Shown: positions 1 to 64,000 of the stretch, piece by piece
Layout of the letters: each line of letters begins with the position of its first letter
Numbering within the stretch: position 1 is the first letter of the stretch
Source of the DNA: Escherichia phage p000y
Length of the DNA stretch: 64,000 nucleotides
Sequence record: MK047718.1
Strand: one strand, 5' to 3'
Program-made: the position numbers and the translations under genes
Notes under the pieces: model-generated
Seen by the model: the letters and a program-made list of their open reading frames with translations, nothing else
Told to the model about the DNA's origin: nothing
Database searches by the model: none

Positions 1-84
1 TCTTCAATGTAGAATGGCTATTATTAACAGTAAACGACTACCAGGAAAAGCTTCTAAAGCAGTGATTAAAATCTAGAGGTAAAC

Positions 85-627
85 ATGAGAAAAGCACTAC
101 TCGCTGGTCTATTTGCTCTTTCGTTATCAGCACATAGCTCCGAGCATACTTTTAGTAATGTCCAACTCGATAACTTGAATTATGCTTATCAGTTTGGGGA
201 ACAGTTTTCTAAGGATGGAAAATTTAAAACGCATGAAAATATGCATAAGAAAGGACTTGGATACATAATGGCCGCAATACTATGGCAGGAATCATCTGCC
301 GGTATTAATCTTAAAGATAAGAAAGGTCACCATGCGTATGGAATGTTCCAAAATTATCTACCAACAATGAGGGCAAGAATTAACCAACTTGGTTATAATA
401 TGACTGATGCCCAAATTAAGAAAATGCTATCTAAGCGGTCTAATTCAGCCAGATGGGCTTATATCGAATTTTCTTATTGGTTAAATATACATAACGGGGA
501 TATAAGAAAAGCTATATCCTCATATAATGCGGGATGGAAGACAAGTGCCGGAAGTAAATATGCTTCTGAAGTCCTAGAAAAGGCTAATTACCTTAAATCA
601 AATAAACTACTGGAAATAAAAGAATGA
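85..627 (+). CDS. Secreted lytic transglycosylase-like (lysozyme-fold) protein, 180 aa
   Basis: N-terminal signal peptide (MRKALLAGLFALSLSAHS); SLT-type motifs QESS, GMFQ and YNAG in the translation. Confidence 0.5.
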   Translation: MRKALLAGLFALSLSAHSSEHTFSNVQLDNLNYAYQFGEQFSKDGKFKTHENMHKKGLGYIMAAILWQESSAGINLKDKKGHHAYGMFQNYLPTMRARINQLGYNMTDAQIKKMLSKRSNSARWAYIEFSYWLNIHNGDIRKAISSYNAGWKTSAGSKYASEVLEKANYLKSNKLLEIKE

Positions 628-971
628 CCAAAATGTTGGCTTTAATAGTTAGCTTGGTTTCATTTAACGCTCTTGCTAATACTACATATACTGATGTAAC
701 GGAGTATACAAACAGAACGGCGTCTGATTATTGTGGTAAAAGTCAAGAGTGTAAAGTAGATTTTTCACAAAAATTGTTATATGCGTATAAAGACGGAGAA
801 AAAGACGGGGCGTCTAGTAGGTTCAAGGCGTCTACCTTAATTAAAAGATACTATAAAAAATGGCAAATATTAGAATGCTCGGTGGCGGAACCTAAAGATA
901 AGGCAGCATGCAATTCTATGGTGGACCGTCTAGTTGACTCTTATAATAGAGGACTTGCAGCAAGTGATTAA
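624..971 (+). CDS. Small secreted Cys-containing protein, 115 aa
   Basis: Signal-peptide-like N-terminus; ATGA start/stop overlap with the upstream ORF. Confidence 0.4.
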   Translation: MTKMLALIVSLVSFNALANTTYTDVTEYTNRTASDYCGKSQECKVDFSQKLLYAYKDGEKDGASSRFKASTLIKRYYKKWQILECSVAEPKDKAACNSMVDRLVDSYNRGLAASD

Positions 972-1431
972 AAACTATATCAAGGGCGATATTGTCGCCC
1001 TGTTTTCTAAAGGTAATAATATTGCTCATGGGTGTAATTGTTTTCATACAATGGGCGCCGGTGTAGCAGGCCAATTAGCAAAGGCTTATCCAAAAATTTT
1101 AGAAGCCGATAAACTTCAAACCGAATTCGGAGACAAGTCTAAACTCGGGACTTATTCGGTTTATGAAAAATATTTTAAGACCCATAAAGCTTATTGCTTT
1201 AATCTTTATACACAGTTTGAGCCGGGACCTAATTTTGAGTACTCTGCTTTAATGAATTGTATAATAGAATTAAATGAATTCGGAAAGAATAAGATAATAA
1301 AGCCTGTAATTTATATGCCAAGAATTGGTGCAGGTATTGGTGGTGGAAACTGGGATGTCATCGAAGAGATTTTAGATACGTATTCTACTAAACTAGAAAT
1401 TGTGATTGTTGATTGGGAACCGTTATTATGA
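934..1431 (+). CDS. Macro-domain (ADP-ribose binding/processing) protein
   Basis: HGCNCF...MGAGVAGQL glycine-rich loop typical of macro domains; no in-frame ATG at the 5' end, so the start is uncertain (TTG 934 or GTG 964). Confidence 0.5.
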   Translation: MTLIIEDLQQVIKNYIKGDIVALFSKGNNIAHGCNCFHTMGAGVAGQLAKAYPKILEADKLQTEFGDKSKLGTYSVYEKYFKTHKAYCFNLYTQFEPGPNFEYSALMNCIIELNEFGKNKIIKPVIYMPRIGAGIGGGNWDVIEEILDTYSTKLEIVIVDWEPLL

Positions 1432-1640
1432 ATATACATTATCCACATCCATATGACCCAAAGAATAAGGCAGTAATTATTCGTCAATGGGAACGCATTT
1501 GTCGTACCAAATGTCCAATTAATAGTCAACATGATGTAGATAAAGACTACATCGGAACATTCGTTGAATATACCTTTATTGATAAGAAAGGCCATAAACA
1601 ACATGTAGAAGAATATTGCTTAAAGGTGACATGGCTATGA
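1428..1640 (+). CDS. Hypothetical protein, 70 aa
   Basis: ATG 1428 overlaps the upstream stop (ATGA); His/Cys-containing translation. Confidence 0.4.
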   Translation: MNIHYPHPYDPKNKAVIIRQWERICRTKCPINSQHDVDKDYIGTFVEYTFIDKKGHKQHVEEYCLKVTWL

Positions 1641-1843
1641 GTCAAACAAAAATTCTTACAGGTGCTAAATGCGAAAAATGCGAATGGCCTGTAGTTTTTG
1701 CTTTATGCAATGACGAAATGGCTTGTGATTTTGATTATTGGTGTTACTGTTCGAACAAAGGTTGTAGCAATCATAAAGGTGAAGGGTTTTACTCAGGGTT
1801 TTACCCTTACCCAGATTTCGTTAAAGAAGGTGAACCTAAATGA
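1637..1843 (+). CDS. Cys-rich small protein, 68 aa (probable metal-binding)
   Basis: ATGA coupling; multiple CxxC-type pairs (CEKCEW, CYCSNKGC). Confidence 0.4.
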   Translation: MSQTKILTGAKCEKCEWPVVFALCNDEMACDFDYWCYCSNKGCSNHKGEGFYSGFYPYPDFVKEGEPK

Positions 1844-2022
1844 AATTGACTAAAGAAGAGAAAACTAAACTGTTTGAACTTATCCATGACCTATTGGATG
1901 AGCAAGCAGCCACCAATGCGTATGATGAATATGCTCCTTTGACGGACGAAGAATATCAAGCATTGTTGGAATCATTTGACAGGAAAGAACAAGAACTCAT
2001 TGACTACGTGAATTCACTATAA
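1840..2022 (+). CDS. Acidic hypothetical protein, 60 aa
   Basis: ATGA-coupled ORF immediately upstream of tk. Confidence 0.35.
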   Translation: MKLTKEEKTKLFELIHDLLDEQAATNAYDEYAPLTDEEYQALLESFDRKEQELIDYVNSL

Positions 2023-2031
2023 GGGACTCTT

Positions 2032-2613
2032 ATGGCTAGTTTAATTTTTACCTATGCCGCTATGAACGCTGGTAAGTCTGCTTCATTACTTACTGCCGCA
2101 CATAACTATAAAGAACGTGGCATGGGTGTATTAGTTCTTAAACCGGCTATTGATACTCGCGATTCAAAAGGTGAAATAGTCTCTCGTATTGGTATTCGTC
2201 AGGACGCCAATATAATTACAAAAGACATGGATATCTTTGAATTTTATAAATGGGCTGCAGCACAAAAGGATATTCACTGCGTATTTGTTGACGAAGCTCA
2301 GTTCTTAACTACTGAAAAGGTGTATCAACTTAGTCGTATTGTTGACGTGTACAATGTGCCGGTAATGGCATATGGACTACGAACAGATTTTAAAGGTAAT
2401 CTATTTGAAGGTTCTCAAGCATTAATGGCTATTGCCGATAAGCTTGTTGAACTTAAAGGTGTCTGTCATTGTGGTAAAAAGGCCACAATGGTAGCTAGAG
2501 TCACGGAAGACGGACTTCCAATTACAGATGGCAGTCAAATTGAAATTGGTGATACCGATAGATATGTGTCATTATGCCGGAAGCATTGGAATGATTTGAC
2601 AGGGTTGTTATAA
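2032..2613 (+). CDS. tk: Thymidine kinase
   Basis: 193 aa, P-loop AAMNAGKSASLL, C-terminal zinc ribbon CHCGKKA...; T4 tk family. Confidence 0.92.
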   Translation: MASLIFTYAAMNAGKSASLLTAAHNYKERGMGVLVLKPAIDTRDSKGEIVSRIGIRQDANIITKDMDIFEFYKWAAAQKDIHCVFVDEAQFLTTEKVYQLSRIVDVYNVPVMAYGLRTDFKGNLFEGSQALMAIADKLVELKGVCHCGKKATMVARVTEDGLPITDGSQIEIGDTDRYVSLCRKHWNDLTGLL

Positions 2614-2640
2614 ATACTAATATCTAACCAAGAGGTATAT

Positions 2641-2853
2641 ATGCAGCAATTAAACGAAAGACAACTTCGTAATCTTACTGTAACCCAATTAGATGAAATC
2701 CGAAGAGAATTAGGACATTCTATTTCTCATTTAAACGAGGATATCCGTCAAACTGGTTCTAAAGCTGATTATACACGCAAGCGCAAGCTGGAAAAATACC
2801 TCACAGATGTTAAGGCCGTCCAAAGGCGAAAAATAAATACTGGCCAAAATTAA
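2641..2853 (+). CDS. Hypothetical protein, 70 aa
   Basis: ORF with RBS AAGAGG upstream; sits between tk and rI as T4 rI.1 does. Confidence 0.4.
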
Positions 2854-2865
2854 CAGGAGGCCTAT

Positions 2866-3168
2866 ATGGCCTTAAGAGCGATAGCTGTCATAGCGATGCT
2901 GGGGTTTTTTGCAGCAACAACTCCTATCGTTGGTACTGCACATATCGACCCATATTTTGATAACTTTATGGAATCAGGGATTAAAAACGTATATACTTTG
3001 TTTGAAATTCAAAATGTCGAGAATTCTGAAAAATTCTATAAGTATATGGCAAAGCATTACAAAAATAGCCCCTGTGATGATGCATTTGAATGTCATGAAC
3101 AAGGCATAAAAACTGCCAGACAATTTGCCGAGTTCATGAAAATAAAATTAGAGCCTACATCTATCTAA
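2866..3168 (+). CDS. rI: Lysis inhibition regulator rI (membrane-anchored periplasmic protein)
   Basis: 100 aa; N-terminal hydrophobic anchor then DPYFDNFMESGI...; reads as a T4 rI homologue; RBS AGGAGG. Confidence 0.8.
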   Translation: MALRAIAVIAMLGFFAATTPIVGTAHIDPYFDNFMESGIKNVYTLFEIQNVENSEKFYKYMAKHYKNSPCDDAFECHEQGIKTARQFAEFMKIKLEPTSI

Positions 3169-3174
3169 TTTACT

Positions 3175-3203
3175 AGCCCCTTCCGAAAGGTCGGGGCTTT
3201 TTG
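3175..3203 (+). terminator. Rho-independent terminator after rI
   Basis: AGCCCC...GGGGCT stem with inner CC-GAAA-GG, followed by TTTTT. Confidence 0.6.
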
Positions 3204-3213
3204 GCATCTATCA

Positions 3214-3242
3214 GTTTACTTCTCCTCAGGTTGTGTTATAGT
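3214..3242 (+). promoter_or_regulatory. Early sigma70-type promoter (GTTTAC -35, TATAGT -10)
   Basis: GTTTAC 3214-3219, 17-bp spacer, TATAGT 3237-3242. Confidence 0.55.
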
Positions 3243-3269
3243 AAACCTTACTTACTAGAGGAGAACGTT

Positions 3270-3449
3270 ATGTCACGTAAAGAAAAAATTTCTAAGTTAA
3301 TGTTTTTGATTGAAGAGTACGCTAATGCGGTATCTGATTGGGAAAATGCTCATGGTTGCGAAGATGGAGACATCGACATTAACAGAGCTATGAAAAAGAT
3401 GGCCGAAGCCCACACCGAATTGCAAATGTATGTTAACGAGATTATGTGA
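3270..3449 (+). CDS. Hypothetical protein, 59 aa
   Basis: RBS GAGGAG upstream of ATG 3270. Confidence 0.4.
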   Translation: MSRKEKISKLMFLIEEYANAVSDWENAHGCEDGDIDINRAMKKMAEAHTELQMYVNEIM

Positions 3450-3456
3450 GGATATT

Positions 3457-3663
3457 ATGCTTTACGATTATACTGGAAAATCTGAAGACGGTGTACTTGA
3501 ACTTTTACCTGAAAGCGCTGAAGATGATGATATGGTGGTGATGTTTTGTAAAAATGGCCCTGGGGATAAGGGATGGATTTATCTTCGTCAAGAAAATGAC
3601 TTAATTGTTTTGGACCCTAAACAAGTTGAAGAACTTTATCAACATTTAAAACACAATCGGTAG
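3457..3663 (+). CDS. Hypothetical acidic protein, 68 aa
   Basis: RBS GTGAGG upstream of ATG 3457. Confidence 0.4.
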   Translation: MLYDYTGKSEDGVLELLPESAEDDDMVVMFCKNGPGDKGWIYLRQENDLIVLDPKQVEELYQHLKHNR

Positions 3664-3698
3664 TTTACATCTTGGTAGGACTATGTTATAGTAGTCCT
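3663..3698 (+). promoter_or_regulatory. Early promoter with embedded stem-loop (PeSL-like cassette)
   Basis: GTTTAC 3663-3668, TATAGT 3687-3692; 8-bp inverted repeat TAGGACTA/TAGTCCTA spans the -10. Confidence 0.55.
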
Positions 3699-3827
3699 AT
3701 CAAAACAAACGGAGAACAAAATGAAACTTTTGCTTATCGCTTATGTTGTAGTACAATACAATTATCCGATGTTTACTTATAACATGGTAAACGGCATAGT
3801 GAATCTTATTGAAACGAGTATGGTAAA

Positions 3828-4007
3828 ATGACCCGTGAACAAGCTAATAAATTGATGGAACTTATCCGTAACTTACGTGAAGCCGATTCAGATTTGAATG
3901 ATGTAGCTTATCATGCAGTAAATGATAACGAAGACTTTTATGAAAATCAGGTTGATGCTTGTCTGAATGATTTGGTGAATTTTGTTGAAACTTTAATTGG
4001 TGAATAA
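3828..4007 (+). CDS. Hypothetical acidic protein, 59 aa
   Basis: ORF below the track threshold; ATGA-coupled to a preceding 36-aa ORF (3721-3831) that has a strong RBS AACGGAG. Confidence 0.35.
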   Translation: MTREQANKLMELIRNLREADSDLNDVAYHAVNDNEDFYENQVDACLNDLVNFVETLIGE

Positions 4008-4008
4008 T

Positions 4009-4539
4009 ATGAAAACTGTAATTGAAACAACCGAGTTGTTTGGCGATTTATGTATCGAAAAACGTGGTTATGCTTACGTTCTGACACAAGAAGATGATGC
4101 TGTTACTATTCTTCCTATGGAACTGGACAAGATTTTGAAACTCAATCCGCCCGGCCATGCATCTGTAATTAACATTGATGAAGACCTTCAAGTTCGTTTT
4201 TATCACGGTCTTTATAGTGGGGTTAATATCGAAACAGAAGATGAATGCCTTTCTATCAATAATTGGAAAACATTCGTCACTAAGGTGAAAGAATTAATGG
4301 AATCTGAAACAGCCAAAAAGGCCAAACTTCAATGGGCTAAATGCCGTAATGCTTTTATTACAAATCAGGACCGCCCTGACTATACAACAGTCCTAGGCGT
4401 TAATCCTTCTTATGAAGACGGTGATGTCGTAGTTATTCGCCAAATTGATGACCTTCGTCAACATATCATTACATTAGACAAAGATGAAGCAGTTGCTCTT
4501 AAAGCTTATCTTGATTCTATTATCCCAACCTTGAAATAA
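4009..4539 (+). CDS. Hypothetical protein, 176 aa
   Basis: ATG 4009 (the track ORF begins at an upstream TTG). Confidence 0.45.
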   Translation: MKTVIETTELFGDLCIEKRGYAYVLTQEDDAVTILPMELDKILKLNPPGHASVINIDEDLQVRFYHGLYSGVNIETEDECLSINNWKTFVTKVKELMESETAKKAKLQWAKCRNAFITNQDRPDYTTVLGVNPSYEDGDVVVIRQIDDLRQHIITLDKDEAVALKAYLDSIIPTLK

Positions 4540-4549
4540 GGAAATTATT

Positions 4550-5023
4550 ATGATTATCAATGAAAACTCTTGGCACTTTAAAATTTATGCCACGTTTAAT
4601 AGTACATGGAATCGTCCGAAAACGTTGTGTGCTTATTTTTGGAAAACGCTAATCCCGGTATTGGCTGCTTCAATTATTGGATTTGCGATTTTAGCAGCAG
4701 TCACAATCATTGGTCAGGAAATTTTAACTAAATTCTTTGTTTTTAGCAGTCTATGGACATTAGTTCCAGCTTCAATTGGTATAGGCATTTTAACAATATC
4801 AGTAATGGTTCTTATTGCTGTCGGGGCGGTAATTGGTCCATCTTGGTTATTAGACAAATATAACGACAGAAAATATTATAAAGAAATTGAGCTCATTGCA
4901 CAAAACCAAGAACGAATTAAAAATGGACTTGAGCCTATTGAACGTAAGAAATCATTAATAGGTGAATACATTAAAGCTCGTAAAGAAAAAGTCTGTCCTA
5001 CTCTTGAATATAAGGCTAAATGA
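4550..5023 (+). CDS. Integral membrane protein, 157 aa
   Basis: Several long hydrophobic segments (LIPVLAASIIGFAILAAVTIIG..., LVPASIGIGILTISVMVLIAVGAVIG). Confidence 0.5.
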   Translation: MIINENSWHFKIYATFNSTWNRPKTLCAYFWKTLIPVLAASIIGFAILAAVTIIGQEILTKFFVFSSLWTLVPASIGIGILTISVMVLIAVGAVIGPSWLLDKYNDRKYYKEIELIAQNQERIKNGLEPIERKKSLIGEYIKARKEKVCPTLEYKAK

Positions 5024-6009
5024 TGAAAACAATTATGAAAGGCTACTTTGGTAGCCACCTTTATGGAACGTCTACTCCTGAATCTGACGTCGATTTTAAA
5101 GAAATTTATGTCCCTCATGCTCGTGATATCTTGACCGGTAACGTTAAAGAACACATGAGCAAGAACACTAACAACACTGCTTCTAAGAACACAAAAGACG
5201 ACGTGGACCATGAGTTGTATAGTCTCAAATATTTCTTTAAACTAGCTGCAGATGGTGAAACCGTCGCATTAGATATGCTTCACACCCCACAAAGTCTAGT
5301 AGTTAAATCTGATTTGCCTGATGTATGGAAGTATATTCAAGATAACAGGTCTCGTTTCTATACCACTAACATGAAATCTTATTTAGGGTATGTCCGTAAG
5401 CAAGCTTCTAAATATGGTGTCAAGGGTTCTCGACTGGCTGTTCTTCGTCAAGCCCTTAAACGTTCTAATGAATGGGGACAATACTTTGATAATGGTGCAG
5501 TAATTCGTTTATCACATATGAAGAACGTTCTGCCTGTAGGTGAATTTGCTTCATGGGTTGAAACCGAAAACGAGAAAACAGGTAAGCAAACATTCTATAA
5601 TCTGTTGGACCGTAAATTCCAAGACACGTTAACCAATAAAGAGTTCAATGCCATCCTGGTTAAACTGGAAGAGAACTATGGTGAACGTGCTCGTAAGGCG
5701 GAAGCCAACGAAGGTATTGACTGGAAAGCATTGAGTCATGCATGTCGTGGTGGACTTCAACTATTGGAAATTTATAAAACCGGTGACTTGGTTTACCCAC
5801 TTCAGGATGCTCCATTTATTCTCGATGTTAAGCTTGGTAAACATACGTTTAAAACTGTACAAGAATTCCTAGAAGATATTGTTGACCAAGTTGAACATGC
5901 GTCAGAACAAGCTGCCAAGAATGGTATGCAACAAAAAGTAGATATGAGTTTCTGGGATGATTTCCTTGAGCAAGTCTATCTCGAAAATCATAATTCTTAC
6001 TATAAATAA
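5020..6009 (+). CDS. Pol-beta-superfamily nucleotidyltransferase-fold protein, 329 aa
   Basis: GS-x(n)-DhD motif GSHLYGTSTPESDVDF plus a downstream acidic ETVALDML, the hallmark of minimal NTases; ATGA-coupled to the membrane protein. Confidence 0.5.
   Translation: MMKTIMKGYFGSHLYGTSTPESDVDFKEIYVPHARDILTGNVKEHMSKNTNNTASKNTKDDVDHELYSLKYFFKLAADGETVALDMLHTPQSLVVKSDLPDVWKYIQDNRSRFYTTNMKSYLGYVRKQASKYGVKGSRLAVLRQALKRSNEWGQYFDNGAVIRLSHMKNVLPVGEFASWVETENEKTGKQTFYNLLDRKFQDTLTNKEFNAILVKLEENYGERARKAEANEGIDWKALSHACRGGLQLLEIYKTGDLVYPLQDAPFILDVKLGKHTFKTVQEFLEDIVDQVEHASEQAAKNGMQQKVDMSFWDDFLEQVYLENHNSYYK
6001..6008 (+). promoter_or_regulatory. Candidate late promoter (TATAAATA)
   Basis: Exact TATAAATA about 33 nt upstream of the 6041 start. 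Confidence 0.35.
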
Positions 6010-6040
6010 ATAGATAAATAACCATTCACTTGAGGTAAAT

Positions 6041-6307
6041 ATGAAAAAATTAGTAATTGGTTTATTCGCAGTAATGATGGCGTTCTCTGTTGGTGCTACC
6101 ACGGGTGCAGGAGCTGGTGGTAACCAGTCTTCTGGGCCTTCCAATGGTTCGGTAAATGCATCACATTCTCAGGGTATTGAGAATATCAAATCAAGCTATA
6201 TTAATAGCACGGCTGGACAAGCAACTGAAGCATGGTCAAAGGGCCGAGTAGTTACTCACTCTGTATTCTGTGATATGCCTAATTATGTTGCTAAGTGCGA
6301 TAAGTAA
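6041..6307 (+). CDS. Small secreted Gly/Ser-rich protein, 88 aa
   Basis: Signal peptide MKKLVIGLFAVMMAFSVGA; RBS TGAGG. Confidence 0.5.
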   Translation: MKKLVIGLFAVMMAFSVGATTGAGAGGNQSSGPSNGSVNASHSQGIENIKSSYINSTAGQATEAWSKGRVVTHSVFCDMPNYVAKCDK

Positions 6308-6311
6308 ATGT

Positions 6312-6333
6312 GGGGACCTTCGGGTCCCTTTAG
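6312..6333 (+). terminator. Rho-independent terminator (UUCG tetraloop hairpin)
   Basis: GGGACC-TTCG-GGTCCC followed by TTT. Confidence 0.6.
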
Positions 6334-6358
6334 GGGGTTAAAATATTTTAAAAAAGTA

Positions 6359-6387
6359 GTGTACATGCTTTTAGGATATGTTATTAT
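6359..6387 (+). promoter_or_regulatory. Early promoter (GTGTAC -35, TATTAT -10)
   Basis: 17-bp spacing; followed by the TATAGACCTATC element. Confidence 0.5.
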
Positions 6388-6425
6388 AGACCTATCGAAA
6401 CGAAATGAGTAAATTGGAGAATAAA

Positions 6426-7406
6426 ATGTTCAACGTTCAAATCAAAAAAGGTATCTATCGTAATAACGAAATCTCTGGATCTTATGTCGCCACAAAGACA
6501 TGGTTCCCAGCAAAGCTTAATCCTGAATGTTCCCACTTAGGTGATGGTAAAATTTTCGTTATGATTGATGGTTCTGAACGTGGAGTATGGGTCTTCAAAT
6601 CAGACATCGTAATGGAAGGAGTTGAGACATCACCAGTTGCAGTTGTTGAAAGCACTGAAGATATGAAAACTCGTATCAACAAACGCTTTAAAGTAATGAA
6701 CATGATGACGAATGGCATTATCGATGGCAAAATTCGTTCACTCATCATTTCAGGTGCAGCCGGTATTGGTAAGACGTATTCTCTGGATAAAGCACTTAAT
6801 AATGCTAATGATAATGGTTTCATCAAATACAAAAGCATTAATGGTAAAATCTCTGGTATCGGCCTTTACGAACAACTTTGGCTCAACCGTGATGCAGACA
6901 GCGTTCTCTTAATCGACGATGTTGATGTATTCTCTGATATGGATATCTTGAACCTTCTTAAAGCAGCATTAGATACCGGAGATAAACGCAAAGTTTGTTG
7001 GAGCACTGCGTCATCTTATCTTGATGATAAGGGTATTGATAAAGAATTTGAGTTTGAAGGTACTATCGTTTTCATTACAAACGTTGATATCGATAAAGAG
7101 TTAGAACGTGGTTCGAAACTTGCCCCACACCTTCAAGCTTTAGTATCTCGTTCAGTGTATCTCGACCTTGGAGTACACTCTAATGAAGAGATTATGGTTC
7201 GAGTTGAAGACGTAATATTATCTACTGACATGATGCAGAAACGTGGTCTGACTGATGCTGAAACGTACAAAGCATTGTCCTGGATGAAGGCTAACGTATC
7301 TCGTCTTCGCAATGTATCATTACGTACGGCTCTTTATGTAGCAGATTTTATTTCAACTGATAAAGATGGTTGGGAGGAAATCTCCGAAGTAACTTTACTG
7401 AAATAA
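6426..7406 (+). CDS. AAA+/P-loop ATPase, about 326 aa
   Basis: Walker A GAAGIGKT and Walker B LLIDDVD; start placed at ATG 6426 with RBS GGAG (the track ORF starts at 6405). Confidence 0.55.
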   Translation: MFNVQIKKGIYRNNEISGSYVATKTWFPAKLNPECSHLGDGKIFVMIDGSERGVWVFKSDIVMEGVETSPVAVVESTEDMKTRINKRFKVMNMMTNGIIDGKIRSLIISGAAGIGKTYSLDKALNNANDNGFIKYKSINGKISGIGLYEQLWLNRDADSVLLIDDVDVFSDMDILNLLKAALDTGDKRKVCWSTASSYLDDKGIDKEFEFEGTIVFITNVDIDKELERGSKLAPHLQALVSRSVYLDLGVHSNEEIMVRVEDVILSTDMMQKRGLTDAETYKALSWMKANVSRLRNVSLRTALYVADFISTDKDGWEEISEVTLLK

Positions 7407-7543
7407 GCTTATAGGAAGTTCTGAGGTAACAAAAGCCATAAAGATGAATAATCATATGGCTTACCTCAAAGAAGGACACCAGGAACCTACTGAGGGCATA
7501 GAAATATTTAAAATAATGATGTACAAATCAAAGAGGATATGTT

Positions 7544-7831
7544 ATGGATTTTATGCAAAAAATTAAAGCCGCAGTCGAACTCTATGCTCATCGTATAGTT
7601 AGTTCTACGATGCAATATAGCGAGGAGGTTCGCCAGGACTCTTCCTTGAAAGGAAAAACTAAAGCCTTAATTACCTTAGATCGTTTGCAAAAGAATGCCA
7701 TAGAGATGCTCCAGTACGACAAGGGTGTATATAAGAAAGAACAGGAAGAGAAACTTAAATCTGAAAAATTACAAAAAATCCCGAAGTCTGTTTGGTTCAG
7801 TGGAAAAAATACCGAAAAAAGTTTCTTTTAG
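7544..7831 (+). CDS. Hypothetical protein, 95 aa
   Basis: RBS AGAGGA upstream of ATG. Confidence 0.4.
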   Translation: MDFMQKIKAAVELYAHRIVSSTMQYSEEVRQDSSLKGKTKALITLDRLQKNAIEMLQYDKGVYKKEQEEKLKSEKLQKIPKSVWFSGKNTEKSFF

Positions 7832-7833
7832 TT

Positions 7834-7868
7834 GTTTACAAGGTCTATGGTTATGTTATTATAGACCT
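7834..7868 (+). promoter_or_regulatory. Early promoter with stem-loop (PeSL-like)
   Basis: GTTTAC 7834-7839, TATTAT 7857-7862; inverted repeat AGGTCTAT/ATAGACCT. Confidence 0.55.
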
Positions 7869-7889
7869 ATCAACTACTGGAGGTAAAAC

Positions 7890-8417
7890 ATGAACGCTAA
7901 AGATATTTTCAACCTGGTAAATTATAACGACGGTAAATTTAAATCTGAAGCACAAAGCAAGTTCTTTAACGATGTTGCTTATGGTAACGAGATTACCGTG
8001 GATGGAGGTCAGATTTTCAAATCTCGCTGGAATTGGATTGTTATCATCGATTCAGTTGGAATTGTGGAAGTCTACAAAAACACTAACAAAAAACGTACAT
8101 TATTCTGGTCTCGTGAAACTAACGAGCAGTACAAAAAGGATAAAGCATCTCGTTTATCCAAAGTAACCCAGGAAGATATCGACTTCATCAAGAAAGATAT
8201 CGAGATGTACGAAAATTTAATTGCTGAAGACCAGGCAGTACTCGATAAGTTTGATGAAATTAAAGCTTCTCGTGAAATCCCTGACTTCATGAAAGAAACA
8301 GTAAACGAACGATACGCTCTCACTTCAGAACGTATTGCAAACTACACAAAACAGAAAGCAGAACGTATTAGTACTCTTCGGAAATTTGAAGAACGTTTAA
8401 AGACGGTTCACGCATAA
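7890..8417 (+). CDS. Hypothetical protein, 175 aa
   Basis: RBS GGAGG upstream; C-terminal coiled-coil-like region. Confidence 0.45.
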   Translation: MNAKDIFNLVNYNDGKFKSEAQSKFFNDVAYGNEITVDGGQIFKSRWNWIVIIDSVGIVEVYKNTNKKRTLFWSRETNEQYKKDKASRLSKVTQEDIDFIKKDIEMYENLIAEDQAVLDKFDEIKASREIPDFMKETVNERYALTSERIANYTKQKAERISTLRKFEERLKTVHA

Positions 8418-8419
8418 AC

Positions 8420-8444
8420 GCTTTACCCAAGGACGGGTTATAAT
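8420..8444 (+). promoter_or_regulatory. Middle-type promoter (MotA-box-like GCTTTA plus TATAAT)
   Basis: GCTTTA 8420-8425, 13 nt, TATAAT 8439-8444; the spacer carries the CCAAGGACGG motif. Confidence 0.45.
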
Positions 8445-8479
8445 GGTTTTGAGTTCCAATTCAATCTGAGGAAATAGTT

Positions 8480-9475
8480 ATGAGCATTACATCTGATGCG
8501 ATAAAACATGAAATTAACGGTTTATGTGCTTCACAGATTAAAGTGTGGTTTAAAGACCATAATGATCGCAGAGCGCTTAATTATGAACGAATTGCTATCC
8601 AAGTTCATCAATTACTGGTTAGTAAATTTGATTTTCATATGCCGTCTGAAATCTATACTAATCTACCGCAAGCGCTTATTAAAGCGTGTAAAGGCTACGG
8701 AAAATCAATGGCTGATGGAATCTTCAGCGCGCTGAATAAACTTAACGTTCTGTCGATGATTAACTCTAACAATATCCTGCGTAATCTAGGACGTACTGAT
8801 TTGTTCGGTCGTGAACAGTGTAAAATGCCTTTGAAATGGATTGTTGCTCATCTTAACGAGAACCAAACACGTTTTATGGCCGTAACAGCACGTTTACAAA
8901 TGGGCCTAGATCGTCAGATGAACTTTAAAACTCATCCACGTTATTCAGGTTCAACTGACTTTTATAAATGTGAGCTTCAAAAGATTGCAGGCAAAACTGT
9001 CTTAGTAGTTCGTGTAACGTTTGAAGGACGTCGTCAAGGATATTTTGACCTAATCGGCTCTGGTCTCAAACATTGTGGATTTATCGACGAAGTTGATATC
9101 AAGCGAGACGGCACTGGATACCGTATTGGGTATGTTTGTACTCTTAAAGAAGAGATTTCAGGACCAGCACCAGGACTAAAAGACGTTAGATATAAAGACG
9201 AGCTAGTTGAAGAAATAAAAGAAGTTGAATACGATATCAACCAAGAAGATGCTCTTAAAGACCTTATTGACGAACTAAACCAAGACGTTATTCCGGTTCA
9301 GAAATTTGAATCAAAACATGCTGAGCAAATCAAATACTTTGAAGCTTTGATTAACGAACTTAATGTAACTATTCAACAGACTGACGATGAAATCTCACGA
9401 TTAGCAGGCTTAAATGGTAAAAATAAAACAGAACGAGCTAATCTTATTCAAGTAGTAAAACTTCTTAAGGAATGA
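8480..9475 (+). CDS. Hypothetical protein, 331 aa, with C-terminal coiled coil
   Basis: RBS GAGGAAA upstream; heptad-like C-terminus. Confidence 0.45.
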   Translation: MSITSDAIKHEINGLCASQIKVWFKDHNDRRALNYERIAIQVHQLLVSKFDFHMPSEIYTNLPQALIKACKGYGKSMADGIFSALNKLNVLSMINSNNILRNLGRTDLFGREQCKMPLKWIVAHLNENQTRFMAVTARLQMGLDRQMNFKTHPRYSGSTDFYKCELQKIAGKTVLVVRVTFEGRRQGYFDLIGSGLKHCGFIDEVDIKRDGTGYRIGYVCTLKEEISGPAPGLKDVRYKDELVEEIKEVEYDINQEDALKDLIDELNQDVIPVQKFESKHAEQIKYFEALINELNVTIQQTDDEISRLAGLNGKNKTERANLIQVVKLLKE

Positions 9476-9504
9476 TGTACAACCAAGGATGGTTGGAGTA
9501 TAAT
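9475..9504 (+). promoter_or_regulatory. Early promoter, copy of the repeated CAACCAAGGATGGTTGGAGTATAAT cassette
   Basis: ATGTAC -35, TATAAT 9499-9504; palindromic spacer CAACCA-AGGA-TGGTTG. Confidence 0.55.
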
Positions 9505-9530
9505 AAATTTTTCAACATGAGGAATATAAA

Positions 9531-10490
9531 ATGGCTTTTATTACACGTAGAGAACTTATCAAAGAATTTACCTCGAACGCATATACCCCAGGACCTAATC
9601 CTATCCGTATGCCTGTAAAGACTCCTGAAGAGATTGAGGAAATCTGTTCATATTATGGGATTACTTCTCGTAAGTTTACTCAATTTGAATGCGTTACTAA
9701 CACACCCGTTAAAGAGTTCATTAAAAATGGTGAGTTCAGCCGTTTATTAGCCAAACAGAAACTTCGTAATTTTTGTATCGGCGGTGAAGGACAATATTTC
9801 GCTAAACAGTTCCGAAATAACCTTAACAATCTGATGGCCATTGCTTCTCGTATTCGTCCTCAAGCAATTAACATGAAACATTTGAAATATACTTATGATA
9901 AGTTAGAAATCATGGTTATCAGTGAGAATGAGTTCACTCTTACATATAAACCTAAGAATGATAACGTTGCTCGTGTATTCCACCAAGCGTTGGAAGTTTT
10001 AGGTGATAATATCCACCAGATTAAAGCGATTTATTCTCGTGAGCTTAATATTATCAACCCTATCAAGAATAAGGGCCATATCGCTATCCAGGCTCGTGTA
10101 TCTATTGGTAAAAAGGTTCCTGCGCCGTGGTGGCACAAAGACTCTGAATACTATCAAAATCTTAAAAAGGAAAATGCAACGTTTGAAGCATCGCTTACTG
10201 GGACCCCAATTGAACAGGCCGAAGTCCTAAGTGCTTATTCTACTTCGGGTAAATCAATGTTTAAAGGTTTGCCAAATGTGTGCAAACTGTCTGCAGTAAA
10301 ACTAAATGTTTCTAATGACCTTCTTCCGGCCGAAGATTACCATTACAATCAAATCAAGGCCACTATGGACCAACTGTCTGTTGAACTTGACAAAGCACAA
10401 GCTAAGCTTCGTGATGCTCAACAAGTAGTTACCAATCTCCAGTTGCAGTACTCTAAACTTTTTAACGCAATGAATGCATTAAAATCATAA
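9531..10490 (+). CDS. Hypothetical protein, 319 aa, with C-terminal coiled coil
   Basis: RBS GAGGAA upstream; C-terminus ...QAKLRDAQQVVTNLQLQYSKL. Confidence 0.45.
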   Translation: MAFITRRELIKEFTSNAYTPGPNPIRMPVKTPEEIEEICSYYGITSRKFTQFECVTNTPVKEFIKNGEFSRLLAKQKLRNFCIGGEGQYFAKQFRNNLNNLMAIASRIRPQAINMKHLKYTYDKLEIMVISENEFTLTYKPKNDNVARVFHQALEVLGDNIHQIKAIYSRELNIINPIKNKGHIAIQARVSIGKKVPAPWWHKDSEYYQNLKKENATFEASLTGTPIEQAEVLSAYSTSGKSMFKGLPNVCKLSAVKLNVSNDLLPAEDYHYNQIKATMDQLSVELDKAQAKLRDAQQVVTNLQLQYSKLFNAMNALKS

Positions 10491-10494
10491 ATCA

Positions 10495-10524
10495 GTTTAC
10501 AACCAAGGATGGTTGGAGTATAAT
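10495..10524 (+). promoter_or_regulatory. Early promoter, second copy of the repeated cassette
   Basis: GTTTACAACCAAGGATGGTTGGAGTATAAT, identical to the 52491-52520 copy. Confidence 0.55.
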
Positions 10525-10552
10525 GAATCTATCTTAACGAGAGGAAAATATT

Positions 10553-11497
10553 ATGACACGTTCACATTACATTGATTATTTTGCAGGTCTTATCGCTAAT
10601 GTTCATGCCCAACGTGCTTCTGGTTCATTAGGATTTGATGTTCCACACCGAGATGTAGTAAGTGGTATTCTTCGCGATTTTGGTACATATACCGGCCAAG
10701 AAAATCATATCTGTAAAGATACTCAAAATGCGTATTCTCATTCATTAGGGACACTGCTTCAATGGTTCAAACGTTCTCGTTTATTATCTTCTACTGTAGC
10801 TCGCGATAACATTAAAAACTTTATGAAACCGAGCTTTATTAAATCTGTGACATCTAAAACCGATTTGGTTGAATTCACTATTGTTAATGATGTTAAAAAG
10901 ACTCATTTAGCTGATTGGTTATCTACCATTCCTGAAACTAAATTTGCTGATAAATTTGCTTGTGAATTCAATAACCAAGTGAATATGCTTTTTAAACATT
11001 CTCGTAAATTATTCACTGGCGGTGATGGTCGTACAAATAAAGTTCATGTTAAAGATTGGGTTACTGCAGTATTCAAACCAACCGGTAATGGTAACGCATC
11101 ATTATCAATTGATATCCAGGTTCCTTATTACTACTCACGTAATCTCGGTACCATGAAAGCCGAAGAAATTAAGAAGCACAATAAAACCGTTCGTTCGCTG
11201 TCTTATAAACTTCGTATGATGTTACAGACTATGGATGTTGTTGAAATGTTCGACGAAACCGAAGATAACGGTTCAATGTTATTCAGTTCTCGAATTAAAA
11301 TTAAACTGAAGAACCCTAATGTGTTTAAGCCTATTAAAGAACCTAAAGCAGAAAAGGTTGATATCATGGCTGAAGAACGTGAGTACCTCAAATCTCGTCT
11401 GAAAGAAGTCGAAGCCCAGATTGCAGAACAAACTAAATCGTTAAAAGCTCTGAATGCGAAAGCGGATGGTTTACGAAATGCCATTGAGGTGTTATAA
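10553..11497 (+). CDS. Hypothetical protein, 314 aa, with C-terminal coiled coil
   Basis: RBS GAGAGGAAA upstream; C-terminus ...LKEVEAQIAEQTKSLKALNAKADGLRNAIEVL. Confidence 0.45.
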   Translation: MTRSHYIDYFAGLIANVHAQRASGSLGFDVPHRDVVSGILRDFGTYTGQENHICKDTQNAYSHSLGTLLQWFKRSRLLSSTVARDNIKNFMKPSFIKSVTSKTDLVEFTIVNDVKKTHLADWLSTIPETKFADKFACEFNNQVNMLFKHSRKLFTGGDGRTNKVHVKDWVTAVFKPTGNGNASLSIDIQVPYYYSRNLGTMKAEEIKKHNKTVRSLSYKLRMMLQTMDVVEMFDETEDNGSMLFSSRIKIKLKNPNVFKPIKEPKAEKVDIMAEEREYLKSRLKEVEAQIAEQTKSLKALNAKADGLRNAIEVL

Positions 11498-11802
11498 TGA
11501 AACTACGTCTTCTAGAGGATATTGATATGAGCACTAATCATGGCTTGGTTAAGTTTATTGACGATAGTTCAAAGATTGAATTTGTTCAGCGAGATAAAAT
11601 CCACGGTGAAGAAGAGTTCGTTCCTCCGGCATGGAACGAAATAATGAAAATGGTTGAACGACGTGAAAATGCTGCCAAATCGGCAGCAAAACATCCATGC
11701 CCGGAATGTGGAACTATCCAAGTCCAACTGGTTAACTGGACCACTGATAACTTGAAATTGAAATGCCGTAAATGCTTCCACAAATTTGAGAGAACATTAT
11801 AA
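11497..11802 (+). CDS. Zinc-ribbon protein, 101 aa
   Basis: CPEC ... CRKC pairs in the C-terminal half. Confidence 0.45.
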   Translation: MKLRLLEDIDMSTNHGLVKFIDDSSKIEFVQRDKIHGEEEFVPPAWNEIMKMVERRENAAKSAAKHPCPECGTIQVQLVNWTTDNLKLKCRKCFHKFERTL

Positions 11803-12215
11803 TGAGATATAGCCTTCGTTGTTTTATCGCAGCTTTAGTTTTTGCTATTATTCCATTCATTTGGAACAGCCAGAATACTTACATGGAAACTAAAGTAATT
11901 CCTGTGGAGGTAGTGGAATTAATCTCAGGTCAATCTACAGGAAAATATTCTAAATTAGAATTTATTGCAGTCTATAAAGATGAGCAAGGACGAGTTTTTG
12001 ACAGGCATGTATCACCATCGTTTTATACGCTTCTGAATAAAGGTGATACGATAGCTATAGAAATTCGTGAGATGGATATCAAACAAACTACTAAAGATAA
12101 CTTGATTTGGTTCTTTGGTACGGTGTTGTTGGTTTCTATCTGTATCACAGGTTTTATTACATGTATTGTATTTGGCATTGCATATTTAATCGATGAAAGG
12201 AAAAATAATGTTTAA
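11802..12215 (+). CDS. Membrane protein, 137 aa
   Basis: N-terminal and C-terminal hydrophobic helices. Confidence 0.45.
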   Translation: MRYSLRCFIAALVFAIIPFIWNSQNTYMETKVIPVEVVELISGQSTGKYSKLEFIAVYKDEQGRVFDRHVSPSFYTLLNKGDTIAIEIREMDIKQTTKDNLIWFFGTVLLVSICITGFITCIVFGIAYLIDERKNNV

Positions 12216-12471
12216 AGTGTACGGGTACGACTCTACTATTCATAAATGCATTTATTGTGATAATGCGAAACGATTGCTGACTGTTAAGAAACAGCCATTT
12301 GAATTCATTAATGTTATGCCAGAAAAAGGTGTTTTTGATGATGAGAAAATTGCTGAGCTTCTGGTTAAGCTTGGACGTGAATCACAAGTCGGATTGACTA
12401 TGCCCCAAGTGTTTGCTCCTGATGGAACTTCGATTGGTGGCTTTGACCAACTACGAGAATATTTTAAATGA
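12208..12471 (+). CDS. nrdC: Thioredoxin/glutaredoxin NrdC
   Basis: 87 aa starting MFKVYGYDS..HKC.YCDNAKRLL, which reads as T4 NrdC; RBS AAGGAAA. Confidence 0.85.
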   Translation: MFKVYGYDSTIHKCIYCDNAKRLLTVKKQPFEFINVMPEKGVFDDEKIAELLVKLGRESQVGLTMPQVFAPDGTSIGGFDQLREYFK

Positions 12472-12824
12472 CATATTCATTAAATCTTAAAGATTTCCAA
12501 GATGTATACGAAGTTTGTGCCAATGAACTTGGTCCTGATGCTCCAACTATTATTGAAGTTTTAAATGTGCTCCCTTCGTCATTAGCTTACGAAGCCAAAT
12601 CATGGGGTTGGAACGACACTGTCGTTCGTGATGACCTTTACGTCCTGATGAACGATATGATGGTTAAAAAGGCAGAACCGGTTGCACCAATGGTTACCAT
12701 TACCGTTGAAGAATATAATCGCCTGCAAGCCATTGAAGAGCTTCTGTGGAACATTGAATGTGACCTGCCATCAGGGCTAGAATCCTGGATTGATTATGAA
12801 GAGCTCAATAAACTCCGGGGTTAA
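12468..12824 (+). CDS. Hypothetical protein, 118 aa
   Basis: ATGA-coupled to nrdC. Confidence 0.45.
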   Translation: MTYSLNLKDFQDVYEVCANELGPDAPTIIEVLNVLPSSLAYEAKSWGWNDTVVRDDLYVLMNDMMVKKAEPVAPMVTITVEEYNRLQAIEELLWNIECDLPSGLESWIDYEELNKLRG

Positions 12825-12873
12825 ACCGTGGTATTCTGCTCGATGGGAGACTGTCGAGCCAGACGTCGAAACA

Positions 12874-12903
12874 GTTTACAACGACGAAGAAACATGTTAT
12901 GAT
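12874..12903 (+). promoter_or_regulatory. Early promoter (GTTTAC, TATGAT)
   Basis: GTTTAC 12874-12879, 18-bp spacer, TATGAT 12898-12903. Confidence 0.45.
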
Positions 12904-12952
12904 GAACCTTCAATAAATGAATTAATTGATATGGAGATGGGAAGAGATTATT

Positions 12953-13123
12953 ATGCAAGTTAAATTATTGTACCGTTTATTAAAAAATGGCAAGCACGAT
13001 TGGTATTTGCTTATTAAAACCGATCCGAATTTTTTCTCTGGGCAACCATTTACAGTTCGTCCTACTAAACGTCAGCTTCGCAAAGCTAAACGTTCTCATC
13101 GTAACTTTTATAGAGAATATTGA
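12953..13123 (+). CDS. Small basic protein, 56 aa (paralogue of 13548-13727)
   Basis: C-terminus RPTKRQLRKAKRSHRNFYREY resembles RPTKKMIRQYKRFHRDFYNVY in the downstream ORF. Confidence 0.4.
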   Translation: MQVKLLYRLLKNGKHDWYLLIKTDPNFFSGQPFTVRPTKRQLRKAKRSHRNFYREY

Positions 13124-13124
13124 T

Positions 13125-13538
13125 ATGAATATTTCTGAAACTCGCGGTAAATGGTTCAAGATTGTTAAAGAAGATGAAGAACTACAAGTCAAGTTTCCTG
13201 AATTAAAGAAAGGAACAATCATCAAGGTAATTGGTACTACTACCGAAGATGGTTATGGCGACCATGGCATTATCGAAGTGATGTTGAACACAGGTGAGAA
13301 ACTTTGCATCTATGACCGTGATACTTGTCTTTGGTGCTTCTGGGAATCCCATTCAATAGATGAACTCGAAGAAATTGACCAAGTAGTTTGTGACAGTGAA
13401 CTTGGCAAATTTGAAGGTGAACGTATTTCTTATGCTTTAGCTAAATTAGCCGCCCAAGAAAATAATGACGGTTATGAAGGTAATCTGATGCAAGCCGCAG
13501 CGGAATACATTGAATATTTAGAAAGACGTTTAAGTTAA
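13125..13538 (+). CDS. Hypothetical acidic protein, 137 aa
   Basis: ATG 13125 immediately after the upstream stop. Confidence 0.45.
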   Translation: MNISETRGKWFKIVKEDEELQVKFPELKKGTIIKVIGTTTEDGYGDHGIIEVMLNTGEKLCIYDRDTCLWCFWESHSIDELEEIDQVVCDSELGKFEGERISYALAKLAAQENNDGYEGNLMQAAAEYIEYLERRLS

Positions 13539-13547
13539 AGGTTTATT

Positions 13548-13727
13548 ATGAAAACTGAATTATTTTATGGTGAAAGAAAAAATGGGCAAAAATCCTGGAA
13601 ATTTATTATGATTGGGGCCCCAAACAATCCAAATATGAGGACTTCAATTATTTCAGTAACACGTCCTACTAAGAAAATGATTCGTCAATATAAACGTTTT
13701 CATCGAGACTTTTATAACGTTTACTAA
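13548..13727 (+). CDS. Small basic protein, 59 aa (paralogue of 12953-13123)
   Basis: Below the track size cutoff; shared C-terminal basic motif. Confidence 0.4.
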   Translation: MKTELFYGERKNGQKSWKFIMIGAPNNPNMRTSIISVTRPTKKMIRQYKRFHRDFYNVY

Positions 13728-13729
13728 AT

Positions 13730-13760
13730 TATAAATACCCTTATCTATTTAAGGTAAGGG
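13730..13760 (+). promoter_or_regulatory. Late promoter TATAAATA plus RBS-sequestering hairpin upstream of gene 49
   Basis: TATAAATA 13730-13737; inverted repeat CCCTTA (13738-13743) / TAAGGG (13755-13760) covers the Shine-Dalgarno. Confidence 0.55.
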
Positions 13761-13766
13761 TTTATC

Positions 13767-14240
13767 ATGTTATTATCAGGCGCAAAATATAAAGAAGAAA
13801 AACAAAAATTTTATGATGCACAGAACGGTAAGTGTCCTATTTGCCACCGTGAATTAGACCCTGATGTTCAAGGTAACCATCTTGACCATGACCACGAATT
13901 AAATGGGCCAAAAGCCGGTAGAGTTCGTGGATTACTCTGTAATCTGTGCAACGCAGCAGAAGGTCAAATGAAGCATAAGTTCAACCGTTCCGGTTTGAAA
14001 GGTCAAAACGTTGACTACTTAGAATGGCTTGAAGCTCTTCTTGCTTATTTGAAACAAGATTATTCTGATAATAATATCCATCCTAATTTTGTTCCAGACA
14101 AAACTAAAGAGTTCTCAAGACTAGGTAAAGAGGAAATGATGGCCGAGATGCTTCAAAGAGGATTTGAATATAATGAATCTGATACTAAAACACAATTAAT
14201 AGCTTCATTCAAAAAGCAACTTAGAAAGAGTTTAAAATGA
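13767..14240 (+). CDS. 49: Endonuclease VII (Holliday junction resolvase)
   Basis: 157 aa; CPICHRELD...HLDHDHELNG...CNLCN reads as T4 gp49. Confidence 0.9.
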   Translation: MLLSGAKYKEEKQKFYDAQNGKCPICHRELDPDVQGNHLDHDHELNGPKAGRVRGLLCNLCNAAEGQMKHKFNRSGLKGQNVDYLEWLEALLAYLKQDYSDNNIHPNFVPDKTKEFSRLGKEEMMAEMLQRGFEYNESDTKTQLIASFKKQLRKSLK

Positions 14241-16054
14241 AAATTGAAAAAGAAATTGAAGGATTAATTCGTAAAACTAATAAAGATCTTTTGAACGAGA
14301 ATGCTAATAAAGATTCTCGTGTTTTTCCAACTCAACGGGACCTTATGGCTGGTATTGTGTCTAAGCACATTGCCAAAAATATGGTCCCGTCTTTTATTAT
14401 GAAAGCGCATGAAAGTGGAATTATCCATTTTCATGATATTGATTATTCCCCTGCTCTTCCATTTACTAATTGCTGTTTAGTAGATTTAAAAGGAATGCTT
14501 GAGAACGGGTTTAAGCTTGGTAATGCGCAGATTGAAACACCTAAATCAATCGGTGTTGCTACTGCAATTATGGCACAAATTACTGCGCAAGTTGCTTCTC
14601 ATCAATATGGCGGAACGACTTTTGCGAATGTAGATAAAGTACTTTCTCCTTATGTTAAACGCACCTATGCAAAACATATCGAGGACGCGGAAAAATGGCA
14701 AATCGCTGATGCACTGAATTATGCTCAATCTAAAACAGAAAAAGATGTATATGATGCATTCCAAGCTTATGAATATGAAGTAAATACTCTCTTTAGTTCA
14801 AACGGGCAAACGCCTTTTGTAACGATTACATTTGGTACAGGAACTGACTGGGCTGAGCGAATGATTCAGAAGGCAATTCTTAAAAACCGCATTAAAGGTC
14901 TCGGCCGTGATGGAATAACTCCTATTTTCCCTAAGCTTGTTATGTTCGTTGAAGAAGGCGTTAATCTTTACAAAGACGATCCGAACTATGATATTAAACA
15001 GCTTGCTCTAGAGTGCGCAAGCAAAAGGATGTATCCTGATATTATTTCAGCTAAGAATAATAAAGCTATCACCGGTTCATCTATTCCTGTTTCTCCGATG
15101 GGTTGCCGTAGTTTCTTGAGCGTATGGAAAGATTCGACTGGTAATGAAATTCTTGATGGACGTAATAATCTTGGTGTTGTAACGCTGAATCTTCCTCGCA
15201 TTGCGTTAGATTCTTATATTGGAACACAATTTAACGAACAGAAATTTGTTGAATTATTCAATGAACGAATGGATTTGTGTTTTGAAGCTTTGATGTGTAG
15301 AATTAGTTCTTTAAAAGGAGTTAAAGCAACTGTTGCTCCTATTCTTTACCAAGAAGGTGCATTCGGGGTTCGTCTTAAACCGGATGATGATATAATTGAG
15401 TTATTTAAAAACGGTAGAAGTTCAGTGTCCCTAGGATACATTGGTATTCACGAATTGAATATTCTTGTTGGTCGTGATATTGGACAAGAAATTTTATCTA
15501 AAATGAATGCTCGTCTTAAGCAGTGGACTGAAAGAACCGGATTTGCTTTTAGCTTGTATTCTACTCCTGCTGAAAACTTGTGTTATCGCTTCTGTAAACT
15601 TGATACCGAAAAATATGGAAGTGTAAAGGATGTTACTGATAAAGGCTGGTACACTAACAGTTTCCATGTTTCAGTAGAAGAAAATATTACTCCGTTTGAA
15701 AAGATTTCCCGCGAAGCCCCATATCATTTCATTGCGACAGGTGGTCACATTTCTTATGTTGAACTTCCTGATATGAAAAATAACCTAAAAGGTCTTGAGG
15801 CTGTATGGGATTATGCTGCACAACATTTAGATTATTTTGGTGTTAATATGCCAGTAGATAAATGTTTTACATGTGGAAGTACCCATGAAATGACTCCGAC
15901 TGAAAACGGATTTGTTTGTTCAGTTTGTGGAGAAACTGATCCTAAAAAGATGAACACAATAAGAAGAACATGCGGCTACCTGGGAAATCCGAACGAACGC
16001 GGATTTAATCTCGGTAAAAATAAAGAAATAATGCATAGGGTTAAACACCAATGA
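14237..16054 (+). CDS. nrdD: Anaerobic ribonucleoside-triphosphate reductase NrdD
   Basis: 605 aa; glycyl-radical motif RTCGYLG and C-terminal zinc ribbon CFTCGS...CSVCG; no intron interruption. Confidence 0.92.
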   Translation: MKIEKEIEGLIRKTNKDLLNENANKDSRVFPTQRDLMAGIVSKHIAKNMVPSFIMKAHESGIIHFHDIDYSPALPFTNCCLVDLKGMLENGFKLGNAQIETPKSIGVATAIMAQITAQVASHQYGGTTFANVDKVLSPYVKRTYAKHIEDAEKWQIADALNYAQSKTEKDVYDAFQAYEYEVNTLFSSNGQTPFVTITFGTGTDWAERMIQKAILKNRIKGLGRDGITPIFPKLVMFVEEGVNLYKDDPNYDIKQLALECASKRMYPDIISAKNNKAITGSSIPVSPMGCRSFLSVWKDSTGNEILDGRNNLGVVTLNLPRIALDSYIGTQFNEQKFVELFNERMDLCFEALMCRISSLKGVKATVAPILYQEGAFGVRLKPDDDIIELFKNGRSSVSLGYIGIHELNILVGRDIGQEILSKMNARLKQWTERTGFAFSLYSTPAENLCYRFCKLDTEKYGSVKDVTDKGWYTNSFHVSVEENITPFEKISREAPYHFIATGGHISYVELPDMKNNLKGLEAVWDYAAQHLDYFGVNMPVDKCFTCGSTHEMTPTENGFVCSVCGETDPKKMNTIRRTCGYLGNPNERGFNLGKNKEIMHRVKHQ

Positions 16055-16521
16055 ATTATGATAGATTTTATCCTTGCGATTTTGTGAATGGCCCTGGTTG
16101 CAGGGTCGTTCTTTTCGTTACAGGTTGTTTGCATAAATGCGAAGGGTGTTATAATAAATCAACATGGAATGCTAGAAATGGTATTCAATTCACTGGTGAA
16201 ACACTAGAACAATTAATTGAATGTTTGAATAATGATTATATAGAAGGATTAACTATAACTGGAGGTGACCCTCTTTATCCTGATAACAGAGACGTGATTC
16301 ACTCTGTGGTACAAACTATTAAAAATCTTTATCCCAATAAAAGCATTTGGTTGTGGACAGGATATAAGTTTGAAGATATTAAACAACTAGAAATGCTTAA
16401 ATATGTTGATGTTATTATTGATGGTAAGTATGAGAAAAATCTTCCGACCAAAAAGTTGTGGCGAGGATCAGATAATCAGCGACTTTGGTCAAATACCAAC
16501 GGGGTGTGGAAACATGATTAA
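16051..16521 (+). CDS. nrdG: Anaerobic RNR activating enzyme NrdG (radical SAM)
   Basis: 156 aa; CLHKCEGC (Cx3Cx2C); ATGA-coupled to nrdD. Confidence 0.88.
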   Translation: MNYDRFYPCDFVNGPGCRVVLFVTGCLHKCEGCYNKSTWNARNGIQFTGETLEQLIECLNNDYIEGLTITGGDPLYPDNRDVIHSVVQTIKNLYPNKSIWLWTGYKFEDIKQLEMLKYVDVIIDGKYEKNLPTKKLWRGSDNQRLWSNTNGVWKHD

Positions 16522-16635
16522 ATTGAATTATATTATGGATACTATAAATGATATGATTTTTCATTTTGGTCCAGAATTTTATTCACAGTGTAGTTTAGTG
16601 CTTATCAATGCTTGGTTAACCAATTAAGGGTAAAT

Positions 16636-16851
16636 ATGTATAAATTTCGTAAAGGTTTAGCTGATTTTCTTACAACTGTAACGTTCTTTTTGTTTATGGC
16701 AGTTGGAGCTATTTTTCTTATTCCTTTTACTGTTGTATTTTTCTTGATTAGTTTAATTTCTCCGGAAAAGGGTTTATCCTCCAGCGAATTCAATGAACGT
16801 TTGGACAAAATTACTAATAAACTGAATTCTGTTCTTGATAAAAAGGCTTAA
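16636..16851 (+). CDS. Small membrane protein, 71 aa
   Basis: ATG 16636 with RBS AAGGG; hydrophobic stretch TVTFFLFMAVGAIFLIPFTVVFFLI. Confidence 0.45.
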   Translation: MYKFRKGLADFLTTVTFFLFMAVGAIFLIPFTVVFFLISLISPEKGLSSSEFNERLDKITNKLNSVLDKKA

Positions 16852-16853
16852 TT

Positions 16854-17171
16854 ATGATTAGTTTTGAGCGGTATGTGGTAGAGAGTTGGAAGGGGTTTGA
16901 TATGTTCGGTAATGACTATTATTTTTACGAATGTAGTCTAAATCCTAGTTTTTGGGCTGGACGTGAACGAGATCTCGAAGAAATTAATGCTCGTGCCGAA
17001 TTGTTAGGTGAACTGCCTACGGTTTATTTTACCTTTGATGCATCTGGATTTGTTATCCAGGTTTATTTTCCTGAAGAAAACTCTGGTGAGGATTCTGTTA
17101 ATCCTCCTTATTGGGCTTATCAAGGAATTATTTCTCGTGGAACAAAACTCGAACTTAAAGAACAAGATTGA
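16854..17171 (+). CDS. Hypothetical protein, 105 aa
   Basis: ORF in frame 0; its 3' end overlaps the glutaredoxin-domain frame. Confidence 0.45.
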   Translation: MISFERYVVESWKGFDMFGNDYYFYECSLNPSFWAGRERDLEEINARAELLGELPTVYFTFDASGFVIQVYFPEENSGEDSVNPPYWAYQGIISRGTKLELKEQD

Positions 17172-17460
17172 AATCTATGGCATCCCTGAAGAAGTTGGAC
17201 GTTGTCCAGGATGTTATACTGTTACAAAACTTTTAAAGGAGCTCAATGCTCCTTATACATTTTATAAAGTCCTCACTAATAATGGTAAGATTGAATATGA
17301 CCGTCCTTTAATCGTATCTCTTGCTAAACGTGCAGGATTCACTTCACTTAATATTCGTTATCCTGTCATATTTTTAAATGGTAAGAAACAAAAGAATATT
17401 GCAGAGTTTAAAAAGTCCTTGATTTCATTAGGATACGACTCTGATATCATAGAAGATTGA
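17167..17460 (+). CDS. nrdH: Glutaredoxin-like NrdH domain; start codon unresolved
   Basis: ...IEIYGIPEEVGRCPGCYTVTKLL... (CPGC redox site); no in-frame ATG near the domain start (only ATT 17167 or the distant ATG 17008); see findings. Confidence 0.5.
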   Translation: MEIYGIPEEVGRCPGCYTVTKLLKELNAPYTFYKVLTNNGKIEYDRPLIVSLAKRAGFTSLNIRYPVIFLNGKKQKNIAEFKKSLISLGYDSDIIED

Positions 17461-17485
17461 CCAGGTGCCGCCTGGTCTTCTTTAT
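17459..17485 (+). terminator. Rho-independent terminator
   Basis: GACCAGG-TGCCG-CCTGGTC followed by a T-rich tract. Confidence 0.6.
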
Positions 17486-17568
17486 CCCATTTCTAATATA
17501 ATCTATTGGAACCCTCACTTCACTATCTCCTTGTGCCCCTCTCAAATCAAAAATATTTTCATAAAACA

Positions 17569-17597
17569 GTTTACATCCTCAATAGATGTGTTAAGAT
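17569..17597 (+). promoter_or_regulatory. Early promoter (GTTTAC, TAAGAT)
   Basis: GTTTAC 17569-17574, 17-bp spacer, TAAGAT 17592-17597. Confidence 0.45.
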
Positions 17598-17625
17598 TAA
17601 ACCATCTACTATAGAGGAAAATAAA

Positions 17626-17807
17626 ATGACAATTGAAGATAAAGAATTAAGGTCGACCAGTACTATTCTGTCAACGGTAATGCAGTACAGATAACCAGAG
17701 TTTCAAGCCTGGATGTTTGGTACCGTTCAATCAAATATCCAGAAATTGGTGAAATGCTTTGTGACCGTGGTATCTTCTGTTCAATTGCGAAGGAAATTAA
17801 GCCATGA
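17626..17807 (+). pseudogene. Small gene apparently split by a frameshift (ATG 17626 in one frame, 55-codon open continuation in another)
   Basis: RBS GAGGAAA upstream of ATG 17626, which stops after 22 codons at 17692; the frame starting at 17643 is open to TGA 17805-17807 and ATGA-coupled to the next gene but has no start codon. Confidence 0.35.
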
Positions 17808-18052
17808 TTAGTTTAGACTCAAAGAAAGTTGTTCTAACCCTTAAAGTTAATGACGAGCGACTGGTATTCATTACCATTTCCGATTTACATGTTGAAATTG
17901 CTAATGGCGTCCGTACTTATCAAACGACTAAAACACAATGGGATTATATCCCGATGTTGACGCTTACTCAGCGTTTAGAATCAATCGGTCTTAAAGACCT
18001 TTCAGTAAGTGAAGTGAATTTTATCAAACGTGTCGTATCAATCAACCTCTGA
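17804..18052 (+). CDS. Hypothetical protein, 82 aa
   Basis: ATGA-coupled ORF. Confidence 0.45.
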   Translation: MISLDSKKVVLTLKVNDERLVFITISDLHVEIANGVRTYQTTKTQWDYIPMLTLTQRLESIGLKDLSVSEVNFIKRVVSINL

Positions 18053-18059
18053 GGTACTT

Positions 18060-18353
18060 ATGGGTAAAACATATCGTCGTAAAGATTTGAAAGTTCGCGA
18101 TTACGACTATTTTGGTAAGCGTAAAGCTCCTGACGGTGTTAGCCACAAAGACATGGTTGAAAACATTTTCCGCTCAGATAAATGGAAACGTATGAAAGGC
18201 GTTGATTCTGAAGTCAAGAATGAAATGAATCGACAACTCCGCAAAGAAGTTCGTAAGTTGAAAAAAGATGTTTACAGTAAAGAAGAGTATGATTATAATA
18301 CTTCTCATACTGAAGCCAAACGTAAAGCTAACGAATGTTATCGTTACAGTTGA
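18060..18353 (+). CDS. Highly basic small protein, 97 aa
   Basis: RBS GAGG upstream of ATG 18060; Lys/Arg-rich. Confidence 0.45.
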   Translation: MGKTYRRKDLKVRDYDYFGKRKAPDGVSHKDMVENIFRSDKWKRMKGVDSEVKNEMNRQLRKEVRKLKKDVYSKEEYDYNTSHTEAKRKANECYRYS

Positions 18354-18360
18354 GGAAATT

Positions 18361-18495
18361 ATGAATATCAAACGAATGCTTTTTAAGCAGGGATTATATA
18401 CTTTAAATGTTAATCCAAAGGGTGATACAACTAAATGGTCTGTAAATGACTGGATTAAGTTCATCGATGAAAATGGGGCGTGGAACACAAAATGA
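18361..18495 (+). CDS. Small protein, 44 aa
   Basis: RBS GAGGAAA upstream of ATG 18361. Confidence 0.3.
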   Translation: MNIKRMLFKQGLYTLNVNPKGDTTKWSVNDWIKFIDENGAWNTK

Positions 18496-18692
18496 ATCCT
18501 GAAAATATTGTGTCATGGCAACTTCGTGAAGAACGTGCCGAATTCTTTGCCAATATGAAACTCAACGGTGTTGAGGATGAAGACTTTTTACGCTGGTTCT
18601 GGATTTACAAATACAAAGAATGTCAACATGCTGTGCTATTGACTTGTGCAGCTATGTACGAAGGCTGGAAAGGCGCTAAAAAGTTCGGTTAA
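18492..18692 (+). CDS. Hypothetical protein, 66 aa
   Basis: ATGA-coupled. Confidence 0.4.
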   Translation: MNPENIVSWQLREERAEFFANMKLNGVEDEDFLRWFWIYKYKECQHAVLLTCAAMYEGWKGAKKFG

Positions 18693-18755
18693 TAGTTTAC
18701 AATGGTAGGAAGATAATAACATGTCTTCCTATCGTCTTAAAATGAGGAAAATATC

Positions 18756-18995
18756 GTGGCCCAAGAATTAGATTTTATCAAATTCAAAAAACACCTCGAC
18801 GTTAAAATTGGGGATTCAATTGTTAGGATTGAGTATGACATTTTAACAGATGCTATTACTGTTAGATGTGATGGAAATAGTTTCAGCTTCGATACAACCG
18901 AAAACAAATACCCAATCTATAAAGGCATCTTTGATATGGGTGTTGATATTACTCCGCGTGATACAAATTACTTACTTTTCATGCTTAAAAAATAG
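18756..18995 (+). CDS. Hypothetical protein, 79 aa (GTG start)
   Basis: RBS GAGGAAA upstream of GTG 18756. Confidence 0.4.
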   Translation: MAQELDFIKFKKHLDVKIGDSIVRIEYDILTDAITVRCDGNSFSFDTTENKYPIYKGIFDMGVDITPRDTNYLLFMLKK

Positions 18996-19030
18996 TATAC
19001 AAACTCTTGAGAGATGAGTATAATTCTCTC
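18995..19030 (+). promoter_or_regulatory. Early promoter with stem-loop (PeSL-like), near-duplicate of 63962-63996
   Basis: GTATAC -35, TATAAT 19019-19024; GAGAGA/TCTCTC inverted repeat. Confidence 0.55.
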
Positions 19031-19061
19031 GTTGGATAATAAAATAACCGAGGAAAATAAT

Positions 19062-19394
19062 ATGTCTACTAAAATCAAAAACGTAGTTAATTCTTTCGCT
19101 TTCGATAAAGTTGTTACTCTTCTGGAATCCGGCAATATTGTTACTCCTCAAGTTCTTGACGCGTGGGAATTCCGTCTTTATGAAATCATGCAAAAACACG
19201 ACCAGAAAATTGGACGTAATTCTATTCGTGAAATTCTAGTACAATATATTCTTTCCGAATTTGACGTTGCTGCATTTGGTGTTGAATCTAAAGCTTATCA
19301 GAAACATGAAATCTCTGAAAAAACTATCCGTCGTATGAAAAATCAACGTAAGAAAAAATTCGCTGACTTGAAAATTGTTAAGGCGGTAAAATGA
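19062..19394 (+). CDS. Hypothetical protein, 110 aa
   Basis: RBS GAGGAAA upstream of ATG 19062. Confidence 0.45.
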   Translation: MSTKIKNVVNSFAFDKVVTLLESGNIVTPQVLDAWEFRLYEIMQKHDQKIGRNSIREILVQYILSEFDVAAFGVESKAYQKHEISEKTIRRMKNQRKKKFADLKIVKAVK

Positions 19395-19618
19395 GCGTAT
19401 TAACAGAAACTTTGATTAATGACCTGCGTCTAGCTGGTTACGAAGTTGGTACAAATAGTCTAGGTCTTCCTCAGATTGAAGGTCCTGGATTTATTCTAGA
19501 ATACGAATTCAAACAATGGTGGTTATATGCTACGGTTGACGATGCGTTGAATATTGATTTCGTTGACCAATTTGATTCGCTGGATGCTGCTCTTGAAGCG
19601 GCAAAGGAACTAGAATGA
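19391..19618 (+). CDS. Hypothetical acidic protein, 75 aa
   Basis: ATGA-coupled. Confidence 0.4.
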   Translation: MSVLTETLINDLRLAGYEVGTNSLGLPQIEGPGFILEYEFKQWWLYATVDDALNIDFVDQFDSLDAALEAAKELE

Positions 19619-19884
19619 AATTAACTCGAATCAGTATAACTGAAGAAAAGCTGGGCGAATTTTATGTTGACGAATACATGAAAGTCACGTATTTTCCATT
19701 CGTTAAAGGTGTTGGTTTTTGGGAAACTCATGTATCTCAATTAAACGAAGGCGACTATAACGAAACGCATGAGAACTTTTTAGATTTTCTTTATAATGCC
19801 GGTCTTACTGAGCTTTATATCGATATCCATGAGTTCAAACGTTTAATGGAAAAAGTATTCCAGGCTTATTGTTTGCTCCGATAG
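19615..19884 (+). CDS. Hypothetical protein, 89 aa
   Basis: ATGA-coupled. Confidence 0.4.
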   Translation: MKLTRISITEEKLGEFYVDEYMKVTYFPFVKGVGFWETHVSQLNEGDYNETHENFLDFLYNAGLTELYIDIHEFKRLMEKVFQAYCLLR

Positions 19885-19891
19885 TATCTCG

Positions 19892-19935
19892 TGCTTTAAG
19901 ATAGGTCTCTAAATATTATGATATAATAGACCTAT
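19892..19935 (+). promoter_or_regulatory. MotA-box (TGCTTTA) with downstream stem-loop and TATAAT, upstream of gene 55
   Basis: TGCTTTA 19892-19898; inverted repeat ATAGGTCT/AGACCTAT 19901-19935; TATAAT 19922-19927. Confidence 0.4.
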
Positions 19936-19956
19936 GAATTGAGCCAAGAGGTACTT

Positions 19957-20514
19957 ATGACTGAACAAAAACCTAAAAATAACTATGTGAATAATAAAGA
20001 GCTTCTCGCCGCTATAATCGAGTGGAAAAAGGAGCTCTTAAATAATAAAGACCCAAACAAAATTATTCGTCAGAATGATACCATCGGTTTAGCAATTATG
20101 CTTATCGCCGAAGGCCTGTCCAAACGTTTCAACTTTTCAGGATATACCCAGTCTTGGAAGCAGGAGATGATTGCAGATGGGATTGAAGCCTCTATTAAGG
20201 GACTTCATAATTTCGACGAAACTAAGTACAATAACCCACATGCATACATAACTCGAGCTTGTTTTAATGCTTTTGTCCAACGTATCAAAAAAGAACGTAA
20301 GGAAGTTGCAAAGAAATATAGTTACTTCGTTCATAATGTCTACGACAGTCATGACGATGATATGGTAGCGTTGGTAGATGAAACGTTTATTCAAGACATC
20401 TACGATAAAATGACGCATTATGAAGAATCCGCTTATAAAGCTCCTGGGGCTGAAAAGAAGGAAGTTGTTAGCGATTCGCCTAGTTTGGATTTTTTATATG
20501 AGGATGACAATTGA
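19957..20514 (+). CDS. 55: Late-transcription sigma factor gp55
   Basis: 185 aa from ATG 19957 (RBS GAGG); ...[13 protein letters not shown]...[50 protein letters not shown]... reads as T4 gp55. Confidence 0.9.
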
Positions 20515-20713
20515 CATCTCTAACTACTTAGAAGAACCTTTTGACGAAGCAATCCCTTATTTGGTAAAACTGTTGGGTCGAGAATTTAAAATTAATTTTG
20601 ACATCGACCCTTTGAACCCGCATGACGTGTCATTTTCGATAAATGGGACTCCAGTTGAGTACGAGTTCTGTATTGAAGAGGACGGACGTTTTTATTTTAA
20701 TTTAATGAGATAA
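20498..20713 (+). CDS. Hypothetical protein, 71 aa
   Basis: ATG overlapping the gene 55 3' end. Confidence 0.4.
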
Positions 20714-20714
20714 T

Positions 20715-21038
20715 ATGACTACCGAGATTATTGAAAATAAAGAAGCAGAAGATGCAGTAGCTAAAATGCTACAAGAAATCCAAAAGAAAAATGAAGCTGA
20801 AGCACGTAAAAAATCCGAAAAGATTCTTAAAAAGAATCGTTTTGAACTAAACCGTCTTTATGCACATGCTCAAGAAGCAGCAATTCAAAACAACTTCGAA
20901 GCTTACGAATATGCTATTAAGAAATCTCGGGATATTCTACGACAACCGTATAATGACAAGTTAATTAAAATACAGTGGGTTACTACTCGTCAGGCTATTG
21001 AGGACATCATTAATGGCGCTAGTTCAAACAAAGTTTAA
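20715..21038 (+). CDS. Hypothetical protein, 107 aa
   Basis: ORF directly after the previous stop; charged helical translation. Confidence 0.4.
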   Translation: MTTEIIENKEAEDAVAKMLQEIQKKNEAEARKKSEKILKKNRFELNRLYAHAQEAAIQNNFEAYEYAIKKSRDILRQPYNDKLIKIQWVTTRQAIEDIINGASSNKV

Positions 21039-21219
21039 ACGTCTGAAGCTGAACGCAGGGTTCACCGTTAAATTGGGTGGTCCTCTTTGTGTTAAAATTT
21101 CTGAAAAGGAATATCACGACGGTTCTATTACAGAAATTTGTCCGCCTATTGTAAAGGCAGACCCAAAACAACTCGTGTGGGTTGATTCATTTCAAGTTAA
21201 GAAATGGTGGAAACGATGA
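21013..21219 (+). CDS. Hypothetical protein, 68 aa
   Basis: ATG 21013 overlapping the upstream ORF. Confidence 0.3.
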   Translation: MALVQTKFKRLKLNAGFTVKLGGPLCVKISEKEYHDGSITEICPPIVKADPKQLVWVDSFQVKKWWKR

Positions 21220-21258
21220 GAGAAATCGATTTAGGCATTTTCTGAGAGGTGCTTATGC

Positions 21259-21432
21259 ATGACGAACATCCCGACTTCTGAAAATTTCGATAAAATCCGT
21301 AAAGGCAAAGCAGAAAGAATGAGACGTTTTAAAGAGTCTTATGATAAAGCTAAAGCCGAAGGAACTATTACGTACAAGCCCATTCGATTTAAAAGTTCAA
21401 ATGAGCCTCTGTACGGTGTACTATGTGGATAG
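21259..21432 (+). CDS. Small basic protein, 57 aa
   Basis: Below the track cutoff; RBS GAGAGG; stop abuts the terminator hairpin. Confidence 0.4.
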   Translation: MTNIPTSENFDKIRKGKAERMRRFKESYDKAKAEGTITYKPIRFKSSNEPLYGVLCG

Positions 21433-21456
21433 GAACTCTTCGGAGTTCCTTTTTTG
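21431..21456 (+). terminator. Rho-independent terminator (UUCG tetraloop)
   Basis: AGGAACTC-TTCG-GAGTTCCT followed by TTTTT. Confidence 0.75.
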
Positions 21457-21478
21457 CTTTATAAACGGATGATAGAAT
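21456..21478 (+). promoter_or_regulatory. Middle promoter (MotA box GCTTTA plus TAGAAT) for gene 47
   Basis: GCTTTA 21456-21461, 11 nt, TAGAAT 21473-21478; same ...GGATGATAGAAT arrangement as the gene 39 promoter. Confidence 0.5.
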
Positions 21479-21501
21479 GAATTAACTAATGAGGAAATAA
21501 T

Positions 21502-22521
21502 ATGAAAATTTTGCACTTAGGCGACTTCCATATCGGAGTCAAACAAGACGACCCATGGGTTCAAGATATTCAACGTGATGGTATTCGACAAGCAATTGAA
21601 TACTCTAAGAAACACGGGATTAAAACTTGGATTCAGTACGGTGATTGGTTTGACGTTCGTAAAGCAATAACACATCGTACAATGGAATTCAATCGTGAAA
21701 TCGTTGATATGATTTCTAAAGCAGGCATTCACGTTCATGTCACGATAGGAAACCATGACATGGCGTTTAAGAATACAATAACACCTAACACTGTTTCTGA
21801 ATTGTTAACTCAATTTGAAAACTTTACTATTTACGAGCATCCAACTACTGTAGATTTTGACGGATGTCTGATTGATATCGTTCCATGGATGTGTGAAGAA
21901 AATACAGGTGAAATCTTAGAGCACATCAAGACTTCTTCTGCTGCGTATTGTGTTGGTCACTGGGAACTGAACGGCTTTTATTTCTATAAAGGAATGAAGT
22001 CCCATGGGCTTGAACCTGATTTCTTAAAGACCTATAAACAAGTCTGGTCCGGCCACTTCCACACAATCTCTGAAGCTGCTAACGTCAAATATATTGGGAC
22101 ACCATGGACCCTTACTGCAGGTGACGAGAACGACCCACGTGGATTCTGGGTATTTGACACTGATGTTGAACGTATGGAATTTATTCCTAATGAAACAACA
22201 TGGCATCGACGAATCACTTATCCATTTAAAGGCAAAATCAATTATTCTGATTATACTAATCTAGCCGTACGTGTTATAGTATCAGAAATTGATTCAGAGT
22301 TGACTAAGTTTGAATCTGAACTTGAAAAAGTAGTTCACTCTCTTCGTATGGTTTCTAAAGTTGATAACAGTGTTGAATCTGATGACGACCAGGAAATCGA
22401 GATTAAATCACTTCAAGATATCATTAAAGAATATATTGACGCGATTCCAGATATCTCAGACGAAGACAGAGAAGCGCTGGTCAAATATTCCAACGAACTT
22501 TATATTGAGGCAACACAATGA
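21502..22521 (+). CDS. 47: Recombination endonuclease subunit gp47 (Mre11-like)
   Basis: 339 aa; phosphoesterase motifs LGDFHIG, GDWFD, GNHD. Confidence 0.9.
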   Translation: MKILHLGDFHIGVKQDDPWVQDIQRDGIRQAIEYSKKHGIKTWIQYGDWFDVRKAITHRTMEFNREIVDMISKAGIHVHVTIGNHDMAFKNTITPNTVSELLTQFENFTIYEHPTTVDFDGCLIDIVPWMCEENTGEILEHIKTSSAAYCVGHWELNGFYFYKGMKSHGLEPDFLKTYKQVWSGHFHTISEAANVKYIGTPWTLTAGDENDPRGFWVFDTDVERMEFIPNETTWHRRITYPFKGKINYSDYTNLAVRVIVSEIDSELTKFESELEKVVHSLRMVSKVDNSVESDDDQEIEIKSLQDIIKEYIDAIPDISDEDREALVKYSNELYIEATQ

Positions 22522-22775
22522 CTTTAGATGAATTTAATAATGCTGGGCTCGGGCTTGAAGTTGAAATAGACGTTAAAGATGATGATGGATTCGAGAACAC
22601 TATCAAGTATTGGATTGAGCCATTACGCGTTGAAGGCAATGAAGTTAAAGCCGTTCATGTCTGTACCGACTGGGCTATTGAATTTAGCTTTAATATAATG
22701 GACAACGATACTCCTAGCTCTATTCTTAAAATGGCTGAAGCGTGTATTGAGGATGCGTATAATGACGAAGACTGA
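22518..22775 (+). CDS. Hypothetical acidic protein, 85 aa
   Basis: ATGA-coupled to gene 47. Confidence 0.4.
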   Translation: MTLDEFNNAGLGLEVEIDVKDDDGFENTIKYWIEPLRVEGNEVKAVHVCTDWAIEFSFNIMDNDTPSSILKMAEACIEDAYNDED

Positions 22776-23001
22776 CTATGAAATCCATCGTCACGAATTT
22801 AGTATTGGCGACGGTTATATTGGTATCGTTGAATGGACTGAGAATTACGAGGAATCAACTCCTCGTTTCTTTGGAACAATGTATGTTACCTGTGAGTACG
22901 CACCAGGTGTTGTTATGTATGCAGAACTAGATGAATATTTTGCTGATAGAGATGACATGTTAAAATATGTAGAGGACTTCATTCGAAGAGAATACATATG
23001 A
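22747..23001 (+). CDS. Hypothetical protein, 84 aa
   Basis: Overlaps its neighbours at both ends. Confidence 0.4.
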   Translation: MRMRIMTKTDYEIHRHEFSIGDGYIGIVEWTENYEESTPRFFGTMYVTCEYAPGVVMYAELDEYFADRDDMLKYVEDFIRREYI

Positions 23002-24686
23002 AATCATTTAAATTAAATCGTGTTCGTTATCAAAACATCATGTCGGTAGGTGGGAATCCTATTGATATCCAATTAGATAAAGTCCAAAAGACATTAATCA
23101 CTGGTAAAAATGGCGGTGGTAAATCTACGATGTTAGAAGCCATTACTTTCGGACTTTTCGGTAAACCATTTCGTGATGTTAAGAAAGGACAAATCATTAA
23201 TAGCACGAACAAGAAAGAGCTCTTAGTTGAGCTTTGGATGGAATTCGATGATAAAAAATACTTCATTAAACGTGGCCAAAAGCCCAATATTTTCGAAATC
23301 TCCGTTGACGGTGTTCGTCTTGATGAATCTGCCAGCAGTCGCGACTTCCAAGAAGAATTTGAACGTAGCATCGGAATGTCATACGCGTCTTTTAAACAGA
23401 TCGTTGTGCTTGGGACGGCAGGGTATACCCCTTTCATGGCTCTTAGCACCCCTGCTCGCAGAAAGCTTGTTGAAGACTTATTAGAAGTTGGAACACTCGC
23501 TGAAATGGATAAAATCAATAAGTCTCAAGTTCGAGAACTTAATTCCCAGGGGCAAGTTCTCGATGCCAAGAAAGATGGTATTATCCAACAAATTAAGATT
23601 TATAACGAGAATATCGAACGTCAAAAGAAATTATCTGGCGATAATGTAGCGCGTCTACAGAATATGTATGACGACCTAGCCAAAGAAGCTCGTTCATTAA
23701 AAGCAGAAATCGAAGAAGCTAATGAGCGACTACTTAATATCGTTCTTGATGAAGACCCTACTGAGGCATTCAATAAGATAGGACAAGAAGCATTCTTGAT
23801 TAAATCTAAAATTGACTCATATAACAAAGTTATTAAGATGTATCATGATGGCGGTACATGTCCTACTTGCGCATCACAGTTGCACCAGGGTGATCCTATT
23901 GTCTCTAAGATTACCGATAAGCTTCATGAATGTAATCACTCATTCGAGCAACTTACCTGCCACAGAGATAATCTGAGTGTCCTAGTGGACGAATATAGAG
24001 CTAATGTTAAGACTAAGCAGGACCTTGCATCTGATATTCGTACCAAGAAACAAGCAATGATTGCCACTATTGATAAAGCTAAGAAAGTTAAAGCTGCAAT
24101 AGAGCAAGCCTCGGCAGAATTTATCGACCATGCCGATGAGATAGCTTTGCTTCAAAAAGAACTTGATAAAATCATTAAAACAAAATCAGATATCGTTCTT
24201 GAAAAATACCATCGTGGTATTATCACAGATATGTTAAAAGATTCTGGTATTAAAGGTGCTATCATTAAAAAATATGTGCCTCTGTTCAACAAGCAGATTA
24301 ACCATTACCTTAAAATCATGGAAGCTGATTACGTGTTTTCTATTGATGAAGAATTCAATGAATCTATAAAATCACGTGGCCGTGAAGAGTTCAGTTATGC
24401 TTCATTTAGTCAAGGTGAAAAGGCACGTATCGATATCGCATTGTTGTTTACATGGCGAGATATTGCTGAAAAAGTTTCCGGTGTTAAAATCAACACGTTG
24501 ATTCTTGATGAGGTTTTTGATGGGGCAGTTGATTCTGAAGCTGTTAAGGCTATAGATACCATTCTTGGAAGTTTACAAAATACTAACGTGTTCATTATCT
24601 CTCATCGAGACCATGACCCTCAACGTTATGGACAACATCTTCAGATGAGTAAAGTTGGACGATTTACTGTGATGACTGTTTCATAA
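22998..24686 (+). CDS. 46: Recombination endonuclease subunit gp46 (Rad50/SbcC-like ATPase)
   Basis: 562 aa; Walker A GKNGGGKST, central coiled coil with CxxC zinc hook (CPTC), C-terminal LILDEVFDG. Confidence 0.92.
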   Translation: MKSFKLNRVRYQNIMSVGGNPIDIQLDKVQKTLITGKNGGGKSTMLEAITFGLFGKPFRDVKKGQIINSTNKKELLVELWMEFDDKKYFIKRGQKPNIFEISVDGVRLDESASSRDFQEEFERSIGMSYASFKQIVVLGTAGYTPFMALSTPARRKLVEDLLEVGTLAEMDKINKSQVRELNSQGQVLDAKKDGIIQQIKIYNENIERQKKLSGDNVARLQNMYDDLAKEARSLKAEIEEANERLLNIVLDEDPTEAFNKIGQEAFLIKSKIDSYNKVIKMYHDGGTCPTCASQLHQGDPIVSKITDKLHECNHSFEQLTCHRDNLSVLVDEYRANVKTKQDLASDIRTKKQAMIATIDKAKKVKAAIEQASAEFIDHADEIALLQKELDKIIKTKSDIVLEKYHRGIITDMLKDSGIKGAIIKKYVPLFNKQINHYLKIMEADYVFSIDEEFNESIKSRGREEFSYASFSQGEKARIDIALLFTWRDIAEKVSGVKINTLILDEVFDGAVDSEAVKAIDTILGSLQNTNVFIISHRDHDPQRYGQHLQMSKVGRFTVMTVS

Positions 24687-24688
24687 AC

Positions 24689-24721
24689 GCTTTAACACGA
24701 TGTGGTTATAATGACCACATC
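24689..24721 (+). promoter_or_regulatory. Middle promoter (GCTTTA, TATAAT) with stem-loop
   Basis: GCTTTA 24689-24694, 12 nt, TATAAT 24707-24712; inverted repeat GATGTGGT/ACCACATC. Confidence 0.5.
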
Positions 24722-24740
24722 AAATTAAATGGAGAACAAC

Positions 24741-24929
24741 ATGGAGTATTCAACCGGACAACATCTTCTTGTTGTCCCTGAAATTAAAAAATATGTTTTG
24801 ACCAATACGTTTTCAGGTGAAGAACATATTGTTACTGAACAAATGCTCAAATCTGCTTTTAAAGATGAGTATAATAAAATAATGTCTAATCGCAATTCCG
24901 CATGGACAGTTACTGACTTCTACGAATAA
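24741..24929 (+). CDS. gp45.2-like small protein, 62 aa
   Basis: RBS GGAG upstream of ATG 24741; size and position match T4 45.2. Confidence 0.45.
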   Translation: MEYSTGQHLLVVPEIKKYVLTNTFSGEEHIVTEQMLKSAFKDEYNKIMSNRNSAWTVTDFYE

Positions 24930-24941
24930 GAGAGAAATAAT

Positions 24942-25358
24942 ATGTTTACTACTGCTAAAGGTTTCACTGCTGCTGATCTGAAAGTTACTTCTATCCGTAC
25001 TGACGCTAACCCGCATAACCATAATCGTGTTCGTAAAGCATGGGTCCTGCATTGTGATGACGCAAGTGCTAAAAAGCTTCAATCTTTGCCACAAGAAACT
25101 CGTTTTATGATTTATGGTTTTATTGATAACGATGTATCTGATATGTGGATTCATCTGATGCGTAAGCACTATAAAGATTCTATTGAAGCCGGTGGAAAAA
25201 TCGTTCTTGATAAAGATGGTTCTGAGCGTCTGGAAGATTTCTACTGTGTTGATGCCGACGAACAATTAATTGCAGCTGGCGAAATTGTTGCTTCTAAAAT
25301 TCCAGAATATATTGAATCACTGCCTGAAGCTATTAAAAAGCAGATGGTTGCTGCATAA
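24942..25358 (+). CDS. rpbA: RNA polymerase-binding protein RpbA-like
   Basis: 138 aa; sits between 46 and 45 as T4 rpbA does. Confidence 0.5.
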   Translation: MFTTAKGFTAADLKVTSIRTDANPHNHNRVRKAWVLHCDDASAKKLQSLPQETRFMIYGFIDNDVSDMWIHLMRKHYKDSIEAGGKIVLDKDGSERLEDFYCVDADEQLIAAGEIVASKIPEYIESLPEAIKKQMVAA

Positions 25359-25400
25359 TAAATTTGTTATAAACTTTGAATTGTCTTGAAAGGAAATAAA

Positions 25401-26087
25401 ATGAAACTGTCTAAAGATACTATCGCTATTCTGAAAAACTTTGCCTCTATTAACTCCGGTATTCTGCTGAGTCAAGGTAAATTTATTATGACCCGTGCAG
25501 TTAATGGCACCACTTATGCGGAAGCAAATATCTCTGATGAAATTGATTTTGACGTAGCACTTTATGATTTGAATAGCTTCTTAAGCATTTTGAGTCTAGT
25601 GTCTGACGATGCTGAAATTTCAATGCACACTGATGGCAATATTAAAATTGCAGATACACGTTCCACAGTTTATTGGCCTGCTGCCGACAAGAGCACTATT
25701 GTTTTTCCTAATAAGCCAATTCAATTCCCGGTGGCTTCTGTGATTACTGAAATTAAAGCTGAAGACCTTCAACAATTGCTTCGAGTTTCACGTGGTCTCC
25801 AAATTGATACAATTGCTATTACAAATAAAGATGGTAAAATTGTTATCAATGGTTACAATAAAGTTGAAGATTCTGGCTTGACTCGTCCTAAGTATTCTTT
25901 GACTCTTACCGATTATGATGGTTCTAACAACTTTAACTTCGTAATCAATATGGCTAATATGAAAATCCAGCCAGGTAACTATAAAGTAATGCTGTGGGGA
26001 GCTGGTGATAAAGTTGCAGCCAAGTTTGAAAGCTCTCAAGTAAGTTATGTTATTGCAATGGAAGCCGATTCTACTCACGACTTCTAA
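25401..26087 (+). CDS. 45: Sliding clamp gp45
   Basis: 228 aa from ATG 25401; MKLSKDT.A.LKNFA.INSGI... reads as T4 gp45. Confidence 0.92.
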   Translation: MKLSKDTIAILKNFASINSGILLSQGKFIMTRAVNGTTYAEANISDEIDFDVALYDLNSFLSILSLVSDDAEISMHTDGNIKIADTRSTVYWPAADKSTIVFPNKPIQFPVASVITEIKAEDLQQLLRVSRGLQIDTIAITNKDGKIVINGYNKVEDSGLTRPKYSLTLTDYDGSNNFNFVINMANMKIQPGNYKVMLWGAGDKVAAKFESSQVSYVIAMEADSTHDF

Positions 26088-26120
26088 GTCAAAGCTTTAA
26101 GTTTATTGTGATACGATTAC

Positions 26121-26136
26121 GGAGGAGAAATCCTCC
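26121..26136 (+). promoter_or_regulatory. RNA hairpin between genes 45 and 44
   Basis: GGAGGA-GAAA-TCCTCC perfect stem-loop with no following T-tract. Confidence 0.35.
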
Positions 26137-26162
26137 AGTTTAATGATAATGAGGAAAATTAC

Positions 26163-27125
26163 ATGATTACTATCAATTCCAAAGAACACATTCTAGAACA
26201 GAAATATCGTCCTTCTTCCATTGACGAATGTATTCTGCCTGCGTATGACCATGAAACATTCAAGTCTTTAGTATCTAAAGGAAAACTTCCTCATATTATT
26301 TTACACTCTCCTTCTCCTGGTACAGGTAAAACAACCGTAGCAAAAGCATTATGTAATGATATCAATGCCGAAATGATGTTCGTCAACGGTTCTGATTGTA
26401 AGATTGATTTTGTGCGTGGTCCGTTAACTGCATTCGCTCGTTCAGTCTCAATGGAAGGCAAGCCGAAAGTTATTGTTATTGATGAATTTGACCGTAGTGG
26501 CCTTGCTGAATCACAACGGCACCTTCGTACATTCATGGAAGAATTCTCTAGTAACTGTTCTATTATTATTACTGCTAACAACATCGATGGAATTATTGAA
26601 CCATTACGTAGTCGTTGTCGAGTTATCGAATTCGGACGTCCAACCGAAGAAGATAAAATCTCGATGATGAAGAAAATGATTCATCGTATGGTTGAAATCT
26701 GTAAGAATGAAAATATCGAAATCGCTGATATGAAAGTTGTTGCAGCTCTGGTTAAAAAGAATTTCCCGGACTTTCGACGTACAATTGGCCAATTAGACCA
26801 GTACTCGTCTAAAGGTGTTCTTGATGCAGGTATTCTGTCTATCGTAACTAATGACCGTGGCACAGTCTCTGATGTTATCGAAGCAATGAAGAACAAAGAT
26901 ATCAAACAACTTCGTGCATTAGCTCCAAAATATGCTGCAGATTATTCATGGTTCATCGATAAATTAGTTTCAGAATGTTATGACCAAGTTGCACCTGGTA
27001 AAAGTATTATTTCGCTTTACGAAATTGCAGGCGAAAATAATAAGTTTCATGGACTAGCAAGTAATATTGAATTACATGTTATGTATATGCTTCTTCAACT
27101 GACCTGCGAACTGACTTGGAAATAA
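26163..27125 (+). CDS. 44: Clamp loader large subunit gp44 (AAA+)
   Basis: 320 aa; Walker [11 protein letters not shown], Walker B VIDEFD. Confidence 0.92.
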
Positions 27126-27126
27126 T

Positions 27127-27690
27127 ATGAACTTATTCGATGATGACGTCCAGCTTAACGAGCACCAAATTGCATGGAAGTCTAATGACGCTGATGCGAT
27201 TCAAAAATGTGCTGATATGTTTAAAGAAAAACCTGAGAATGAATTCTTTAAAATCATTAATGCTATTAATGAAAAGAAATCTATGTCAATTGCTCAGGTC
27301 GACTACTCAAAATTTATGGTTGAGAACTCATTATCCCAGTTCCCGGAATGTATGCCAGCCGTTTACATGATGAACTTAGTCGGTTCTGAATTAAGCGATG
27401 AAGCGCACTTCAACTATATGATGGCGGCAATTCCACGTGGCCGACGATTCTCTAAATGGGCTAAACTAGTCGAAGACACTTCAGAGTTACTAGTTATCAA
27501 ACTGTTGATGAAACATTACACAATCAACATGAATGATGCTACCGAGTATAAGCGGCTCCTTGAAAAAAATAACAAGTTGCCAATAGTCCTTAAAGAACTG
27601 AAGGCCATGGTCACTGATGAGTTTCTCAAAGAAGTTACAAAAAATGTGAAAGAACAAAAACAATTTAAAAAATTAGCATTGGAATGGTAA
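27127..27690 (+). CDS. 62: Clamp loader small subunit gp62
   Basis: 187 aa, immediately downstream of 44. Confidence 0.85.
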
Positions 27691-27692
27691 AA

Positions 27693-28061
27693 ATGATTGA
27701 AATTAAATTGAAGAACCCTGAAGATTTTCTGAAAGTCAAAGAGACTTTGACCCGTATGGGCATCGCTAATAACAAGGATAAAGTCCTTTACCAGTCTTGT
27801 CATATCCTCCAAAAGCAGGGTAAATATTACATCGTCCACTTTAAAGAAATGTTGCGTATGGACGGACGTCAGGTTGATATTGACGGTGAAGACTATCAGC
27901 GACGTGATTCGATTGCCCAGTTGCTTGAAGACTGGGGATTGATTGTTATTGAAGACTCTGCTCGTGAAGATCTGTTTGGCCTGACTAATAACTTCCGTGT
28001 TATCTCTTTTAAACAGAAAGATGACTGGACTTTGAAAGCAAAATACACAATTGGTAATTAA
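27693..28061 (+). CDS. regA: Translational repressor RegA
   Basis: 122 aa from ATG 27693; MIEI.LK.PEDFLKVKETLTRMGIANNKDKVLYQSCHILQK... reads as T4 RegA. Confidence 0.9.
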   Translation: MIEIKLKNPEDFLKVKETLTRMGIANNKDKVLYQSCHILQKQGKYYIVHFKEMLRMDGRQVDIDGEDYQRRDSIAQLLEDWGLIVIEDSAREDLFGLTNNFRVISFKQKDDWTLKAKYTIGN

Positions 28062-28064
28062 AGC

Positions 28065-28084
28065 AATGGGACTTCGGTCCCATT
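28065..28084 (+). terminator. UUCG-tetraloop hairpin after regA (weak T-tract)
   Basis: AATGGGAC-TTCG-GTCCCATT followed only by TGG; may act as a partial terminator or stability element. Confidence 0.4.
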
Positions 28085-28142
28085 TGGAGTATAATAAGTT
28101 CATCAACAAACAAAAGACAATAACTCGTCTAAAGGAAATTAA

Positions 28143-30854
28143 ATGAAAGAATTTTACTTAACGGTTGAACAGATTGGTGATTCAATTTTTGAACGTTACA
28201 TCGATTCTAATGGCCGTGAACGTACTCGTGAAGTAGAATATAAACCATCACTGTTTGCTCATTGTCCAGAAAGTCAGGCTACGAAATATTTCGATATCTA
28301 CGGTAAGCCGTGTACTCGTAAGTTGTTCGCTAATATGCGTGATGCCTCCCAATGGATTAAACGCATGGAAGATATCGGACTTGAAGCACTTGGCATGGAC
28401 GATTTCAAATTGGCGTATTTGTCTGACACTTATAACTATGAAATCAAATACGACCATACAAAAATTCGTGTGGCTAACTTCGACATCGAAGTAACATCTC
28501 CGGACGGGTTCCCTGAGCCGGCACAAGCAAAGCATCCGATTGATGCTATCACCCATTATGACTCAATTGACGACAGGTTCTATGTATTTGATCTATTGAA
28601 TTCTCCATACGGCAATGTGGAAGAATGGTCTATCGAAATTGCGGCTAAGCTTCAAGAACAAGGTGGTGATGAAGTTCCATCCGAAATTATCGACAAAATT
28701 GTTTATATGCCGTTTGATAATGAAAAAGAATTATTGATGGAATATCTCAACTTCTGGCAACAGAAAACTCCTGTCATTTTGACTGGATGGAACGTTGAGT
28801 CATTTGATATTCCATATGTGTATAACCGAATCAAGAATATTTTTGGCGAATCTACTGCGAAACGTTTATCACCACATCGTAAAACTCGTGTTAAAGTTAT
28901 CGAAAACATGTATGGTTCTCGTGAAATCATTACATTGTTCGGTATCTCTGTTCTTGATTACATTGACCTTTACAAAAAGTTCTCTTTCACGAACCAACCG
29001 TCGTATTCTCTGGATTACATTTCAGAATTTGAATTGAACGTTGGTAAACTGAAATATGACGGCCCTATTTCTAAACTTCGTGAAAGCAATCACCAACGAT
29101 ATATTTCTTATAACATTATCGATGTGTATCGTGTATTGCAAATTGATGCTAAGCGTCAGTTCATCAACTTGAGTTTGGACATGGGTTATTATGCTAAAAT
29201 TCAGATTCAATCTGTGTTCAGTCCAATTAAAACATGGGATGCTATTATTTTTAATAGCCTTAAAGAGCAGAACAAGGTGATTCCACAAGGTCGTTCTCAC
29301 CCGGTTCAACCTTATCCTGGCGCTTTTGTTAAGGAACCTATTCCAAATCGATACAAATATGTAATGAGTTTCGACCTTACATCTCTGTATCCAAGTATTA
29401 TTCGCCAAGTGAATATTAGCCCTGAAACAATAGCAGGAACGTTTAAAGTAGCTCCACTGCATGATTATATTAACGCAATCGCTGAACGTCCTTCAGATGT
29501 GTACAGTTGCTCTCCTAACGGCATGATGTATTATAAAGACCGTGATGGTGTAGTTCCAACTGAAATCACTAAGGTCTTTAATCAACGTAAAGAACATAAA
29601 GGTTACATGCTTGCAGCTCAACGTAATGGTGAAATAATTAAAGAGGCATTGCATAATCCTAATCTTTCTGTTGACGAACCATTAGATGTTGATTATCGTT
29701 TTGACTTCACTGACGAGATTAAAGAAAAGATTAAAAAGTTGTCTGCTAAATCTCTTAATGAAATGTTGTTTAGAGCTCAACGTACTGAAGTTGCAGGTAT
29801 GACTGCACAAATTAACCGTAAATTGCTTATCAACTCACTTTATGGTGCACTTGGCAACGTTTGGTTCCGTTATTATGATTTGCGTAATGCTACTGCAATC
29901 ACAACATTTGGTCAAATGGCTTTACAGTGGATTGAACGTAAAGTTAATGAATATCTGAATGAAGTTTGTGGTACAGAAGGTGAAGCTTTCGTTCTTTATG
30001 GTGATACAGACTCTATTTACGTATCTGCTGATAAAATTATCGATAAGGTTGGTGAATCTAAATTCCGTGATACCAACCATTGGGTAGACTTCTTAGATAA
30101 GTTTGCTCGTGAACGTATGGAACCTGCTATTGATAGAGGTTTCCGTGAAATGTGTGAATACATGAACAATAAACAACACTTAATGTTCATGGACCGAGAA
30201 GCTATCGCTGGGCCTCCGCTTGGTTCTAAAGGTATTGGCGGATTTTGGACTGGTAAGAAACGTTATGCATTAAACGTGTGGGATATGGAAGGTACTCGTT
30301 ACGCTGAGCCTAAACTCAAAATCATGGGTCTCGAAACACAGAAATCTTCGACTCCTAAAGCAGTACAGAAAGCTCTTAAAGAATGTATTCGTCGTATGCT
30401 TCAAGAAGGTGAAGAATCATTACAAGAATATTTTAAAGAGTTTGAAAAAGAATTCCGTCAATTGAATTATATTAGCATCGCGTCGGTATCTTCTGCGAAT
30501 AACATTGCTAAATATGATGTAGGTGGATTCCCGGGTCCTAAATGCCCGTTCCATATTCGTGGAATTCTGACATATAACCGAGCTATCAAAGGTAATATTG
30601 ATGCACCACAAGTTGTAGAAGGTGAAAAAGTATATGTTCTGCCTTTACGTGAAGGAAACCCATTCGGTGATAAATGTATCGCATGGCCTTCTGGTACTGA
30701 AATCACAGATTTAATTAAAGACGATGTACTTCATTGGATGGACTACACTGTTCTCCTTGAGAAGACATTTATTAAACCACTTGAAGGATTCACATCAGCA
30801 GCTAAACTCGATTACGAGAAGAAAGCATCTCTGTTCGATATGTTTGATTTTTGA
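28143..30854 (+). CDS. 43: DNA polymerase gp43 (family B)
   Basis: 903 aa; exo motif FDIEV, pol motifs DLTSLYPSII, KLLINSLYG, YGDTDS; length and N-terminus read as RB69-type gp43. Confidence 0.95.
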   Translation: MKEFYLTVEQIGDSIFERYIDSNGRERTREVEYKPSLFAHCPESQATKYFDIYGKPCTRKLFANMRDASQWIKRMEDIGLEALGMDDFKLAYLSDTYNYEIKYDHTKIRVANFDIEVTSPDGFPEPAQAKHPIDAITHYDSIDDRFYVFDLLNSPYGNVEEWSIEIAAKLQEQGGDEVPSEIIDKIVYMPFDNEKELLMEYLNFWQQKTPVILTGWNVESFDIPYVYNRIKNIFGESTAKRLSPHRKTRVKVIENMYGSREIITLFGISVLDYIDLYKKFSFTNQPSYSLDYISEFELNVGKLKYDGPISKLRESNHQRYISYNIIDVYRVLQIDAKRQFINLSLDMGYYAKIQIQSVFSPIKTWDAIIFNSLKEQNKVIPQGRSHPVQPYPGAFVKEPIPNRYKYVMSFDLTSLYPSIIRQVNISPETIAGTFKVAPLHDYINAIAERPSDVYSCSPNGMMYYKDRDGVVPTEITKVFNQRKEHKGYMLAAQRNGEIIKEALHNPNLSVDEPLDVDYRFDFTDEIKEKIKKLSAKSLNEMLFRAQRTEVAGMTAQINRKLLINSLYGALGNVWFRYYDLRNATAITTFGQMALQWIERKVNEYLNEVCGTEGEAFVLYGDTDSIYVSADKIIDKVGESKFRDTNHWVDFLDKFARERMEPAIDRGFREMCEYMNNKQHLMFMDREAIAGPPLGSKGIGGFWTGKKRYALNVWDMEGTRYAEPKLKIMGLETQKSSTPKAVQKALKECIRRMLQEGEESLQEYFKEFEKEFRQLNYISIASVSSANNIAKYDVGGFPGPKCPFHIRGILTYNRAIKGNIDAPQVVEGEKVYVLPLREGNPFGDKCIAWPSGTEITDLIKDDVLHWMDYTVLLEKTFIKPLEGFTSAAKLDYEKKASLFDMFDF

Positions 30855-30894
30855 TATAATGCCAAGGACGGCCAACTAATTAAATGAGAGAAAT

Positions 30895-31530
30895 ATGAAA
30901 ACTACACCAATCACTATCGCTATTGACGCAATCGTAAAACAAGCTTCATCTCTTGCCACTATGGCTAAAGTAATTAGTCAAAACCCTGCTCGTTATAATG
31001 CTATTCTAGAAACTCTTCGACGCCCGGGACTTAGTAATTATGAAAGCCGAGTAATTATTACAGGTGTTGGTAAGAACGCTAATATCGCAACTAAAGCTTC
31101 CGAGACTTTTGCTTCACTCGGTATCCCAAGTATGTACTTGAACACTGGGCATTATTCTCATGGTGACGCAGGATTTATTGCACCTAATGATGTATTAGTT
31201 CACATCAGTCGTTCTGGTAAGACTGAAGAAATGATAGGTGTTGCTAAACATCTTCGTATGATTCGTCCTCAGGTTAAACAGATTCTGTTACATTGTAACC
31301 CTGACATTCCACAAGAATACGAAGCTCTTTTTGATTATACGTTCTGTACCGGTATCGCGGTAGAAGTTGACGAGAACTCTTTAGCTCCGACAATGTCTAC
31401 TACATTGTTGTTAGCGCTTATCGATACGTTCGCTATCAACCTTTCGTCTGAACGTGGATTTACCTCTAATGACTTCCTTAAGTTCCATCCAGGCGGTGCA
31501 CTAGGTGCCATGTTACGAGGCGAACAATGA
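30895..31530 (+). CDS. SIS-domain sugar-phosphate isomerase (KdsD/arabinose-5-phosphate isomerase-like)
   Basis: 211 aa; ITGVGKNANIATKASETFASLGIPS...HGDAG...HISRSGKTEE follows the KdsD/GutQ SIS pattern (GxGKS, ATFASxG, HGDxG, SxSGxTxE). Confidence 0.6.
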   Translation: MKTTPITIAIDAIVKQASSLATMAKVISQNPARYNAILETLRRPGLSNYESRVIITGVGKNANIATKASETFASLGIPSMYLNTGHYSHGDAGFIAPNDVLVHISRSGKTEEMIGVAKHLRMIRPQVKQILLHCNPDIPQEYEALFDYTFCTGIAVEVDENSLAPTMSTTLLLALIDTFAINLSSERGFTSNDFLKFHPGGALGAMLRGEQ

Positions 31531-31670
31531 AAGCAATAACAATAGGACTTTTACTATTGATGCTTGTCATGACTATCTACTGGAGCTTAACGGCTCCAGT
31601 AATGATTCCAACACTTGTAATTGGATGGATTATGATTGGACTACAAGCAAAGTATGAATGCTTTAACTAG
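31527..31670 (+). CDS. Small hydrophobic membrane peptide, 47 aa
   Basis: ATGA-coupled to the SIS gene; MKAITIGLLLLMLVMTIYWSLTAPVMIPTLVIGWIMIGL...; below the track cutoff. Confidence 0.4.
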   Translation: MKAITIGLLLLMLVMTIYWSLTAPVMIPTLVIGWIMIGLQAKYECFN

Positions 31671-31711
31671 AATAGTGTACAATACTCCTACTTACCAATG
31701 AGGACTTCAAC

Positions 31712-33397
31712 ATGAAAAAAGCTGTTATTCTTGGTGCTGGATTGGCAACTCGTTTATATCCAATAACGCATCATATTCCTAAGGTGCTTGTTAACTATAA
31801 ACAAGACACTATTCTGAGCAATTTGTATACAATTTATTCTGACCTTGGCGCAGATGAAATTATTGTAGTAGTTCATTCAAAATTTGCTGAAACTGTTCGA
31901 GCTTATTGTGAGCAAGAAGGGTTCAATGTGACTATTCGTACAGTTGATGAAGCATACGGTTCTGCTTATGCTCTTGCTAAATTACACAAAGATTTAGACG
32001 GCCATAACGTAATTGTTAACTGGTGTGATATTATTCCTGACTTTGGTTCATGGTCTTGGAATGTTAACGCAATCTATGTTAAGGGTGATGAATGTCGATA
32101 TAATTTCGATGGTGAAAATATCACTAACGTAGGTTCAACAGGTGGTAATGTTGTAGGAATTTATCAGTTCAAAGACTGGGAATTCTACATGGGTTCTACT
32201 GATGAGGAAATTCACGAATACTGCAAAGGTCGTGATTTCGTAGAATTCCTTTACGGCAGTGCATTCAATAAATCAGAGCTTATGAATCTAATTGATTTAG
32301 GTGATATGCCTAAACTTGAAAAGGCTCATGAAGTTCGTGAACTGAATCGTAGTTTTAATGCAGTTGAAATTGGCGAAGAAACTGTAACTAAATTCGCGTT
32401 AACCGAACAAGGTCGAGCTCTTCAAAAAGATGAGATTTCATGGTATTTGAAAGTGAAATCAGATTCAGTTCCTCAGTTAGTTTCGGTAAATGAAAATAAT
32501 TTTGAAATGGAACGTATTAAAGGTAAGCCGGCATTTGAATATATTAAATCCAAATCAAGTCTTGCTCGTCCACAAATTGTTGATGCAATTTTAGATGCAC
32601 TGAAATTCAGCACGGACACTTATTTTGTAAGTCCTGAAACTGTTCGCCGTGATTTCACTAAAGAGTTCTATACGAAAGTTATTGATCGTTGTGAAAGCAT
32701 TCAGCCATTGATTGATTCATTTGGTAAAATCACACACGTGAACTACACTAAAATTGGACGTCTGAAGCCAATGTTGAAACAAGCTTTAGAACATCTTATT
32801 CGTTATCATAACCGTTCTCAGGGACAGTACTCTGTTATTCATGGTGACCCGAACTTCAGTAATACTATGATTACCGATAACGGCGAAGTCAAGTTTATCG
32901 ACCCTCGTGGATATTTTGGTGAAACCAAGATTTACGGGCCAAAATTATATGATGAAGCTAAAGTGCTTTATGCTGTTTCAGGTTATGATGAATTCAATGC
33001 TAATCCGACCTGGGGACAGTTTACTATTGATGAAACAACTTGTAATGTGACTATTAACATCAATCCATTAGTTTACAAATATGGAAAGATGAGTTCGTTT
33101 AACGAGTATCATCATTTGGCTGTAGCAATTATCTGGATTGCATTAGGTGGTTATTTCAAGAATAATCCACTTAAAGCGGTTGCCGCATATTATAAAGGTA
33201 TGGAACTTCTGACTAAGCAATTACGTAACATGGGCCGTGTACTTCAAGACGGCTCTATTAGTTATGACGTAGCAGAACCTGTAACGGCTACTCTGATTAC
33301 AAAAAATCCTGGTAAATGGGTACTAACTGATAAAGAAACTGGTGTTTCCTATCGTCCAATCGGCGGCGATATCACTCATCAATGGGAACGAATCTAA
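31712..33397 (+). CDS. Bifunctional sugar-1-phosphate nucleotidyltransferase / APH-fold anomeric sugar kinase (MurU-AmgK-like fusion)
   Basis: 561 aa; N-terminal NTase motif AVILGAGLATRL; C-terminal kinase motifs HGDPNFSNTMI and FIDPRGYFG; RBS TGAGGA. Confidence 0.6.
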   Translation: MKKAVILGAGLATRLYPITHHIPKVLVNYKQDTILSNLYTIYSDLGADEIIVVVHSKFAETVRAYCEQEGFNVTIRTVDEAYGSAYALAKLHKDLDGHNVIVNWCDIIPDFGSWSWNVNAIYVKGDECRYNFDGENITNVGSTGGNVVGIYQFKDWEFYMGSTDEEIHEYCKGRDFVEFLYGSAFNKSELMNLIDLGDMPKLEKAHEVRELNRSFNAVEIGEETVTKFALTEQGRALQKDEISWYLKVKSDSVPQLVSVNENNFEMERIKGKPAFEYIKSKSSLARPQIVDAILDALKFSTDTYFVSPETVRRDFTKEFYTKVIDRCESIQPLIDSFGKITHVNYTKIGRLKPMLKQALEHLIRYHNRSQGQYSVIHGDPNFSNTMITDNGEVKFIDPRGYFGETKIYGPKLYDEAKVLYAVSGYDEFNANPTWGQFTIDETTCNVTININPLVYKYGKMSSFNEYHHLAVAIIWIALGGYFKNNPLKAVAAYYKGMELLTKQLRNMGRVLQDGSISYDVAEPVTATLITKNPGKWVLTDKETGVSYRPIGGDITHQWERI

Positions 33398-33783
33398 TGC
33401 ACCGTGTAGAAAACATGCTTAATCTTTGTTTTGATGTCGATGATTGTATAACAGAGTGGAATAACAATCGTGATTACGTGAACTTCAAACCAGACGTCGA
33501 AATGGTGTCTGCCATTAATGCCCTGTATGATGCAGGGCATACCATAACGCTTTACACTGCCCGTGGTATGAAGTCGGTAGGTCCTGGTCGTATAGCAATT
33601 GACATTCTCCCAAGTCTGATTCAGAACTTGGAAAACATTGGTTTGAAGTACCATAATTTGCTAACACATAAACCAGTATATGATTGGATTATCGACGACA
33701 AAGCTATGCGTCCTGACGAATTCAAAGCTCTTATGAATAAAGGCGAATTCGAAACATTTAAATCATATAAACCAAATCTATAA
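33397..33783 (+). CDS. HAD-superfamily phosphatase (KdsC-like), about 128 aa
   Basis: HAD motif I FDVDDCIT, motif II LYTARG, motif IV WIIDDKA; TAATG overlap with the upstream gene. Confidence 0.55.
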   Translation: MHRVENMLNLCFDVDDCITEWNNNRDYVNFKPDVEMVSAINALYDAGHTITLYTARGMKSVGPGRIAIDILPSLIQNLENIGLKYHNLLTHKPVYDWIIDDKAMRPDEFKALMNKGEFETFKSYKPNL

Positions 33784-33829
33784 TAATTTAAGTAAGACCT
33801 GCAAAAACCATCGCATCAATTAACGCGAG

Positions 33830-34999
33830 ATGCAAAAAATGAATACTTTTAAAATCGGAACGAATTTTGATTTAGCTCTTCTTGATAAAATCGTAGAGCT
33901 CAATAAAACCTATCCTAATAGCTTGATAAACGAAGTATATGGCTCTACAAGAGAAATGGCTTTTGTAGCAGCCAGACCTGATTTTAGGCTTCCTGACGTT
34001 GACAAAAAGATGTTAGAAGACTACGTTAAACGTTGTAACGAATTAGGTATTTGCTTTAACTATACACTCAACACGATAAATCCTGGTTCAAAAAGAGAAC
34101 TAGTTGAGTGGAAGAAGAAAGCTATTCAGGATTATGTTCAGTATCTTTGGTCAATAGGCGTATGGCGTATTACTATCGCTAACCCTGTTGTTATGGAAAT
34201 TGTTCGTGAAGTCAATAAAGATATTGAGATTGAAGTTTCAACAATTCTACATGTCGATGCGGTAACTCAAATCAAATACTTACATGACCAATATAACATC
34301 AAAAAGGTCTGTTGCGGAATTCATAAGAACCGTTCAGTTTCTTTCCTGAAGCGTGCAGCAGAGTTTTGCAATAAGAACAATATAATATTTGAAGTTCTTG
34401 TAAATGAGTTCTGTTCTAATGCTGGTAAAGGGTATACAACACATTGTAGTTATCGTGACTCTTGCTATATTTTCCATAGTACTGATGTTACCGCTGATGA
34501 TGCTAAATCCTTAAATGGATATCCTATGCAGCACTGTATTAAAGCTCGTGATACAGACCCATTTAACTGGTTGAGAACTCGTTTTGTTCGTCCTCAAGAT
34601 TTGAAACTTTATAATGATATTGGTATCACTCAATTCAAAGTTTCAGGACGTACAGGTAGCACAGACTACATTTTGAAAGTTCTTGAAGCATACGCTTCTG
34701 AAAAGTTTGAAGGTAATTTGTTAGAACTGTGGAAGCCTTTAGAGACTATTTTCACTCTTGAAAATGAGACTGAGTTTTCACATACAGTAAATATTGAAAC
34801 CTCTTTGTTAGATGGCTTTTTAGAAAAAAGGTGGTTCAGACATCCAGATTTTGATTGTGCTAATGAAATCTGTGGGTCAACGTGTACATATTGTGAAAGG
34901 TATTATAAACGTCAATTATCTAAAAACGGGTTAGCAGAAAACTCCATATCTATTATTGATATAACTAACTCTGATGACGCTTTGAGGTACCCGGAATGA
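33830..34999 (+). CDS. Cys-rich enzyme of unknown function, 389 aa (possibly peptidase-U32-like/Fe-S)
   Basis: Clustered cysteines (VCCGIH, FCSNAGKGYTTHCSYRDSCY, C-terminal CANEICGSTCTYC); family assignment is tentative. Confidence 0.35.
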   Translation: MQKMNTFKIGTNFDLALLDKIVELNKTYPNSLINEVYGSTREMAFVAARPDFRLPDVDKKMLEDYVKRCNELGICFNYTLNTINPGSKRELVEWKKKAIQDYVQYLWSIGVWRITIANPVVMEIVREVNKDIEIEVSTILHVDAVTQIKYLHDQYNIKKVCCGIHKNRSVSFLKRAAEFCNKNNIIFEVLVNEFCSNAGKGYTTHCSYRDSCYIFHSTDVTADDAKSLNGYPMQHCIKARDTDPFNWLRTRFVRPQDLKLYNDIGITQFKVSGRTGSTDYILKVLEAYASEKFEGNLLELWKPLETIFTLENETEFSHTVNIETSLLDGFLEKRWFRHPDFDCANEICGSTCTYCERYYKRQLSKNGLAENSISIIDITNSDDALRYPE

Positions 35000-35235
35000 T
35001 TTCTAGAAAAAGTTTTAATTATAAACTTAACGAAGAGATTTTGACTATGAAACTGAACACTAACGAACAAATTCTTAAAAAGGCCCTTATGGGCCTGTTT
35101 GAAACCAAAGCGGCTAAAGTGATTAAAGAACCTGTTCAATTGGAATACTACACTGATGCATTCCTTCATAGTGTTCTTGGAAGTATAGATTCTGAAGCTT
35201 TACGTTATATCAACATTGTCAAGAAATTCAAATAA
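34996..35235 (+). CDS. Hypothetical protein, 79 aa
   Basis: ATGA-coupled ORF. Confidence 0.35.
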   Translation: MISRKSFNYKLNEEILTMKLNTNEQILKKALMGLFETKAAKVIKEPVQLEYYTDAFLHSVLGSIDSEALRYINIVKKFK

Positions 35236-35258
35236 GCTTTACGAATTGAGTATATAAT
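35236..35258 (+). promoter_or_regulatory. Middle promoter (GCTTTA plus TATAAT) upstream of the hydroxymethylase gene
   Basis: GCTTTA 35236-35241, 11 nt, TATAAT 35253-35258; RBS GAGG before ATG 35278. Confidence 0.5.
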
Positions 35259-35277
35259 AAATTGTATTGAGGTAAAC

Positions 35278-35994
35278 ATGGGAAAACATAACACAATGAA
35301 ATATATCAAAGCCGCAGATTTTCAAACCGCATTTAAAGCAGTCAATCGTGAAATTTTAGAAAACCCGGAATTCGTAACTGATTCTCGTATTGGACGTTGT
35401 AATGAAATTGGGTCTATGACAGTAGTTGTTGACACTCCATCATCATTCAAAATGACCGACCCACGTATTAACCGCATCTCTTATGAATATGCCGAAGACT
35501 TCTGGAAGTTTATGATTTCTGGTGGTACCAACGCAGAAGAAGCGTTTAAGGCATATCCTAATGTCGCTAAATTTATTTCTAAACCAAAATCAGATGTTTT
35601 GCCGGCGAACTTCAACACTTTCTATGGTCCTCGCATTGCGGCCCAATTACCAACTCTTCTAAAAGAACTTAAAGAAAAACCTAACTCTCGAAGAGTTGTG
35701 TTCCAAATTCTAGAAAGTTCTGATCAGGCTTTGCTTGATTCGGACGAAACACTTGAATATCCATGTACTGACTCAGTAACTTATTATATTCGTGATGGTA
35801 AGCTTTATACCCACTGTCATATGCGTTCTCAGAACTGTGCTGTTGTTATGCAGTTGGATTTTTATCTCCAAGGAAAATTACTTCATTATATCGCTAACGA
35901 ATGCGGTGTAGAAGTTGGTGATTATACTCATACCATGGTAAGTGCCCATGTGTTTGAACGTGATTTTGATTATGTTAAAGGATTCCTTGACTAA
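35278..35994 (+). CDS. 42: Thymidylate-synthase-fold pyrimidine hydroxymethylase (gp42 dCMP hydroxymethylase-like, divergent)
   Basis: 238 aa; nucleophile-Cys context YPCTDSVTYYIRD and HMRSQN typical of the TS / dCMP-hydroxymethylase fold; same position as T4 gene 42. Confidence 0.6.
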   Translation: MGKHNTMKYIKAADFQTAFKAVNREILENPEFVTDSRIGRCNEIGSMTVVVDTPSSFKMTDPRINRISYEYAEDFWKFMISGGTNAEEAFKAYPNVAKFISKPKSDVLPANFNTFYGPRIAAQLPTLLKELKEKPNSRRVVFQILESSDQALLDSDETLEYPCTDSVTYYIRDGKLYTHCHMRSQNCAVVMQLDFYLQGKLLHYIANECGVEVGDYTHTMVSAHVFERDFDYVKGFLD

Positions 35995-36893
35995 TGGCTA
36001 TTTTCCGCGTACCAATCTTGAGTATGCGGTCTTATGAAACTGGACAGTATGCTATCCTTAAGGATGGCAACTTCCAACTTCATTTGCACCGTGCTAATCC
36101 GGGTGATGTGATTACATATCCACGTAATGCATCTGATATTAAAGAATGCGAACGTCTTTTCCCAGAATTTAAGTTTGTTCCATTATGGTATAAAGATAAC
36201 GCGTATAACACTCGTAAATATTTCTGGACTGAAAATGAATTTGTGGTTGATTCATTAATTGATTATTATGATTGTGATTTTCTAATCACAGATATCACTG
36301 GTTATGGCGGCGCTTTTGATGTGGAATTCAATTTCAATATCACTGCAGACCCTAATAAACCACGTTTTTATATTGATGAATTCTTAAAAACCGACATGTT
36401 GTCTGTTAATCGTTCACTTCAAACTACTGTGTTGAATGAACGTCAAAAAGAAGTGCTGGTTAACGCAGGTGCAGATGGTAATAAGATTATCGTAACGCAG
36501 AAAGTTATACGTCCTTCCATCATGCAGCGTCTTGTAGGTGATTTGGCTCCTATTCATCTAGATGGTATTTTTCATCCATTTCGAATTAGTGACCCATGTT
36601 ATCGTTTTGAACAAGTGGTTGAATGTGCAATTCAATTAGGTCAACCGCTTTATATAACCGATCCAAATAATAGCTTCGACAGAAATAAGTATCCTGAAGA
36701 AGCGCTGATTCGAATTTTTAAACCAACTAAAACTGAGTACTATCAAATTCTTAAAGGACGTCCGAAAATTCAATATTTCGAAAATCCTGAAGAAGTATTC
36801 CATCCAGGTCTTGGTGAGTTCATCTACTTTAATGCTTTAATTTCTTCGCCGTATAATATACCTAAATACGAAGATGTCGTAATCGAGGAATAA
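35994..36893 (+). CDS. Hypothetical protein, 299 aa, at the position of T4 beta-glucosyltransferase
   Basis: ATGA-coupled to the hydroxymethylase gene; no recognisable motif. Confidence 0.4.
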   Translation: MAIFRVPILSMRSYETGQYAILKDGNFQLHLHRANPGDVITYPRNASDIKECERLFPEFKFVPLWYKDNAYNTRKYFWTENEFVVDSLIDYYDCDFLITDITGYGGAFDVEFNFNITADPNKPRFYIDEFLKTDMLSVNRSLQTTVLNERQKEVLVNAGADGNKIIVTQKVIRPSIMQRLVGDLAPIHLDGIFHPFRISDPCYRFEQVVECAIQLGQPLYITDPNNSFDRNKYPEEALIRIFKPTKTEYYQILKGRPKIQYFENPEEVFHPGLGEFIYFNALISSPYNIPKYEDVVIEE

Positions 36894-36894
36894 A

Positions 36895-37443
36895 ATGGCT
36901 AAAATTATTTTAGTAGATGGCCCGGATAATGCTGGTAAAACAACTTTCATTAATGACATAATGGAAATTAGTGAAAGATATGTAAAGATTGATTTCCCTA
37001 AACGAACAGTTGATGGACGTTTCGATGTTAAGTCTCGAAATGAAGTTGGCTGTTTCGAAACGATGTTGAATTATTTAGACCCTACTAAGATTTATCTGTT
37101 AGACCGTGGATATATTAGTAACTGGGTTTATGGACGTATTCGACAAGATGCGGACTCGATTCTTGACGTTTATGAACAGGACTATGTTCGTCTTTGCCAA
37201 AACCATGATGTGTTCACAATTATTTTAACACGTAACGAAATGACTGAAAGTTTTGAAGACGACCTTATTACTTTGTCTTCATTCGGTTTTAATACAGTCA
37301 TTTCACATTTTGAAGAGTTTGCAATTCATAACAAAATCCAAACGTATCAATTACTTAATCATGATGGTGCTAACAAAGTTATAGGATTTAATGCAAGCGA
37401 ACGTAATTATTTGATTACAGAAATTATCAAATGGGCTCGTTAA
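36895..37443 (+). CDS. P-loop nucleoside/nucleotide kinase-like protein, 182 aa
   Basis: Walker A ILVDGPDNAGKTT, then LLDRGYISNWVYG resembling the dNK/TMPK fold. Confidence 0.5.
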   Translation: MAKIILVDGPDNAGKTTFINDIMEISERYVKIDFPKRTVDGRFDVKSRNEVGCFETMLNYLDPTKIYLLDRGYISNWVYGRIRQDADSILDVYEQDYVRLCQNHDVFTIILTRNEMTESFEDDLITLSSFGFNTVISHFEEFAIHNKIQTYQLLNHDGANKVIGFNASERNYLITEIIKWAR

Positions 37444-37541
37444 GAGCCATTTAAAGTTTTAAATGCTGTATAACCCTTAGTATATAATCATCTTATCTTT
37501 TAAACATGAGTAAAATATAATGATGCCTATGGAAAAATACA

Positions 37542-38714
37542 ATGTCTGATTTAAAATCTCGTCTGATTAAAGCTTCTACTTCTAAAATGACTGCAGACTT
37601 GACTAAGTCTAAGCTGTTTAATAATCGTGATGAAGTCCCTACTCGTATTCCGATGTTGAATATTGCATTAGGTGGTGCACTGAATGCCGGGTTGCAATCA
37701 GGCTTAACTATTTTTGCTGCTCCTTCTAAACACTTTAAAACGTTGTTTGGGCTGACCATGGTTGCAGCATATATGAAGAAATATAAAGATGCAATCTGTT
37801 TGTTTTATGACTCAGAATTCGGTGCTTCAGAATCTTATTTTCGTTCAATGGGTGTTGATTTAGACCGTGTAGTTCATACTCCGATTCAATCTGTCGAACA
37901 ACTTAAAGTTGATATGACTAATCAGCTTGACGCGATTGAACGCGGTGATAAAGTTATTATCTTTATCGATTCAATCGGTAATACTGCATCTAAGAAAGAA
38001 ACCGAAGATGCGTTGAACGAGAAAGTTGTAGGTGATATGTCTCGTGCTAAGGCACTTAAATCTCTGTTTCGCATTGTGACCCCGTATCTGACTATTAAAG
38101 ATATTCCGTGTGTTGCAATTAACCATACCGCAATGGAAATCGGCGGACTATATCCTAAAGAGATTATGGGTGGTGGTACAGGTATTCTTTACTCTGCTAA
38201 CACTGTATTCTTTATCTCTAAACGTCAGGTTAAAGAAGGTACAGAATTGACCGGTTATGACTTCACGTTGAAAGCAGAAAAATCTCGTACAGTTAAAGAG
38301 AAATCTACTTTCCCAATCACAGTTAATTTTGATGGTGGTATCGACCCATTCAGTGGCTTGTTAGAAATGGCAACTGAAATTGGTTTTGTAGTTAAGCCTA
38401 AAGCCGGGTGGTATGCTCGTGAATTCCTTGACGAAGAAACAGGTGAAATGATTCGTGAAGAGAAATCATGGCGTGCTAAAGCTACTGATTGTGTAGAATT
38501 CTGGGGACCGTTGTTTAAACACAAACCTTTCCGTGACGCAATTGAAACTAAATATAAACTAGGTGCTATCTCTTCTATTAAAGAAGTTGATGACGCTGTT
38601 AATGACCTTATTAATTGCAAAGCAACAACTAAAGTTCCGGTTAAAACTTCTGATGCTCCGTCTGCAGCAGATATAGAAAACGACCTTGATGAAATGGAAG
38701 ATTTCGATGAATAA
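37542..38714 (+). CDS. uvsX: Recombinase UvsX (RecA-like)
   Basis: 390 aa; ...MLNIALGGALNAGLQSGLTIFAAPSKHFKT... RecA-fold Walker A; reads as T4 UvsX. Confidence 0.92.
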   Translation: MSDLKSRLIKASTSKMTADLTKSKLFNNRDEVPTRIPMLNIALGGALNAGLQSGLTIFAAPSKHFKTLFGLTMVAAYMKKYKDAICLFYDSEFGASESYFRSMGVDLDRVVHTPIQSVEQLKVDMTNQLDAIERGDKVIIFIDSIGNTASKKETEDALNEKVVGDMSRAKALKSLFRIVTPYLTIKDIPCVAINHTAMEIGGLYPKEIMGGGTGILYSANTVFFISKRQVKEGTELTGYDFTLKAEKSRTVKEKSTFPITVNFDGGIDPFSGLLEMATEIGFVVKPKAGWYAREFLDEETGEMIREEKSWRAKATDCVEFWGPLFKHKPFRDAIETKYKLGAISSIKEVDDAVNDLINCKATTKVPVKTSDAPSAADIENDLDEMEDFDE

Positions 38715-39048
38715 TCTCGATGATTTAAATCTAGAAATCGTTGATGAATCCCCTTCTTCGGAAGGGGAAGACATTCGCAAAGAACGAGTGTTTAATGAAT
38801 CTCTTAAAATTGTCCGTTCAGCAATGGAAAATGTCATTCAAGAGATTCTGATTACGCTTGAAGATGGTTCTCATCATATAGTCTATATTACAAAACTAGA
38901 CTGGGTTGGTGGTAAAATCGTAATGGACTTTGCAGTTCTTGACCAGGGCAGAAAAGCAGAACTTGCACCACATGTTGAAAAATGTGTTACAATGCAAGTA
39001 CAACAAGCTTTTAATGAACGGACCAAGAAAAAATTTAAATTCTTTTAA
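38707..39048 (+). CDS. 40: gp40-like protein (head vertex assembly factor)
   Basis: 113 aa; sits between uvsX and 41 as T4 gene 40 does; overlaps the uvsX stop. Confidence 0.5.
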   Translation: MNNLDDLNLEIVDESPSSEGEDIRKERVFNESLKIVRSAMENVIQEILITLEDGSHHIVYITKLDWVGGKIVMDFAVLDQGRKAELAPHVEKCVTMQVQQAFNERTKKKFKFF

Positions 39049-39057
39049 GGAGTTATC

Positions 39058-40500
39058 GTGGTAGAAATTATTTTGTCTCATCTAGTATACGACCAGGCTT
39101 ATTTTTCTAAGGTCTGGCCTTATATGGATTCTGAGTATTTTGAGCGTGGACCGGCAAAAAATGTCTTTAAAATTATAAAGAGCCACGTTAACGAATATAA
39201 TGCAATGCCATCTATCAATGCGTTAAAGGTGGCTTTAGATAACAGTTCTTTAACTGAAGCCGAATATAAAGGAACTTCAGACCTAATTGAAAAATTGGCT
39301 GATACTCCTGAAGACCATGAGTGGTTGGTTAAAGAAACTGAGAAATATGTCCAGCAAAAAGCGATGTATAATGCTACATCCAAAATCATTGAGATTCAGT
39401 CTAATGCTGAACTACCTCCAGAACAACGTAACAAGAAAATGCCTGACGTAGGAGCTATTCCTGATATTATGCGTCAAGCACTTTCAATTTCGTTCGATAG
39501 TTATGTTGGACATGACTGGATGGAAGACTATGAAGCACGCTGGCTTTCTTATCTAAATAAAGCACGTAAGGTCCCGTTCAAATTAAACATTCTTAATAAA
39601 ATCACCAAAGGTGGCGCAGAAACAGGTACACTGAACGTTTTAATGGCCGGTGTTAACGTTGGTAAATCTTTAGGCCTTTGTTCACTTGCTGCAGATTATC
39701 TTCAAACAGGACATAATGTTCTTTATATTTCCATGGAAATGGCTGAAGAAGTTTGTGCTAAGCGTATAGATGCAAACATGCTTGACGTATCACTCGATGA
39801 TATCGATGATGGTAACGTATCTTATGCTGAATATAAAGCCAAGATGGAAAAATGGCGTTCAAAAACAACATTAGGACGTTTAGTAGTTAAACAGTATCCT
39901 ACTGGTGGAGCTAATGCTAATACATTTCGTGCATTGCTTAATGAGTTAAAACTTAAGAAGAACTTTGTGCCATCTGTAATCATGGTTGATTACTTAGGTA
40001 TTTGTGGGTCTTGTCGTATCAGAGTTTACACTGAAAATAGCTACACATTAGTTAAAGCTATCGCAGAAGAACTTCGTGCATTAGCAGTAGAATCTGAAAC
40101 AGTTCTATGGACTGCAGCTCAAGTAGGACGTGCAGCATGGGATGCTTCAGACATGAACATGAGTGATATCGCAGAATCGGCAGGTTTACCAGCAACGGCA
40201 GATTTCATGTTGGCTGTAATTGAAACCGAAGAACTTGCACAAGCTGAACAACAACTTATCAAACAAATCAAATCACGATACGGCGATAAGAATAAGTGGA
40301 ATAAATTCCTGATGGGTGTACGTAAAGGCAATCAGAAATGGGTTGAGATTGAGCAAGAAGGCATGAACACACCTAACACAGTAAATGAAAACGCAGGTGC
40401 TCAGATGCGTCAGGCAGAGGTGAATCGTACGGAACGCGTAGGTAAAGCCAAAGCAACACGTGCTGACCTAGATAGCTTAGCCAATGAGTTAAAATTTTAA
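39058..40500 (+). CDS. 41: Replicative helicase gp41 (DnaB-like)
   Basis: 480 aa, GTG start; MVEIILSHL..DQAYFSKVWPYMDSEYFE, Walker A GVNVGKS. Confidence 0.92.
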   Translation: MVEIILSHLVYDQAYFSKVWPYMDSEYFERGPAKNVFKIIKSHVNEYNAMPSINALKVALDNSSLTEAEYKGTSDLIEKLADTPEDHEWLVKETEKYVQQKAMYNATSKIIEIQSNAELPPEQRNKKMPDVGAIPDIMRQALSISFDSYVGHDWMEDYEARWLSYLNKARKVPFKLNILNKITKGGAETGTLNVLMAGVNVGKSLGLCSLAADYLQTGHNVLYISMEMAEEVCAKRIDANMLDVSLDDIDDGNVSYAEYKAKMEKWRSKTTLGRLVVKQYPTGGANANTFRALLNELKLKKNFVPSVIMVDYLGICGSCRIRVYTENSYTLVKAIAEELRALAVESETVLWTAAQVGRAAWDASDMNMSDIAESAGLPATADFMLAVIETEELAQAEQQLIKQIKSRYGDKNKWNKFLMGVRKGNQKWVEIEQEGMNTPNTVNENAGAQMRQAEVNRTERVGKAKATRADLDSLANELKF

Positions 40501-40505
40501 TAAAA

Positions 40506-40523
40506 AGGAGACTTCGGTCTCCT
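40506..40523 (+). terminator. UUCG-tetraloop hairpin after gene 41
   Basis: AGGAGAC-TTCG-GTCTCCT followed by TT. Confidence 0.5.
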
Positions 40524-40529
40524 TTCGGG

Positions 40530-40558
40530 GTTTACATCTTCCTCTAGGCATGATATGA
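40530..40558 (+). promoter_or_regulatory. Early promoter (GTTTAC, TATGAT)
   Basis: GTTTAC 40530-40535, 17-bp spacer, TATGAT 40553-40558. Confidence 0.5.
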
Positions 40559-40588
40559 TGAACTTACACCAACCAAGAGGAAAACATT

Positions 40589-40963
40589 ATGAATATGTCT
40601 CAAGCAATTTTTACTGCAATCACCGAAAACACAACTGTTGAAGTAGTTTCTCCACTGGCAACCTACGTTATTCTTGCTCCTAAAACTATTGTATCTCGTA
40701 TGGAAAACATGGGCAAACGTATCGTACAAATAGTTGGAGCTGGAAATCAAAAACTTGATTATCTACGAACCATCAAAGCTTATGAACATTTCCAACTCGA
40801 AAAAGGTTCTCCTATCCAGGTAGAACTCGTAAATGGTGATATCGTTCGAGCAATGTTCCATCATTTCTATGCATTGAATGACCCATCTAAAGCGGTTCGT
40901 TTAATTGCATACGACGCAAACCAAAAAGAAATCAACGCAGATGTATCTAAATTACGTTTTTAA
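40589..40963 (+). CDS. Hypothetical protein, 124 aa
   Basis: RBS AAGAGGAAA upstream. Confidence 0.45.
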   Translation: MNMSQAIFTAITENTTVEVVSPLATYVILAPKTIVSRMENMGKRIVQIVGAGNQKLDYLRTIKAYEHFQLEKGSPIQVELVNGDIVRAMFHHFYALNDPSKAVRLIAYDANQKEINADVSKLRF

Positions 40964-41010
40964 GTTTACTTCTCCAGTAGTTGTGTTATTATAGACCTAT
41001 CAACTACTGG
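40964..41010 (+). promoter_or_regulatory. Early promoter inside a 10-bp inverted repeat (PeSL-like)
   Basis: GTTTAC 40964-40969, TATTAT 40987-40992; CCAGTAGTTG ... CAACTACTGG flank the -10. Confidence 0.55.
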
Positions 41011-41018
41011 AGAACAAA

Positions 41019-41336
41019 ATGAAAACCATCGATTGTAAAGCAGAATTTAAGATTTTTTATCACGGTTCAAGTAGTTCAGCTAACATCGAAAACATGCTTT
41101 GTCCTCCTGAGGAAACAGGAGTTCTGTCTGAAACTGGACGTAAGAAAAACTTGGATCGTGTATTCTTTACTGAAGATATCGGTTTAGCAAAGATTTATGC
41201 AGGACGAGCGGCACGCTCTTATGGAGGTGAACCACGTCTCTATCGAGTAATTTCTCCGGTAGACGTAGTTCAAATGAATAATACTAAAGGTGCTACAGTT
41301 TATCACGCTGAATGGGCATTTTGCGAGGAAATATGA
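41019..41336 (+). CDS. Hypothetical protein, 105 aa
   Basis: RBS GGAGAA upstream. Confidence 0.4.
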   Translation: MKTIDCKAEFKIFYHGSSSSANIENMLCPPEETGVLSETGRKKNLDRVFFTEDIGLAKIYAGRAARSYGGEPRLYRVISPVDVVQMNNTKGATVYHAEWAFCEEI

Positions 41337-41521
41337 GCAAATTAACTAAAATTACTTTTATTGGCTGGTTTAAAAGCGGTGAGATGTTCACTAAAGATAT
41401 CATGTTATCAGGTGATCGTGAAGAAATCGAGTGGGTTGCGGTACAACTTGCTGAAGTAAACAATGCATTAGTTAAAGCATTTATTAATGACGAGAAAGTT
41501 TTTGAAGCAGATTTTCGATAA
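41333..41521 (+). CDS. dmd: Dmd-like antitoxin (discriminator of mRNA degradation; anti-RnlA/LsoA)
   Basis: About 62 aa; ...FIGWFKSGEMFTKDIML...VAVQLAEVNNALVKAFINDEKV... reads as T4 Dmd; located just downstream of gene 41 as in T4. Confidence 0.65.
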   Translation: MSKLTKITFIGWFKSGEMFTKDIMLSGDREEIEWVAVQLAEVNNALVKAFINDEKVFEADFR

Positions 41522-41534
41522 TTTTAAAATAACT

Positions 41535-41564
41535 GTTTACAAGCACCGCATACTGTGTTACTAT
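41535..41564 (+). promoter_or_regulatory. Early promoter (GTTTAC, TACTAT)
   Basis: 18-bp spacing. Confidence 0.45.
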
Positions 41565-41592
41565 CTTTCTATCAACTACAGAGGAAATTGAA

Positions 41593-41961
41593 ATGAAAAA
41601 ATTAATCGCTTTAGCAATGGTATTTGGATTAACCGGATGTGGTGCCCACGGCTTTATCCCTAATAACGTTGGCCAACTGATTTACAATCCGAATGTTAAA
41701 CAGTACGACCAACCTAAAGTTGAAGTGGAAGATCCGGTTACTGTAGGTAATCGAATGATTCAAGCTGATGCTCATGCTCAACGTTATCGTGATTCTGATA
41801 CTGTAGCATTGTCAAAAGAACAACGCGTTAAAGAACATTGTCTACAGGCTACTGAAATCGCATTCATTCGCTATGTTGAAACAACTGGTAAAGAGCCTAC
41901 CCAGAAACAAATCGCGAATAACTACGTCCAGTGTATTGAACGTTTAAACAAATTTAATTAA
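41593..41961 (+). CDS. Lipoprotein, 122 aa
   Basis: Signal peptide with lipobox LTGC (MKKLIALAMVFGLTGCGAHG). Confidence 0.55.
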   Translation: MKKLIALAMVFGLTGCGAHGFIPNNVGQLIYNPNVKQYDQPKVEVEDPVTVGNRMIQADAHAQRYRDSDTVALSKEQRVKEHCLQATEIAFIRYVETTGKEPTQKQIANNYVQCIERLNKFN

Positions 41962-42022
41962 TTGGTTTACGCAAAAGTTAAAACAAGATACTATAAACAT
42001 AACAAATCAAGAGGAAATTAAC

Positions 42023-42271
42023 ATGGAATTATTCGTAGCTAGTTCAGTAGCAGTTTTAATCGCAGGTATTGGTTCAATCATCATTTACATGTTGCCTTGG
42101 GTAATCGCACTTATTCGTGGCACAAAAAGCACAACAGCAATCTTCTTTGTATCTTTACTCTTTAACTGGACGATGATTGGTTGGATTGGAACTTTAATTT
42201 GGTCTATCGTTGCCGAAAAGAAATCTGCTCAGCAGCCTCAACAAGTAATTATTATTCGCGAAAAAGAATAA
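42023..42271 (+). CDS. Small membrane protein, 82 aa
   Basis: Two hydrophobic helices. Confidence 0.45.
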   Translation: MELFVASSVAVLIAGIGSIIIYMLPWVIALIRGTKSTTAIFFVSLLFNWTMIGWIGTLIWSIVAEKKSAQQPQQVIIIREKE

Positions 42272-42275
42272 ACTT

Positions 42276-42310
42276 GTTTACATTATAGATGGACTATAGT
42301 ATAGTAGTCC
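42276..42310 (+). promoter_or_regulatory. Early promoter with stem-loop (PeSL-like)
   Basis: GTTTAC 42276-42281, TATAGT 42300-42305; GGACTA/TAGTCC inverted repeat. Confidence 0.5.
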
Positions 42311-42334
42311 TATCAAATCAACTAAGGAGTTAAA

Positions 42335-42628
42335 ATGAAAAAGTTATCATTGGCAGCAATCTTACTTGCAGTATCATGTGCACCGGCTCCAGTTACGGCA
42401 GGTTATGATAAAGACCTCTGTGAGTGGTCAATGACTGCAAATCAAGAAGATGTTGAACAACAAATCTTCTCTGATATCATGAACATCACTAAACGAGACC
42501 GTCCTAATATGGTTAATAAAGTTGTTGAACAACTTAAGTCTGGTGGTATCATGCAGTACAACTATGTTTTGTATTGTGACCCTAATTTCGATAACAAAGA
42601 TATCGTAACCGAAATCACAGGTGAATAA
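42335..42628 (+). CDS. sp: Periplasmic protein, 97 aa; candidate Spackle (sp) superinfection-exclusion protein
   Basis: Signal peptide MKKLSLAAILLAVSCAPA; size and position relative to 41/61 match T4 sp. Confidence 0.4.
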   Translation: MKKLSLAAILLAVSCAPAPVTAGYDKDLCEWSMTANQEDVEQQIFSDIMNITKRDRPNMVNKVVEQLKSGGIMQYNYVLYCDPNFDNKDIVTEITGE

Positions 42629-42629
42629 T

Positions 42630-43280
42630 ATGATTTATTATATGCACAAAAACGCACCATTTAAATATGGTAAATTTCCTAATGCACAATGTTATAATAT
42701 AACGCCGAACGAAAATAATAACGGATATCATATTGGTGTAATTTTTGTAATTGTTAAAGATAACGAAATCATTGCCTGGGCCGATTTTAAAGGTACAACA
42801 TATGATGTTAATCCTGTGCCTTTCACATATTACAATATAATGGATTTGGCATATGATTATAATTGGTTTAATCATGACACGTTGGCTCATATTGAAGGTG
42901 TAGGATTTGACATCTCTTATTCTAGCTATTCATTATGTCCTATGAGCCGAGCTCACGGTAAAGATGTATCATATCTTTCAATTCGGAAACGTGTAAACTT
43001 CAAACGTAGTACAGAGTATGTTGGTGGACTCTTTGTTAAAGATAATAAAATAACCCGTATTAGTTATCCTTTAAGTGTAGGTCAAAAAGATGTTGACGTT
43101 GATTTGGACTTAACTGAAAATAACATTAATCGTATTGCTTCTGTATATTTTGATATCGATGAAAAAATTGTAGTGTGTGGATACGAATTACCACCTGAAG
43201 AAAAGGCTGAAGCAATTGAAGTCGAATTAGAAATTTCTGTTGATGACCAAATATTTAATGCATTTATGAATCGAGGTTAA
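42630..43280 (+). CDS. Hypothetical protein, 216 aa
   Basis: ATG 42630 (the track ORF starts at GTG 42621). Confidence 0.4.
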   Translation: MIYYMHKNAPFKYGKFPNAQCYNITPNENNNGYHIGVIFVIVKDNEIIAWADFKGTTYDVNPVPFTYYNIMDLAYDYNWFNHDTLAHIEGVGFDISYSSYSLCPMSRAHGKDVSYLSIRKRVNFKRSTEYVGGLFVKDNKITRISYPLSVGQKDVDVDLDLTENNINRIASVYFDIDEKIVVCGYELPPEEKAEAIEVELEISVDDQIFNAFMNRG

Positions 43281-43281
43281 A

Positions 43282-43479
43282 ATGACTACTGCAATTTGCA
43301 CTGGTTCTAAAATTAGTGTTTTTACAAGTTTTGAAGATTATGAAGTTGTTTCAAAACACCAATGCCATATTAGCGTAAAAGCTAATGACGGTGTAATTTG
43401 GAATATTCCACAGTATGAAGGCACTACATATGAAGTCACAGATATAAATGGTAACAAAGCAATCTTTGTAATTGATTAA
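43282..43479 (+). CDS. Hypothetical protein, 65 aa
   Basis: ORF directly after the previous stop. Confidence 0.35.
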   Translation: MTTAICTGSKISVFTSFEDYEVVSKHQCHISVKANDGVIWNIPQYEGTTYEVTDINGNKAIFVID

Positions 43480-43498
43480 ATATACTCAGGAGGTACCT

Positions 43499-43966
43499 AT
43501 GGGTATTATTAACACTGCAATAGATTCTGTTTACGCATATAAGTTTATTCGACTAATGCAAAAACCTTTTACCGAATGGAAAGCATACGAAGCCAAAATC
43601 ATCGATGAACGTGGAAGTGTTCTTAAACGCCCTTCCACTCCTGAAGAGAAAGCGGCTTATACACCTTTTCATGCTTCAGTTCGTTCAATGAAGCGAATGA
43701 TGAACACTGTTCCAGGTCTTAATGGAATGGCATCAATGATGTCTGCCTGGAGTGCTGTAGCATCCCGCTATAACATTACAGAAGAACAGCAGAAAGAAAT
43801 ATTTAAAGAACTCCCTTTATTTGAGGATATGGTGGCTGGTGATTCAGGTGGCAGCCCTCAAGCTATTGCATCAGGAACAACCACAGGTGCAGTCGTAAAT
43901 AAAGGTCCAGAACAAATTCCTTCCAAGAAAAGAAAGCGAATTAAAGTAAATATTAATAAGTTGTGA
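43499..43966 (+). CDS. Hypothetical protein, 155 aa
   Basis: RBS AGGAGG upstream of ATG 43499. Confidence 0.45.
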   Translation: MGIINTAIDSVYAYKFIRLMQKPFTEWKAYEAKIIDERGSVLKRPSTPEEKAAYTPFHASVRSMKRMMNTVPGLNGMASMMSAWSAVASRYNITEEQQKEIFKELPLFEDMVAGDSGGSPQAIASGTTTGAVVNKGPEQIPSKKRKRIKVNINKL

Positions 43967-44005
43967 TATGATGGCCTTATTAATTTAAGGCCTCTGGAGA
44001 ATACT

Positions 44006-45028
44006 ATGGCTGAATGGATAGATAATGAATTTGCTTATCGTGCGTTTTCTCACCTCCCTCGTTTTAGACAAATCAATAATTCAAGCACATTTAAATTAAC
44101 GTTTCGTTGTCCAGTTTGTGGCGACTCCCAGACAGATGCAATGAAAGCTCGCGGATGGTATTATGGCGGTACTCCTGGTAATGTACATTGCTATAACTGC
44201 CAATACCACAATACAATTTCCGGATACTTAAAAGAGTATGATGAAGAGCTTTATCGCGAATATCTAATGGAAGTTCGTAAAGAAAAAGCTAGAATGGAAC
44301 CGAAGATTGAAAAGGTTCCTGAACATAAACCAGAACCGGAGAAAAAGACTATAAATTCTTTGCCGTCTTGTTCTCGTCTGGACAAACTGCCTGAAGAGCA
44401 TCCTATTGTGAAATATGTTAAGTCTCGGTGTATTCCTAAAGAATCGTGGAATAGATTATGGTTCACATTAGAATGGCCTAAATTGGTCAACAAGATTCAA
44501 CCTGGTACGTATAAGAAAGAGATTCCCGAGCCACGTTTAGTGATTCCTATTTTTAATAAAGACGGGAAGGCCGAGTCATTCCAAGGACGTGCACTTCGTA
44601 AAGATGCTCCTCAGAAATATATCACTATTAAAGCGTTTGAGTCTGCAACAAAAATTTATGGTGTTGAACGTGTTAAGGAAGGAGACGTCTGGGTAATGGA
44701 AGGCCCTATTGATAGTTTATTCATACCCAATGCAATCGCTATTACAGGCGGCTCAATAGATTTAGATGTGGTACCATTTAAAGAACGTCGGGTATGGGTA
44801 ATGGATAATGAACCTAGGCATCCAGATACTATAGCTCGCATGAAGCGATTAGTTGATGCAGGCGAACGTGTCATGTTCTGGGACCGAGCTCCATGGAGAT
44901 CAAAGGATGTGAATGATATGGTAATGAAAGAAAATGCAACACCACAAGAAATTTTAGAATATATGAAACAGAATATTTCAAGTGGGTTGCATGCTAAAAT
45001 GAGATTATCTCGTTATTCGAAGATTTAA
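44006..45028 (+). CDS. 61: DNA primase gp61
   Basis: 340 aa; zinc ribbon CPVCGDS...CYNC and TOPRIM region. Confidence 0.9.
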   Translation: MAEWIDNEFAYRAFSHLPRFRQINNSSTFKLTFRCPVCGDSQTDAMKARGWYYGGTPGNVHCYNCQYHNTISGYLKEYDEELYREYLMEVRKEKARMEPKIEKVPEHKPEPEKKTINSLPSCSRLDKLPEEHPIVKYVKSRCIPKESWNRLWFTLEWPKLVNKIQPGTYKKEIPEPRLVIPIFNKDGKAESFQGRALRKDAPQKYITIKAFESATKIYGVERVKEGDVWVMEGPIDSLFIPNAIAITGGSIDLDVVPFKERRVWVMDNEPRHPDTIARMKRLVDAGERVMFWDRAPWRSKDVNDMVMKENATPQEILEYMKQNISSGLHAKMRLSRYSKI

Positions 45029-45222
45029 ACAAGCCCTATAATAGCAAAGGCCAAATCAACTACAGTATCCAATGGAACAGAAGGAACTATAATACCATGG
45101 GCAACTAACAATGGTGCAATCCCGAAGTTCCATGAAATAATGCCACCTACAACTATTGCAGCGATAGCAGTTTTCTTTTTATTGCCTTTAATAGCGTTGA
45201 TTAACGATGGAAGTTTAAACAT
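45025..45222 (-). CDS. Small membrane protein, 65 aa, on the reverse strand
   Basis: Only ORF in the 61-56 intergenic gap; strong RBS TAAGGAG 8 nt upstream of ATG on the minus strand; two hydrophobic helices; convergent stop overlap with gene 61. Confidence 0.5.
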   Translation of the reverse strand: MFKLPSLINAIKGNKKKTAIAAIVVGGIISWNFGIAPLLVAHGIIVPSVPLDTVVDLAFAIIGLV

Positions 45223-45310
45223 AATATCTCCTTAGTTACCTATTATTTATTACGCTTTATAAAATTAATGTTAGAATTAACTCTCTTATATTGAATTGAA
45301 AGGAAAAATA

Positions 45311-45832
45311 ATGGCACACTTTAACGAATGTTCACAACTTATTTCCGGTGTTGATAAAGCAGAAGAAGCTTATTTTAATGCTCTGATTCACGAAGATAAA
45401 GACCCACTGCAGGTAATGCTTGATATGCAGAAATCTTTACAGGTTCGTCTGGCAAATGACAAGCCTGAACATAACAAACATCCTGATGAATTGGCCACTG
45501 CTGGTGATGTTGTTGATTGGCTGCGTAATCAGAAAGATTATATTGATGATGAATTTCGTGAACTGCTGACTTCACTTGGTGGTATGAGCAACGGTGAAAA
45601 AGCCGCCAGCAGTGTATGGAAGCCGTGGAAGGCACAACATGCTGAATATCGTAATCGTCGTATTGATGAACTGTCTCCTGAAGACCAGCTCGAAATTAAA
45701 TTCGAAATGATTGATATTCTGCACTTCGTTCTGAACATGTTCCAAGGTCTGGGTCTTTCTGCTGAAGAAATCTTTAAACTGTATTATCTGAAGAATGCTG
45801 AAAACTTTGCTCGTCAAGACCGAGGTTATTAA
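45311..45832 (+). CDS. 56: dCTPase/dCTP pyrophosphatase gp56 (MazG-like)
   Basis: 173 aa from ATG 45311 (RBS AAGGAAA); MAHFNEC...DPLQVMLDMQ...LANDKPE...LSPEDQLEIKFE...AEEIFKLYYLKNAENFARQDRGY reads as T4 gp56. Confidence 0.9.
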   Translation: MAHFNECSQLISGVDKAEEAYFNALIHEDKDPLQVMLDMQKSLQVRLANDKPEHNKHPDELATAGDVVDWLRNQKDYIDDEFRELLTSLGGMSNGEKAASSVWKPWKAQHAEYRNRRIDELSPEDQLEIKFEMIDILHFVLNMFQGLGLSAEEIFKLYYLKNAENFARQDRGY

Positions 45833-46005
45833 TGGCTCGTTTAAATAAACGTCAGCTTAAGAAAGCTCATAAGAAACGTATTGACCAACTATTTAAAAAT
45901 GATAACAGTGAGCTTATTTGTAAGCTCCTGTCTAATCAACTTCAGCATGTTAGTCAATTATCAGACCATCTACATATGGTTGATTGGGTTGCAAATGAAA
46001 CTTGA
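45832..46005 (+). CDS. Small basic protein, 57 aa
   Basis: ATG overlaps the gene 56 stop; below the track cutoff. Confidence 0.3.
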   Translation: MARLNKRQLKKAHKKRIDQLFKNDNSELICKLLSNQLQHVSQLSDHLHMVDWVANET

Positions 46006-46219
46006 TTTTTATGCATGGCAAAAAGCCGGGAGACCGGCTAATAAAGCATTCGGCTCTGATGGATATAATACTAGACTCCACTGGAAATTTAATACTCCAG
46101 ATGATTATTCTCCGGTAATAATTAACGGTGATGTTGTTATATTAGCTAAATTCGGATATTTTATTGTCCCGAAGAAATTCATTATAAATACACCTGTAAT
46201 TAAACAACAAAGGAGTTAA
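45995..46219 (+). CDS. Hypothetical protein, 74 aa
   Basis: ATG 45995 within the track ORF 45881-46219. Confidence 0.35.
   Translation: MKLDFYAWQKAGRPANKAFGSDGYNTRLHWKFNTPDDYSPVIINGDVVILAKFGYFIVPKKFIINTPVIKQQRS
46183..46190 (+). promoter_or_regulatory. Late promoter TATAAATA upstream of soc
   Basis: Exact TATAAATA 32 nt before the soc ATG, with RBS AAAGGAG; consistent with soc being a late capsid gene. Confidence 0.55.
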
Positions 46220-46221
46220 TT

Positions 46222-46458
46222 ATGGGTGGTTATGTAAACATCAAAACCTTTACGCATCCTGCTGGTGAAGGTAAAGAAGTTAAAGGTATGGAAGTTTCTG
46301 TTCCGTTTGAAATCTATTCTAACGAGCATCGTATTGCAGATTCTCATTACCAAATCTTTCCATCAGAAAAGGCAGCTTATTCTACTGTAGTTTCTGATGC
46401 AGCTGACTGGAAAACTAAGAACGCTGCAATGTTTACCCCTACACCAGTAAGTGGTTAA
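46222..46458 (+). CDS. soc: Small outer capsid protein Soc
   Basis: 78 aa; ...GYVNIKTF...YQIFPSEKAAYSTV... reads as T4 Soc. Confidence 0.85.
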   Translation: MGGYVNIKTFTHPAGEGKEVKGMEVSVPFEIYSNEHRIADSHYQIFPSEKAAYSTVVSDAADWKTKNAAMFTPTPVSG

Positions 46459-46466
46459 ATAATTTA

Positions 46467-46492
46467 AGGAATCCTTCGGGATTCCTTTTTTT
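46467..46492 (+). terminator. Rho-independent terminator after soc
   Basis: AGGAATCC-TTCG-GGATTCCT followed by TTTTTT. Confidence 0.8.
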
Positions 46493-46502
46493 GTTTCTAC
46501 AG

Positions 46503-46531
46503 TTTACAACCACTAAAAACTGTGTTAAGAT
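46503..46531 (+). promoter_or_regulatory. Early promoter (GTTTAC, TAAGAT)
   Basis: 17-bp spacing. Confidence 0.45.
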
Positions 46532-46559
46532 ATTCTTACTTACTCAAGAGGAGAACAAT

Positions 46560-46787
46560 ATGTTAAATCGTTGGATTAAACCTAATAACACATTAGGTGC
46601 TTTGATTGCTCAAGAAGTTTCGTTGAAATACGGTCTTGGATATTACGATGATGTAGTCGTACACTCATTCATGATGGATGGTGAAGACGTCAAATTTAAT
46701 GCCGAAATCCGTTGGGATGACGGTGGTGTTCGTTTTGTTCGAGGAACAATTAATGCTTACGATGCTGAAGAAGTTGTTTGCTGTTAA
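46560..46787 (+). CDS. Hypothetical protein, 75 aa
   Basis: RBS AGAGGAG upstream of ATG 46560. Confidence 0.45.
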   Translation: MLNRWIKPNNTLGALIAQEVSLKYGLGYYDDVVVHSFMMDGEDVKFNAEIRWDDGGVRFVRGTINAYDAEEVVCC

Positions 46788-46800
46788 ACCAGGCGAAGGT

Positions 46801-46989
46801 ATGATGCCTATTCCTGATACACACGAAAAAAGTTGGGAATACATTGGTGACGGCATGATGGAAGAAGTTATTCGTCCTAAGTCTGCTTCAAACTCTTCAA
46901 GTTATAATCATTCATACGTATCGTCTTGGCCTGGTGATTCCGGGTCAAGTTATTCTGATTGTGGTTCAAGCTCAGGGAGCTGCGAATGA
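46801..46989 (+). CDS. Ser-rich small protein, 62 aa
   Basis: RBS GAAGG upstream of ATG 46801. Confidence 0.35.
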   Translation: MMPIPDTHEKSWEYIGDGMMEEVIRPKSASNSSSYNHSYVSSWPGDSGSSYSDCGSSSGSCE

Positions 46990-47165
46990 ACAAGATAGTT
47001 AAATGGTTTAAAAGCTGGGACGATGGTGTCGGTCCAGAAGATTGGCTGGATGTTCTTGAAGAGAATATGGCTAAAGAATTCCAGAAACATGAAGAAAAGC
47101 TCGTCGAAGATGAAGGCGAACGTATTGTAAAACTTTATATGGGTGAACCATCGAGGAAATTATAA
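46986..47165 (+). CDS. Hypothetical protein, 59 aa
   Basis: RBS GGAG upstream; ATGA overlap. Confidence 0.35.
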   Translation: MNKIVKWFKSWDDGVGPEDWLDVLEENMAKEFQKHEEKLVEDEGERIVKLYMGEPSRKL

Positions 47166-47629
47166 TGGATGCTATGCTATTTAAAATGTATTTGCTTGAA
47201 GCCAAGTCATTTAAACATATACCAGTAGAAGATAAGACTCCACTAGAAATAGCTATTCTCATTAACAAAAGTCTAAATAATCCGCAATATATCGTAGAAG
47301 AATTCTGCAAATTGCAGATTCCTAAAGGTTACAAAATTCGTGTAGAGCGAGTTGGAGCTATTACTCGTTCTAAAAATTCTCCGTTTAGTCTTGAAGAAGG
47401 CATAAAGGACTTAGGTTATGAATCTACGGAAAATGCAGTTTATGTGAATCCTGAAAAGCGTTTAGACCTGTTTGAAAAGCGAGACCATAAGTATTTTGCC
47501 AAAAAATACTTTATTACATCATTAGCAGATTTAATCCATTTGCAACGAGCTATTTGGAAATTTTTTAAGACAAAAGGTGTAGCACTAGAAACGTTCTCTG
47601 AACCTGCTAGTTTTTATCTCGGTGAATAA
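47165..47629 (+). CDS. Hypothetical protein, 154 aa
   Basis: ORF overlapping the upstream stop. Confidence 0.45.
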   Translation: MDAMLFKMYLLEAKSFKHIPVEDKTPLEIAILINKSLNNPQYIVEEFCKLQIPKGYKIRVERVGAITRSKNSPFSLEEGIKDLGYESTENAVYVNPEKRLDLFEKRDHKYFAKKYFITSLADLIHLQRAIWKFFKTKGVALETFSEPASFYLGE

Positions 47630-47630
47630 T

Positions 47631-47810
47631 ATGGACCTTATGAGTATGTTTGATGAGCCTGAAGTTGAGGCTCCTAAAGTGCATCGTAGTGAACTTGTTG
47701 ATGAACTAGATAGTATTATACAGCGTCATGGCTTTAGTTTACCATTAGATGTCCTGAAAGACCTCGCCTCTTATTATGATGACCCTCCACCATGGAGTCC
47801 ATGGAAATGA
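47631..47810 (+). CDS. Acidic small protein, 59 aa
   Basis: ATG 47631. Confidence 0.35.
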   Translation: MDLMSMFDEPEVEAPKVHRSELVDELDSIIQRHGFSLPLDVLKDLASYYDDPPPWSPWK

Positions 47811-47970
47811 AAGAGAAATTGAAAGAGAAATTCTTACTAGAAATCAAGGAAAAAGACTTTGAGACATGGTATCGAATGGTGAAAGGGTTGACATTGCTTT
47901 TTAAAGCATCCTTATTCATGTTAGAACAACCTGGTCCTGATGGACCTTTAGTAGGAAAGCTTAAAAAGTA

Positions 47971-47999
47971 GTTTACATTCCCTCCTCTCGTGTTATGAT
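47971..47999 (+). promoter_or_regulatory. Early promoter (GTTTAC, TATGAT)
   Basis: 17-bp spacing. Confidence 0.5.
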
Positions 48000-48026
48000 A
48001 GGCTTATCTTTAAATGGAGGTCTATC

Positions 48027-48608
48027 ATGACATGTCAATCTGAACTTCAAGAACGTGAATACCTAACAAATCTGATTGATAGCAAATTCACCCGCCAAGA
48101 ACAAAACATTCTCTGGGCTTGCACCGATTCTAAGGAAGACCCAGATTTCCACTATGAATTAGACCATCTTGTTCGTAAGCATATGACTTCTACAGTACCA
48201 GTAGAACTCTACCGTGGTGTAACTCCAGAAGAAGTAGAACGTCTTTCCCTTCTTTCTGTTGGATGCCATTGGTCTCCTGGACGAGTAACATCGTTCACAA
48301 CTGATTTCGGTACGGCTCGTCAATTCTCCGGGAGATGGGAATATCAGACGTACACTATTCTTAGTCTCAGGAATGCTCCATTCATTTTTGATTACTACCA
48401 AAACATGGTTAACATTGTACTCGCCGGAAAGAACCCTAAACATGTTATGGAAGAAACGCGTGTTGACGTCTTAGATATGATTGAATCTGAACAAGAGTAC
48501 ATGGTCTCAAGTATCTCTAGATTTGAGATTGTGGAAATTGAAGACTTAGAATATGACCCTTTATCTCGATTATACAAAATCATTCATTTGAAAATGTTGA
48601 ATTTTTAG
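48027..48608 (+). CDS. modB: ADP-ribosyltransferase, ModB-like
   Basis: 193 aa; R ... S-x-S ... E-x-E arrangement (YRG, SFT, ESEQE); paralogue of the next gene; position upstream of srd/dda as in T4. Confidence 0.5.
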   Translation: MTCQSELQEREYLTNLIDSKFTRQEQNILWACTDSKEDPDFHYELDHLVRKHMTSTVPVELYRGVTPEEVERLSLLSVGCHWSPGRVTSFTTDFGTARQFSGRWEYQTYTILSLRNAPFIFDYYQNMVNIVLAGKNPKHVMEETRVDVLDMIESEQEYMVSSISRFEIVEIEDLEYDPLSRLYKIIHLKMLNF

Positions 48609-48637
48609 TGTACAAACTCTTCCGATGATGATACTAT
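48608..48637 (+). promoter_or_regulatory. Early promoter (GTGTAC, TACTAT)
   Basis: 18-bp spacing; followed by TATAGACCTATC. Confidence 0.45.
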
Positions 48638-48665
48638 AGACCTATCAACCACAGGAGAAACCTAA

Positions 48666-49274
48666 ATGTTTATGCCGTATAACGAGTGTGAAATTGAAGA
48701 AATGGTTCGTCGTGCTCAAAACCCTGAATATCAAGATGAATTGCAGTATGAAATTGATAGTCAATTCAGTGACATTGAACAAAGTGTACTGTGGCGGTGT
48801 ATGGAAAACAAGCCAGACTGTATTCAACAGGAGTTAAGTTCAATCGTTCGTAGAAATTGGACGTCTTCTGTTCCTGAGACAATGTATCGTGGAATCTCTA
48901 AGAAAACTATGGCCGCACTCGATGATAAAGGCATTGGTAGTATTATTAAATTTGACAGAGTAATGAGCTTCAGCCCAGTGTTCGGTGTAGCACGTAACTT
49001 TGCTTCGTATAATTTTTACGGAACATTTAATATGTTCTGCATCAAAGATGCACCATTTGCTTTCAACTTCCGTGAACATATGCTTAACATGATTCTGGCT
49101 GCGCCATCTTGTGAGTTCAATGGAGCTTTCCCTGAAGCGACAAGACGGTCTAATGCTAGACTTATATCCGACGAATGTGAATTTATGCTCCCTATAGGGA
49201 CTACACTGCGTGTAGATTCTATTATTCAAGATGGACGTTATACAATCTGGAATCTGTCTATTGTCAGTTACTGA
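48666..49274 (+). CDS. modA: ADP-ribosyltransferase, ModA-like
   Basis: 202 aa; YRG, SFS and ECEF motif elements; shared architecture with 48027-48608. Confidence 0.5.
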   Translation: MFMPYNECEIEEMVRRAQNPEYQDELQYEIDSQFSDIEQSVLWRCMENKPDCIQQELSSIVRRNWTSSVPETMYRGISKKTMAALDDKGIGSIIKFDRVMSFSPVFGVARNFASYNFYGTFNMFCIKDAPFAFNFREHMLNMILAAPSCEFNGAFPEATRRSNARLISDECEFMLPIGTTLRVDSIIQDGRYTIWNLSIVSY

Positions 49275-49348
49275 CTGAATTGGAATAACCGGATGGAACT
49301 CAGAACCATTATAACACATAAAAAATTAAAGCATTTTACGAAAAAAGA

Positions 49349-49377
49349 GTGTACACTACCTGAGGGCATGATATTAT
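49349..49377 (+). promoter_or_regulatory. Early promoter (GTGTAC, TATTAT)
   Basis: 17-bp spacing. Confidence 0.45.
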
Positions 49378-49427
49378 AGACTTATCAGCTAAATGACCTT
49401 AACGTCCGTAAGACAGAGGAAAATATT

Positions 49428-50174
49428 ATGTTATCAAATAATAAAATTAACAAAATCAATCGTCGTCTTGACCACACCAGAGCTTCTGCGAAGAGACGCT
49501 CTAAGGATTTTAACTTAGACTTTAATTACCTTAAAAACATTCTTGATCAAAAGGTCTGCGCTTACTCAGGCGAATCTTTCAATAACTCTGTTGAAGGTGA
49601 GAAATTATCCTTAGAACGTTTTAATAACGATATCGGCTACATTAAAGGTAATGTTATCCCAGTTAAGAAAAAATATAACACGGCTCGTTCTGATTTAACA
49701 TTAGAAGAACTTATTGAGAAACGTGACGCTGTTGCAAGACGTATTGCTAATCCTTCTGCCCGTAAAGTAGAGAAACTTAATCTCGACGAGAAGAAATGGG
49801 CCCAAATTAAAAAGGTTTATGATACTATTTTAAAAATACGAGCAAAACGTGAAAATCGTGTTAAGCATATGGCGAACATGATGAAAAATCAACCTTTATC
49901 TAACGAATCTAAACTTAGAATTGTTGCTTTGAAAGCACGCATTAATGGCTCACATCAAGCAGAAGGCCATGAACTTACTAAACTCAACGTTCTTCTTAAA
50001 GGCTCTGACTGGAAAACTAAAACTAAATTAACTGACGCTGAATCGCTTTTCGATACATATGATAAAGTTATCCAAGGTCTGCAACGTTTTGAAAAGATTG
50101 GTTTCATTGGTAAATTAAAATTGAAACGTGGCTTACCACTTAGCGCATCATTATTCCAACTGATTAAAGGTTAA
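49428..50174 (+). CDS. srd: Srd-like basic protein
   Basis: 248 aa, basic; position between modA and dda as in T4. Confidence 0.4.
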   Translation: MLSNNKINKINRRLDHTRASAKRRSKDFNLDFNYLKNILDQKVCAYSGESFNNSVEGEKLSLERFNNDIGYIKGNVIPVKKKYNTARSDLTLEELIEKRDAVARRIANPSARKVEKLNLDEKKWAQIKKVYDTILKIRAKRENRVKHMANMMKNQPLSNESKLRIVALKARINGSHQAEGHELTKLNVLLKGSDWKTKTKLTDAESLFDTYDKVIQGLQRFEKIGFIGKLKLKRGLPLSASLFQLIKG

Positions 50175-50176
50175 TT

Positions 50177-50488
50177 ATGGTTTATGTATATGCAATAGTT
50201 TATCGAGATATGGAAGGATTTACTGTCCCGGTTCCACTTGATGAGCATCGTCCTGCAGTATTTTTTAGAAAGGATATTGCAGATAAAGTTTTCGATACTT
50301 TGAAAACACAGTATAAAACAGATTTAAAAATGGGAGTTCTAAGAATGGTCGAAACTCCGCGTAAGTTTTGGTTTAATAAGCTTGAAATGAAACACGTTAA
50401 ACTAGATGCGGAGACGCAAAGATTGTATCAACGAATTCTGGACACAGGCCGTATTGTTAGTATTCCAATTGCAGGGACTTTACGATGA
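50177..50488 (+). CDS. Hypothetical protein, 103 aa (dda.1 position)
   Basis: Tightly packed upstream of dda. Confidence 0.4.
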   Translation: MVYVYAIVYRDMEGFTVPVPLDEHRPAVFFRKDIADKVFDTLKTQYKTDLKMGVLRMVETPRKFWFNKLEMKHVKLDAETQRLYQRILDTGRIVSIPIAGTLR

Positions 50489-51798
50489 CATTTGATGATT
50501 TGACTGAAGGTCAGAAAAACGCCTTCAACGTTGTTATGAACGCTATTAAAGAAAAGAAACATCACGTAACTATTAATGGGCCCGCTGGTACAGGTAAAAC
50601 AACCCTTACTAGATTCATCGTTGAAGCTCTTATTTCTGCCGGAGAATCAGGTATTATTTTAGCAGCCCCTACACATGCTGCTAAAAAGGTTCTAAGCAAA
50701 CTTGCTGGTCAAGAAGCATCGACTATTCATAGCATTCTTAAAATCAACCCAACTACATACGAAGAAAACGTATTGTTTGAACAGAAAAAGGTTCCCGACT
50801 TAGCCTTGTGTCGTGTACTGTTATTTGATGAAGCGTCAATGTGCGACCGTTCTCTGTTTAAAATAATGTTAGCTAGTATCCCTAAATGGTGTACAGTAAT
50901 TGGAATCGGCGACCGATGCCAGATTCGTCCGGTAGACCCAGGCGAATCAACTGCGTATCTAAGTCCTTTCTTCACTCACAAAGACTTCGTGCAATGCAAC
51001 CTTACAGAAGTTAAACGTAGCAATGCACCAATTATTGATGTTGCGACTGATATTCGTAATGGCAAATGGATTTACGATAAAGTAGTTGATGGACACGGTG
51101 TTCATGGATATACAGACCTTAAATCCTATATGATGAACTATTTTAACGTCGTTAAAACTCCTGAAGACCTTTTCGAAAATCGAATGATGGCATTCACAAA
51201 TAAGTCGGTGGACAAGTTGAATTCAATTATTCGCCGAAAACTTCTTGAAACAGAAAAACCGTTTATTAAAGACGAAGTCATTGTTCTACAAGAGCCATTT
51301 ACTAAGACATATAAACTAGATGGCAAAAATATGACCGAAATGCTTTTCAATAACGGGCAATTCGTTCGTATTCGAGATGCTGTAGAAACGTCTACATTCG
51401 TTAAAGCACGTGGTGTTTCAGGCGAATATATGATACGATACTGGAATCTTACAGTAGAAACATATGGGGATGATGAAGAATACATCCGCGAAGATATAAA
51501 GGTTATTTCTTCTGAAGAAGAGCTTTATAAATTCAATTTGTTTTTGGCTAAGACCGCAGAAACATACAAATTCTGGAATAAAGGCGGTAAAGCTCCATGG
51601 AGCGAATTCTGGGATGCTAAACGTATGTTCACTAAGGTGAAGGCACTACCAGTATCAACCTTCCATAAGGCCCAGGGCATGTCCGTCAATACAGCCTTTG
51701 TTTATACTCCGTGTATCCATTACGCTGATTCAGAATTAGCTAAACAGTTATTGTATGTCGGCACAACTCGTGGTCGTTTTGACGTCCATTTTATTTGA
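50485..51798 (+). CDS. dda: DNA helicase Dda (SF1B)
   Basis: 437 aa; Walker A GPAGTGKTT, Walker B LFDEASM. Confidence 0.9.
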   Translation: MTFDDLTEGQKNAFNVVMNAIKEKKHHVTINGPAGTGKTTLTRFIVEALISAGESGIILAAPTHAAKKVLSKLAGQEASTIHSILKINPTTYEENVLFEQKKVPDLALCRVLLFDEASMCDRSLFKIMLASIPKWCTVIGIGDRCQIRPVDPGESTAYLSPFFTHKDFVQCNLTEVKRSNAPIIDVATDIRNGKWIYDKVVDGHGVHGYTDLKSYMMNYFNVVKTPEDLFENRMMAFTNKSVDKLNSIIRRKLLETEKPFIKDEVIVLQEPFTKTYKLDGKNMTEMLFNNGQFVRIRDAVETSTFVKARGVSGEYMIRYWNLTVETYGDDEEYIREDIKVISSEEELYKFNLFLAKTAETYKFWNKGGKAPWSEFWDAKRMFTKVKALPVSTFHKAQGMSVNTAFVYTPCIHYADSELAKQLLYVGTTRGRFDVHFI

Positions 51799-51807
51799 GA
51801 GAAAATT

Positions 51808-52485
51808 ATGAGCACTGATGTTATTATAGATTTTGAAACATTCGGCAATACATCAAAAGCGGCTGTTATTGACCTTGCGGTTATTGCATATAATTCCGAC
51901 CCTGAAGTTGTTGAATCATTTGAAGAACTTGTTCAACGAGGTAAGCGAATTAAATTTAATTTAGCTTCTCAGAAAGGGAAGCGAGTTTTCGCTAAATCCA
52001 CTATGAAATGGTGGAAAGAACAATCAGCAGAAGCACGTAAAAACCTGGCTCCGTCTGAAGACGATGTCACTACGCTTGAAGGTATTAAAATCTTTTTAGA
52101 TTATTGTCGAGCTAATAAAGTTGACCAATGGAAATCACAGATGTGGTGCCGTGGTATGAGCTTTGACTTCCCGATCTTGGTCGATTTGATTCGTGATCTC
52201 TATCGTGATGAAGGTGTTCTTGAACCAGATATTGATACTGATAAATTAGAACCTGTTAAATTCTGGGCTCAACGTGATATTCGTACGGCAATCGAAGCTT
52301 ACTCGTTGACACGAGGATTAAGTATGTGTCCATTACCGATGGGTACGCTAAAAGGATTCGTTGCCCATGATAGTATTCACGATTGTGCTAAAGATATTTT
52401 GATGTTAAAATATGCTCAGCGTTATGCGCTTGGCCTTGAAGATGTCCCTGAGAATCCTGACCCGTTAAGTGTAAAACAGCGATAA
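51808..52485 (+). CDS. dexA: Exonuclease A (DEDDh 3'-5' exonuclease)
   Basis: 225 aa; motif I IIDFETFG. Confidence 0.85.
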   Translation: MSTDVIIDFETFGNTSKAAVIDLAVIAYNSDPEVVESFEELVQRGKRIKFNLASQKGKRVFAKSTMKWWKEQSAEARKNLAPSEDDVTTLEGIKIFLDYCRANKVDQWKSQMWCRGMSFDFPILVDLIRDLYRDEGVLEPDIDTDKLEPVKFWAQRDIRTAIEAYSLTRGLSMCPLPMGTLKGFVAHDSIHDCAKDILMLKYAQRYALGLEDVPENPDPLSVKQR

Positions 52486-52490
52486 AACCA

Positions 52491-52520
52491 GTTTACAACC
52501 AAGGATGGTTGGAGTATAAT
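52491..52520 (+). promoter_or_regulatory. Early promoter, third copy of the repeated cassette
   Basis: GTTTACAACCAAGGATGGTTGGAGTATAAT, identical to the 10495-10524 copy. Confidence 0.55.
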
Positions 52521-52550
52521 CTTTCTATCTTAACCAAACAGGAAAACATT

Positions 52551-53045
52551 ATGAATATCAATACCACGGCTACTTACATCCTGAAAGATGAAAAACAAAT
52601 CAACTGGTACGGTGCTTCAGTGCGAGCTTATGAAAAGTTTTGTGAAATTTTAGGTGCCACTCAAGGTAATAGTTTCACTATTGTTAACTTCATCAAACAA
52701 GTTGAAGGCCCTTGGTTATTCTTAGAAATTAAAAATTCATATGGTATAATTTCTACTACCGCCCTTCCAAGCACCGACTTTGAACTGTTGATTGAAGAAG
52801 TAGAACCCGTTAAAGATATCTGTATTGATATGGATATCGCTTGTATGTACGGTACTCTGATTAAGCCTATTGAGCCTACTGATTTGTTGTGTAAATATGT
52901 TTCAATTCGACGCCCATTCGCTGGTCCAGTAAATGGATGGGTAACTGACCAATGGATTGAAGACGGTGTTGAACTTCTGAACGTTGTTCATGCAGGTGAT
53001 TTTAGTGTAGTTCCACGTAGTGCTGTGGTTAATATCCTTAATTAA
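52551..53045 (+). CDS. Paralogue family member 1 (C-terminal VTDQWIEDG motif), 164 aa
   Basis: ATG 52551 with RBS AGGAAA; shares its C-terminal motif with the two following ORFs. Confidence 0.45.
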   Translation: MNINTTATYILKDEKQINWYGASVRAYEKFCEILGATQGNSFTIVNFIKQVEGPWLFLEIKNSYGIISTTALPSTDFELLIEEVEPVKDICIDMDIACMYGTLIKPIEPTDLLCKYVSIRRPFAGPVNGWVTDQWIEDGVELLNVVHAGDFSVVPRSAVVNILN

Positions 53046-53047
53046 TG

Positions 53048-53077
53048 TTGTACATCCAAGGACGGATGGAGTATAAT
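53048..53077 (+). promoter_or_regulatory. Early promoter, variant of the repeated cassette
   Basis: TTGTAC ... CCAAGGACGGATGGAG TATAAT. Confidence 0.5.
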
Positions 53078-53107
53078 GAATTCAACTTAAACAAAGAGAG
53101 AGAAATT

Positions 53108-53563
53108 ATGATTACTATTGGTGAAATTAAGCGTGTATCGTCTGCATCTCGTTCTAAAGCTGCAGGTCGTCTAGTTGAAGTGGTAGGACTTCGTACTAAT
53201 GGTACTGGTCGTGTTAAAGAAGTTAAAGTTCGAATCATTCCTAGTTCTGGAAAAACTGAAACTCAGTACGCTTACGTAAGTCCTAAATTCTTGGAAACTC
53301 ATGTGAGCGCTCATTTTGCTTCTACTGAACCTAATGTACAGTTCAAATGGGCCTTGTGTAAAGGTGTTGAATTCCAGACTGATAAAGAATTTGACTTCAT
53401 CGATGAATACGGTTATCCAAGCAAAACTGATACTATGTGTGGCTTCATTAGTGACCAATGGGTTGAAGATGGTGAAAAGTTATACAATATCGTATTCTTA
53501 GGTGACTTCCGAGTTGTTAAAGAATCTGAAATCACTCGCTATGTGTCTCCTCGTAAAGCTTAA
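53108..53563 (+). CDS. Paralogue family member 2 (FISDQWVEDG motif), 151 aa
   Basis: ATG 53108 with RBS AGAGAGAGAAA. Confidence 0.45.
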   Translation: MITIGEIKRVSSASRSKAAGRLVEVVGLRTNGTGRVKEVKVRIIPSSGKTETQYAYVSPKFLETHVSAHFASTEPNVQFKWALCKGVEFQTDKEFDFIDEYGYPSKTDTMCGFISDQWVEDGEKLYNIVFLGDFRVVKESEITRYVSPRKA

Positions 53564-53572
53564 GGAATTATT

Positions 53573-53992
53573 ATGAATATTGTAAATCTCTCTACAGGTG
53601 ATTACGTATATGTATCTGTTGCTTCTCGCTCTAAAGTTGCCGGGAAGTTGGTTGAAGTTCTTTCTGTGAGTGATCCGGTTTTTGGTCGTAACCAAGTTAA
53701 AGTTCGTGATGCTAATGGTAATATTGGCTACATCTCAAGCCAGTTCATTGAGCCAGAAGAACGTGCGTTCAAATGGAAACTGTGCAGGTCAGTTTTAGTT
53801 GTAAAAGACCATGAATTTACTATTGCTGCCGCAACTGATGGGTCTCCATGGACAACGAATCAAGTCGCTGGTTTTATTTCAGACCAATGGGTTGAAGATG
53901 GTGTTAAGCTTTATAACATCGTTTTCGCCGGACAGTTCATGGTAGTTCCTGAATTCCAAATCAAAGGATATAGCCAAGCATCTTTTGCATAA
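53573..53992 (+). CDS. Paralogue family member 3 (FISDQWVEDG motif), 139 aa
   Basis: N-terminal SRSK(A/V)AGKLVEV and C-terminal GFISDQWVEDGVKLYNIVF shared with member 2. Confidence 0.45.
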   Translation: MNIVNLSTGDYVYVSVASRSKVAGKLVEVLSVSDPVFGRNQVKVRDANGNIGYISSQFIEPEERAFKWKLCRSVLVVKDHEFTIAAATDGSPWTTNQVAGFISDQWVEDGVKLYNIVFAGQFMVVPEFQIKGYSQASFA

Positions 53993-53996
53993 AGTT

Positions 53997-54025
53997 GTTT
54001 ACTTCTCCTCCGGTTTTGATATTAT
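53997..54025 (+). promoter_or_regulatory. Early promoter (GTTTAC, TATTAT) with flanking inverted repeat
   Basis: 17-bp spacing; CTCCTCCGGTT ... AACCAGAGGAG. Confidence 0.5.
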
Positions 54026-54051
54026 AACCATATCAACCAGAGGAGAATAAT

Positions 54052-54576
54052 ATGTTAGTTTACCGCGTAGAACGTAGTTTTTGTACTCAACGTGAATCAT
54101 TACCAGGAATTGCTATCGAAGACGGTAAAGCCGTCAGAATTTGGGAAACCTCTTGGAATAAAGAACCTCGCTCGCCATACGGTTGGTCGGGCACCGACAA
54201 CTCTGAAGAAACATGGGAGTTCCTTGATAAGCATGGAATACTCTCAGGTAACTTCTACCATCACGGCGACAACTATAATGTCCCTAATCGTCCTACAGTA
54301 AATGAAGACAAACTCCTTGAACAAAATATCTTAAGATACCATAGAATTGAGTACACATTTGAATTGAGTGAAGATTGGGCTCAAGGGTTCTATTTTGGAT
54401 TTGAAAGCGTTGACGCGGTTTATGCATGGTTTGATGACCAGGTGGATGTTGAACTCTTGAAAGCTAAAGGATACTACATCGCGGTCTATGAAGCACCTGA
54501 TTTCATCCTCGGAAGTTGTCAATTAATGTTCAGACGTTCATTGGCAGAACAAGTTGATTTTATTTTGCTAAAATGA
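54052..54576 (+). CDS. Hypothetical protein, 174 aa
   Basis: RBS AGAGGAG upstream. Confidence 0.45.
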   Translation: MLVYRVERSFCTQRESLPGIAIEDGKAVRIWETSWNKEPRSPYGWSGTDNSEETWEFLDKHGILSGNFYHHGDNYNVPNRPTVNEDKLLEQNILRYHRIEYTFELSEDWAQGFYFGFESVDAVYAWFDDQVDVELLKAKGYYIAVYEAPDFILGSCQLMFRRSLAEQVDFILLK

Positions 54577-54605
54577 TGTACAACAACTATGGTTTATGAT
54601 ACTAT
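54576..54605 (+). promoter_or_regulatory. Early promoter (ATGTAC, TACTAT)
   Basis: 18-bp spacing; followed by TATAGACCTATC. Confidence 0.45.
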
Positions 54606-54633
54606 AGACCTATCAAATCAAGAGGAGAATATT

Positions 54634-54861
54634 ATGAAATGTCAAATCATTAAAAACGTAACTACTGATTCAAACATCGATGAGTTTGAAGATGTTCTGT
54701 TTAATCCTGATTTAGTTGTTGTACAGAAAAACTGGACCGGATTTTTATGCTACACCGAAGTGGTTTACGTTTACGAAAAACTCGGCGATGAAATGCCTAT
54801 CTATGGTATCTTCCGTGAAATCACTGAAAACGGTACAACTTATTGGAAGGAAACTTACTAA
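54634..54861 (+). CDS. Hypothetical protein, 75 aa
   Basis: RBS AGAGGAG upstream of ATG 54634. Confidence 0.4.
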
Positions 54862-55271
54862 TGGCTAATAAATTCCGCGTTAACTCATGGTACCAATTTA
54901 AAGATAAACGTGCCCAAGAAGAGTTTATTAAGGACCACACCGATAATGGTATTTATGCACGACGTCTTGGCATGGAACCATTTAAAGTATTAGATGTTGA
55001 CCATCTTGGTCGTCCTACTAAAATTGTGACATCTACTGGCATGGTTGGATACGCGACAGGTGGTGATATCCTTGATGAAAACTTTATCTGGCTCTCCACG
55101 AATGAAGCAGAGTTTTTTGATGAAGTGGGAAATCCGTATCAAGCGTCCGAAGAGCAAGATTCTGGTGAACTTGACGAATTGTCTGAATTTCCGGTGATGA
55201 CAATTACTATCGAAAATAACGACCAGGCATGGTCTTTGTATCAAATGTTGAAAGCACATTTTAAGGAATAA
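54861..55271 (+). CDS. Hypothetical acidic protein, 136 aa
   Basis: TAATG overlap start. Confidence 0.4.
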
Positions 55272-55273
55272 TA

Positions 55274-55453
55274 ATGCCGTTATACGACTATAAATGCCAA
55301 TCTGAAGATTGCGGACATGAATATGAAAAAATTAAAAGGATTTCTGAACGAGAAAACGATGTTTGCCCTGAATGTCATCGTCTGTCTACTCGTCGGGTTT
55401 CTGCTCCTAAACATGTGAACGGTGGTTTTTACGACTTACTTAAGAAGGGTTAA
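55274..55453 (+). CDS. FmdB-type zinc-ribbon protein, 59 aa
   Basis: MPLYDYKCQSEDCGHEYE...CPECH; below the track cutoff. Confidence 0.45.
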   Translation: MPLYDYKCQSEDCGHEYEKIKRISERENDVCPECHRLSTRRVSAPKHVNGGFYDLLKKG

Positions 55454-55455
55454 TT

Positions 55456-55878
55456 ATGGCTTTTAAAGGTTTTGAAGTTGGTAAGAAATATCGTATTATC
55501 AAAGGACAGGAAGATAATTTCTTGAGAATTCTTAATACGACTGGTAAACGTCTTAACACTACTCTGCATACAGTTTTATTATCAAGAGATTTTATTGTAG
55601 AAGAGATGATTGGTTATGGTGTTTCAATGATTGCCGCTGAAACCGATGGACCTGGACGTACAATCATTAGTATGCAAGGTGATATTCTGATTTATGGTGC
55701 AGAATTTAAATTCTTTGAAGAAGTTCCGGAACAAGATACAGCTGTCGATTTCAAAAAAGGCTCTATAGAATTTGTTGATGGTTCGGTGATCGTATCAGGC
55801 GATGTGGTCATTACAGTTAAAAGTGAACAAGGGCGTTTGGCTGCAATTGATGCACTTCAGAAAATTAAATTTAAATAA
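55456..55878 (+). CDS. Hypothetical protein, 140 aa
   Basis: ORF ending at the terminator. Confidence 0.45.
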   Translation: MAFKGFEVGKKYRIIKGQEDNFLRILNTTGKRLNTTLHTVLLSRDFIVEEMIGYGVSMIAAETDGPGRTIISMQGDILIYGAEFKFFEEVPEQDTAVDFKKGSIEFVDGSVIVSGDVVITVKSEQGRLAAIDALQKIKFK

Positions 55879-55895
55879 GGGCTTCGGCCCTTTTT
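55878..55895 (+). terminator. Rho-independent terminator
   Basis: AGGGC-TTCG-GCCCT followed by TTTTT. Confidence 0.65.
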
Positions 55896-55919
55896 GCTTT
55901 AGATTTCGGATGATAGAAT
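55896..55919 (+). promoter_or_regulatory. Middle promoter (MotA box GCTTTA plus TAGAAT) for gene 39
   Basis: GCTTTA 55896-55901, 12 nt, TAGAAT 55914-55919. Confidence 0.5.
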
Positions 55920-55941
55920 ACCTTCATAACGAGGAGACAAC

Positions 55942-57759
55942 ATGATTAAAAATGAAATTAAGGTATTGTCAGATGTAGAACATATTAAGAAACGTAGTGG
56001 TATGTATATTGGTTCTTCTGCTAAAGAAGCACATGAGCGTTTTTTGTTTGGTAAATATCAACAAGTTGAATATGTTCCAGGTCTGGTTAAATTAATCGAT
56101 GAGATTATTGACAACTCGGTTGATGAAGCTATTCGTACATCATTTAAGTTTGCAAATAAAATTGATGTGCAAATTAAAAATAATCAAGTTTCGGTGGAAG
56201 ATAACGGACGTGGTATTCCTCAAGGTTTAGTTACCGACCAAACAGGTGAACAAATTCCTGGTCCTGTAGCAGCCTGGACTATTCCAAAGGCCGGTGGTAA
56301 CTTTGGTGATGACTCTGAACGCAAGACTGGTGGTATGAACGGCGTCGGGAGTAGTTTAACTAATATCTTCTCTACGTTGTTTACAGGCATCACGTCAGAT
56401 GGCGAAAATGAAATCACTGTTAACTGTTCAAACGGAATGGAAAACAAATCATGGTCTTCTAAGAAATCTAAAGGTAAAGGCACTAAAGTAATCTTCACTC
56501 CTGATTTCTCTTCATTTGAAGAGCATAATTTATCTCAAATTTATTTAGATATTACTTTAGACAGACTTCAAACATTGGCAGTCGTTTATCCTGATATCAA
56601 GTTCACATTTAATGGTAAAAAGGTTGATGGTAATTTTAAACGATTTGCTAAACAATTTGGTGAAGATAACATCATTCAAGAAAATGATAAAGTCTCTATA
56701 GCATTCACAACATCACCAGATGGCTTCCGTCATTTAACTTATGTGAATAACATCCATACTAAAAATGGTGGTCATCATGTTGAATGTGTAATGGATGATA
56801 TCTGCGAACATCTTTTGCCTGGTATTAAAAAGAAATATAAGGGTATTGAAGTCACTAAAGCTCGTGTTAAAGAATGCCTCACAATGTTGATGTTTATTAG
56901 AGACATGAGCAATATGCGTTTTGATTCTCAGACTAAAGAACGTTTAACGTCAACGTATGGTGATATTCGTAATCATATCCAATTAGATGCTAAGAAAATT
57001 GCTCAGGCACTTCTTAAAAACGAAGCCTTGATTATGCCTATTGTTGAAGCAGCATTAGCTCGTAAATTGGCGGCAGAAAAGGCTGCAGAAACTAAAGCAG
57101 CTAAAAAGGCAACTAAAGCTAAGGTTCATAAGCATATTAAAGCTAACCAATGTGGTAAAGACGCAGATACGACATTGTTCTTAACAGAAGGTGATTCTGC
57201 AATTGGTTATCTCATTGATGTTCGTGACCGTGAACTACACGGCGGATTCCCATTACGTGGTAAGGTGATGAATAGCTGGGGTATGTCATATGCGGATATG
57301 ATGAAGAACAAAGAGCTCTTTGATATCTGTGCTATCACAGGTCTTATTCTTGGTGAAAAGGCCGAGAATACGAACTATCGTAATATTGCAATTATGACTG
57401 ACGCAGATCACGACGGTCTTGGAAGTATCTATCCGGCTTTGCTTGCTTTCTTTAGTAATTGGCCTGAATTGTTTGAACAAGGACGTATTCGCTTTGTTAA
57501 AACACCTGTAATTATTGCACAAATTGGCAAAACTCAAAAATGGTTTTATACTGTAGCTGAGTATGAAGAAGTTAAAGATACACTGCCTAAGCATAGTATT
57601 CGATACATCAAGGGATTAGGCTCCCTTGAAAAGTCAGAGTATCGTGAAATGATTCAGAACCCTGTGTACGACGTAGTTAAACTTCCTGAAAATTGGAAAG
57701 AACTCTTTGAAATGTTGATGGGTGATGATTCAGAACTTCGTAAAGAATGGATGTCCTAA
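55942..57759 (+). CDS. 39: DNA topoisomerase II large subunit gp39 (uninterrupted 39+60-type)
   Basis: 605 aa; GHKL ATPase region plus TOPRIM motif LTEGDSAIGY; single ORF rather than the split 39/60 arrangement of T4. Confidence 0.88.
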   Translation: MIKNEIKVLSDVEHIKKRSGMYIGSSAKEAHERFLFGKYQQVEYVPGLVKLIDEIIDNSVDEAIRTSFKFANKIDVQIKNNQVSVEDNGRGIPQGLVTDQTGEQIPGPVAAWTIPKAGGNFGDDSERKTGGMNGVGSSLTNIFSTLFTGITSDGENEITVNCSNGMENKSWSSKKSKGKGTKVIFTPDFSSFEEHNLSQIYLDITLDRLQTLAVVYPDIKFTFNGKKVDGNFKRFAKQFGEDNIIQENDKVSIAFTTSPDGFRHLTYVNNIHTKNGGHHVECVMDDICEHLLPGIKKKYKGIEVTKARVKECLTMLMFIRDMSNMRFDSQTKERLTSTYGDIRNHIQLDAKKIAQALLKNEALIMPIVEAALARKLAAEKAAETKAAKKATKAKVHKHIKANQCGKDADTTLFLTEGDSAIGYLIDVRDRELHGGFPLRGKVMNSWGMSYADMMKNKELFDICAITGLILGEKAENTNYRNIAIMTDADHDGLGSIYPALLAFFSNWPELFEQGRIRFVKTPVIIAQIGKTQKWFYTVAEYEEVKDTLPKHSIRYIKGLGSLEKSEYREMIQNPVYDVVKLPENWKELFEMLMGDDSELRKEWMS

Positions 57760-57782
57760 GCTCCTTCGGGAGCTTCATTTTA
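57759..57782 (+). terminator. Rho-independent terminator after gene 39
   Basis: AGCTCC-TTCG-GGAGCT followed by a T-rich tract. Confidence 0.6.
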
Positions 57783-57801
57783 ATTTTAATAAGGCTTAAT
57801 T

Positions 57802-58902
57802 ATGAAAGTTATGTTTATCCCATCTCGCGCAGTCCCATTTAACCCAGAACGTGTACAAGGTGGTCTTGAAGCAGTACATTTAAATGTGTTGAAATATTTA
57901 GTTTCTATCTGTGCTGATATTGATTATATCGGTTTTGATAATGACACATTTGGTGATTGGAAGGTTAATCATCATCCTGTTGGTCATCTGACAAAATTCA
58001 GTCTAGGTATGAGTTATACTATGGCTCGTAAGATTGTTGAACTAGCCGGCATCCATGAATACGATTTCGTTGTTACTATGGAACCGACTAAACTAACCGT
58101 TCAGGCAATTAAAGACGCAGGCCTCTCTAAAGTTCATAAGAATTTTATGGCAACACCATTTGAACCGGTATCTCGTGGCATTGTTCAAATTTGGGACCAG
58201 ACTATTCAAATTCATAAGAATGGTGGTAAGAGTTATGCTCCTACTAAAGCCTTCCGTGAATTTGAACGCAAATATTGTTATATGACTTCAGGTCTGACTG
58301 ACAAAATTGATTATGATTATTGGCGAGCAAATCCGTTGTTTGAAGCCGAAGATTATCCGGTTATTTGTTTGAATGAGAAACCTGAAGTTCTTCCGGCGAC
58401 GGATCTGATTATTAGTGCACAACGTTATGACACTAAAATGCGTCGTACTGATGTTGCTCTTGAAGCGATTAAAGCACTAGGCGAAAATGGTGCAGGATAC
58501 TGTCCTAGTAAATGGGCACCACCAGCTAAATATCCTGTTATTATTGATGCTCCACACAGTGAAATCATGGAACGCCTTAAAACAGCTAAAGCACTTATTA
58601 ATACGTGTCCTGACACAGGTACGGTAGAGAATAGTTCTATTGAAGCCATCTCTAAAGGTGTCCCTGTAATCCAGTTAGTTTTTAAGGATTATCCTCATGC
58701 GACATTTGAATACGACCCAGATACTGTGCGTGTAGAAATTGATTCCTCTACTCCTAAGAAAGAAGTAGTTGCGCTTTACACAAAAGCTGTATTAGAATTC
58801 ACTGACACATACGAAGCTCGAGTTAAACGTGCTGAAGCAGTATGGAAGAAGTATAACCGAGATGCAGTTGTTGCGATGTGGGATAAAATCTTCACAGCGT
58901 AA
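57802..58902 (+). CDS. GT-B fold glycosyltransferase (GT4-like), 366 aa; candidate DNA sugar transferase
   Basis: N-terminal MKVMFIP...GGLEAVHLNVLKYL and C-terminal TGTVENSSIEAISKGVPVI resemble GT4 donor-binding motifs; RBS AAGG. Confidence 0.55.
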   Translation: MKVMFIPSRAVPFNPERVQGGLEAVHLNVLKYLVSICADIDYIGFDNDTFGDWKVNHHPVGHLTKFSLGMSYTMARKIVELAGIHEYDFVVTMEPTKLTVQAIKDAGLSKVHKNFMATPFEPVSRGIVQIWDQTIQIHKNGGKSYAPTKAFREFERKYCYMTSGLTDKIDYDYWRANPLFEAEDYPVICLNEKPEVLPATDLIISAQRYDTKMRRTDVALEAIKALGENGAGYCPSKWAPPAKYPVIIDAPHSEIMERLKTAKALINTCPDTGTVENSSIEAISKGVPVIQLVFKDYPHATFEYDPDTVRVEIDSSTPKKEVVALYTKAVLEFTDTYEARVKRAEAVWKKYNRDAVVAMWDKIFTA

Positions 58903-58917
58903 ATCCTGAATAGCCTG

Positions 58918-58969
58918 AGGCACTATTACACATAAGATGATAGATTATATGGTCTTTAGTAATAGTGCC
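58918..58969 (+). promoter_or_regulatory. Large stem-loop with promoter-like -10 in the loop
   Basis: 11-bp inverted repeat GGCACTATTAC (58919-58929) / GTAATAGTGCC (58959-58969); loop contains GATGATAGATTAT. Confidence 0.4.
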
Positions 58970-58994
58970 CTAGGAATCTACTGAAGAGAATATT

Positions 58995-59195
58995 ATGAGA
59001 ACATATAACGTGGACTTGGAACTTTTTGATAAAGCAGTGCTCCGGGAATTCCGGCTTATCCAAAGATTTTTTGATATTGAGTCAGCAGAGTCCTTTAAAG
59101 AACGCTTTAAAGAAATTCGATATAAAATACAAACTGATACAGCTACTAAAGAAGAACTTCTCGAAGTGGCAGAAATTTTTAAACGTAACTTGTGA
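58995..59195 (+). CDS. Hypothetical protein, 66 aa (rIIA.1 position)
   Basis: RBS GAAGAG upstream. Confidence 0.4.
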   Translation: MRTYNVDLELFDKAVLREFRLIQRFFDIESAESFKERFKEIRYKIQTDTATKEELLEVAEIFKRNL

Positions 59196-59207
59196 TGAGA
59201 GAAAAAT

Positions 59208-61421
59208 ATGATTATTGAAACGGCTAAAGAAACAATTATTGGTTCAGGCGGTAAGAGCACAGCATTTACTATTCAAGGCAATAGCAAAGTTTATAAGATT
59301 TTGTCTAATGACCTTTATACAAACAAAGAATTGGCTTGTGTACGTGAATTAATCACAAACTGTATCGATGGACAAATTCTTAATGGTTGCACCGACAAGT
59401 TTATTGTTCAGGCTCCAGGTCGTTTAGACCCACGTTTTGTAGTTCGAGACTTTGGTCCTGGTATGAGTGATTTCACCATTCGAGGTAATGATGAAGAGCC
59501 AGGAATCTATAACTCATATTTTGCTTCAACTAAAACATCGAGTAACGATTTCATTGGTGGTTTCGGTCTCGGTTCTAAAGCTCCATTAGCATATACTGAT
59601 ACGTTTAACCTTACGTCTTATCACAACGGTGAAGTTCGTGGTTACGTAATTTACCAAGATGACACGGGTCCACAAATTAAGCCAACCTTTGTAGATAAGA
59701 TGGGCCCTGATGACAGTACGGGTGTAGAAGTAGTTGTACCGGTTAACCCAGAAGATTTTGAAAAGTTCGCATCCGAAATTGCTTATGTTATGCGTCCTCT
59801 CGGCGATATTGCAGAAGTTCGTGGTGTTAAAGATATTAAATACTTTCCTGAATTTGACGATGTATATTTGGCCAAGGAAGCTCCATGGGGTGAACGTGGT
59901 AATATCATGGCTGTTTATGGTGGTATTGTATATCCAATCGGAAGTGTTATTAAAGAACAAACATGGATGATGACACGATGCACTACAGCTTATATTAAAT
60001 TCCCTATGGGTGAACTAGATGTAGCCCCGTCTCGTGAAGCATTGTCATTTGATAAACGTACAGTAGCAAATATCCATAAACGCGTTGCAGAAATCGATGC
60101 AAAATTATTTGCTGAAGATTCTAAGAAATGGATTGATTGTGAATATCCACGTCATGTATTCCGTGAAATCGATTCTCTTGGTTACTCTGCTCGTAAATAT
60201 ATGGAAAAGGCCGGGTCTAATATTGAATCACTGAAATACTCTAAAGAACAACTAACTTATTCTGAGTTGTACAAACGTTTTAAAATGGGGCCTGAGTGGT
60301 GTAATCTTGGTGTCGTATACGATATCGTTGAATCCCCTCGTCTTCGTCGTATTCGTGAAAGCGGTAGCTCAACGGCAACCATTTCAATTAACAGTCTGAT
60401 TGGCATTAACATTAAAAACGTTGAAATTGTTATTGACGACGTTAAGGGACGCGTTCCATTAATGCGAGCTCTTAATTCAATTGAAATGTCTAAAGACGAG
60501 GTTAAATTAACCGGTAAAGTTCCACGCGGTTTTGGTAAAAGCGTACTATTCGTTGACCCTACAGACGAAGATGCAATGAAACTTCTGGAACGCCTTAAAG
60601 TTATCTTTGATGGCGACAACATTAACATGTACAAGACTTCAGAGCTTTTACAAATCGTTAAGCCATGGATTGAAGTCAAGACTCGTTCTAATGGGCCTCG
60701 TCCTAAATCCCCAAGTGCTCATCGGTTCTTTAAGAATGAAAACGATGTTTGGGTATCAGAAGACCTCTTTATTCCGGCAAGTGAAGCAGATGAAATCCAA
60801 GGTTATGCTATAGTTCGTAATCGTTCTAATGCTGAATGTCTTGACTCAGATAAAGGTTGGTTGAACTATGACTCCAATTTCTTGACCCGTATTGCTGATT
60901 TGTCAGGTATTAAAGAGTTCACTGTAGTTCGTCCACAGATTGCTAAGAAAGTTCGTAAACTTGGTGAAGTAGAATGCTTGTTCGAAAAATCAATTAATGA
61001 CTATATTACGCTAATCGATAAAGTAGATTATGATGAGTATGTATCACCAAGTCGTAGAGCACAGCCCTATCTAAACCATATTACTCGTAATGAAGAGCTT
61101 AACTTCCTTAGTAAGTATTTTAGCTCTAAGAACAAAGAAATCAGTAAAGACTTTGCAAAACTCTCCACAGTAAATAATCGCTGGGGATGGAATCGATTCG
61201 CAGGTGCTACTAATACAGACCTGAATAAGAAGTTAGAATTGTGTGCTAAAATTTTCGATAAGCTTAAAGATAATGCTTACGATAATGATGATAAAATGGT
61301 TATTGAATTCGAAACCAATTATCATATTGTGTCAGACTACATGGGACGACGTGGTACTCTTTCCAAAGAACAGGTCGCTCAAATCGTTAAATTCATGAAG
61401 GCCGTGGAAGCGGCCAAATAA
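59208..61421 (+). CDS. rIIA: Rapid-lysis protein rIIA
   Basis: 737 aa; N-terminal GHKL-type motifs ELITNCIDG and DFGPGMS. Confidence 0.85.
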   Translation: MIIETAKETIIGSGGKSTAFTIQGNSKVYKILSNDLYTNKELACVRELITNCIDGQILNGCTDKFIVQAPGRLDPRFVVRDFGPGMSDFTIRGNDEEPGIYNSYFASTKTSSNDFIGGFGLGSKAPLAYTDTFNLTSYHNGEVRGYVIYQDDTGPQIKPTFVDKMGPDDSTGVEVVVPVNPEDFEKFASEIAYVMRPLGDIAEVRGVKDIKYFPEFDDVYLAKEAPWGERGNIMAVYGGIVYPIGSVIKEQTWMMTRCTTAYIKFPMGELDVAPSREALSFDKRTVANIHKRVAEIDAKLFAEDSKKWIDCEYPRHVFREIDSLGYSARKYMEKAGSNIESLKYSKEQLTYSELYKRFKMGPEWCNLGVVYDIVESPRLRRIRESGSSTATISINSLIGINIKNVEIVIDDVKGRVPLMRALNSIEMSKDEVKLTGKVPRGFGKSVLFVDPTDEDAMKLLERLKVIFDGDNINMYKTSELLQIVKPWIEVKTRSNGPRPKSPSAHRFFKNENDVWVSEDLFIPASEADEIQGYAIVRNRSNAECLDSDKGWLNYDSNFLTRIADLSGIKEFTVVRPQIAKKVRKLGEVECLFEKSINDYITLIDKVDYDEYVSPSRRAQPYLNHITRNEELNFLSKYFSSKNKEISKDFAKLSTVNNRWGWNRFAGATNTDLNKKLELCAKIFDKLKDNAYDNDDKMVIEFETNYHIVSDYMGRRGTLSKEQVAQIVKFMKAVEAAK

Positions 61422-61430
61422 GGAAACATT

Positions 61431-62357
61431 ATGTACAATATCAAATGCTTGTCCCAAGAAGAACAGTTAGAAGCTTACAGACTGGTTGAATCAGGTCAAT
61501 GGACCCGTCGGGAAATTGCTGATTACTTCGACATTTCAACAGATACTCTTCGTAAGATTGTTAAGAATTTTAAAGCCGAAGATGAGACTTCGAAAGTTGA
61601 AGAAGTTCCAGAAAATGATGAACCTATTATCGGCGGCCATCGTCCTGAAATCGTATGGAACGCGTCATCTAAATTTATTTCAATTATTGAAGGACGCGTA
61701 GCATATAATGCGACTCCATCAAGTCATGCAAATTTTGAAGAAATTAAAGCTAATCTGGTCGCAGGAAACCTTAGTAAAGCTGTCGAACTTATTAACATCA
61801 AGAAAGCTATTAGTAAGTTTGTTGACGGTAATGTTGTTATTGAAGGTGGTAGTTTATTTTATCAAGGTATAGAGATTCGTTCAGGGCTGGTTAACCGTAT
61901 TATTGATTCCATGGAAAAAGGCGAAGACTTTAAATTCTATCTGCCATTCCTTGAAAACCTGTTAGAAAACCCAAGTGAAAAAGCTGTACAACGTTTATTC
62001 GACTTCTTGGTTGCAAACGATATTGAAATCACTGAAGATGGTCATTTCTATGCGTGGAAAGTAGTTCGTAAGGACTATTTAGACTGCTATAGTGGTACAT
62101 TCGATAACTCACCAGGTAAAGTTGTTTCAATGCCTCGTACTCGTGTTAACGATGATGATACTCAAACCTGCTCCCGTGGTCTACATGTTTGTGCTAAATC
62201 TTATATTCGCCACTTTGGTTCAAGCTCAGATAAAGTTGTTAAGGTTAAAGTTCATCCACGTGATGTTGTATCTATCCCAGTTGACTACGGCGATGCTAAG
62301 ATGCGTACTTGTCGTTACGAAGTAATTTCAGACGTTACTGAATTATTTGCAGAATAA
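61431..62357 (+). CDS. rIIB: Rapid-lysis protein rIIB
   Basis: 308 aa; MYNIKCL..., ...HFYAWKVVR..., ...KVVKVKVHPRDVV... read as T4 rIIB. Confidence 0.85.
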   Translation: MYNIKCLSQEEQLEAYRLVESGQWTRREIADYFDISTDTLRKIVKNFKAEDETSKVEEVPENDEPIIGGHRPEIVWNASSKFISIIEGRVAYNATPSSHANFEEIKANLVAGNLSKAVELINIKKAISKFVDGNVVIEGGSLFYQGIEIRSGLVNRIIDSMEKGEDFKFYLPFLENLLENPSEKAVQRLFDFLVANDIEITEDGHFYAWKVVRKDYLDCYSGTFDNSPGKVVSMPRTRVNDDDTQTCSRGLHVCAKSYIRHFGSSSDKVVKVKVHPRDVVSIPVDYGDAKMRTCRYEVISDVTELFAE

Positions 62358-62362
62358 TAATT

Positions 62363-62385
62363 GGGGACTTCGGTCCCCTTTTTTC
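62363..62385 (+). terminator. Rho-independent terminator after rIIB
   Basis: GGGGAC-TTCG-GTCCCC followed by TTTTTT. Confidence 0.8.
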
Positions 62386-62398
62386 TTTAGGGGTAATT

Positions 62399-62686
62399 AT
62401 GATTCATCCATTTGACGTATCAGAATCCAAAATTGCTAATCTTCGTGGTCATCATAAGTGTAAATCGGTTTATTGTGCTAAATTGGTAAAACACCCAGGT
62501 GATGCACACTATGGCTGGTTAGAATGCGACGAAGTTGTTAATGAAATTCCACCTGTAGATGCTGAATATCTTGAAGAAGGTGACCGCATTTATTTTGGCG
62601 AACTACACATCAGAGGTATCTATGGTAAAGACGAACTTGGGATTGTTGAGACTGAAGAGTCTTCCGACATTTATTCTGTCGAATGA
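62399..62686 (+). CDS. Hypothetical protein, 95 aa
   Basis: ORF after the rIIB terminator. Confidence 0.4.
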   Translation: MIHPFDVSESKIANLRGHHKCKSVYCAKLVKHPGDAHYGWLECDEVVNEIPPVDAEYLEEGDRIYFGELHIRGIYGKDELGIVETEESSDIYSVE

Positions 62687-62702
62687 GTTTTTGACTAGTG
62701 AA

Positions 62703-63179
62703 ATGAAGGTGAAGATTGCTGACACTGCTCGATATTCGTTGAGCCAAAATCCAGGTCAAATAAAAGAAGACGTTGTTCGACGTTGTAAGGTTGCAGTCTT
62801 TGCAGAGTATGTAGTAGCAAATTGGCTAGACGGATATGTTAATAAAGGTAATGAAGACGTAGAAGACCCGTACACGTATGCATGGGACGTTTTAGCTCAT
62901 CCTAAGTACTGTGGTCTACGCGTAGAAGTAAAGACCCATCAGATGGATTCGAAATGGATTTCGGTTACCACAGGATACGGTGGTGATTATCCGGGTGGTA
63001 ATGGAATCAATATAGGGCCCTTCTTGAATCATCGAGTCGCAGATTGTATTATTATATTAGATGTCAAAGAAACCTCACCTGACGTCTTCTCTTATTCTAT
63101 AAAGTTCGTGGGAGACCATGAAGACCTAAAGAAAATCGTCCGTAAGAGCAACTACAACGGATGGTATCTTCATCTTTAA
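62703..63179 (+). CDS. Hypothetical protein, 158 aa (position of T4 denB/ndd block)
   Basis: ATG 62703 just after the upstream stop; the 5' part of the track ORF is an out-of-frame overlap. Confidence 0.35.
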   Translation: MKVKIADTARYSLSQNPGQIKEDVVRRCKVAVFAEYVVANWLDGYVNKGNEDVEDPYTYAWDVLAHPKYCGLRVEVKTHQMDSKWISVTTGYGGDYPGGNGINIGPFLNHRVADCIIILDVKETSPDVFSYSIKFVGDHEDLKKIVRKSNYNGWYLHL

Positions 63180-63191
63180 TTTCATAAAAGT

Positions 63192-63226
63192 GTTTACAAC
63201 TAAGTAGGACTATGATATAGTAGTCC
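63192..63226 (+). promoter_or_regulatory. Early promoter with stem-loop (PeSL-like)
   Basis: GTTTAC 63192-63197, TATAGT 63216-63221; TAGGACTA/TAGTCCTA inverted repeat, as at 3663. Confidence 0.55.
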
Positions 63227-63247
63227 TATCTAAAAGAGGATAACATC

Positions 63248-63511
63248 ATGAAATTTAAATTTTTCTACGCAAAACATAAAGTAACAGGCGAATTTGTTTC
63301 AATGTACAACACTGCAGATGACGAAGGGATGATTTATACCCATTTGGGTCTATCTCATTGGGACTCAGACGTGCCTTATATGTCATCTGAAGCCGAAATA
63401 ACTCGTTTAGTTAACGGACATATGAACGACCATTTTAGTGTTATTCTTTCTAAAGACCTTAAAGAGGTTATCAACAAAGGATATATGGAACTTGCGGAAG
63501 TTGAGATATGA
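63248..63511 (+). CDS. Hypothetical protein, 87 aa
   Basis: RBS AGAGGA upstream. Confidence 0.4.
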   Translation: MKFKFFYAKHKVTGEFVSMYNTADDEGMIYTHLGLSHWDSDVPYMSSEAEITRLVNGHMNDHFSVILSKDLKEVINKGYMELAEVEI

Positions 63512-63700
63512 GCTCTAAAATGTGGATCGGAATATGGTTGCTTAGTATCCCTATGATTTGTATAATATTTTCAATTGCATTGAGGTACTTATGAAAAATG
63601 CACTTATTGTATTAAGAACAATTTGTGATACGGGTTTTTACATTGCATGTTCGTTCACTGGAACATGGTTGGCTTTAACATATTTTAATGTAATTTAATT

Positions 63701-63735
63701 GTTTACAACAAGGTAGGATTATGGTATAGTAGTCC
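63701..63735 (+). promoter_or_regulatory. Early promoter with stem-loop (PeSL-like)
   Basis: GTTTAC 63701-63706, TATAGT 63725-63730; TAGGA(T/C)TAT / ATAGTAGTCCTA. Confidence 0.5.
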
Positions 63736-63758
63736 TACTGAAACATGAGGAACACAAA

Positions 63759-63959
63759 ATGGCTAAGCTTTTTAAAGATGTTGAAATTGGTGAAAAATTT
63801 GTTCTGAATAACGGTCAGCAGCTTATTCGTGTAGCTTCTATCGCCGGACAAACTCATAACTGTATCGCCCCAACGTGTTGGACTCGATTCTTTATTGAAG
63901 ATGACACTGAATGTTTAACTGTTGAAGAGCTTTTTGAACGTTCCGATATAGCCGAATAA
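63759..63959 (+). CDS. Hypothetical protein, 66 aa
   Basis: RBS TGAGGAA upstream. Confidence 0.4.
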   Translation: MAKLFKDVEIGEKFVLNNGQQLIRVASIAGQTHNCIAPTCWTRFFIEDDTECLTVEELFERSDIAE

Positions 63960-63961
63960 AA

Positions 63962-63996
63962 TTGTACAAACTCTTGAGAGCAGAGTATAATGCTCT
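63962..63996 (+). promoter_or_regulatory. Early promoter with stem-loop, near-duplicate of 18995-19030
   Basis: TTGTAC -35, TATAAT 63986-63991; GAGAGC/GCTCTC inverted repeat. Confidence 0.5.
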
Positions 63997-64000
63997 CATG

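What the first reader, a model, noticed from the sequence alone, without database searches (positions are those of the whole stretch)
36895..37443. Extra P-loop nucleoside/nucleotide kinase between the modification genes and uvsX
It carries a Walker A (ILVDGPDNAGKTT) and a dNK/TMPK-like DRGY segment. T4 has its dNMP kinase (gene 1) elsewhere, so an additional kinase here may phosphorylate modified nucleotides or supply NTP for sugar activation.
Basis: inference. Interest (0 to 1): 0.45.

Follow-up and report, generated by a model that had tools for sequence, protein, structure and literature searches.

The report
Extra nucleotide kinase beside DNA-modification genes
This is a real gene of an RB69-like (T4-type) phage that encodes a divergent thymidylate-kinase-fold enzyme and travels with the genes that replace cytosine by sugar-coated 5-hydroxycytosine; the literature already lists it as a putative 'nucleotide kinase', and no test of its substrate is reported in the papers I could read.

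Summary
Window 36895..37443 (+) is an intact 182-aa ORF with a Walker A (GPDNAGKT) and a DRGY segment. It is 98% identical to RB69 gp45.

The window is a Mosigvirus. According to Lee et al. 2026, these phages carry arabinosylated 5-hydroxycytosine, not hydroxymethylcytosine.

The gene is the last member of a tightly packed trio: 5-hydroxy-dCMP synthase, then arabinosyltransferase 1, then the kinase. This order recurs in about 20 diverse T4-like and metagenomic loci. Where dS is unsaturated, dN/dS is 0.09-0.24.

My best reading is a dedicated kinase for the 5-substituted dCMP made next door, working in parallel with the gp1-type kinase. The substrate is inferred, not shown.

Lee et al. 2026 already list RB69 gp45 as 'nucleotide kinase', and He et al. 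2026 (not readable here) may have tested it, so I rate it as already known.

New side observations: fusions of this kinase to an MBD4-type glycosylase, and a phage (MP1) that lost the cluster but kept the kinase.

The parts
36895..37443 (+). CDS of the 182-aa TMPK-fold P-loop kinase homologue (orthologue of RB69 gp45 / NP_861735.1)
36885..36889 (+). GAGGA ribosome-binding site inside the 3' end of the upstream glycosyltransferase gene. That gene's stop TAA is at 36891-36893 and the kinase ATG at 36895.
   Evidence: Read directly from the sequence. Translational coupling is inferred.
36919..36942 (+). Walker A / P-loop GPDNAGKT (residues 9-16). D11 is invariant. N12 occupies the position of the P-loop Arg of type I TMPKs.
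   Evidence: Invariant in 20/20 orthologues. In the wider family, D11 is kept in 62/65 and G14 and K15 in 65/65. Aligned to vaccinia TMPK 'GLDKSGKTT' by HMMER.
36994..37005 (+). FPKR motif (residues 34-37), matching the FPxR of eukaryotic and poxviral TMPKs
   Evidence: F34, P35 and K36 are invariant; R37 is kept in 16/20. Aligned to vaccinia TMPK 'FPQR'.
37015..37062 (+). Conserved block G41 R42 F43 ... R48 N49 E50 V51 .. F54 E55 T56, the predicted acceptor (NMP)-binding segment
   Evidence: Invariant columns. Aligns with the TMPK helix that carries the base-stacking Phe and the base-reading Arg (HMMER alignment). The exact register is uncertain.
37102..37131 (+). DRGYISNWVY (residues 70-79), the DRx motif plus the following helix
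   Evidence: In the wider family R71 is kept in 65/65, D70 in 62/65 and Y79 in 63/65. Aligned to TMPK 'DRFVLSTIAYQ' and YorR 'DRFVYSNLVY'.
37231..37269 (+). Segment at the LID position, R113-x6-F120-E-D122-D123-L-I. It is acidic instead of the Arg-rich LID of TMPKs.
   Evidence: R113, F120, D122, D123, L124 and I125 are invariant in 20/20. In the wider family D/E122 is kept in 56/65 and D123 in 51/65. Lower model confidence here (pLDDT 72 for residues 121-130).
35994..36893 (+). Upstream neighbour: 299-aa putative arabinosyltransferase 1 (RB69 gp46:47)
   Evidence: ORF. PHROG 3891. Identified as the initial GT candidate in PMC13326640. Adjacent to the kinase in nearly all related loci.
35278..35994 (+). 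5-hydroxy-dCMP synthase (ThyA homologue, RB69 gp48). Its stop codon overlaps the next gene's start (TAATG).
   Evidence: Pfam Thymidylat_synt 1.9e-15. 'MRSQN' (D169N) and N177D signature. The RB69 orthologue's activity was shown experimentally (PMC13326640). Junction sequence.
30895..35235 (+). Rest of the cluster: arabinose-5-P isomerase (30895..31530), bifunctional sugar kinase/nucleotidyltransferase (31712..33397), HAD phosphatase (33382..33783), U32-family protein (33830..34999) and a 79-aa ORF (34996..35235)
   Evidence: ORFs. Annotations in phage p000v. Pfam and PHROG hits. Roles as given in PMC13326640.

Best explanation
The gene encodes a small, divergent ATP-dependent nucleoside-monophosphate kinase of the thymidylate-kinase fold. 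It is the third gene of a portable three-gene cassette: flavin-dependent 5-hydroxy-dCMP synthase, then GT-B arabinosyltransferase 1, then the kinase. In RB69-like phages this cassette occupies the locus where T4 has gene 42 and beta-gt. Its most likely job is to phosphorylate the 5-substituted dCMP made by its neighbour (5-hydroxy-dCMP to 5-hydroxy-dCDP). Host NDP kinase and the phage polymerase would then put 5-hydroxycytosine into DNA, where it is arabinosylated. It would act in parallel with the phage's gp1-type dNMP kinase, as the cassette's own kinase. What is shown: the ORF, the fold, the conserved P-loop/FPxR/DRx motifs, the synteny and purifying selection. What is inferred: catalytic activity, and above all the identity of the acceptor nucleotide.

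For: Genomic coupling. The order synthase-GT1-kinase recurs in the reference phage p000v, in the 13 IMG/VR loci that carry all three genes contiguously, in Morganella phage Rgz1 and in 3 metagenomic contigs. In those contigs the kinase is only 30-39% identical to ours. Lee et al. list a TMPK-like 'nucleotide kinase' beside GT1 and the synthase in RB69, DLP3 and the unrelated Rhizobium phage RL38J1, which uses hexoses, not arabinose (PMC13326640). A distant phage contig (L025) has a D169N synthase, then a 63-aa ORF, then the kinase, beside FMN reductase and arabinose genes. More distant homologues in PMBT14-type phages sit 2 kb from ThyA homologues with N177D, which are dCMP-specific by the published rule. 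No homologue of the window's GT1 or sugar genes was found in those 16-20 kb loci.

Retention in MP1. Phage MP1 lost the synthase, GT1 and all arabinose genes but kept an intact kinase with the family motifs. Its td paralogue uniquely carries N177D.

Selection and packing. dN/dS is 0.09-0.24. Gene junctions are tight and suggest translational coupling.
Against: RB69 gp159, the gp1-type dNMP kinase, already converts 5-hydroxy-dCMP to the diphosphate in vitro. Together with gp48 it suffices to put 5-hydroxy-dC into E. coli DNA (PMC13326640). A second kinase is therefore not obviously required.

The protein misses every curated kinase-family threshold. It lacks both the P-loop Arg and the Arg-rich LID that TMPKs use for catalysis, having N12 and the acidic F-E-D-D.

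No assay of this protein is reported in the papers I could read. Nothing in the sequence tells cytosine-type from thymine-type acceptors; an invariant Arg48/Asn49 pair aligns, with uncertain register, to the thymine-O4-reading Arg of TMPKs.

Broader relatives in Gordonia and Salmonella phages are annotated plain 'thymidylate kinase'. I did not check whether a ThyA homologue accompanies them.
Confidence: 0.5

Rival explanations
1. It is a kinase for the glycosylated mononucleotide. GT1 would add the first arabinose to 5-hydroxy-dCMP before replication. This kinase, not gp1, would convert the bulky arabinosyl-5-O-dCMP to the diphosphate, so the first sugar would enter DNA through the polymerase.
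For: The gene order synthase-GT1-kinase reads like a metabolic pipeline and is conserved, with coupled junctions. Lee et al. saw no arabinosylation of 5hoC-containing DNA by individual GTs with UDP-Araf or UDP-Arap. They state that their experiments do not distinguish nucleotide-level from post-replicative first arabinosylation (PMC13326640). This reading would explain why a second kinase exists beside gp1.
Against: The kinase persists in phages or loci without GT1: MP1, PMBT14-type loci and the L025 fusion locus as far as the contig reaches. In locus L016 the kinase is separated from GT1 by about 3 kb. From established knowledge, every characterised phage DNA glycosylation is post-replicative. 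The negative GT result is 'data not shown' and could be technical. He et al. 2026 may already have shown DNA-level transfer; I could not read that paper.
Confidence: 0.12
2. It is a general pyrimidine-nucleotide kinase (dTMP, UMP/CMP or dCMP) that boosts pools, for example UTP for UDP-arabinose or dTTP.
For: The closest structures and profiles are bona fide dTMP kinases. RefSeq names it 'thymidylate kinase'. Arabinosylation consumes UDP-sugar, and UDP-Araf is the donor that worked in vitro for the later sugars (PMC13326640). MP1 keeps the kinase without any sugar genes, which fits a general role.
Against: The family is very small and found in phage-type loci: 312 cluster representatives with E<=1e-3 among 1.84 billion. 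Where its context was examined it sits next to dCMP-modifying ThyA homologues, whatever the sugar pathway. From established knowledge, host Tmk, PyrH, Cmk and Ndk together with phage gp1 already cover dTMP and UMP. The invariant P-loop Asp that reads a 3'-OH in type I TMPKs argues for a deoxynucleotide rather than UMP, by analogy only.
Confidence: 0.13
3. It works at the DNA level. It could be a base kinase acting on 5-hydroxycytosine in DNA, analogous to the 5-hydroxymethyluracil DNA kinases (5-HMUDK). Alternatively it could be an ATPase partner of a DNA-acting enzyme.
For: In eight metagenomic cluster representatives the kinase domain is fused to a complete MBD4-type HhH-GPD DNA-glycosylase domain. 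Pairing and fusion of a P-loop kinase with an HhH glycosylase-like protein is the hallmark of thymidine hypermodification on DNA (PMC8989533). hhalign against the 5-HMUDK M6 gp54 gives 81% probability.
Against: The hhalign match covers only 82 columns around the P-loop. M6 gp54 has 'FEG' where this family has the invariant DR. The FPxR and DRx acceptor-site motifs are those of mononucleotide kinases. The fused domain resembles the repair glycosylase MBD4 (1e-19) with its catalytic Asp kept in 7 of 8; the Pfam scan reported only HhH-GPD for it, so it gave no sign of being an aGPT-Pplase-type transferase. By chemical inference, an aryl phosphate on C5-OH offers no obvious route to the observed ether-linked sugar.
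Confidence: 0.06
4. It is a deoxynucleoside (salvage) kinase of the dNK/dCK type rather than an NMP kinase.
Confidence: 0.04
5. It has lost catalysis and serves as a nucleotide-binding regulator or scaffold, or is a decaying remnant of the imported cassette.
For: It lacks the P-loop Arg and the Arg-rich LID. It appears redundant with gp1 (PMC13326640). It evolves faster than its neighbours: the kinase is 30-39% identical where the synthase is 46-69%.
Against: The Walker A Lys/Thr, the DR motif and 37 columns are invariant across genera. dN/dS is 0.09-0.24. The gene is intact in all 343 phage records matched, each covering >=80% of the query.
Confidence: 0.05

Closest known systems
RB69 gp45 (NP_861735.1), DLP3 gp78 and RL38J1 gp214: the 'nucleotide kinase' entries in the glycosyl-5-hydroxycytosine clusters of Lee et al., NAR 2026 (PMC13326640)
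   Different: Nothing of substance; it is the same gene in a sister phage. In the text I could read, the paper assigns only a generic label from structure searches, gives no assay and does not place it in a pathway step.
Thymidylate kinase (dTMP kinase; Pfam PF02223, TIGR00041), especially type I enzymes (yeast, human, vaccinia)
   Same: The fold is the same. The P-loop is G-x-D-x-x-G-K-T with the Asp. It has FPxR, DRx followed by S-x-x-x-Y/F, and the same overall order of strands and helices.
   Different: It falls below all curated cut-offs. It is 182 aa, compared with 185-216 aa for the matched TMPK chains. It has one helix where I recall TMPKs having two between strands 2 and 3 (from memory of TMPK structures). 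It has Asn instead of the P-loop Arg, and an acidic R-x6-F-x-D-D segment instead of the basic LID. Its genomic partner is a dCMP-modifying enzyme, not a dTMP-producing one.
Bacillus subtilis SPbeta prophage YorR (PDB 2axp, 3kb2), function not described
   Different: YorR keeps a basic LID ('KKRLRVRGDEY') and has Phe in place of the last Walker Gly. No link to base modification is known to me.
T4 gp1 deoxynucleoside-monophosphate kinase (PDB 1dek) and its RB69 homologue gp159
   Same: It is the functional analogue of the proposed role. From established knowledge, T4 gp1 phosphorylates the phage's modified dCMP but not dCMP. RB69 gp159 phosphorylates 5-hydroxy-dCMP (PMC13326640).
5-hydroxymethyluracil DNA kinases (5-HMUDK, e.g. 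phage M6 gp54) of thymidine hypermodification
   Same: These are small phage P-loop kinases inside base-hypermodification clusters that pair or fuse with HhH glycosylase-fold proteins (PMC8989533). Eight relatives of our kinase are fused to an HhH-GPD domain.
   Different: Similarity is confined to the P-loop region (82 columns). 5-HMUDK lacks the DR and FPxR motifs. Its partner is a transferase (aGPT-Pplase), whereas the partner here is an MBD4-like repair glycosylase domain.

Membership tests
Thymidylate kinase (Pfam PF02223 / NCBIfam TIGR00041) | Score above the curated family cut-off (27 bits Pfam; 83.25 bits TIGR00041) | tested here: not met
   The window protein gives no PF02223 hit at E<=1 and 15.7 bits to TIGR00041. 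13/20 and 18/20 orthologues give only sub-threshold hits (best 2e-4 and 1e-5).
Thymidylate kinase (Pfam PF02223 / NCBIfam TIGR00041) | TMPK three-dimensional fold | tested here: met
Thymidylate kinase (Pfam PF02223 / NCBIfam TIGR00041) | P-loop GxxxxGK[ST] and the DR[YHF] motif at the end of strand 3 | tested here: met
   GPDNAGKT and D70-R71-G-Y. R71 is kept in 65/65 of the wider family and aligns to the TMPK DRF/DRY. The third residue is Gly, not Y/H/F.
Thymidylate kinase (Pfam PF02223 / NCBIfam TIGR00041) | A catalytic Arg either in the P-loop (type I) or in a basic LID (type II) | tested here: not met
   The P-loop position is an invariant Asn12. The LID-position segment is R113-NEMTES-F-E-D-D, with a single Arg and two invariant Asp.
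Thymidylate kinase (Pfam PF02223 / NCBIfam TIGR00041) | dTMP to dTDP activity | not testable with these tools
   This needs an enzyme assay.
RB69 gp45-type 'nucleotide kinase' of glycosyl-5-hydroxycytosine clusters (Lee et al. 2026) | Orthology to RB69 gp45 | tested here: met
   178/181 residues identical. PHROG 761 E = 4e-45.
RB69 gp45-type 'nucleotide kinase' of glycosyl-5-hydroxycytosine clusters (Lee et al. 2026) | Located beside arabinosyltransferase 1 and a ThyA homologue with the D169N signature | tested here: met
   The window order is 35278..35994 (MRSQN), 35994..36893, 36895..37443. The same order is seen in about 20 related loci.
T4 gp1 dNMP kinase family | Sequence or close structural similarity to T4 gp1 (1dek) | tested here: not met
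5-HMUDK DNA base kinases | Full-length profile similarity to M6 gp54 | tested here: not met
   hhalign covers 82 columns around the P-loop only, at probability 81%. The DR motif is replaced by FEG in gp54.
Deoxynucleoside kinase (Pfam PF01712) | A family HMM hit | tested here: not met
   1 of 20 orthologues hits at E = 0.011 and none passes the cut-off. dNK structures rank below TMPKs. I did not check the dNK ERS motif systematically.

The most novel reading that the evidence does not exclude
The conserved trio synthase-GT1-kinase would be a pre-replicative pipeline. The first arabinose would be put on 5-hydroxy-dCMP, and this kinase, with its acidic LID-position motif, would be the specialist that phosphorylates the glycosylated (or at least 5-O-substituted) nucleotide. 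A sugar-bearing dNTP would then be polymerised into phage DNA. That would be the first case of nucleotide-level DNA glycosylation. Lee et al. explicitly leave open whether the first arabinosylation is nucleotide-level or post-replicative.
Probability: 0.1. Interest if true: 0.75.

Novelty: already known. Interest (0 to 1): 0.33.

Why it matters
The gene belongs to the arabosyl-5-hydroxycytosine pathway in the sense that it sits in the arabinosyl-5-hydroxycytosine cluster, and it is a cluster-specific TMPK-fold kinase.

Biologically, it is the one gene of this newly described hypermodification cluster that has no assigned step in the paper I could read. Settling its substrate would answer two questions: why these phages carry two dNMP kinases, and whether the first sugar is added before or after replication.

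Practically, a kinase accepting 5-O-substituted dCMP would be useful for enzymatic synthesis of modified dNTPs.

These are modest gains. The gene and its generic function are already in the literature, and a 2026 paper I could not read may already have tested it.

Tried and rejected
1. Single-sequence searches were uninformative. Pfam gave only AAA_14 and MMR_HSR1 at E>0.03. PDB phmmer gave spurious RecA-repeat and thioredoxin hits. NCBIfam gave nothing near cut-off. Only profiles and structure resolved the family.

2. The RecA 'hits' of the A1 profile (3cmu, 3.4e-6) come from six summed P-loop repeats and were dismissed.

3. I tested a relation to 5-HMUDK DNA kinases and rejected it as generic P-loop similarity. 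M6 gp56 was unrelated.

4. I tested whether Morganella phage MP1 is a counter-example to the link with cytosine modification. Its whole genome lacks the cluster, but its td paralogue has N177D. The case is therefore ambiguous rather than refuting.

5. I tested whether the 79-aa ORF upstream is a chorismate mutase like Rgz1 gp34. No similarity was found.

6. The sigma-70 promoter and terminator scan of 30800..37700 found nothing above shuffled expectation. T4 middle and late promoters are not covered by that tool.

7. In the dN/dS script, three pairs returned dS = -1 (saturated). My crude start-finder truncated the ORFs of L007 and L008. I discarded the four pairs that involve these loci or a saturated dS, including L010-L007 (0.32).

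8. I tried to read He et al. 2026 (Nat Chem Biol, HY126 Afh genes) and Mahler et al. 2025 (Cell Host Microbe). Neither is held. The HY126 GenBank annotation calls the gene 'hypothetical protein'. No supplements of Lee et al. are held.

9. One metagenomic look-up (P0048) returned a contig too short to show the synthase.
Full report
THE OBSERVATION. Window 36895..37443 (+) is an ATG-initiated ORF of 182 codons plus stop. A GAGGA ribosome-binding site lies at 36885-36889. The stop codon of the upstream gene (36891-36893) lies one base before the ATG. The gene lies between a 299-aa gene (35994..36893) and uvsX (37542..38714), followed by gene 40 and the gene 41 helicase. It is not a chance ORF. 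tblastn finds it in 343 phage records, all covering at least 80% of the query. An alignment of 20 orthologues going down to 44% identity has 37 invariant columns. Pairwise dN/dS is 0.09-0.24 wherever dS is not saturated.

WHERE THE WINDOW COMES FROM. The region is 98-99% identical to Mosigvirus phages such as p000v, PECP20, SHSML-52-1 and HY126. The protein is 98% identical (178/181) to RB69 gp45, NP_861735.1. RB69 was first thought to carry arabosyl-hydroxymethylcytosine, that is arabinosyl-hydroxymethylcytosine (Thomas et al. 2018, PMC6024577). Lee et al. 2026 (PMC13326640) showed that RB69 and related phages replace cytosine with mono- and poly-arabinosylated 5-hydroxycytosine. The base is made at the mononucleotide level by a flavin-dependent ThyA homologue, RB69 gp48. 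The window's gp48 orthologue (35278..35994) carries the paper's diagnostic D169N signature ('MRSQN') together with N177D. The full cluster in the window runs as follows:
- DNA polymerase, 28143..30854
- arabinose-5-P isomerase, 30895..31530
- bifunctional sugar kinase/nucleotidyltransferase, 31712..33397
- HAD phosphatase, 33382..33783
- U32-family protein, 33830..34999
- 79-aa ORF, 34996..35235
- 5-hydroxy-dCMP synthase, 35278..35994
- arabinosyltransferase 1, 35994..36893
- the kinase, 36895..37443
- uvsX
Thomas et al. state that the genes of this module have no homologues in T4.

WHAT KIND OF PROTEIN IT IS. Taken alone, the sequence matches no curated family. Pfam gives only marginal AAA hits. 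NCBIfam gives 15.7 bits to dTMP kinase against a cut-off of 83. PDB phmmer gives nothing meaningful. Only the phage-specific PHROG 761, 'thymidylate kinase', matches (4e-45). Deeper methods agree with one another:
- An HMM of 20 orthologues searched against 1.84 billion cluster representatives finds just 312 proteins at E<=1e-3 and 45 at E<=1e-10. This is a small family.
- A broadened profile of 65 members matches the SPbeta prophage protein YorR at 1.5e-13 and more than ten thymidylate kinases at about 1e-10.
- An AlphaFold2 model built on the alignment has pLDDT 89 and pTM 0.85.
- Foldseek's best PDB hits are the yeast, Ehrlichia, vaccinia, Pseudomonas and human TMPKs.

MOTIFS SHARED WITH TMPKs:
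- The P-loop is G-x-D-x-x-G-K-T, with an invariant Asp at the position that contacts the acceptor 3'-OH in type I TMPKs (established knowledge).
- FPK(R) aligns to the vaccinia and human FPxR.
- DR followed by S-x-x-x-Y aligns to DRY/DRF...S...Y/F.

DIFFERENCES FROM TMPKs:
- The P-loop Arg of type I enzymes is an invariant Asn.
- The LID position carries R113-x6-F-E-D-D-L-I, with two invariant Asp instead of the usual arginines. In the 65-member family D/E122 occurs in 56 and D123 in 51.
- The protein is shorter and lacks one helix of the NMP-binding region.
It is therefore a TMPK-fold kinase homologue but not a member of the curated dTMP-kinase family. Catalytic competence is plausible, because the Walker Lys/Thr, the DR Arg, R113, R42 and R48 are all invariant. 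It is not demonstrated.

GENOMIC COMPANY
- In reference phage p000v and in the 13 IMG/VR loci that carry all three genes contiguously, the order is synthase, GT1, kinase. These loci span Mosigvirus-like to Acinetobacter T4-like phages (kinase identity 99% to 42%). In the Enterobacteriaceae phages uvsX follows.
- Morganella phage Rgz1 has the same order.
- So do three metagenomic contigs whose kinases are only 30-39% identical to ours (L026, L034, L035). In all three the synthase has the MRSQN signature.
- In one locus (L016) the kinase sits about 3 kb away within the same cluster.
- Lee et al. list the equivalent TMPK-like 'nucleotide kinase' beside GT1 and the synthase in DLP3 (gp78-80) and in the unrelated Rhizobium phage RL38J1 (gp214-216), whose sugars are hexoses. 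I did not test RL38J1 gp214 for sequence membership in this family.
- In a distant phage contig from an assembly (L025), a D169N synthase ('MRSNN') is followed by a 63-aa ORF and the kinase, then by an FMN reductase, an arabinose-5-P isomerase and an AfhE-like gene.
- Still more distant homologues (28-33% identity) in Pseudomonas phage PMBT14 and a related contig lie 2 kb from ThyA homologues that keep D169 but have N177D. By the published rule these are dCMP-specific but not 5-hydroxylating. No homologue of the window's GT1 or sugar genes was found within those 16-20 kb loci.
The common denominator of the kinase's neighbourhood is a dCMP C5-modifying enzyme, not arabinose.

MOST LIKELY FUNCTION. 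The most economical reading is that this is the cassette's own dNMP kinase. It would convert the 5-substituted dCMP, here 5-hydroxy-dCMP, to the diphosphate, in the way T4 gp1 handles hm-dCMP. The main objection comes from the literature. RB69's gp1 homologue (gp159) converts 5-hydroxy-dCMP to the diphosphate in vitro, and gp48 plus gp159 suffice to put 5-hydroxy-dC into E. coli DNA. A second kinase therefore looks redundant. Redundancy is understandable if the trio was acquired as a self-contained module. That is an inference from its presence in non-T4 phages, and it leaves room for alternatives. I put 0.5 on this reading, about 0.8 on 'a functional mononucleotide kinase of some specificity', and lower weights on the rivals.

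THE MOST INTERESTING RIVAL. GT1 might act on the mononucleotide, and this kinase might then phosphorylate arabinosyl-5-O-dCMP. Lee et al. report that individual GTs did not arabinosylate 5hoC-DNA with UDP-Araf or UDP-Arap (data not shown). [quoted passage not shown] Against this, the kinase persists where GT1 is absent (MP1, PMBT14-type loci, L025). All characterised phage DNA glycosylations are post-replicative (established knowledge).

THE DNA-LEVEL RIVAL. The fusions prompt the idea of a 5-HMUDK-like base kinase. Eight cluster representatives of 314-357 aa join this kinase domain to a complete MBD4-type HhH-GPD glycosylase domain. The C-terminal profile matches MBD4 structures at 1e-19, and the catalytic Asp in 'PLDKEL' is kept in 7 of 8. 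A P-loop kinase plus an HhH glycosylase-like protein is the hallmark of thymidine hypermodification on DNA (PMC8989533). However, hhalign against the 5-HMUDK M6 gp54 aligns only the P-loop region, and gp54 lacks the DR motif. The fused domain also looks like a repair glycosylase rather than an aGPT-Pplase-type transferase. MBD4 removes deaminated 5-substituted cytosines opposite G (established knowledge). The fusion may therefore simply join two enzymes that handle 5-substituted pyrimidines.

A NATURAL EXPERIMENT. Morganella phage MP1 (NC_031020.1) has an intact kinase (gp031, with all family motifs) between the polymerase and uvsX. tblastn over its whole genome finds no synthase, GT1, isomerase, AfhE-like, HAD or U32 gene. 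Its sister phage Rgz1 has them all. dN/dS between the two kinases is 0.19. MP1's annotated thymidylate synthase uniquely has Asp at the N177 position ('QRSADVPLGLNFDLIQ'), where Rgz1 and Proteus phage PM2 have Asn. By the published specificity rule this predicts a dCMP-directed enzyme. MP1 may thus have swapped one cytosine modification for another while keeping the kinase. That fits a 5-substituted-dCMP kinase and argues against an arabinose-specific role. It is one case and rests on inference.

COMPARISON WITH WHAT IS KNOWN, AND NOVELTY. The gene is the orthologue of a protein already tabulated as 'nucleotide kinase' in the 5-hydroxycytosine clusters. RefSeq annotates it 'thymidylate kinase'. 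I could not read He et al. 2026 on phage HY126, whose copy is 97.8% identical, nor Mahler et al. 2025. They may contain direct data. I therefore rate the finding as already known.
- the definition of the family and its signature, including the acidic motif at the LID position;
- proof that it is a TMPK-fold protein that fails TMPK family thresholds and is unrelated to gp1;
- the extent of the synthase-GT1-kinase linkage;
- the MBD4 fusions;
- the MP1 case.

VERDICT. Interest is modest (0.33). The open and testable question is what the second kinase phosphorylates, and whether that reveals nucleotide-level glycosylation.

Noticed in passing
L025:8001-9074 (protein P0059); also P0060, P0065, P0067, P0069, P0074, P0076, P0116: Metagenomic proteins of 314-357 aa fuse this kinase family to a complete MBD4-type HhH-GPD DNA-glycosylase domain. 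The C-terminal profile matches MBD4 structures at E = 1e-19, and the catalytic Asp is kept in 7 of 8. In L025 the fusion sits between a D169N ThyA homologue and an FMN reductase, an arabinose-5-P isomerase and an AfhE-like gene. One possibility is a repair enzyme for deaminated 5-hydroxycytosine (5-hydroxyuracil opposite G).
   Followed up: partly
L021:20500-21030 (MP1 gp031) and L023:42020-42859 (MP1 'thymidylate synthase' gp154): Morganella phage MP1 lacks the entire arabinosyl-5-hydroxycytosine cluster genome-wide but keeps an intact kinase. Its td-locus ThyA homologue has Asp at the N177 position and Ala at C168, whereas the sister phages Rgz1 and PM2 have Asn and Cys. By the published rule this predicts a dCMP-directed enzyme and perhaps 5-methylcytosine DNA.
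   Followed up: partly
window 33830-34999; L020:18023-18400: The 'peptidase U32' gene of the cluster (RB69 gp50, labelled 'sugar or heterocycle reductase' in Lee et al.) belongs to the U32 family: Pfam 7.4e-11, with a weak UbiU hit at 9e-4. As I recall, that family includes the O2-independent, prephenate-dependent hydroxylases RlhA, TrhP and UbiU/V. In Morganella phage Rgz1 a bona fide chorismate mutase (Pfam CM_2, 46 bits) lies between the U32 gene and the 5-hydroxy-dCMP synthase. This hints at an anaerobic route to 5-hydroxycytosine alongside the O2- and flavin-dependent synthase.
   Followed up: partly
window 34996-35235: A conserved 79-aa ORF (PHROG 8601, E = 2e-50) lies between the U32 gene and the synthase and overlaps the U32 stop codon. 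It has no Pfam or NCBIfam match and no similarity to the Rgz1 chorismate mutase at the same position. HY126 annotates only a 40-codon ORF there.
   Followed up: partly
L018:10001-12589 (Pseudomonas phage PMBT14) and L019:6170-9571: Non-T4 phages with a family A polymerase carry a module of TMPK-like kinase, a 139- or 235-aa ORF, a 261- to 282-aa ORF of unknown function, and a ThyA homologue with D169 kept and N177D. This predicts a 5-methyl- or 5-hydroxymethyl-cytosine pathway.
   Followed up: partly
window 37464-37488: The 98-nt gap between the kinase and uvsX contains TGCTGT, one mismatch from the T4 MotA-box core TGCTT as I recall it. It lies 13 nt upstream of TATAAT, so this may be a middle promoter for uvsX. 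The sigma-70 scan tool does not cover this promoter type.
   Followed up: no
window 35994-36893 compared with L032:2098-2998 (RB69p046/p047): The arabinosyltransferase-1 gene is one intact 299-codon ORF in the window. The RB69 reference record splits it into two ORFs. This agrees with the sequencing error reported by Lee et al..
   Followed up: yes
L026:8877-11743: In a distant T4-like metagenomic contig the uvsX gene downstream of the kinase appears to be interrupted. Two tblastn pieces are separated by about 1.4 kb, and a called gene there carries a faint intein-splicing Pfam hit.
   Followed up: no

Follow-up and report, generated by a model that had tools for sequence, protein, structure and literature searches.

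The closest described relative of the gene analysed here is RB69ORF029w (NP_861719), which was annotated in phage RB69 in 2003 and corresponds to moha_156 of phage moha, PHROG 2024 and pVOG VOG1982; all have the same length and the same opposite-strand position between genes 61 and 56. A published prediction assigned RB69ORF029w a single transmembrane (TM) helix at residues 21-41 (Nolan 2006 supplement, PMC1524935). RB69ORF029w and the protein analysed here differ at only one residue (I61V), as the same gene in a close Mosigvirus relative. Upon comparison with S16 gp16.1, CIP9 gp133 and KpnM6E1 gp010 ('putative membrane protein'), we found that these proteins resemble it in synteny, in convergence with the primase gene, in a late-type promoter box and in a strong Shine-Dalgarno (SD) sequence. 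They also share a basic N-terminus, one TM helix with W-N-[FY] and Pro, and a G..P..[DE] tail, but their N-termini are longer and partly acidic and their C-terminal helix is more polar; additionally, KpnM6E1 has a hairpin in place of a stop overlap. Their similarity to our protein is low: the Klebsiella-type member P0078 and the moha protein, which is identical to ours, showed 34% identity, this being the sole distant pair measured. Since the gene is already catalogued (RB69ORF029w, PHROG 2024, pVOG 1982), it is not new.

We analysed a 64,000-nt stretch of Escherichia phage p000y (MK047718.1), hereafter the window. The 2.3 kb surrounding the ORF showed 98.5% identity to Mosigvirus (RB69-like, T4-type) phages, e.g. 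moha, Shf125875 and NicPhage, and phage moha was 96-98% identical to and collinear with window positions 1832-64000. As described in the initial annotation, a 65-aa ORF with an ATG start lies on the minus strand at 45025-45222, between the primase and dCTPase genes, and its product is MFKLPSLINAIKGNKKKTAIAAIVVGGIISWNFGIAPLLVAHGIIVPSVPLDTVVDLAFAIIGLV. The ORF is flanked by gene 61 (DNA primase; 44006-45028, plus strand), to which it is convergent, and by gene 56 (dCTPase/dUTPase; 45311-45832, plus strand), from which it diverges; the gene neighbourhood comprises primase, dCTPase, soc.2, soc.1 and soc. Gene 61 ends with TAA at 45026-45028 and the ORF stop TAA is the complement of 45025-45027, so that TTAA at 45025-45028 is common to both convergent stops, an overlap that had been correctly noted. 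The strong ribosome-binding site was likewise found where expected: as read from the sequence, plus-strand 'ctcctta' at 45228-45234 is TAAGGAG on the minus strand, located 5 nt before the start codon and followed by ATATT (45223-45227) and ATG (45222-45220). The initial annotation placed the ORF in an otherwise empty gap of 270 bp. In an ORF-based census, positions 45029-45295 were indeed the largest stretch of the window without plus-strand ORF cover, but the distance from the gene 61 stop to the gene 56 ATG (45311) is 282 nt.

The length of the ORF by itself is uninformative, since minus-strand ORFs of 60 aa or more number 69 in the 64-kb window. Only one of these 69, the ORF at 45025-45222, combined an ATG start with a strong SD sequence. 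Plus-strand gaps of the window harbour just two minus-strand ORFs of 40 aa or more, namely 45025-45222 and 12821-12958, the latter with a TTG start and without a ribosome-binding site. In the equivalent 64-kb region of moha, moha_156 is the sole minus-strand CDS among approximately 120 annotated. The view that this is the only convincing minus-strand ORF in 64 kb therefore held, as no other combines an ATG, a strong SD sequence and a position in a plus-strand gap.

A conserved counterpart in related phages, which the initial annotation proposed to look for, was evident from the PHROG 2024 profile, 692 phage records and eight genera. The profile match (E=1.9e-27) aligned residues 1-65 with profile positions 1-65 of 65; the ORF is an ortholog of RB69ORF029w and a member of PHROG 2024. 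Among the 692 phage records in which tblastn located the ORF, 685 covered at least 80% of the query; protein identity was approximately 95-100% in Mosigvirus, approximately 54% in Tequatrovirus including T4, and 45-50% in Gaprivervirus. The exact window protein occurred on 217 contigs in public data, where its name was always 'hypothetical protein'. More distant versions, identified by tblastn and annotation, were present in Gelderlandvirus (S16 gp16.1), Kanagawavirus (CIP9, PEi20), Moonvirus (NM4.3) and Jiaodavirus (KpnM6E1), all of which also matched PHROG 2024, and an unannotated copy in Dhakavirus JS98 was found by a local HMM. When 1.84 billion representative proteins were searched with a profile HMM, only 9 matches were returned, all of them small phage-type ORFs, and those that were followed by tblastn mapped to T4-like phages; a word-indexed protein search with the single sequence retrieved close relatives only. 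Since the profile search reached small phage-type ORFs only, the family has no detectable cellular relatives.

We also found that the genomic setting was conserved. The gene was present in all eight Tevenvirinae genera sampled, just downstream of and convergent with primase, and wherever it was located its position between 61 and 56 (or dam) was constant. The 4-nt convergent stop overlap was also present in RB69, T4, S16, CIP9, NM4.3 and JS98, with CJ20 and KpnM6E1 having a gap instead, and a strong SD sequence (AAGGAGG or GGAGG) was found at the same place in all homologs examined. For RB49 (Krischvirus), KP15 (Slopekvirus) and 44RR (Biquartavirus), we detected no copy within the 15-18 kb surrounding the primase gene; in these three phages, all outside Tevenvirinae, 61 abuts 56 or denV. 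The frame was open across the eight genera, even where identity to the window protein falls to approximately 30-34%. Disruption was seen only in the frameshifted copies of T4_ev240 and ERS-1, which may represent sequencing errors or indicate that the gene is dispensable and which were left out as evidence.

The amino-acid sequence is under purifying selection, with a dN/dS of approximately 0.1-0.4. Between the window and T4, we counted 31, 12 and 41 differences at codon positions 1, 2 and 3, respectively, with a dN/dS of approximately 0.1; an example of a within-genus pair showed 5, 0 and 10 differences. Over all inter-genus pairs, dN/dS ranged from 0.1 to 0.47, and the second codon position was the most conserved. 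Ten residues, W31, N32, F33, P37, G43, P47, V55, D56, A60 and L64, were invariant across 33 sequences, and the Gelderland-, Kanagawa-, Moon-, Jiaoda- and Dhakavirus versions keep the pattern W-[ND]-[FYL]..P.A..G..P..[DE]. The window protein contains the family motif, which consists of a basic cluster, a TM helix with W-N-[FY], a Pro, and G and P..[DE]. As judged from these comparisons, the ORF is a genuine conserved protein-coding gene that is specific to Tevenvirinae.

Upstream of the ORF we found a T4 late-promoter-like box, AATAAATA, on the minus strand at 45244-45251, 21 nt before the ATG and with ATAAATA at 45244-45250; the predicted transcript start lies near 45238, which would leave a leader of approximately 16 nt. 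The T4 late-promoter consensus is TATAAATA at -13 to -6, and among relatives of T4 its first T shows little conservation, being A or T (Nolan 2006, PMC1524935). The window box shows one deviation from this consensus, at the variable first position. In every lineage checked, a late-type box was located 12-22 nt before the ATG, in the form NATAAATA or, in two genera, ATTAAATA. The window, all Mosigvirus, JS98 and some Tequatrovirus carry AATAAATA, T4 carries GATAAATA, and Gaprivervirus, PEi20 and KpnM6E1 carry CATAAATA; CIP9 has the perfect consensus, and S16 and NM4.3 have ATTAAATA. All copies examined but that of CIP9 deviate at the first position, and those of S16 and NM4.3 at the second as well, so the promoter may be weak. 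The box is conserved in the eight genera despite diverged flanks and a differing upstream neighbour, which is dam in T4 and 56 elsewhere.

The core motif ATAAATA is depleted in the window, with 9 sites on both strands compared with 30±5.9 expected from shuffles. The plus strand contains seven sites at five loci, all 20-30 nt before a ribosome-binding site and ATG; these loci are soc (46184), gene 49 (13731), rI (2833, also AATAAATA) and two other ORFs. The minus strand contains only two sites in 64 kb, one before the ORF and the other at 54950 inside a plus-strand gene. Upstream of the ORF, the minus strand showed no sigma-70-type match, and the published RB69 late-promoter prediction lists no promoter at the ORF (Nolan 2006, PMC1524935). 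The conserved box, the depletion of ATAAATA and its association with late genes together provide good in silico support for late expression, and independent late transcription of the ORF is probably the correct, and the best-supported, reading. The suggestion in the initial annotation that the opposite orientation implies separate, possibly late regulation is thus strengthened in silico by the AATAAATA box and its equivalent in every genus examined. A full-text literature search yielded no transcript, ribosome-profiling or proteomic evidence for the ORF and nothing on the ORF, RB69ORF029w, unannotated T4 ORFs or late antisense transcripts at the locus; the region is unmentioned in a T4 omics paper (PMC9697503).

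The 88-nt region between the ORF and gene 56 also contains a MotA-type middle-promoter match for gene 56 on the plus strand at 45250-45277, in which ttaCGCTTTA and TAGAAT are separated by a 12-nt spacer; this is a motif match only. The MotA-type consensus is (a/t)(a/t)(a/t)TGCTTtA, located 12±1 bp from the -10 element (PMC2988021). The MotA-type match and the late box are arranged back to back and overlap by two bases. Terminator prediction returned no intrinsic terminator in the vicinity of the ORF, whichever strand was considered, nor any on the minus strand over 40000-45025, so that a late transcript would run antisense into gene 61 unless otherwise stopped. Such read-through is not a conserved feature, because the gene is separated from primase by a GGGGC-TTTG-GCCCC hairpin in Jiaodavirus and by a 118-nt spacer in Gaprivervirus. 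A search of positions 44700-45500 against Rfam gave no match at E<=1.

The structure of the product was predicted with AlphaFold2 from an alignment of 33 sequences; the model had a pLDDT of 85.5 and contained helices at residues 3-11, 15-41 and 51-61. In every subfamily, hydrophobicity analysis revealed one membrane-spanning window, at approximately residues 19-41. The N-terminal segment carries a net charge of +5 and the tail after the TM helix a net charge of -2, which by the positive-inside rule points to an N-in/C-out orientation. The C-terminus, TVVDLAFAIIGLV, is hydrophobic and acidic, and its hydrophobic stretch comprises 13 residues after two Asp. The summed insertion energy of the 19-residue C-terminal segment was +9.4 kcal/mol compared with +2.4 kcal/mol for the TM helix, and in S16 and CIP9 the C-terminal stretch contains Lys, His, Glu or Arg. 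A second membrane span is not expected from a stretch that is 13 residues long and charged in S16 and CIP9. We considered a two-helix hairpin and rejected it, as the C-terminal stretch is too short (an 11-residue AlphaFold2 helix, 51-61) and too polar in S16 and CIP9. Accounts of the product as a membrane protein agree with the predicted TM helix and the charge asymmetry across it, but of the two hydrophobic helices initially described only the one at approximately 19-41 is a plausible TM segment; the other follows two Asp and is charged in distant homologs. In nearly all respects other than this helix count, the initial annotation proved correct. The 65-aa product is probably a single-pass membrane protein with a predicted N-in/C-out topology. 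When an Asn is conserved midway along a TM helix, it usually marks helix-helix association, and from the invariant mid-membrane Asn we propose self-association or binding to the TM helix of a partner as the mode of action.

Searches of Pfam, NCBIfam and PADLOC with the window protein and distant members gave no match at threshold, a sequence profile search of the PDB gave 0 matches at E<=1, and Foldseek against BFVD retrieved family members only, one of them labelled 'Holin'. Without a characterised relative in Pfam, NCBIfam, PADLOC, PDB or BFVD, no role is supported by homology. The label raises the question of whether we are dealing with a holin or a different core lysis protein, which would accumulate late in the membrane and form or directly control the lethal hole. 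We regard this as very unlikely. The product is small, has at least one TM helix and is probably expressed late; the homolog of vB_EcoM_OE5505 is labelled 'Holin' in UniProt/UniRef as well as in BFVD, and one distant member gave a sub-threshold match to GTA_holin_3TM (E=0.1, 13.6 bits against a cutoff of 24.8). However, no holin family matched at threshold in Pfam, PHROGs or NCBIfam, the other named cluster members that were read are 'hypothetical', the hydrophobic and acidic C-terminus lacks the charged hydrophilic tail typical of holins, and the neighbours are replication and nucleotide genes rather than lysis genes such as an endolysin or spanins. T4-type phages, moreover, already carry holin T, the antiholins RI and RIII, and spanins. 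Nothing in these comparisons supports the 'Holin' label. The product could alternatively be an early or constantly expressed membrane protein that acts, for example, in superinfection exclusion or anti-defence, like imm and sp, with a fortuitous box. The location of the gene within the early region, close to imm and sp, the early expression of many small T4 membrane proteins and the departure of the box from TATAAATA would fit such a protein, but we consider it quite unlikely, as the minus strand upstream has no sigma-70-type match, eight genera keep the late-type box at a fixed distance despite diverged flanks and differing neighbours, and ATAAATA is otherwise depleted and found mostly at known late genes.

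Two other explanations assign the importance of the locus to its nucleic acid. The stop-stop overlap with gene 61 is kept in most genera, and no minus-strand intrinsic terminator is predicted downstream of the ORF over 40000-45025, which would be consistent with a main function at the RNA level: late antisense transcription would enter gene 61 and the early/middle operon upstream of it and shut these genes down by transcriptional interference or duplex RNA, and the peptide would be secondary. This appears improbable to a comparable degree, since an RNA-only role leaves the purifying selection on amino acids and the invariant polar residues unexplained, and the Jiaodavirus GC hairpin and the Gaprivervirus 118-nt spacer indicate that read-through is not conserved. 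The ORF could also be a chance frame in an AT-rich spacer whose conserved DNA would serve as the 3' end of primase, as promoter of gene 56 or as an origin region, a notion to which the 69 minus-strand ORFs of 60 aa or more that arise by chance in the window and the omission of the ORF from the T4, JS98 and PEi20 reference annotations lend some colour. It is hardly tenable given that the frame stays open in eight genera to approximately 30-34% identity, that the only disrupted copies are two frameshifted records, possibly sequencing errors, that substitutions are codon-phased and that every copy examined has a strong SD sequence.

Taken as a whole, the explanation that we favour, and consider likely, is a Tevenvirinae-specific gene of the RB69ORF029w type that is transcribed late and on its own and encodes a single-pass inner-membrane protein, possibly functioning through helix contacts. 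The ORF alone would be transcribed from AATAAATA, a T4-type late promoter that departs slightly from the consensus and that RNA polymerase programmed by gp55/gp33/gp45 would recognise after the start of replication, and the 65-aa protein would be translated from the strong SD sequence and inserted into the inner membrane in a single pass. The basic amphipathic N-terminal helix (net +5) would face the cytoplasm, one TM helix would cross the membrane at approximately residues 19-41, and the 24-residue acidic tail (HG..P..P.D and a short helix) would lie on the periplasmic side. The invariant mid-membrane Trp-Asn-Phe/Tyr, with a Pro five residues on, may mediate self-association of the helix or its binding to the membrane helix of a partner from phage or host. 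As to the role, we can offer a guess that we ourselves hold doubtful: the protein might be non-essential and modulate a late step associated with the envelope, for example the timing of lysis, lysis inhibition or an assembly process linked to the membrane.

The interest of the locus is modest and concerns mainly the reference genomes. The RefSeq records of T4 (in the dam-61 gap), PEi20 and JS98 leave their copies unannotated. In T4, the 310-nt dam-61 gap contains a 66-codon ORF that is 54% identical to the window protein and has a strong SD sequence and a late-type box; a Pyrodigal-based T4 record annotates this copy. The gene is missing from the RefSeq record of T4 even though this is the reference phage for late transcription, lysis control and membrane-linked assembly, and omics studies that rely on the reference annotation are blind to the protein of the T4 copy. 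Adding the gene to the T4 annotation would provide a small and easily testable candidate in the best-studied phage. With its conserved late-type box, the locus is also a compact case of back-to-back promoter elements of different temporal classes, late and middle, combined with convergent genes that share their stops. If the gene proved dispensable without a phenotype, it would be one more small accessory membrane protein. A more far-reaching proposal, which we think unlikely, is that this overlooked late T4 gene encodes a membrane microprotein that is a missing component of a late envelope-linked process; through its Asn-containing TM helix it might tune holin T/RI lysis timing or lysis inhibition, or anchor membrane-bound assembly, with convergent late transcription into gene 61 as a possible second, RNA-level output.

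To place the ORF among known T4-type systems, we compared it with lysis proteins and with other late-promoter genes of the window. Holin T, a 218-aa protein, and the antiholin RI are late inner-membrane proteins with an N-in single TM helix, and the ORF product would resemble them in its predicted timing and topology; in the window, rI has the same AATAAATA promoter variant as the ORF. In contrast, the ORF product showed no sequence or profile similarity to holins or RI, and it is without a large periplasmic domain, a charged C-terminal tail or a lysis context. The genes soc (box at 46184) and 49 (box at 13731) are likewise late-promoter genes located inside the long early/middle block of the window; both are on the early-gene strand, whereas the ORF is the only one on the other strand.

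We found that the conserved reverse gene, the minus-strand ORF at 45025-45222 encoding a predicted 65-aa membrane protein between gene 61 (primase) and gene 56 (dCTPase), had been left out of the reference annotation of three phages. Unannotated copies were present in the records of T4 (locus L003, 2239-2439, corresponding to 17738-17938 of NC_000866, plus strand), JS98 (locus L028, 4344-4544) and PEi20 (locus L025, about 1495-1680). The T4 copy encoded 66 aa and was accompanied by the Shine-Dalgarno sequence AAGGAGG and the box GATAAATA. Two further copies were frameshifted: that of T4_ev240 (locus L009, about 1456) by a 1-nt deletion in the A-run coding for the Lys cluster, and that of ERS-1 (locus L008, about 1640) by a 2-nt insertion close to the 3' end. 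These frameshifts may be sequencing errors, or they may be a sign that the gene is dispensable.

A motif scan of the whole window revealed that ATAAATA, the 7-mer core of the late-promoter box, was strongly depleted, with 9 sites observed versus 30 ± 5.9 in shuffled sequences. The sites were located at 2610, 2833, 6002-6020, 13731 and 46184 on the plus strand and at 45244 and 54950 on the minus strand, and nearly all of them were followed 20-30 nt downstream by an RBS and ATG, belonging to soc, gene 49, rI and two hypothetical ORFs. Stray late promoters seem to have been purged from the early region, and ATAAATA is therefore highly predictive in the window. At 6002-6020 (+), three late-type boxes (TATAAATAAATAGATAAATA), overlapping or adjacent, were found upstream of one ORF, the start of which resembled a signal peptide (MKKLVIGLFA...); this triple box is a putative late promoter of unusual redundancy. 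The CATAAATA box at 54950-54957 (-) lay within a gene of the plus strand and was followed by neither an RBS nor an ORF; it may be a late promoter in antisense orientation, or it may have arisen by chance.

The spacer between the reverse gene and gene 56 contained a match to a MotA-box middle promoter (ttaCGCTTTA, 12 nt, TAGAAT; 45250-45277, plus strand) that would serve gene 56. It was positioned back to back with the reverse gene's late box (45244-45251, minus strand), the two overlapping by two bases. Because the gene 56 transcript is annotated in T4 as the primer of the origin oriA, the spacer might have an origin-related role as well.

Apart from the reverse gene, just one minus-strand ORF of at least 40 aa fell in a gap of the plus-strand genes, at 12821-12958. 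It encoded 45 aa from a TTG start without an RBS and was considered unconvincing as a gene. Compared with the window, its close collinear relative moha contained an additional homing endonuclease gene, moha_103, between nrdD and nrdG (moha locus L011, 14992-15876), which was absent from the window (about 15990-16051); this looks like a typical presence/absence polymorphism of a mobile element. The junction with the primase gene also differed in Klebsiella phage KpnM6E1 (locus L029, 1693-1715), where the hairpin GGGGC-TTTG-GCCCC, which resembles a bidirectional terminator or an RNA-stabilising hairpin, separated the ORF stop from the primase stop, in place of the stop-stop overlap found in other genera.

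Follow-up and report, generated by a model that had tools for sequence, protein, structure and literature searches.

motB.1, motB and a motB-like gene of an RB69-like phage: two-domain proteins with a predicted common C-terminal beta-barrel

The three adjacent genes 3′ of dexA in Escherichia phage p000y (MK047718.1) are probably the motB.1, motB and motB-like genes of an RB69-like phage, early and non-essential genes of host take-over whose products would be two-domain proteins with a common C-terminal beta-barrel of ~55-75 residues. The gene identities are secure at the level of sequence comparison, and the roles discussed below are ones that we infer. The family has already been published, as have its common C-terminal domain and the additional motB gene of RB69-like phages, and the finding is an ordinary one. 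MotB and MotB.1 have been described as having a common C-terminal domain and different N-terminal domains, the relatives of MotB have been sorted into four categories, with extra copies in several genomes, and RB69 has been credited with two motB genes, one motB.1 gene and one 29-aa peptide (Patterson-West et al., 2021; PMC7827196).

Gene identities and genome setting

The whole stretch of DNA analysed (the window; 64,000 nucleotides) belongs to a Mosigvirus (RB69-like) T-even phage. Positions 51800-54600 are 96-97% identical at the nucleotide level to many RB69/JS09/APCEc01-like genomes, and Mosigvirus genomes at 97% nucleotide identity annotate the same genes. The region is syntenic with T4 (dda-dexA-...-cef-goF-39.2-39; Table 1), and the RB69 locus motB.1/ORF012/motB/ORF010 (NC_004928) matches the cluster gene for gene and in order; amino acid identity is 96% for ORF2, whose RB69 counterpart is motB (RB69p011), and 86% for ORF3. 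The sequence-only reading had recognized three reading frames 3′ of dexA, and we find ORF1, ORF2 and ORF3 at the same positions, in a plastic, dispensable early region. The gene that follows, ORF4, is 33% identical to T4 MotB.2; in T4, motB.2 lies 5′ of motB.1, whereas in the window its homologue lies 3′ of ORF3. ORF4 was rejected as a member of the family, having neither a match to the Pfam motB model nor significant similarity to ORF1-3. Despite its name, MotB.2 is unrelated to MotB in sequence.

Table 1. Positions of genes, domains and regulatory features around the cluster (window coordinates)
Feature	Position	Strand	Details
dda	50485-51798	+	
dexA	51808-52485	+	
Early promoter, sigma-70 type, 5′ of ORF1	52492-52520	+	TTTACA-17-TATAAT, 11/12
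ORF1	52551-53045	+	MotB.1 type, 164 aa
ORF1 C-terminal barrel (predicted)	52872-53042		residues 108-164, ~57 aa
Early promoter 5′ of ORF2	53049-53077	+	TGTACA-17-TATAAT, 10/12
ORF2	53108-53563	+	assigned MotB orthologue, 151 aa
ORF2 N-terminal domain	53108-53293		basic, KOW-like, net +8
ORF2 C-terminal barrel (predicted)	~53333-53560		
ORF3	53573-53992	+	assigned second MotB paralogue, 139 aa
ORF3 N-terminal domain	53573-53752		
ORF3 C-terminal domain	53762-53989		
Downstream border	53998-54047	+	promoter-like site 53998-54025 (9/12 with TG) overlapping hairpin 54003-54047
ORF4	54052-54576	+	motB.2 homologue
cef	54634-54861	+	
goF	54861-55271	+	
39.2	55274-55453	+	
goF-like ORF	55456-55878	+	140 aa
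gene 39	from 55942	+	

Sequence comparison identifies ORF2 as the T4 MotB orthologue. The two proteins are 48% identical over their full length (E 6e-44), and ORF2 matches the Pfam family PF17613 (motB) at 132.4 bits and E 1.8e-38, over model positions 2-157 of 162. ORF3, 37% identical to T4 MotB, matches the same family at 80.9 bits (E 1.2e-22); all three proteins score above its gathering cut-off of 25 bits, and ORF2 and ORF3 are both placed in PHROGs as 'MotB-like transcriptional regulator' (phrog_1671). Like T4 MotB (PF17613; PHROG 1671), they combine a KOW-like N-terminal domain carrying SRSKAAGKLVEV with a C-terminal barrel carrying DQWVEDGVKLYN, and they occupy the genomic slot between dexA and cef, with early promoters. 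ORF2 and ORF3 have the same two-domain layout and are homologous along their full length (43% identity over 145 aa), appearing as sisters in a neighbour-joining tree built without bootstrap. Compared with T4 MotB, ORF3 is missing the RIIPxxGK hairpin and ~22 residues of the linker, and it is near neutral (pI 5.8 versus 9.2). Its AF2 model (pLDDT 84), built like that of ORF1 on a family alignment, predicts a four-strand head at residues 11-55 and a five-strand barrel at residues 73-133. A sequence search for structural relatives of ORF2 in the PDB returned no match at E <= 1. An internal duplication relating the two domains of MotB to one another was also considered and rejected, at an hhalign probability of <3%.

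ORF1 is of the MotB.1 type. It matches phrog_2333 end to end (residues 1-164, E 6.6e-82; PHROGs) and T4 MotB.1 at 37% identity (E 2e-26, BLASTP), while its match to PF17613 covers residues 84-159 only (model positions 78-153, 35.2 bits, E 1e-8). Its N-terminal domain (residues 1-85) has no relation to MotB; it is followed by a disordered linker (residues 86-107) carrying DMDIACMYGTLIKP and by the C-terminal domain shared with ORF2 and ORF3. The protein is acidic, with a pI of 4.5. The AF2 model (pLDDT 79; <50 in the linker) predicts an N-terminal domain at residues 1-83, with strands at 8-11, 42-49, 55-61, 67-73 and 80-83 and a helix at 26-37, and a five-strand barrel at 116-163. Like T4 MotB.1 (PHROG 2333; 'Category 2', Patterson-West et al., 2021), ORF1 lies directly 5′ of motB and has a MotB.1-type C-terminal domain; unlike the 143-aa T4-type MotB.1, it adds the linker of ~22 residues.

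GoF, Frd.2 and the N-terminal domain of MotB.1 have been grouped as a family with an LSm-like fold, likened to Hfq and characterized by a bent five-stranded antiparallel sheet (Kim et al., 2025, PMC12152347). A link between the ORF1 N-terminal domain and GoF/Frd.2 by fold was sought in BFVD; the search gave no named GoF or Frd.2, only MotB and MotB.1 relatives. The only link to the GoF/Frd.2-type fold family is a weak match of the 39.1-like protein of the window to phrog_2333 (E 0.0026).

ORF1 is complete, whereas the T4 reference MotB.1 (119 aa) is cut within its C-terminal domain by one extra G. The RB69 record of motB.1 carries two frame changes that leave a 132-aa ORF and a 29-aa ORF, where the window has an intact 164-aa gene. 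Full-length MotB.1 is encoded in another T4 assembly (OZ035787), and a protein of this form appears on 256 contigs. As judged from these comparisons, the short motB.1 genes of the T4 and RB69 references, and with them the RB69 '29-aa peptide', result from frame changes in the records.

The shared C-terminal domain

The sequence-only reading had drawn attention to a C-terminal block common to the three proteins. This block (GWVTDQWIEDGVELLNVVHAGDFSVVP in ORF1, GFISDQWVEDGEKLYNIVFLGDFRVVK in ORF2 and GFISDQWVEDGVKLYNIVFAGQFMVVP in ORF3) aligns free of gaps, and its core, DQW(V/I)EDG...L(Y/L)N(I/V)V, is present in all three. Smith-Waterman comparison against 1000 shuffles gives z-scores of 15.0 (ORF1-ORF2), 15.6 (ORF1-ORF3) and 43.8 (ORF2-ORF3), and hhalign aligns the MotB.1-type and MotB-type C-terminal domains at a probability of 99.1% and E 3.9e-19 over 49 columns. 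The motif therefore reflects real homology, and composition is ruled out as its source. The N-terminal segment SRSK(A/V)AG(R/K)LVEV, which the same reading had assigned to the second and third genes, is indeed restricted to ORF2 and ORF3 in the alignment. Neither a fourth copy of the block nor a stray remnant of the RB69-like 29-aa kind was found by tblastn elsewhere in the 64-kb window. When a C-terminal-domain profile was run against 1.84 billion representative proteins, it recovered 29 clusters (at 50% identity), 27 of them genuine, all of these being phage-type proteins of 43-251 aa. The other two candidates (P0183 and P0187) were discarded as distant relatives, being long repeat proteins that match the short motif several times.

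HHpred has placed the shared C-terminal domain in the cold-shock OB family, a possible DNA binder (PMC7827196), and one reading of the cluster is that all three proteins bind nucleic acid through a C-terminal OB-fold, their N-terminal domains being accessory. Besides the published assignment, this reading can draw on the tight DNA binding of MotB and on the C-terminal domain being the most conserved part of the family, present in every genuine cluster. The charge distribution argues against it. The C-terminal domains of ORF1-3 are neutral to acidic, with net charges of -1 to -4, their invariant residues include D, E and D in a C-terminal-only alignment that covers all five strands, and ORF1 as a whole is acidic. 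The N-terminal domains carry net charges of +5 in T4 MotB, +8 in ORF2 and +1 in ORF3; thus in T4 MotB and ORF2 the positive charge resides in the KOW-like head, which forms the strongly basic part of MotB. Modelling gives the C-terminal domain a barrel of SH3/Tudor-like appearance, not clearly the OB-fold that was published. With a C-terminal domain that looks SH3/Tudor-like and is not basic, the DNA-binding surface likely shifts to the KOW head, and we consider binding through a C-terminal OB-fold unlikely. Net basic charge fits MotB-type DNA binding for ORF2, and not for ORF3 or ORF1.

Promoters and the repeated leader cassette

An individual promoter for each gene had been proposed from the sequence. 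This holds, with strong early-promoter matches, for ORF1 (11/12) and for ORF2 (10/12), and it does not extend to ORF3, for which no promoter match was found: its start lies 9 nt past the stop of ORF2, preceded only by a ribosome-binding site, AAGGA. ORF3 is most likely co-transcribed with ORF2, and the predicted ORF2 promoter probably drives the joint transcript. The mechanical ORF2 frame opens at 53045, and the start that matches T4 and RB69 MotB is at 53108; the -10 box of the ORF2 promoter falls inside the longer frame, and 53108 is therefore the likely start codon.

Cassette alignment reveals the ORF2 promoter to be a second copy of the cassette that holds the ORF1 promoter. This promoter/leader cassette of ~46-70 nt occurs in four copies in the window, at about 9464, 10479, 52485 and 53037, and its core, CCAAGGAYGGWTGGAGTATAAT, lies at 9483, 10503, 52499 and 53056, with 0 occurrences expected by chance. 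The likeness of the ORF1 and ORF2 promoters is thus explained by a shared regulatory cassette, and not by their having been duplicated together with the genes. The three ~320-aa ORFs that follow the other two cassettes belong to three different PHROGs.

At the downstream border, the hairpin has a folding energy of -19.8 kcal/mol (z -4.0, with 0/200 shuffles equally good), and its 3′ arm covers the ribosome-binding site of ORF4; a terminator is annotated at the ORF3/ORF4 border in a close relative. The arrangement recalls the PeSL cassettes of T4-type phages, in which near-identical early-promoter cassettes are likewise repeated in plastic regions (Arbiol 2010; Comeau 2014). A composite of promoter and hairpin at the 3′ border of the cluster, and a surrounding gene order that differs between genera, are also PeSL-like. 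In contrast to PeSL, the cassettes before ORF1 and ORF2 have no evident stem-loop, the hairpin being confined to the ORF3/ORF4 border, and the hybrid genes found here (see below) recombine within the coding sequence, at the domain boundary, and not at a cassette.

History of the cluster and proposed roles

Profile HMMs of the modules were scanned over the stop-to-stop frames of 8 loci, which allowed the copy number of related phages to be compared, as had been suggested. It varies from 1 to 3: one gene with the shared C-terminal domain in Klebsiella phage Marfa (a KOW-like head with a MotB.1-type C-terminal domain), two each in JS98, VR7 and T4, and three each in RB3, RB69, SA79RD and the window. 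Most of the divergent members among the genuine C-terminal-domain clusters have a KOW-like head, and the combination of KOW head and C-terminal domain therefore looks ancestral. The MotB.1 form in turn looks like a head swap.

The sequence-only reading had seen in the cluster a tandem triplication typical of genes under host-range or defence-evasion selection. In its full form, this account would have a single gene triplicate recently, each copy having its own promoter, and then diversify in an arms race. The plastic, non-essential setting and the variable copy number speak for it, as do the divergence of ORF3 within Mosigvirus (86-91% amino acid identity versus 96-99% for its neighbours) and the action of MotB against H-NS, a silencer of foreign DNA. 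The three genes are genuine paralogues, as that reading implied, but no single gene was triplicated: ORF2 and ORF3 arose as a pair by whole-gene duplication, whereas ORF1 has only the C-terminal domain in common with them and therefore arose by domain shuffling. Nor was the pair formed recently, as dS between ORF2 and ORF3 is saturated (1.65) and the duplication is therefore old. Recent gene conversion between the two was considered and rejected as well, as only 79% of the 58 nt of their conserved core are identical, synonymous differences are numerous and dS overall is saturated. Diversifying selection left no sign, with gene-wide dN/dS at 0.08-0.31 in ORF1-3 (0.10-0.31 in ORF3; compared with RB69, SA79RD and RB3), and by this sequence measure all three genes are under purifying selection. 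In ORF3, dS is raised together with the amino acid divergence, a pattern that suggests exchange of alleles and not positive selection. Further, the promoter that the account requires of ORF3 is missing, and about 200 genomes share this conserved arrangement. Taken as a whole, recent triplication with arms-race diversification is very unlikely. The idea of defence evasion survives only in a loose sense, through the T4 MotB/H-NS literature and not through the pattern from which it was first drawn.

ORF3 itself is, on comparison with its relatives, an old and diverged duplicate of motB that is still constrained. That it is instead a redundant, decaying copy with no function of its own is scarcely credible: its short length (139 aa versus 151-162), its lack of the basic hairpin, most of the linker and net positive charge, and its absence from most Tequatrovirus genomes could be taken that way, yet orthologues at >=80% identity are intact and full length in 207 of 777 matching phage records, dN/dS is low, the AF2 model is confident, the C-terminal domain is kept in natural hybrids, and the motB/ORF3 pair has apparently been transferred between genera. 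This last point concerns Tequatrovirus RB3, in which motB and the ORF3-type gene are each 90% identical to those of the window, versus 41-68% for dexA, motB.2 and cef and 80% for goF; RB3 appears to have acquired the pair by exchange.

The natural hybrids place such exchange at the boundary between the domains. Hybrid P0149, which comes from at least 3 samples, follows T4 motB over nt 1-281 (98% identity) and the RB3 paralogue over nt 268-492 (97% identity). In hybrid P0148, the only motB gene between motB.1 and cef, the head is of the ORF2 type and the C-terminal domain of the ORF3 type. The junction in both is the FKW at the start of the C-terminal domain. That the hybrids are assembly chimeras is unlikely, as the paralogues of the window share only 9 identical nt at the junction and P0149 recurs. 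In these sequences, the C-terminal domain behaves as a module that is exchangeable between paralogues.

We propose that the three proteins differ by their heads, which would be a basic KOW domain in ORF2, a nearly neutral KOW domain in ORF3 and an acidic MotB.1-type domain in ORF1. By homology, ORF2 would act as T4 MotB does, through its strongly basic KOW-like N-terminal domain. A 2021 paper by Son et al. in NAR is said to deal with MotB and DNA compaction. In the T4 MotB literature, MotB is made early and in abundance and binds DNA tightly, with no specificity for sequence; H-NS and StpA co-purify with it only if DNA is present, the H-NS footprint is altered and part of the H-NS regulon is de-repressed, and the protein, toxic to E. 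coli, raises the fitness of the phage. T4 MotB alters the binding to DNA of H-NS, a xenogeneic silencer, and the authors found no direct contact between MotB and H-NS when DNA was absent (PMC7827196). The MotB.1-type head of ORF1 may be RNA-related; in T4, a motB.1 deletion was without phenotype in the laboratory (Kim et al., 2025, PMC12152347). ORF3 and ORF1 may modulate or diversify the action of MotB instead of repeating it, and the shared, slightly acidic C-terminal barrel would serve as a module for interaction or self-association and not as the main DNA-binding surface. A further step, which we regard as quite unlikely, is that the Tudor/SH3-like barrel joins MotB, ORF3 and MotB.1 in mixed oligomers on nucleic acid, a phage 'chromatin' system that would tune or cap the compaction and H-NS displacement brought about by MotB, or provide a link to RNA, with recombination at the domain boundary making new combinations.

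The discovery value of these observations is low, the family having been published in 2021 and the genes of the window being 97% identical to many deposited genomes. Their practical value for researchers of MotB and MotB.1 is modest. The frame change may matter for negative results that were published for the short form of MotB.1, and the C-terminal domain becomes a candidate for protein-protein contacts.

Reading frames and linker of motB.1

In the T4 reference NC_000866, motB.1 encodes 119 aa ending in DQWIGRWR*, and the gene carries one surplus G (GGATTGGAAGATGG) relative to the T4 assembly OZ035787 (GGATTGAAGATGG), where the product is a 143-aa protein with a complete C-terminal domain. 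Because the long form is found in OZ035787 and is on record from 256 contigs, the 13.8-kDa "T4 MotB.1" of published work may be a truncated form. The RB69 reference gene is split by two frame changes within the C-terminal domain, and RB69p012, described as a "29-aa Category 3 peptide" (PMC7827196), is the motB.1 tail read out of frame. An intact 164-aa motB.1 is present in the window and in SA79RD.

Between the N-terminal head and the C-terminal domain of ORF1, the MotB.1-type protein, lies a disordered linker (pLDDT below 50) carrying the conserved short linear motif D-x-D-[IV]-A-[SC]-M-Y-G-T-L-I-K-P at residues 92-105. The same motif stands at the N-terminus of MotB.1-type proteins of ~180 aa, internally in those of ~250 aa, and within the linker of KOW-headed relatives from Klebsiella and Enterobacter phages. 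This pattern suggests a putative docking peptide.

Coordinates of the features discussed
Feature	Sequence	Position
Promoter/leader cassette copy	window	9464-9509
Promoter/leader cassette copy	window	10479-10556
Promoter/leader cassette copy	window	52485-52554
Promoter/leader cassette copy	window	53037-53090
319-aa ORF	window	9531-10490
314-aa ORF	window	10553-11497
motB.1 (ORF1), intact	window	52551-53045
ORF1 linker motif	window	52824-52865
motB and ORF3-type pair	window	53108-53992
Promoter-like site with overlapping hairpin	window	53998-54047
goF	window	54861-55271
140-aa ORF	window	55456-55878
motB.1, split	RB69 locus	1482-1978
motB.1, 119 aa	NC_000866	7291-7650
motB and ORF3-type pair	RB3 locus	2018-2920
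Hybrid motB	metagenomic contig L008	1373-1894

Predicted regulatory elements and possible neighbouring paralogues

Four near-identical copies of an early promoter/leader cassette occur in the window, and pairwise matches between them reach 27/27, and 87% across 70 nt. The two distant copies lead ORFs of 319 and 314 aa, with an ORF of 331 aa alongside; all three are assigned to separate PHROGs, each of unknown function. At the ORF3/ORF4 border, a promoter-like site shares part of its sequence with a stable hairpin (-19.8 kcal/mol, z -4.0), giving a putative PeSL-like promoter/stem-loop composite. The hairpin pairs through its 3′ arm with the ribosome-binding site of ORF4, the motB.2 homologue, and the composite may either end the ORF2-ORF3 transcript or gate ORF4 translation. 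Further along, phrog_622 is matched by both goF and a 140-aa ORF directly 5′ of gene 39, the latter also weakly matching phrog_2333, the ORF1 family (E 0.0026). Judged by these family matches, the two would be a further, distant paralogue pair, in agreement with the published GoF/MotB.1/Frd.2 LSm-like superfamily.

Recombination and probable transfer of the motB pair

The Tequatrovirus RB3 carries a motB and ORF3-type pair with 90% protein identity to that of the window, but the flanking dexA, motB.2, and cef are just 41-68% identical, and goF 80%. This disparity indicates that the two genes were probably transferred between genera as a unit. On metagenomic contigs (L008, and L009-L011 with product P0149), the position of the pair is occupied by a single hybrid gene, whose motB head gives way, at the FKW domain boundary, to a C-terminal domain of the ORF3 type. 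The replacement of two genes by one such hybrid shows that the motB and ORF3-type paralogues recombine.
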